From Myxococcota bacterium (GTDB lineage Bacteria; Myxococcota; JACRCW01), in NCBI GenBank assembly GCA_040752415.1, contig JBFMGU010000274.1, positions 1-13,868 of the forward strand: DNA of 13,868 nucleotides, given 5' to 3'. This document shows, piece by piece, positions 1 to 13,868 of this stretch. Both the position numbers and the translations under genes were made by a program. Numbering within the stretch: position 1 is the first letter of the stretch; each line of letters starts with the position of its first letter. The notes below the pieces were generated by a model, which was not told the DNA's origin, made no database searches, and saw nothing but the letters and a program-made list of their open reading frames with translations.

Positions 1-2986
1 CGTCCATGCGGGCGGCGTCGGGAGGCGGGCCTCCGTCGGGGGGAGGGGGCACGGGACCGCAACCGTCCGTCACCAGGCGACACGTGCTGGAACACGAGAG
101 CGCGCCCGGGTGTCCCCCGAGGCTCTCGCAGGTCTGACCGCCCAGGTTCGCGCCGTCGCATTCCTCGTCGTCGGCGATTACACCGTCGCCGCAGCCGCTC
201 ACCTGGACGTCGTCGATGAAGATGCAGTCATCCTCGCTCCCCACACCCACGCCGGCGGAGTGGAGCGGCGGGGCGGGCGCGTTGAGGAGCAGGCTGTCAT
301 CCACCCTCGCCACGACGGAGAAGGCGCCCACCTCCACCTCGTACGTGCGGTACTCGTTGTCGAGCAGGGAGCGGGGAATGCTCGCCAGCAACGTCGGCTC
401 ACCCTGGGTCACCCGGTAGAGTCCCGACGCGCCCGGCTGCGCACTGAAGCGCACGAAGTGGAAGTCCTCCGCCTGCAGGTGATTGAACACCACGACGACA
501 TCAGCGTCGGGATCATTCTCCGCCGCGCGGGCGCGGAACCGCACGTGCGGCGCGGCCAGTCGGGTGTTCGCCAGCAAGGTCACCGCTCCGCTGGTGCGGG
601 CATCCACCGCCAGGCGCGCGTCACCGTGGTCCAGCACCACGTGTGCTCCCGTCGACGCCGGCGGCGCGAAACGATCGAGCTCGCCCACGTTGCCCGTGAG
701 TGAGAACAACCCGTGCGTGGGTCCGCCGCGTGAAAGGCGCGCAACATGGGTCAACCCCTGCTCACGGGGGAAGCGCAACACCGTGGACCCGCTCTGCTGC
801 AAGGCCGAGACGCCGGTGTCGAGGAGATCCGCGTTCAGTGGCTCGGGGAGGAGCACGGTCAGCAGCCCGGTGCCCCGCGCGGGATCCGCGGCGGCCACCG
901 CCAGGTGCTCCCCGTCGTCGACCACGTACAGGACACACGGCTCGTCGACACTGATGCCTTCCATGCTGCCCGATTGCCAGAAGACCAGTCCCAGCTTGTT
1001 GGTCCGCGTGTCGCGAACGGCGGCGCCCAGCGCGTCATTGCGCAGCACCTGGATGGGGTTCTCCGCCGCCCACACCGTCATCTCCGCGGACGAGGCGCCC
1101 GGAACAATGCCGTACGCCACCGACGCGTCCTGCGGCTGCGGGCCGTGCGGGATGGTGAGCGTGAAGATCACGTTCTGGTGATCCACGCGACTGCCCACGC
1201 CCAGGTTGGACCACTTGCCGACCCGCAACTGGCGCGTGAGTTCGACGTCCGCCCCGTCGGGGAAGTGGTAACCCATGCCTTCCGCGGCCACCCAGGTCTC
1301 GTCGGGAATCAGGATCGTGCCGTCGAGGAGGAGCGACGCGCCGGTTCCCACGTCAATGGGCCCATCGGTTCCGGGATGGGGCCGCTGATCCACCACCGTC
1401 TCGACGGGAACCGGCGCCGGGTCGGTGATCTCCGTGGCCAGGAAGTAGATGGCGTCGTCAAAGAAGAACCAGCTCTTGCGCGCGCGCAGCGGTGAGTCCA
1501 CGGCGGCAAAGTCCATGGCTGCCACGCCGTTCCACCCGTCGCCGGTGCCGCCCACGAAGGAGAGCGTGCCGGGACCGTAGATCGCATTGGCCGCATCCAG
1601 GCGGCGCTCCACGGTGATGCCGGGCAAGCGTGCCCAGTCCAAGGTGGGCCATACCTCGTCGGAGAAGTACTCGTCGCCGCGCTGCACCAGGTAGAGCACG
1701 CCGTCGGAGAGCCGGGAGCCAAGCTTGCCTTCCTCGTTGATGATCTCGCCGGAGAGCATGCGCGAGGAGAGCATCTTGATGGACGCGTAGAAGCTCTCTC
1801 GTCGGAAGATGGTGTAGTCGGAGAAGGGATGGTGGCGGAAACCCTCCGGCCAACGGGATTCGCCCGGCTGCGTGCGGAGCTGTCCCGGCAGCGGTGCCAG
1901 ATCCACCGGCAGGCGCATGCTCCACGTCTCCAGCATCCTCTTGGCTGCTTCCGTGATTCCCAGCTGGCGTGTCGTCGGGATGAAGGACATGAAGAGCAGG
2001 GCGCCCAATCCCTGTTCACCGTGATTGCCCTCCCGCGAGAGCTCACGCCCAAGCACGGAGGCGTCAAAGTGGTTCTGGTGGAGCGACCAGCGGATTCCGT
2101 CGGCAACGTAGTGCGCCACCGTCTCCACCGCGTCGGGTGGGAGGGCGTGTTGCGTGTCCCGCGTGAGGTACATGAACCGCGCCACCTGCAGTGCAAGCTC
2201 CGCGCCGTACCCGCCGGTGTAGAGAAGCTCACCGTGCTGGTGGAAGGTCTGGTCGGGCTGGATGCCTTCTCCCGTCGTCGTCACGGACACGGTGGCAATG
2301 GCGTTGCGTGCCGCGTCCAGGCGGGCGGCGTCGCCGGTGATGAGGCCGTGATGGAAGTGCGTCAGCGCGGACCACACCAGGTTCTGCGCCACGCCACGCG
2401 GCTCCGGGCCAATGAACCTCCAGGTGGCGTCGACGAGCCCCTGCCGGATGGTGTCATCCAACGCGTCGCCCATGAGCAGCAGGATGGGCTGCAGGGCAAA
2501 GAGCGGGACGCCGATCTCGTAGAACCACCAGTTGCCGGGATTGGGACACGTGGCGCAATAGTGGCGGAGCCCGCGCTCCAGCCCGATGCGGATCTTCGAC
2601 GGAAGCGTGGGGTCCGCGTAGAGCGCCTGACCCGGCGTCCGGTACGCCTCCGCCATTCTCAGGATGCGCGTGAAATGCGTGTGGATGTCCCAGGTCACGC
2701 CGGGTTGGTCGTCGTAGTTGAGGTCGTGGAAGCGGCCGGTGCTCGTGATGGAGGACGCCACCGCCCGTGCTTCACTCTCCAGCTTCACCAGCATCTGCTG
2801 CACCGCCAGGTCCGTGGTGCGAGCGCCCAGCGCGGTGTGCATCTGGTAGGTGCGAAGCCGGACCTCGTCGAGGTCAGAGGCGCGGGCGGCCTGTGGGAGG
2901 AAACACCACAGGGCCACAAGCACACTCATCACCGGTGCGCCGCCTCTCACTCCGCTCCCTGTTCCCCCGGACTGGATGCGCTGCAT
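1..2986 (-). CDS. Secreted polysaccharide lyase family 8 (chondroitin AC/hyaluronate/xanthan lyase-like) with a C-terminal beta-sandwich domain and Cys-rich repeat; 3' end lies outside the window
   Basis: Manual translation of the minus frame from ATG 2986 (alternative starts: GTG 2950 after GGGAG, or ATG 2929). I found no stop in the stretches I translated, and the same frame holds to the window edge (at least 995 codons). Signal-peptide-like N-terminus (VMSVLVALWCFLPQAARA|SD). PL8 motifs: GNWWFYEIGVP (~2510-2536), AQNLVW, EGIQPDQTFHQHGELLYTGGYG (~2204-2269, catalytic His/Tyr region), DWARLPGITV, FVGG, ARKSWFFFDDAIYFL. The + ORFs 110-703, 746-1495 and 1829-3235 are its antisense shadow. Confidence 0.92.
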   Translation of the reverse strand, partial: MQRIQSGGTGSGVRGGAPVMSVLVALWCFLPQAARASDLDEVRLRTYQMHTALGARTTDLAVQQMLVKLESEARAVASSITSTGRFHDLNYDDQPGVTWDIHTHFTRILRMAEAYRTPGQALYADPTLPSKIRIGLERGLRHYCATCPNPGNWWFYEIGVPLFALQPILLLMGDALDDTIRQGLVDATWRFIGPEPRGVAQNLVWSALTHFHHGLITGDAARLDAARNAIATVSVTTTGEGIQPDQTFHQHGELLYTGGYGAELALQVARFMYLTRDTQHALPPDAVETVAHYVADGIRWSLHQNHFDASVLGRELSREGNHGEQGLGALLFMSFIPTTRQLGITEAAKRMLETWSMRLPVDLAPLPGQLRTQPGESRWPEGFRHHPFSDYTIFRRESFYASIKMLSSRMLSGEIINEEGKLGSRLSDGVLYLVQRGDEYFSDEVWPTLDWARLPGITVERRLDAANAIYGPGTLSFVGGTGDGWNGVAAMDFAAVDSPLRARKSWFFFDDAIYFLATEITDPAPVPVETVVDQRPHPGTDGPIDVGTGASLLLDGTILIPDETWVAAEGMGYHFPDGADVELTRQLRVGKWSNLGVGSRVDHQNVIFTLTIPHGPQPQDASVAYGIVPGASSAEMTVWAAENPIQVLRNDALGAAVRDTRTNKLGLVFWQSGSMEGISVDEPCVLYVVDDGEHLAVAAADPARGTGLLTVLLPEPLNADLLDTGVSALQQSGSTVLRFPREQGLTHVARLSRGGPTHGLFSLTGNVGELDRFAPPASTGAHVVLDHGDARLAVDARTSGAVTLLANTRLAAPHVRFRARAAENDPDADVVVVFNHLQAEDFHFVRFSAQPGASGLYRVTQGEPTLLASIPRSLLDNEYRTYEVEVGAFSVVARVDDSLLLNAPAPPLHSAGVGVGSEDDCIFIDDVQVSGCGDGVIADDEECDGANLGGQTCESLGGHPGALSCSSTCRLVTDGCGPVPPPPDGGPPPDAARMD
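59..193 (-). other. Myxococcus-type cysteine-rich repeat module within the PL8 protein
   Basis: Translates as CGDGVIADDEECDGANLGGQTCESLGGHPGALSCSSTCRLVTDGC, followed by the Pro-rich linker GPVPPPPDGGPPPD. Confidence 0.8.
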
Positions 2987-3203
2987 GGGTCTTGGCACGA
3001 CCCGCGTGAGTGCACGGGTCCCGGTGTTCTGATGCGCCTGGGTGCGGGTGCTCCGGAGGTTGCGGGCTGCCGTGCAACATCCGCGTCAACGGCGATTCTA
3101 ACCAGCCAGGGTGCCCGCTCCACGTCGGAAAAGCGCGCCGCGGCCGGGACGACATGCAACACAAAAGCCCACACAACGCTTTTCCACGACGACGCGCGCC
3201 CGC

Positions 3204-5720
3204 TCAGCTCTTCAATCGCTTCTGCAGCGCGGTGAGCAGACGCAACAGATCCTGTCTTCCTGTGAGGACGGGAGCCATGGGATCGCCCACCTTCTGCAGG
3301 CGCGCGGGTGCGGTCTTGATGGTGTGGTGCGCCGGGTTCAGTTTCTGCGTGAGCTCGTCCCAGTGCAGCGGCATGGACACCGGGGCGCCGTCACGGGGTC
3401 GCACGGAGAACGGGCCGGCAATGAGCTTGCCAAACCCGTTCTGCAGGAAGTCGACGTAGATCTTCCCGTCACGCGCGTTCACGTTGCGCGCCACGGTGCA
3501 GATGTCGCCGCGCTCCTGCACCACCACGCGCGCCAGCACCTCCGCCAACGTCTTCGCCTCGTTGTGCTGCAGCTCCGCGCCCAGGGGCAGCAGGATGTGC
3601 AATCCGTCCTGTCCCGACGTCTTCAGGTAGTGGGGCGCCTTCAGCTCGTCGAGAAGCGCGTGGATGTGTTGCGCCAGCTCAATGACCTGGGAGAGCGGCG
3701 CGCCCTTGGGGTCCAGGTCCAGGATGGTCCAGTCCGGACGGTCCAGGGAGTCCTTCCGCGCGCTCCAGATGTGCAGCGGGATGGCGCCAGAGTTGATCAC
3801 GTACAGGAGCGTGGTGACGTCGTTGCAGACGAAGTAGTCGGTGTCCTCGATGCGGTAGGTGTTCACCCACTCCGGCGTGAAGGGCGGCGCGTTCTTCTGG
3901 TAGAAGTTCTTGCCGTCAACTCCGTCGGGATAACGCGTGAGCACCAGCGGCCGGTTGTGCAGGTACGGGCCCAGCCATGGCCACACCGCCTCGTAGTACG
4001 TGAGCAGGTCGCCCTTGGTGTACCCGTCGCGTGGCCAGAAGATCTTGTCCTGGTTGACCAGCTGGAATGTGGGTGGGGGCGGGGGCTCCAGCGCGGGTTC
4101 CGGCTCCGGCGCGGGGGAGCGCTCCGCCGGCGCGGCGCAATCCATCACGCCCTTCCCGTCGACGAGACCGATGAAGACGGGATGACGCAGGATGCCCGCG
4201 CTGGTGATGTCGGTGTAGCGCACGGAGGCCACCAGCTCCGGCTCCACGTAGTTGGTGCCCTTCTGCGGCGGCTTGGGCACGGCGTCACACGCGGGAGTCT
4301 TGCGGATGCGCGGCTGCAGGAGCTTGTGCAGGTGTTTGCGCGTGGCCTCGTCAAAACCGGTGCCCACGTTGCCCGCGTAGACAAGCTTGTCCTCCACGCG
4401 CCAGGCCACCATGAGCGAGGCAAGGTCGTTCCCGGTGCCCCGCGTTGGAAGATAGCCCACCACCGCCACGTCGACACTGCGGGGCGCCTTGATCTTCACC
4501 CAGTCCGTGCTGCGCTTGCCGGCCTGGTATTTCGAGTCGGCGCGCTTGGCCATGATGCCTTCCAGGCCGTGCTCGCGGACGGCGTCAAAGAGCATCTGTC
4601 CTTCGCGCGGGACGTGATCGGTGAAGCGCACCACGCCCAGCTTGGGGACCAGCCGCTGCAGCATCTCCTTGCGCGTGATCAGCGGGAGCGTGGTGAGGTC
4701 CCACCCGTCGACAAAGAGCAGGTCAAACGCGAAGAGCGTCAACGGCAGCTCGAATTCATGGCGGGCCACCGCGGACTTCTCCGGGCGGTGCAGCCGCTTC
4801 TGGATGCGCTCGAACCGCGCCACGCCGCGCTCATCCAGACCCACCACCTCGCCGTCCAGCACGCACTCGTCCACGGGGAGATGCGTCACCGCGCGCGCAA
4901 TCTCCGGCACCAGCGGCGTCACCTCGCGACCGTTGCGCGTGAACACGCGGACGCGCCGGTTGGCCTCCTTCTGCACCAGGACGCGCCAGCCGTCGTACTT
5001 GATCTCGAAGATCCAGTCGGCGTGCGTGAACGCGTTGCTCTGCGACGTCGCCAGCATGGGCTCCAGTCGCGCCACGTCCATGGCCTTGCGCACCGCACCG
5101 GCTTGCTCCGCGCGCTCGCCAAGCTCCGCGTCACGTCGGACGCCCTGGTCCAGCTCCTCGATGCTCAGGCCGGAGAGGACGGAGTAGGGCTGCATCACCA
5201 CCAGCTCGTCGCGGGAGGGAGGCTCACCGTCGGCGTAGTGGAACAACAGCCAGTTCTTCCCGTCCTCACCCTTGGTGCGCACGAACTTCCAGCGGCCGCG
5301 CATCTTCAGCCCCTGGAAGAACAGGTCCAGCTTGCCGTTGGCCAGTCCGTCGCGGGGGTGGACGCCGTCGTGGGAGCGGTACGTGCCGTGGTCCCACAGG
5401 ATCATGGCTCCCGCGCCGTAGTTTCCCTTGGGGATGATCCCCTCGAAGACGCGGTAGTCCATGGGGTGATCTTCCGTCTGGACCGCCAGCCGCTTCTCCT
5501 TGGGATCCAACGCCGGACCCTTGGGCACCGCAAAGCTCACCAGCACGCCGTCGATCTCCAGGCGCACGTCCCAGTGCATTCGCGTGGCGTCGTGCTGCTG
5601 CACCACGAAGACATGCGGCGCGGTGGCCGGGAGGTTGGGGGTGGGCTGCCCGCCGAAGGGCTCGGGCGTGGACGTCGGGTCCCGCTTCTTTCGGTAGACG
5701 TCAAGAGCCCGTGTTGCCAC
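3204..5720 (-). CDS. ligD: DNA ligase D, the multifunctional NHEJ enzyme; domain order phosphoesterase - ATP-dependent ligase - primase/polymerase
   Basis: PE domain: FVVQQHDATRMHWDVRLE...AVPKGP...KRLAVQTEDHP...GNYGAG. Ligase motif I EIKYDGWR, plus LDGEVV, FAFDLL, EGIMAK, WVKIK and LRHPVF. POL domain: NQDKIFWP..GYTKGDL, RYPDG..GKNFYQK, ILDLDP, KTSG..GLHI, KIYVDFLQN. GTG start. Confidence 0.97.
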   Translation of the reverse strand: MATRALDVYRKKRDPTSTPEPFGGQPTPNLPATAPHVFVVQQHDATRMHWDVRLEIDGVLVSFAVPKGPALDPKEKRLAVQTEDHPMDYRVFEGIIPKGNYGAGAMILWDHGTYRSHDGVHPRDGLANGKLDLFFQGLKMRGRWKFVRTKGEDGKNWLLFHYADGEPPSRDELVVMQPYSVLSGLSIEELDQGVRRDAELGERAEQAGAVRKAMDVARLEPMLATSQSNAFTHADWIFEIKYDGWRVLVQKEANRRVRVFTRNGREVTPLVPEIARAVTHLPVDECVLDGEVVGLDERGVARFERIQKRLHRPEKSAVARHEFELPLTLFAFDLLFVDGWDLTTLPLITRKEMLQRLVPKLGVVRFTDHVPREGQMLFDAVREHGLEGIMAKRADSKYQAGKRSTDWVKIKAPRSVDVAVVGYLPTRGTGNDLASLMVAWRVEDKLVYAGNVGTGFDEATRKHLHKLLQPRIRKTPACDAVPKPPQKGTNYVEPELVASVRYTDITSAGILRHPVFIGLVDGKGVMDCAAPAERSPAPEPEPALEPPPPPTFQLVNQDKIFWPRDGYTKGDLLTYYEAVWPWLGPYLHNRPLVLTRYPDGVDGKNFYQKNAPPFTPEWVNTYRIEDTDYFVCNDVTTLLYVINSGAIPLHIWSARKDSLDRPDWTILDLDPKGAPLSQVIELAQHIHALLDELKAPHYLKTSGQDGLHILLPLGAELQHNEAKTLAEVLARVVVQERGDICTVARNVNARDGKIYVDFLQNGFGKLIAGPFSVRPRDGAPVSMPLHWDELTQKLNPAHHTIKTAPARLQKVGDPMAPVLTGRQDLLRLLTALQKRLKS

Positions 5721-5887
5721 CTGGAAACATCTAACGGATCAGCCCTTTGCCACGCAAAATCCCGCGGATCCGGGGCGCCAAATGGATCCGCGCGGATCTC
5801 GTGGGAACCCCAGGGATCTGCTTGTGATCTGGCGCGTGCGACGGCGGAGATGTATCCGATCACCGATCACAACGATCCGGAGGCTCC
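5721..5887. promoter_or_regulatory. Divergent ligD/ku control region with a GATC repeat array
   Basis: 167-bp gap between divergent starts. GATC begins at 5737, 5767, 5785, 5795, 5815, 5826, 5858, 5865 and 5874. Perfect 9-bp inverted repeat CGCGGATCC (5763-5771) / GGATCCGCG (5784-5792). ku ribosome-binding site GGAGG at 5879-5883. Confidence 0.75.
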
Positions 5888-6766
5888 ATGGCGGCGCGTG
5901 CAAGCTCCACGGCGGTGATTTCGTTCGGCCTGGTCACCGTCCCCGTCAAGCTCTATGCGGCGGCGTCGTCGAAAAACGTGTCCTTCAACATGCTGCATGA
6001 CAAGGACAAGTCCCGACTCAAGCAGCAGTACGTGTGTCAGCTGTGCGGTGAGCAGGTGGACCGCGCGCACACGGTGAAGGGCTATGAGCACGCCAAGGAC
6101 CAGTACGTGGTGCTTTCCGAGGAGGAGCTGAAGGCGCTGGAGAAGAAGACCGACAACTCCATCGAGATCCTGGAGTTCGTTCCCATTGTCTCGGTGGACC
6201 CCGTCTACTTCGAGCGCAGCACGCTGCTGGGGCCGGACAAGGGCGGCGCCAAAGCGTACTCGCTGCTCAACCAGGCCATGATGCAGGCGGGTCGTGTTGC
6301 GGTGGGCCGCTTTGCCACGCGCGGCAAGGAGCAGCTGGTGCTGGTCAGGCCCACCAAGGACGGCCTGATGCTGCACGCGCTCTACTACCACGACGAGGTT
6401 CGCGGTTTTGAAGACGTGGAGAAGGGCGAGCCGGCGCAGGTGCGCGACAAGGAGCTCGATCTCGCCGTCCAGCTCATCGAGCAGCTCGCGGTGCCGGCGT
6501 ACAAGGCGGAAAAGTACCAGGACGACTACCGCACGCAGGTCCTGGAGATGATCGACAAGAAGGTTGCCGGCCAGGAAATCGTTGCGCAGGCGCCGCAGCA
6601 GCCCAAGGAGCAGATCATCGACCTGGTGGAGGCTCTCAAGGCCAGCCTGGCGTCGAAGCAGGGCGCGCCGGTTGTGGTTGCTACGAACGATGATGAGGAC
6701 CGCAAGCCCGCCGTGGCGAAGGGCAGCGAGTCCGGGAAGAAGCGTGCTAAAGCAGCCAAGGCGTGA
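5888..6766 (+). CDS. ku: Prokaryotic Ku protein (NHEJ DNA end-binding)
   Basis: ISFGLVTVPVKLYAA, FNMLH, VKGYE..KDQYVVLSEEEL, IEILEFVP...VDPVYFE, AYSLL..AM, EKYQDDYR, IIDLVEALKASL and a basic C-terminal tail. GGAGG RBS. Divergent from ligD. Confidence 0.97.
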   Translation: MAARASSTAVISFGLVTVPVKLYAAASSKNVSFNMLHDKDKSRLKQQYVCQLCGEQVDRAHTVKGYEHAKDQYVVLSEEELKALEKKTDNSIEILEFVPIVSVDPVYFERSTLLGPDKGGAKAYSLLNQAMMQAGRVAVGRFATRGKEQLVLVRPTKDGLMLHALYYHDEVRGFEDVEKGEPAQVRDKELDLAVQLIEQLAVPAYKAEKYQDDYRTQVLEMIDKKVAGQEIVAQAPQQPKEQIIDLVEALKASLASKQGAPVVVATNDDEDRKPAVAKGSESGKKRAKAAKA

Positions 6767-7593
6767 CGCAGACGTTTCCCCTGGCTGAAGTTGCTCGCAT
6801 CCTTGGCGTGCCCGCCGCGCGTGTCCGTGCGCTGGTGGACGCGGGCGTGTGCCAGCCGGTTGTCGTCGGGGAGAAGCTTGAGTTCACCTTCCAGGACCTG
6901 GTGAAGCTGCGCGCAGCCAAAGGCGTGCAGGACGCGGAGCCCTCCTCACCGCGCGGGCCCATGCCGGCGGTGCAGCCGGTGACGTCGCTGGTCTCGTCGG
7001 GGAGGAAGACGACGGTGCAGGAGGTGCGCACCACGTGGTCGGAGAGCGGGCAGGGGCTCCTGTTTGGCGGAGATGACGTCGTCACCGGGAAGGATGCTGT
7101 CGAGGACGTGGGGGAGGCGCTCTCCCTGGTGGAGCGGCGCGCGCTCAAGCAGGCAGAGCACGCGCAGGAGCAACGTGAGGAGGCGCTGGGGCTCTTCGAG
7201 CAGGCGCTGGCCATGGAGACGGAGGACCCGGCGGGCGCGGTGGACGCGTACCGTCGTGCGCTGGAGTTGGACCCCAATCTCAGCGACGTCTACGTGAACC
7301 TCGGTCGCATGGCGCACCAGGCCGGCCGCGTGGCTGACGCCGTCAAACTGTACGAGAAGGCCCTCTCCATCACCGAGGACGACCCGGTGGCGCACTACAA
7401 CGTGGCGCTGGCGTTGGAGGACCGTCGCAACGTGGCGGCGGCCGTCACGCACTACCAGCGCGCCGTGGAGCTGGACCCGCGTTTTGGCGACGCGCATTAC
7501 AACCTGGCGCGCCTCTATGAGCGCACCGGTCAACGTGGGAAGGCGCTGCAGCACCTGCTCATCTGCAAGCGGCTGCAGGACGGGAAGGCATGA
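6763..7593 (+). CDS. MerR-like helix-turn-helix + tetratricopeptide-repeat protein, operonic with ku
   Basis: GTG start overlaps the ku stop (GTGA 6763-6766). N-terminal FPLAEVARILGVPAARVRALVDAGVCQP...FTFQDLVKLR is MerR/Xis-like winged HTH. C-terminal region has about four TPRs (AVDAYRRALELDP, VYVNLG, YEKALSITEDDPVAHYNVA, YQRAVELDPRFGDAHYNLA). Confidence 0.88.
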   Translation: MTQTFPLAEVARILGVPAARVRALVDAGVCQPVVVGEKLEFTFQDLVKLRAAKGVQDAEPSSPRGPMPAVQPVTSLVSSGRKTTVQEVRTTWSESGQGLLFGGDDVVTGKDAVEDVGEALSLVERRALKQAEHAQEQREEALGLFEQALAMETEDPAGAVDAYRRALELDPNLSDVYVNLGRMAHQAGRVADAVKLYEKALSITEDDPVAHYNVALALEDRRNVAAAVTHYQRAVELDPRFGDAHYNLARLYERTGQRGKALQHLLICKRLQDGKA

Positions 7594-7618
7594 CGACAGG
7601 TGCGCCGGCCACCATGCT
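7590..7618 (+). promoter_or_regulatory. Possible sigma70-type promoter for a leaderless mRNA of the coiled-coil gene
   Basis: ATGACG (7590-7595) - 17 bp - CATGCT (7613-7618) - 6 bp - ATG 7625; no Shine-Dalgarno upstream. Confidence 0.4.
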
Positions 7619-7624
7619 GGCGCC

Positions 7625-7933
7625 ATGAGCACCCGACGTAACGGCGGCGCCAGTGTCTTCCCTGCGGAAGCGTTCAAGCTGTTCCGCCAGATGGCAGAGA
7701 GCCTCAAGCGCTTGGAGCAAGGCCAGGCCGAGACGAACGAGCGCATCGACAAGCTTGAGCGGAACACCACGAAGGCCTTGGTGGGCCTGAGCGATCGCAT
7801 TGACCGTCTCGGCTCCACGCTCAAGCAGGAGTTCAAGCACGACCACATCCGGATGCGGGCCCCACAGGACAAGCTCGCGCGTCGCGTTGACGGGCTGGAG
7901 GACCGGCTCTCCAAGCTCGAAGGGAAACGCTAG
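7625..7933 (+). CDS. Small coiled-coil hypothetical protein (102 aa)
   Basis: MSTRRNGGASVFPAEAFKLFRQMAESLKRLEQGQAETNERIDKLE...RVDGLEDRLSKLEGKR shows a heptad pattern and GC-rich third positions. Start moved to ATG 7625 so the gene no longer overlaps the TPR gene as in the 7484 ORF-track call. Confidence 0.75.
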   Translation: MSTRRNGGASVFPAEAFKLFRQMAESLKRLEQGQAETNERIDKLERNTTKALVGLSDRIDRLGSTLKQEFKHDHIRMRAPQDKLARRVDGLEDRLSKLEGKR

Positions 7934-7940
7934 GAAAGAC

Positions 7941-8190
7941 GTGCTGCCGCGCTGGCCTGGGATGCCCGGATCGTCGACGGAAAACCGCAACCCACAAGCC
8001 GCGTCAATCCGTCCCCACCCGACCCGTGCCCAGTAAGGTCGTACGACCGTCGTCGGGCGCGCTGACGCGCGCATCCATTCCCCGCTTGGGGAACCGGGGC
8101 ATGTCAGGCCGGCGCGGCATGGTTGCCGCAAACCGGGTGGAACAGCATTCACGTCGTCAATCCGGGCATCCCAGGTCAGCGCGGCAGCAC
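7941..8190. repeat. 250-bp intergenic element bounded by 39-bp inverted repeats (MITE-like or structured RNA)
   Basis: Left arm 7941-7979 GTGCTGCCGCGCTGGCCTGGGATGCCCGGATCGTCGACG. Reverse complement of right arm 8152-8190 is GTGCTGCCGCGCTGACCTGGGATGCCCGGATTGACGACG. 36/39 positions identical. Confidence 0.85.
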
Positions 8191-8217
8191 ATGTGCCGCA
8201 GGTCCTCCTACGGGTCC

Positions 8218-8412
8218 TCAACTGCTCGCCATGGCGTGATGCAGGGCCTCCAGCCCGTCCGGGTCCGCTCCCACGTCGGGACCGGTGGAAGGGTTGGCCA
8301 GCGTCTTGATGAGCGCCAGCTCCACCAACGCGGACATGGACTTCCCCGTGCGGGAGCTTTCCACCCGCAACCGCGCCATGACGGCGTCCGCAATCACGAA
8401 GGTGGCTTTCAT
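8218..8412 (-). CDS. Ribbon-helix-helix (CopG/VapB-like antitoxin-type) protein, 64 aa
   Basis: MKATFVIADAVMARLRVESSRTGKSMSALVELAL fits the RHH beta-alpha-alpha pattern of VapB/CopG-type proteins. No toxin gene adjacent. Confidence 0.72.
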   Translation of the reverse strand: MKATFVIADAVMARLRVESSRTGKSMSALVELALIKTLANPSTGPDVGADPDGLEALHHAMASS

Positions 8413-8418
8413 GCTGGT

Positions 8419-8447
8419 GAGTTACGGACGCGTCACAACAGCGTCAA
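8419..8447 (-). promoter_or_regulatory. Possible promoter for a leaderless RHH transcript
   Basis: Minus strand TTGACG (8447-8442) - 17 bp - TAACTC (8424-8419) - 6 bp - ATG 8412. No SD. The -10 element is imperfect. Confidence 0.4.
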
Positions 8448-8510
8448 CCCGGGGTGACACCGCGCCGCGCCCGCCGTGACGACGTGGACATGCGCCATCC
8501 GGGTAGGCCC

Positions 8511-8555
8511 ACAAACACCAACGCCCTCCCCAGGCGGACCCGGAGAGGGCGTTGG
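8511..8555 (-). terminator. Intrinsic terminator downstream of rpsA
   Basis: Minus strand CCAACGCCCTCTCCGGG-TCCG-CCTGGGGAGGGCGTTGG forms a 17-bp stem with two G-U pairs that work only on this strand, followed by TGTTTGT. It begins about 23 nt after the rpsA stop. Confidence 0.8.
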
Positions 8556-8578
8556 GAACTGCTCAGCTCAGCCGGCTA

Positions 8579-10273
<1,695 letters not shown>

Positions 10274-10476
10274 GAAATCAGTGCGTCCTTTCACGCATGC
10301 GGGTCCAAGGCATTCGGGCAAGCGGCGTTTCAGCCAAAAGAGCCCGTGGGTCATGAGAGCGAGCGGCGGGGACCCCATGTCCCCAGCAGACCGCCCGCGC
10401 AAGGTGCCCGGACAAACCCACCTTGCTTGGTTGAACTCTGCGTTGCCTTCCAGACCCACCATGGGCTTGGAAAGGC
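10274..10476 (-). promoter_or_regulatory. Long, structured rpsA 5' leader (candidate cis-regulatory RNA)
   Basis: Consecutive hairpins on the minus strand: GCCTTTCCA..TGGAAGGC; GCAAGGTG..CACCTTGC; GCGGGCGG..GGGGAC-ATGGG-GTCCCC..CCGCTCGC; TGCGT-GAAAGG-ACGCA next to the start codon. Confidence 0.55.
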
Positions 10477-10481
10477 GGGGC

Positions 10482-10510
10482 ACCCTAGGAGGCAGGAATC
10501 TGCGCGTCAA
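10482..10510 (-). promoter_or_regulatory. Sigma70-type promoter of rpsA
   Basis: TTGACG (10510-10505) - 17 bp - TAGGGT (10487-10482). Confidence 0.7.
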
Positions 10511-10648
10511 GCCGCCGTGGGTGCGCGGTGGGATAACGGCGCCTGGGGGTTCGCGCCACCGGGGTTCCCGTCGGGGCTGACAGGTGTTTGGGGGAGGGCG
10601 GACGGGGCCTTCAGCGACGAGATGGCGGACGGCCCGGAAACCGTTGAA

Positions 10649-12238
10649 TCACGCCAGCACCCGACGGGCGCGCTGCCAGTACTGGTACCGGTCGCTGTAA
10701 CCGTTGGTGCCGCCGTTGATCGACGTGGTGATGCCGTAGAAGTCGTTGCGGTCGGCCTTCGCGTTCAGGCCGTGGGTGCGCCAGAACAGCGAGGCGATGC
10801 GGAAGCCCACCGACGGACGCGCGGCCAGCCACGGCTTGCGCTCCAGCGGAAGGCCCAGCAGCTGCCCGTAGCGACGGTAGTTGGCCCGCCCGGTGAGCTG
10901 GATGGGGCCGCGGCCGTGGTAGCGCGCGCCGTCGCCGGGACGGGTGTTCCCCAGGTCGGAGCGGCCCTCGTACATGCGCGTGAAGTAGGAACGGTCGCCC
11001 AGCTCCTCGAACGTGGTGAGGCCAATGCTCTCGTGCGCCAGCTGCGCCACGAAGTGCGCCTGACGACGGGGCGAGGTGATTCCCTGCTCCCGCATGGCCG
11101 TGTTGAGCAGCGGCGCGTAGCGACGGGCGGTGCTGGCCGGAAGGTTGGGCATGATCGCGCGCAGCTCACGCGGGCTCACCGTCCGACGATCCAGCTCCTT
11201 CTCCATCTTGCGGATCTGGCTGCTCTGGATGGCGCCGTCGGCCTTGAGGTGGTTCTTGCGCTCGAACGACTTCACCGCGCGCTCGGTCTGCTTGGTGAAG
11301 AGGCCGTCCACCTTGCCCACGCTGTAACCCAGCTGCTTGAGAAGCCGCTCGCTGCGCAGCACGGCGCGGGAACGCTCGCCCTCACGCTGGGCGGGGGCGC
11401 CGGCCTTGGTGCTGTAGATTTCCGCCTTGCCCAGCTTGTTCCACGTGGCCTCGTCGACGCGGCCCGTGACCGGCAGCTTGCTCCGCCGCTGGAACGCCTT
11501 CAGGGCGCCCTCGGTGCGCTCGTCGAACTTCCCGTCGGTGTGCTTGGGGTCGTAGCCCGCGGCGCGGAGCTTGAGCTGCACGTTCTTGACGTGCCGGCCG
11601 TTCTCACCCACGCCAAAGCCGGTGGTGCCGTCCAGGTTGGTGCGCGCGGCGCGCGTCGTCGTCAGGGAGTCCAGGCGACGGTGCTCCGCCGACGGCTTGG
11701 TCCGACCGCGGTAGGGATCATGGCTGAGCGCCTTGGTCTCACGCTCCAGGACCTGCTGGCCGCGCGTGCCCAGGATTTCCTGGTGGTTGCCCTTGAGGTC
11801 GCGGGGCTGGTCCTTCTTGAAGGCGGCCACGGCCTTGGCGGTGTCGCCGTCAAACACGCCGTCGACGGCGCCGGGGTCATAGCCCAGCCGCTTGAGGCGC
11901 TTCTCCGCCTCCAGGACGCGGTCGCCGGCCTGGCCCTTGCCAATCCACCCGTCGTGGTTGCGCACGCGCGCCTGCACGCCCTTGAGCTGCTTGAAGGTGG
12001 CCTCGTCCAGCTGGCCGGTCTCCGGGAGGCCCACGCTCTTCTGGAAGCCGCGGAGGGCGGTGGTGGTCTTGGCGGTGAACTTGTTGTCGACGACGCCGGG
12101 GTCAAAGCCCGCCAGCTTGAGGTTCCGCTCCACCGTCTTCACCTCGCGCTGGTTGGCGCCCTCGGAGATGGGGCCCTTGGTGCGAAGGTGGGTATCAACG
12201 CGCTTGTTGGCGGCCTTTTCGGAACGGGACACAGCCAC
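10649..12238 (-). CDS. Peptidoglycan hydrolase: four PG_binding_1 domains + C-terminal glycoside hydrolase family 19 (lysozyme/endolysin-like) domain
   Basis: Four repeats of the L..LGYDPG.VDG.F...T..A...FQ....L...G type. GH19 motifs AHFVAQLAHES, YEGRSDLGNTRPGDGARYHGRGPIQLTGRANY, FW...GLN..AD, ITTSINGGTNG..DR. GGAGG RBS 5 nt before GTG 12238. Confidence 0.93.
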   Translation of the reverse strand: MAVSRSEKAANKRVDTHLRTKGPISEGANQREVKTVERNLKLAGFDPGVVDNKFTAKTTTALRGFQKSVGLPETGQLDEATFKQLKGVQARVRNHDGWIGKGQAGDRVLEAEKRLKRLGYDPGAVDGVFDGDTAKAVAAFKKDQPRDLKGNHQEILGTRGQQVLERETKALSHDPYRGRTKPSAEHRRLDSLTTTRAARTNLDGTTGFGVGENGRHVKNVQLKLRAAGYDPKHTDGKFDERTEGALKAFQRRSKLPVTGRVDEATWNKLGKAEIYSTKAGAPAQREGERSRAVLRSERLLKQLGYSVGKVDGLFTKQTERAVKSFERKNHLKADGAIQSSQIRKMEKELDRRTVSPRELRAIMPNLPASTARRYAPLLNTAMREQGITSPRRQAHFVAQLAHESIGLTTFEELGDRSYFTRMYEGRSDLGNTRPGDGARYHGRGPIQLTGRANYRRYGQLLGLPLERKPWLAARPSVGFRIASLFWRTHGLNAKADRNDFYGITTSINGGTNGYSDRYQYWQRARRVLA

Positions 12239-12332
12239 GGCGACCTCCAGTGTAGGTGCGATGGTTATCTTCCGGAGATGGCAGCAGTTGTTTCCGGCTC
12301 GGGCAATGGGGGGATGCCCGAGCGTCCGCCCA

Positions 12333-12362
12333 CTGACGGATGGGATGCGGCTCGGTTAGGGT
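12333..12362 (+). promoter_or_regulatory. Possible sigma70-type promoter of the ABC1 kinase gene
   Basis: CTGACG (12333-12338) - 18 bp - TAGGGT (12357-12362), the same -10 hexamer as upstream of rpsA. GGAG RBS before GTG 12384. Confidence 0.45.
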
Positions 12363-12383
12363 ACGCGCCCACCGGAGACCGCA

Positions 12384-13736
12384 GTGGCCGACGAGAATGA
12401 CCGCAACAAGAACCGCTCCACGCCGCCACCGACGGGGAGACTGGCCAGGCTGACGAGGTTGGGGAGCACAGCCACGGCGGTAACGGCGCGCGCGGCGCTG
12501 CAGAAGCTCAAGGAGACGGTGGCGCCCTCGGCGGACCACGCCGTTGCGCGCGCGGAGATGCTGCAGCGCAGTGGCAAGGACGTGGCGGCGACGTTGGCGG
12601 AGCTGAAGGGCGCGGCCATGAAGGTGGGCCAGCTGCTCTCCATTGACCCGCAGGTCCTTCCCCACGAGGTGCGCTCCGCGCTCTCCGAGCTGCAACACGG
12701 CGCTCCGCCCATGCCGTTCCCGATGGTGGAGCAGGTGGTGAGCGAGGCGTTGGGCGGGCCGCTGTCGTCGTTCTTCCGTTCCTTTGACGAGCAGCCGCTC
12801 GGTGCCGCGTCCATTGGCCAGGTGCACGGCGCGGTGACGCGCGAGGGCGAATCCGTGGCGGTGAAGGTGCAGTACCCGGGCATCGCCGACACCATCGACA
12901 GCGACGTCAAGAACCTGGGCATGGTGTTGCAGGTCTCACGCGTGGTGACGCCGGGCGTGCAGGTGGACGCGTACCTGGAGGAGTTCCGCCAGGTGCTGCA
13001 GCGTGAGGCGGACTACGTGCAGGAAGCGGACGCGCTCCGACGCTACGGCGAGCTGTTCCGCGCGGAGTTCCCCGGCACGCGCACTCCCCGCGCATTCCCC
13101 GGGCTCACGCGCAAGAACGTGCTCACCATGGAACGCATGCACGGGCGCAAGCTCGACGAGCACCTGGCGTCGCTGGGACACGCGGAGCGCACGGAGCTGG
13201 CCACGCGTTTCCTGGTCACGTACATGCGCCTCTTCCACGAGTTCTACACGCTGCACGCCGACCCGCACCCCGGCAACTTCCTGGTCGACGACGACGGGAA
13301 CCTCATCGTCCTCGATTTCGGGTGCGTGCGTGACTTCGAGCGTCGCTTCTCCAACGGGTTCACCGGGCTCTTGCGCGCGCAGTGGAAGGGTGACGCGGAT
13401 GCTCTTCCCGCGCTGTACCGCAGCATGGAATTCGGCACGCCCGACGCGAAGGGGCTCCACGACCCCGAGATGCTCTACGACTGGGGCGACGTCTTCCTGG
13501 AGCCGTTTCTCAAGGACGAGGAGTTCAACTTCCCGGCGTGGCGGCTCGAGGACAAGGCGACCGCGTTCCTGAAGGAGAATCCCGCCATCCTGACGCTGCC
13601 GCCGCCGAGACCGGCGCTGTTCTACTTCCGCGTGTGCGCGGGTGTTCGCGGGATGCTGACGCGCACGGACAGCCGCGTGAACGTCTACCGCTGCGCCAAA
13701 GGCGTGGACCGACGGCTGCGTGGGAAGGGTGTCTAG
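12384..13736 (+). CDS. ABC1/AarF/UbiB family atypical protein kinase
   Basis: LKGAAMKVGQLLS (KxGQ), PLGAASIGQVH, VAVKVQYPGI..TIDSD, E.DY.QEA, VLTME, LHADPHPGNF, LDFGCV. Confidence 0.95.
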   Translation: MADENDRNKNRSTPPPTGRLARLTRLGSTATAVTARAALQKLKETVAPSADHAVARAEMLQRSGKDVAATLAELKGAAMKVGQLLSIDPQVLPHEVRSALSELQHGAPPMPFPMVEQVVSEALGGPLSSFFRSFDEQPLGAASIGQVHGAVTREGESVAVKVQYPGIADTIDSDVKNLGMVLQVSRVVTPGVQVDAYLEEFRQVLQREADYVQEADALRRYGELFRAEFPGTRTPRAFPGLTRKNVLTMERMHGRKLDEHLASLGHAERTELATRFLVTYMRLFHEFYTLHADPHPGNFLVDDDGNLIVLDFGCVRDFERRFSNGFTGLLRAQWKGDADALPALYRSMEFGTPDAKGLHDPEMLYDWGDVFLEPFLKDEEFNFPAWRLEDKATAFLKENPAILTLPPPRPALFYFRVCAGVRGMLTRTDSRVNVYRCAKGVDRRLRGKGV

Positions 13737-13868
13737 GTACCTGGCCAGAAGTTCTTTCACATGTGGAGGAGCTCCGGTGAGCCCGGACAGCCCGAGCCAA
13801 AGCGGTATTTCAGACCGCACTCCCAAAGGTGCGGGCGGCCGCGCGTCCGTTCTTCGTCAGAGCGCCCG

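Follow-up and report, generated by a model that had tools for sequence, protein, structure and literature searches.

In the window analysed here (13,868 nt of a Myxococcota genome, contig JBFMGU010000274.1), ku is followed directly by a coupled gene for a protein with an N-terminal MerR-type winged helix-turn-helix (HTH) and C-terminal TPRs, termed the partner below. Its functional tie to Ku and to end joining (NHEJ) is well supported, both by the linkage of its homologues to ku and by their tracking of a single Ku lineage, and bacterial 'two-protein' end joining probably has a third, candidate player. The reading preferred here, at a probability of roughly 40%, is that the partner is a DNA-bound adaptor of Ku and a conserved third component of the modules that carry this lineage (Ku-A).

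The ligD-ku-partner locus

The features of the locus are listed in Table 1. LigD carries four Pfam domains in order, LigD_N (6.2e-39), DNA_ligase_A_M (1.5e-38), DNA_ligase_A_C (1.3e-21) and LigD_Prim-Pol (5.4e-80), and matches TIGR02776 at 528.8 bits (cut-off 373.2; NCBIfam), which identifies it as a three-domain NHEJ ligase. Ku is assigned to the bacterial family by PF02735 (9.5e-50; 169.6 bits, cut-off 25) and by Ku_bact, TIGR02772 (278.3 bits, cut-off 150; NCBIfam). The ku/partner junction reads ..GCC AAG GCG TGA CGC.., in which the TGA stop of ku (nt 6764–6766) and the GTG start of the partner gene (nt 6763–6765) share the four bases GTGA, exactly as the original prediction had it. This GTG is supported as the start codon because the starts of homologues align at the same position.

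Table 1. Features of the ligD-ku-partner locus (positions in the window)
Feature	Position (nt)	Strand	Description	Basis
ligD	3204–5720	-	838 aa; phosphoesterase, ligase and primase-polymerase domains	Pfam, NCBIfam
ligD-ku divergent control region	5721–5887	.	167-bp spacer	
ku	5888–6766	+	292 aa; partner-linked 'Ku-A' lineage	Pfam, NCBIfam, Ku tree
Partner gene	6763–7593	+	276 aa; MerR-type winged HTH plus TPR; GTG start	
MerR-type winged HTH	6763–6933	+	residues 1–57	pLDDT 80–97
Diverged middle region	6934–7107	+	residues 58–115	alignment; pLDDT <50 for 61–114
Long helix	7126–7215	+	residues 122–151; possible dimerisation helix	AF2 model
Three TPRs and capping helix	7228–7578	+	residues 156–272	Pfam; AF2 pLDDT ~98

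The divergent arrangement of ligD and ku across one control region, also described originally, is likewise confirmed. This spacer carries nine GATC sites, a perfect 9-bp inverted repeat with a 12-nt spacer (CGCGGATCC-N12-GGATCCGCG, nt 5763–5792) and the palindrome GATCCGCGCGGATC; a GGAGG lies 6 nt before the ATG of ku. In a genome-wide count it is one of only 8 GATC-dense spots in 11 Mb, the other seven lying by or in genes for sensor kinases, a cupin, gatC with an amidase, and D-Ala ligase. Neither the inverted repeat nor the GATC cluster is conserved in the ligD-ku regions of relatives. A GATC or GCGGATC regulon was considered and rejected, as relatives lack the cluster and the other dense spots are at unrelated genes.

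Domain organization of the partner protein

From its N-terminus, the partner comprises a winged HTH of the MerR type, a small beta unit that contains the invariant motif W..GQ..L.F, one long helix and then three TPRs. The N-terminal assignment, already made from the sequence in the original prediction, is borne out by Pfam (MerR_1 at residues 7–56 of the window partner; 1.2e-4, 22.5 bits against a cut-off of 21.6), by a family profile of the N-terminus that matches GlnR at 1.1e-5 as well as CueR, CarH, TnrA and RacA, and by fold. VIA-align, run on a canonical family member and not on the window copy, gave TnrA as its best match (Z 10.1, rmsd 1.9 over 78 residues), followed by RacA (Z 9.4), GlnR (9.3), CvkR (9.2), CueR (8.8) and pSK1 Par (8.3); the MerR fold is confined to residues 1–78 of this member. 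An ESM Atlas search returned only MerR-labelled clusters, and Foldseek with the N-terminal model found no match at E<=1e-3. Of the MerR fold, built of two helices, a beta wing and two further helices, the window copy lacks part of the fourth helix, about 9 residues of it according to the alignment.

Of 117 mainstream members, 114 carry the motif GQ..[LFIMV].[FL], as do all 17 members of two clades that are not linked to ku (see below); its G and Q are invariant in 26/26 and 33/33 aligned sequences. In the model of the canonical member (pLDDT ~80) it forms the final strand of a four-stranded folded unit, for which VIA-align found no match at all. MerR proteins have a long antiparallel coiled-coil helix for dimerisation immediately behind the HTH; in the partner family this unit comes in between, and the long helix after it spans residues 116–129 in family member L008 and is longer in the window partner (Table 1). 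The latter keeps W92 and G96-Q97, and its version of the motif, QGLLF (nt 7051–7065), lies in a low-confidence, probably flexible stretch. The middle region of the window copy is damaged and its branch is long (0.93 against a median of 0.32), which counts against the adaptor reading.

The TPR part is clear-cut, with TPR_11 at 9e-24 and three stretches above cut-off for each of TPR_1, TPR_2 and TPR_11 (Pfam). The original count of about four repeats was slightly generous, as the seven helices of the AF2 model form three TPRs and a capping helix; tandem 34-residue repeats, at least three in number, are found alike by Pfam, AF2 and Foldseek. The first helix of each TPR carries an asparagine (N179, N213, N247) in a column that is invariant or nearly so. 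A Foldseek search with the full model retrieved TPR proteins only, among them a consensus TPR (1.6e-8), OGT and MamA, and gave no clue to function. NCBIfam contains no specific model for the partner, and of 23 generic TPR matches only the TPR_END_plus domain exceeds its cut-off.

Linkage to ku and distribution of the family

Adjacency of homologues to ku and ligD, proposed originally as a check, proved strongly positive for the orthologous group: of the 80 best related genome loci, 72 have ku immediately upstream in the same orientation, and such recurrence of gene order places the arrangement beyond chance. These loci come from Binatia, Myxococcota, Acidobacteriota, Gemmatimonadota, Burkholderiales, other Gammaproteobacteria and Acidimicrobiia, and in four of the eight misses less than 300 nt precedes the gene. 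Only 62 of the 80 loci contain ligD, which varies in position relative to the ku-partner pair. When one locus per genus was sampled from the phylum of the window, ku was directly upstream in 30 of 57, nearby in 2 and absent from the neighbourhood in 25, five of which have less than 1.5 kb upstream. The gap between ku and the partner gene, determined for 103 co-oriented loci with ku upstream, has a median of 28 nt; 7 of these loci have the same 4-nt overlap as the window, 47 have gaps of 0–30 nt, and 10 exceed 150 nt. Both the order and the tight spacing are kept across phyla at only 33–45% protein identity.

The family is large (3307 clusters at 50% identity for E<=1e-3, and 405 for E<=1e-30) and is not bound to Ku. 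In a tree of 134 members, adjacency to ku (102 rows) is scattered over the whole tree, and two clades, each with full support, show no linkage to ku. One of them, with 11 rows mostly from Ku-less genomes, has REC-GGDEF pairs as neighbours in 6 of the 8 loci inspected. Its members have nevertheless retained the HTH, the TPR asparagines and W..GQ..L.F. A SIR2 neighbour was seen in 2 of 5 unlinked-clade loci. The N-terminal domain of the partner was found in the absence of Ku in 24 of 164 genomes, and of the 227 sampled genomes with Ku, 87 lack a partner copy. The only other genome of the host's family has ligD and ku, and lacks the partner gene. The original prediction of an accessory NHEJ factor is therefore well supported, by the linkage and the Ku lineage, as regards the tie to NHEJ, while the unlinked clades, the Ku-less carriers and the same-family genome speak against an obligatory role.

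A search for longer forms of the family yielded one miscalled frame and one natural in-frame Ku::partner fusion of 535 aa. It counts for a joint action of the two proteins, but it was met only once, on a contig of 2.1 kb, and is without the Ku tail that is proposed below as the TPR ligand. No BRCT-fused form occurred among the 120 homologues listed or among 10 N-terminally extended representatives.

Two lineages of Ku

In a tree of 136 Ku rows, all 96 partner-linked Ku fall into one clade, Ku-A, and 30 of 38 partner-less Ku form the other, with SH-aLRT support of 100 on both sides. The partner thus tracks one Ku lineage, and some genomes with a partner-linked Ku have a second copy in the partner-less clade. 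At least six Ku-A genes have no partner, one of them in the same-family genome mentioned above. The two clades also differ in their C-terminal tails. The motif I(I)DL[MV].AL occurs in 93 of 105 Ku-A sequences and in none of 31 from the other clade, RKP in 59/105 and 2/31, and GE.R[HR] in 0/105 and 14/31, respectively; the tail of the window Ku carries IIDLVEALKASL ... RKP.

A complex of two Ku chains and the partner, part of another check suggested at the outset, was predicted with a score of 0.40 (runs 0.40, 0.45, 0.40), compared with 0.00 for the best of three controls. The runs share at least 53% of their contacts, with a partner pLDDT of at least 68. In calibration, 116 of 157 solved complexes passed the score mark, as against 2 of 215 mismatched pairs; with a score of 0.60 or less, only 18 of those 157 complexes passed, along with both of these mismatches. 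A prediction in the 0.40 band is wrong more often than right unless the guess was likely beforehand, which counts against the adaptor; the model is weakly suggestive of direct binding between the partner and Ku.

Comparison with known systems

The window encodes the same Ku and three-domain LigD as the two-component NHEJ systems (Ku homodimer and LigD) of Mycobacterium, Bacillus subtilis and Pseudomonas, but its Ku lineage has a third gene fixed behind ku. We know of no NHEJ model organism that has the partner gene. Recent NHEJ papers, in the parts available to us, still describe Ku and LigD only.

The N-terminal 75 residues of the partner find their best matches, in sequence and in fold, in GlnR and TnrA, MerR-type HTH proteins steered by contact with another protein, glutamine synthetase. 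In place of their short C-terminal tail the partner has the beta unit and TPRs, and neither a conserved operator nor a long promoter spacer was found for it. RacA and pSK1 Par, which resemble the partner HTH in fold, both combine an HTH with a protein-binding rod, but neither has TPRs and both act in chromosome or plasmid positioning, not in repair. Receptors of the RNPP type (PlcR, NprR, Rap, AimR) have an N-terminal HTH followed by peptide-binding TPRs. Their HTH is however of the XRE type with 5–9 TPRs, whereas that of the partner is MerR-type with only three, and no RNPP receptor was matched in sequence by any search. In eukaryotes, XLF, PAXX and APLF are small non-enzymatic factors that dock on Ku. 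Any likeness to the partner is one of function only, as the domains are different and there is no homology, and docking of the partner on Ku is putative. PAXX appears in the reference list of PMC11936186.

Proposed role of the partner

Domain make-up, gene order, coupling and the link to a single Ku lineage are established; binding to DNA in vivo, the TPR ligand, dimerisation and any effect on joining we infer as follows. The partner shares a transcript with Ku, probably with translational coupling, and would work at the DNA together with it. Its winged HTH would hold duplex DNA, the long helix may pair two copies, and the three-TPR groove with its asparagine ladder would grip an extended peptide, most likely the basic C-terminal tail that marks Ku-A. 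In this way it could tether, gate or release Ku, and via Ku also LigD, at a break. The near-invariant asparagine columns of the TPRs count for such an adaptor, and so do RacA and pSK1 Par as precedents of an HTH used as a tether, while the top sequence and fold matches of the HTH, all of them transcription factors, count against it.

The latter would suit a dedicated MerR-type regulator of the ku operon and the divergent ligD, whose TPRs may detect some protein or peptide, perhaps free Ku, in the way that GlnR and TnrA sense glutamine synthetase. We regard this as nearly as probable as the adaptor. The N-terminus is a true MerR-type DNA-binding domain, HTH plus TPR is the layout of the RNPP receptor-regulators, the family persists in Ku-less genomes, and in the unlinked clades its genes stand divergent from others, as local regulators do. 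The inverted repeat and palindrome of the window, within a GATC-dense spot, could be taken as an operator, but the repeat and the GATC cluster are absent from relatives, and no conserved dyad was found upstream of ku in seven groups of related loci, where conservation is limited to a -10-like box and the coding sequence of ligD. Promoters activated by MerR proteins have the operator dyad inside a promoter with a 19–20 bp spacer; in one clade of relatives, clade A, the -35/-10 spacing is about 16, and in many relatives ligD starts only about 25 nt from the -10-like box. Fixed gene order, 4-nt overlaps and restriction to one Ku lineage fit a stoichiometric partner better, although they are compatible with a regulator too.

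Two further readings give Ku a lesser place. The conservation of W..GQ..L.F in linked and unlinked members alike, Ku-less genomes included, would be accounted for if the partner were a general adaptor on DNA that uses this peptide to dock on a universal protein, for example the beta sliding clamp, as its constant contact, with Ku-A only the commonest of several TPR clients. The motif, with its invariant G and Q, resembles the clamp-binding pentapeptide QL[SD]LF, and in the window QGLLF is probably in a flexible stretch; in the canonical member, however, it is part of a folded unit and not a free peptide, and its position 2 is variable whereas clamp motifs prefer Leu. This reading seems improbable. 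It is more improbable still that the gene is a passenger, inherited and transferred horizontally together with ku as part of the module and having no role in end joining. Its absence from the same-family genome that keeps ligD and ku, from several other Ku-A loci and from many Ku-positive genomes would agree with this, but a passenger would not be expected to keep its order and tight spacing among such diverged proteins while ligD changes place around the pair.

A more elaborate form of the Ku adaptor is rather unlikely as a whole. It would have three-protein end joining operating in many soil and sediment phyla, with a dimeric HTH/TPR protein that binds both the Ku-A tail and duplex DNA, perhaps also the sliding clamp via W..GQ..L.F, and that bridges or holds the ends or loads and unloads the Ku ring. 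Such a protein would be a counterpart in role, not an ancestral one, of XLF, PAXX or APLF.

Significance

Teaching and models alike reduce bacterial NHEJ to Ku and LigD, and to our knowledge all mechanistic work comes from species without the partner gene. The neighbourhood analysis in PMC7719229, in its accessible portion, considers ku against ligD only. In agreement with the original remark that no functional characterisation of such a factor was known, searches of the open full-text literature yielded no description of an HTH/TPR partner of bacterial Ku. Study of the partner could shed light on what restrains Ku on DNA or removes it, and on how NHEJ is turned on. The partner-linked and partner-less Ku lineages, with their different tails, form a natural control pair, and the third gene behind one of them offers a cheap and direct test of whether bacteria use accessory end-joining factors or a Ku-linked regulator.

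The ku–ligD locus and its third gene

The window had originally been predicted to carry ku, a divergent ligD and, overlapping ku, a gene for a MerR-type helix-turn-helix (HTH) and TPR protein, here called the partner. Pfam, NCBIfam, the sequence itself and the starts of homologues bear out this layout: the ku stop and the GTG start of the partner share the tetranucleotide GTGA, the alignment places that start at the same position as in homologues, and ligD and ku are separated by 167 bp. Residues 7–56 of the partner give a weak match to MerR_1, yet above the cut-off, and are accompanied by three TPR stretches (Pfam). The genome (11.0 Mb, 520 contigs) has one Ku and one full-length partner copy, side by side.

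Features of the window and of compared loci (L numbers)
Feature	Locus	Position (nt)	Strand	Basis
PL8 polysaccharide lyase	window	2-2998	-	
LigD, three-domain	window	3204-5720	-	Pfam, NCBIfam
Ku	window	5888-6766	+	Pfam, NCBIfam
Partner, 276 aa, MerR_1 and TPR	window	6763-7593	+	Pfam
Frame, no family match found	window	7559-8221	-	
Frame, no family match found	window	8026-8457	+	
Six-S1-domain protein, ribosomal protein S1-like	window	8579-10510	-	
Four PG_binding_1 domains and GH19-like part	window	10649-12238	-	
ABC1/UbiB-type kinase	window	12384-13736	+	
Ku frame with internal stop	L075	9057-9965		
Ku frame running past partner start	L058	about 9085-10203		
SIR2-family gene divergent from unlinked HTH/TPR gene	L132	5584-6312	-	
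SIR2-family gene divergent from unlinked HTH/TPR gene	L136	3812-4573	-	

A word-indexed search recovered 1130 related proteins at E<=1e-3 from 7695 candidates. Among the matches listed, the window's own protein aside, the closest is 52% identical and the others 39–47%. Their source labels vary ('TPR repeat protein', 'excisionase family DNA binding protein', 'predicted Zn-dependent protease', 'hypothetical protein'), and a partner-specific model was sought in NCBIfam and not found. An exhaustive search with an N-terminal profile gave 3307 clusters (50% identity) at E<=1e-3, of which 1492 remain at 1e-10 and 405 at 1e-30.

Linkage of the partner to ku

The best 80 of 569 relatives in species genomes were kept for a count of linkage; being the most similar, they represent the orthologous group rather than the whole family. 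The original prediction proposed measuring adjacency to ku/ligD, and for ku the outcome is clear: in 72 of these 80 loci, Ku directly precedes the partner on the same strand (tblastn). Among the other eight, L019, L025, L072 and L079 have less than 300 nt of upstream DNA, and Ku is genuinely absent upstream in L011, L012, L022 and L035. LigD falls inside the flank in 62 of the 80, on either side and strand; the order from ku to partner is fixed. Carriers belong to Binatia, Myxococcota, Acidobacteriota, Gemmatimonadota, Burkholderiales (including the isolate Ramlibacter monticola), other Gammaproteobacteria and Acidimicrobiia. Between the ku stop and the closest candidate start of the partner, the gap has a median of 28 nt in 103 loci with ku upstream (7 overlaps of 4 nt, 47 gaps of 0–30 nt, 36 of 31–150 nt, 10 above 150 nt, and three negative values caused by Ku frames that read on). 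The irregular Ku frames of L075 and L058 may stem from gene breakage or from errors in sequencing.

A less biased sample comprised 401 genomes spread evenly over the phylum of the window, of which 164 match the N-terminal profile and 227 have Ku. Both occur in 140 (including the unpublished G195), the domain only in 24, Ku only in 87 and neither in 150, an odds ratio of 10 with kinship ignored. In 57 loci (one per genus for 56 genera with a listed place, and one more; seven genera whose matches were weak and unlisted were excluded), Ku was directly upstream in 30 and nearby in 2. In the other 25 it was not found, and five of these have less than 1.5 kb of upstream sequence.

Two Ku lineages

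Forty Ku loci without an adjacent partner were fetched for comparison, 26 from domain-less genomes and 14 as second Ku copies. Rows not starting at the Ku N-terminus, running off the locus or shorter than 200 aa were dropped (L150, L163 and L186 among them), leaving a tree of 136 rows that splits into two clades with SH-aLRT 100 on both sides. The larger (Ku-A, 105 rows) has 96 rows with the partner, 8 without and 1 of unknown status, the 'no partner' calls for L058 and L100 being artefacts of the rule since the partner is present in both; the smaller (Ku-B, 31 rows) has 30 partner-less rows and 1 of unknown status. As the 'no partner' labels were set by the sampling design, the result lies in the way these rows group apart rather than intermingle with the others. 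The C-terminal tails differ by lineage, IIDLMEAL...RKP (L001–L146) vs VVNLMDAL...GERRHR (L148–L187): I(I)DL[MV].AL occurs in 93/105 rows of the larger clade vs 0/31 of the smaller, RKP in 59/105 vs 2/31, and GE.R[HR] in 0/105 vs 14/31.

LigD usually adjoins Ku of either lineage, and both lineages can be found within single genomes (e.g. G133, G084, G155, G161, G259). The only genome of the same family, G011, keeps a divergent ligD and a Ku-A gene (L147, G011:C124). The partner was sought in that genome and not found; no HTH/TPR gene lies downstream of ku, and the frame after ku has a weak kinase-like match only.

Structure of the partner

An AF2 model of the window partner, built with 26 homologues, has an overall pLDDT of 84. 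The HTH (residues 1–57) is modelled confidently, residues 61–114 fall below 50, residues 122–151 form one long helix, and seven helices at 156–272 make up three TPRs and a cap, so that of the 'about four TPRs' first proposed the repeats stand and the number becomes three. Against solved structures, a profile of the 140 N-terminal residues of the family matched MerR-type DNA-binding domains only, GlnR first (1.1e-5), followed by CueR, CarH, TnrA and RacA. For L008, a canonical member, the model (pLDDT 80) has four MerR helices and a wing at 7–75, a four-strand unit at 85–111 and a helix at 116–129. VIA-align places it closest to TnrA (Z 10.1, rmsd 1.9 over 78 residues), then RacA (9.4), GlnR (9.3) and CvkR (9.2); Foldseek ranked the same MerR family for the N-terminal model, with none at E<=1e-3. 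In the family alignments, an invariant W..GQ..L.F string closes the beta unit (QGLLF in the window). The window copy has a fourth MerR helix shortened by about nine residues, and its branch length is 0.93 vs a median of 0.32.

The first helix of each TPR carries an Asn (N179 and N247 invariant, N213 at least 90%), an arrangement known from OGT-like TPRs, where it forms a ladder that grips peptides; Foldseek places OGT among the best matches of the partner.

The region upstream of ku

In the 130 nt before ku (L001–L146), many relatives have a -10-like box (GTTATCAT, TGGTATATT, TATAAT) 6–12 nt before the ku start codon, with the ligD ATG about 25 nt further; one clade has an ordinary promoter spacer of about 16 nt. 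A conserved dyad was sought upstream of ku in these related loci and none was found, the box and the ligD coding sequence being all that is conserved. The sequence suggests that the ku mRNA is leaderless or near-leaderless, with back-to-back ku and ligD promoters on one AT-rich box.

The spacer of the window is longer than in relatives and contains nine GATC sites in 167 bp (cluster at 5736–5877; about 0.5 expected at the genome rate) vs 50 in the remaining 13.7 kb. Only 8 spots in 11 Mb have at least 7 GATC per 170 bp; the spacer is one, and the others adjoin unrelated genes. Also in the spacer are an inverted repeat without mismatches, CGCGGATCC-N12-GGATCCGCG (5763–5792), and a palindrome, GATCCGCGCGGATC, that occurs twice genome-wide. 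The GATC cluster and repeat were looked for in relatives and are absent.

Family members away from ku

In a family tree of 134 rows (L095, L109 and L113 were left out for want of a tblastn N-terminal match, and L130 because it is cut), Ku adjacency (102 rows) is scattered over the entire tree, and two clades, each with SH-aLRT 100, are unlinked to ku. The first (11 rows) comes mostly from genomes where Ku was not found, and its neighbours in the eight loci examined include a divergent tandem REC-GGDEF pair (6/8), NAD kinase (5/8) and DUF4388 (3/8). The REC-GGDEF (diguanylate cyclase) loci are L093, L094, L096, L107, L114 and L115. The second (6 rows) has a divergent SIR2 gene in 2/5 loci; in mycobacteria, a Sir2 homologue has been linked to NHEJ. 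All 17 members of both clades keep the W..GQ..L.F string, and the HTH and TPR Asn are likewise retained.

Role of the partner

The partner is probably tied in function to Ku-A modules (probability about 0.85), and it is very improbable that it is a mere passenger. What it does is less certain. We tentatively prefer a DNA-bound adaptor of Ku. A stoichiometric partner would account well for the constant gene order, for the close coupling and for the association with a single Ku lineage that has a tail of its own, and the lack of a conserved operator was counted in the same direction. Modelling with the Ku dimer, as first proposed, scored 0.40 (runs 0.40, 0.45 and 0.40), above the best of three controls (0.00) but graded 'weak support'; the mark is attained by 116/157 solved complexes and 2/215 mismatches, and at scores <=0.60 by 18/157 solved complexes and both passing mismatches. 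At least 53% of contacts are common to the runs, and the partner pLDDT is at least 68. One 535-aa record, P0123, is an in-frame fusion of Ku, its basic tail missing, to the HTH-TPR partner; as a singleton on a 2.1-kb contig it may be a sequencing error.

A local MerR-type regulator is only slightly less likely: the true MerR fold and the Ku-less clades with their divergent neighbours speak for it, and the same operator result was counted against it. A protein-sensing regulator would unite it with the adaptor of Ku. Docking of a clamp by the invariant W..GQ..L.F peptide is improbable.

The NHEJ literature to 2026, as represented by abstracts and listings, describes Ku and LigD alone, and the portion of the full-text literature covered by our search contained no mention of an HTH/TPR partner of bacterial Ku. 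The Ku and LigD system itself is known; the conserved, ku-linked HTH/TPR partner appears to be a new part of it.
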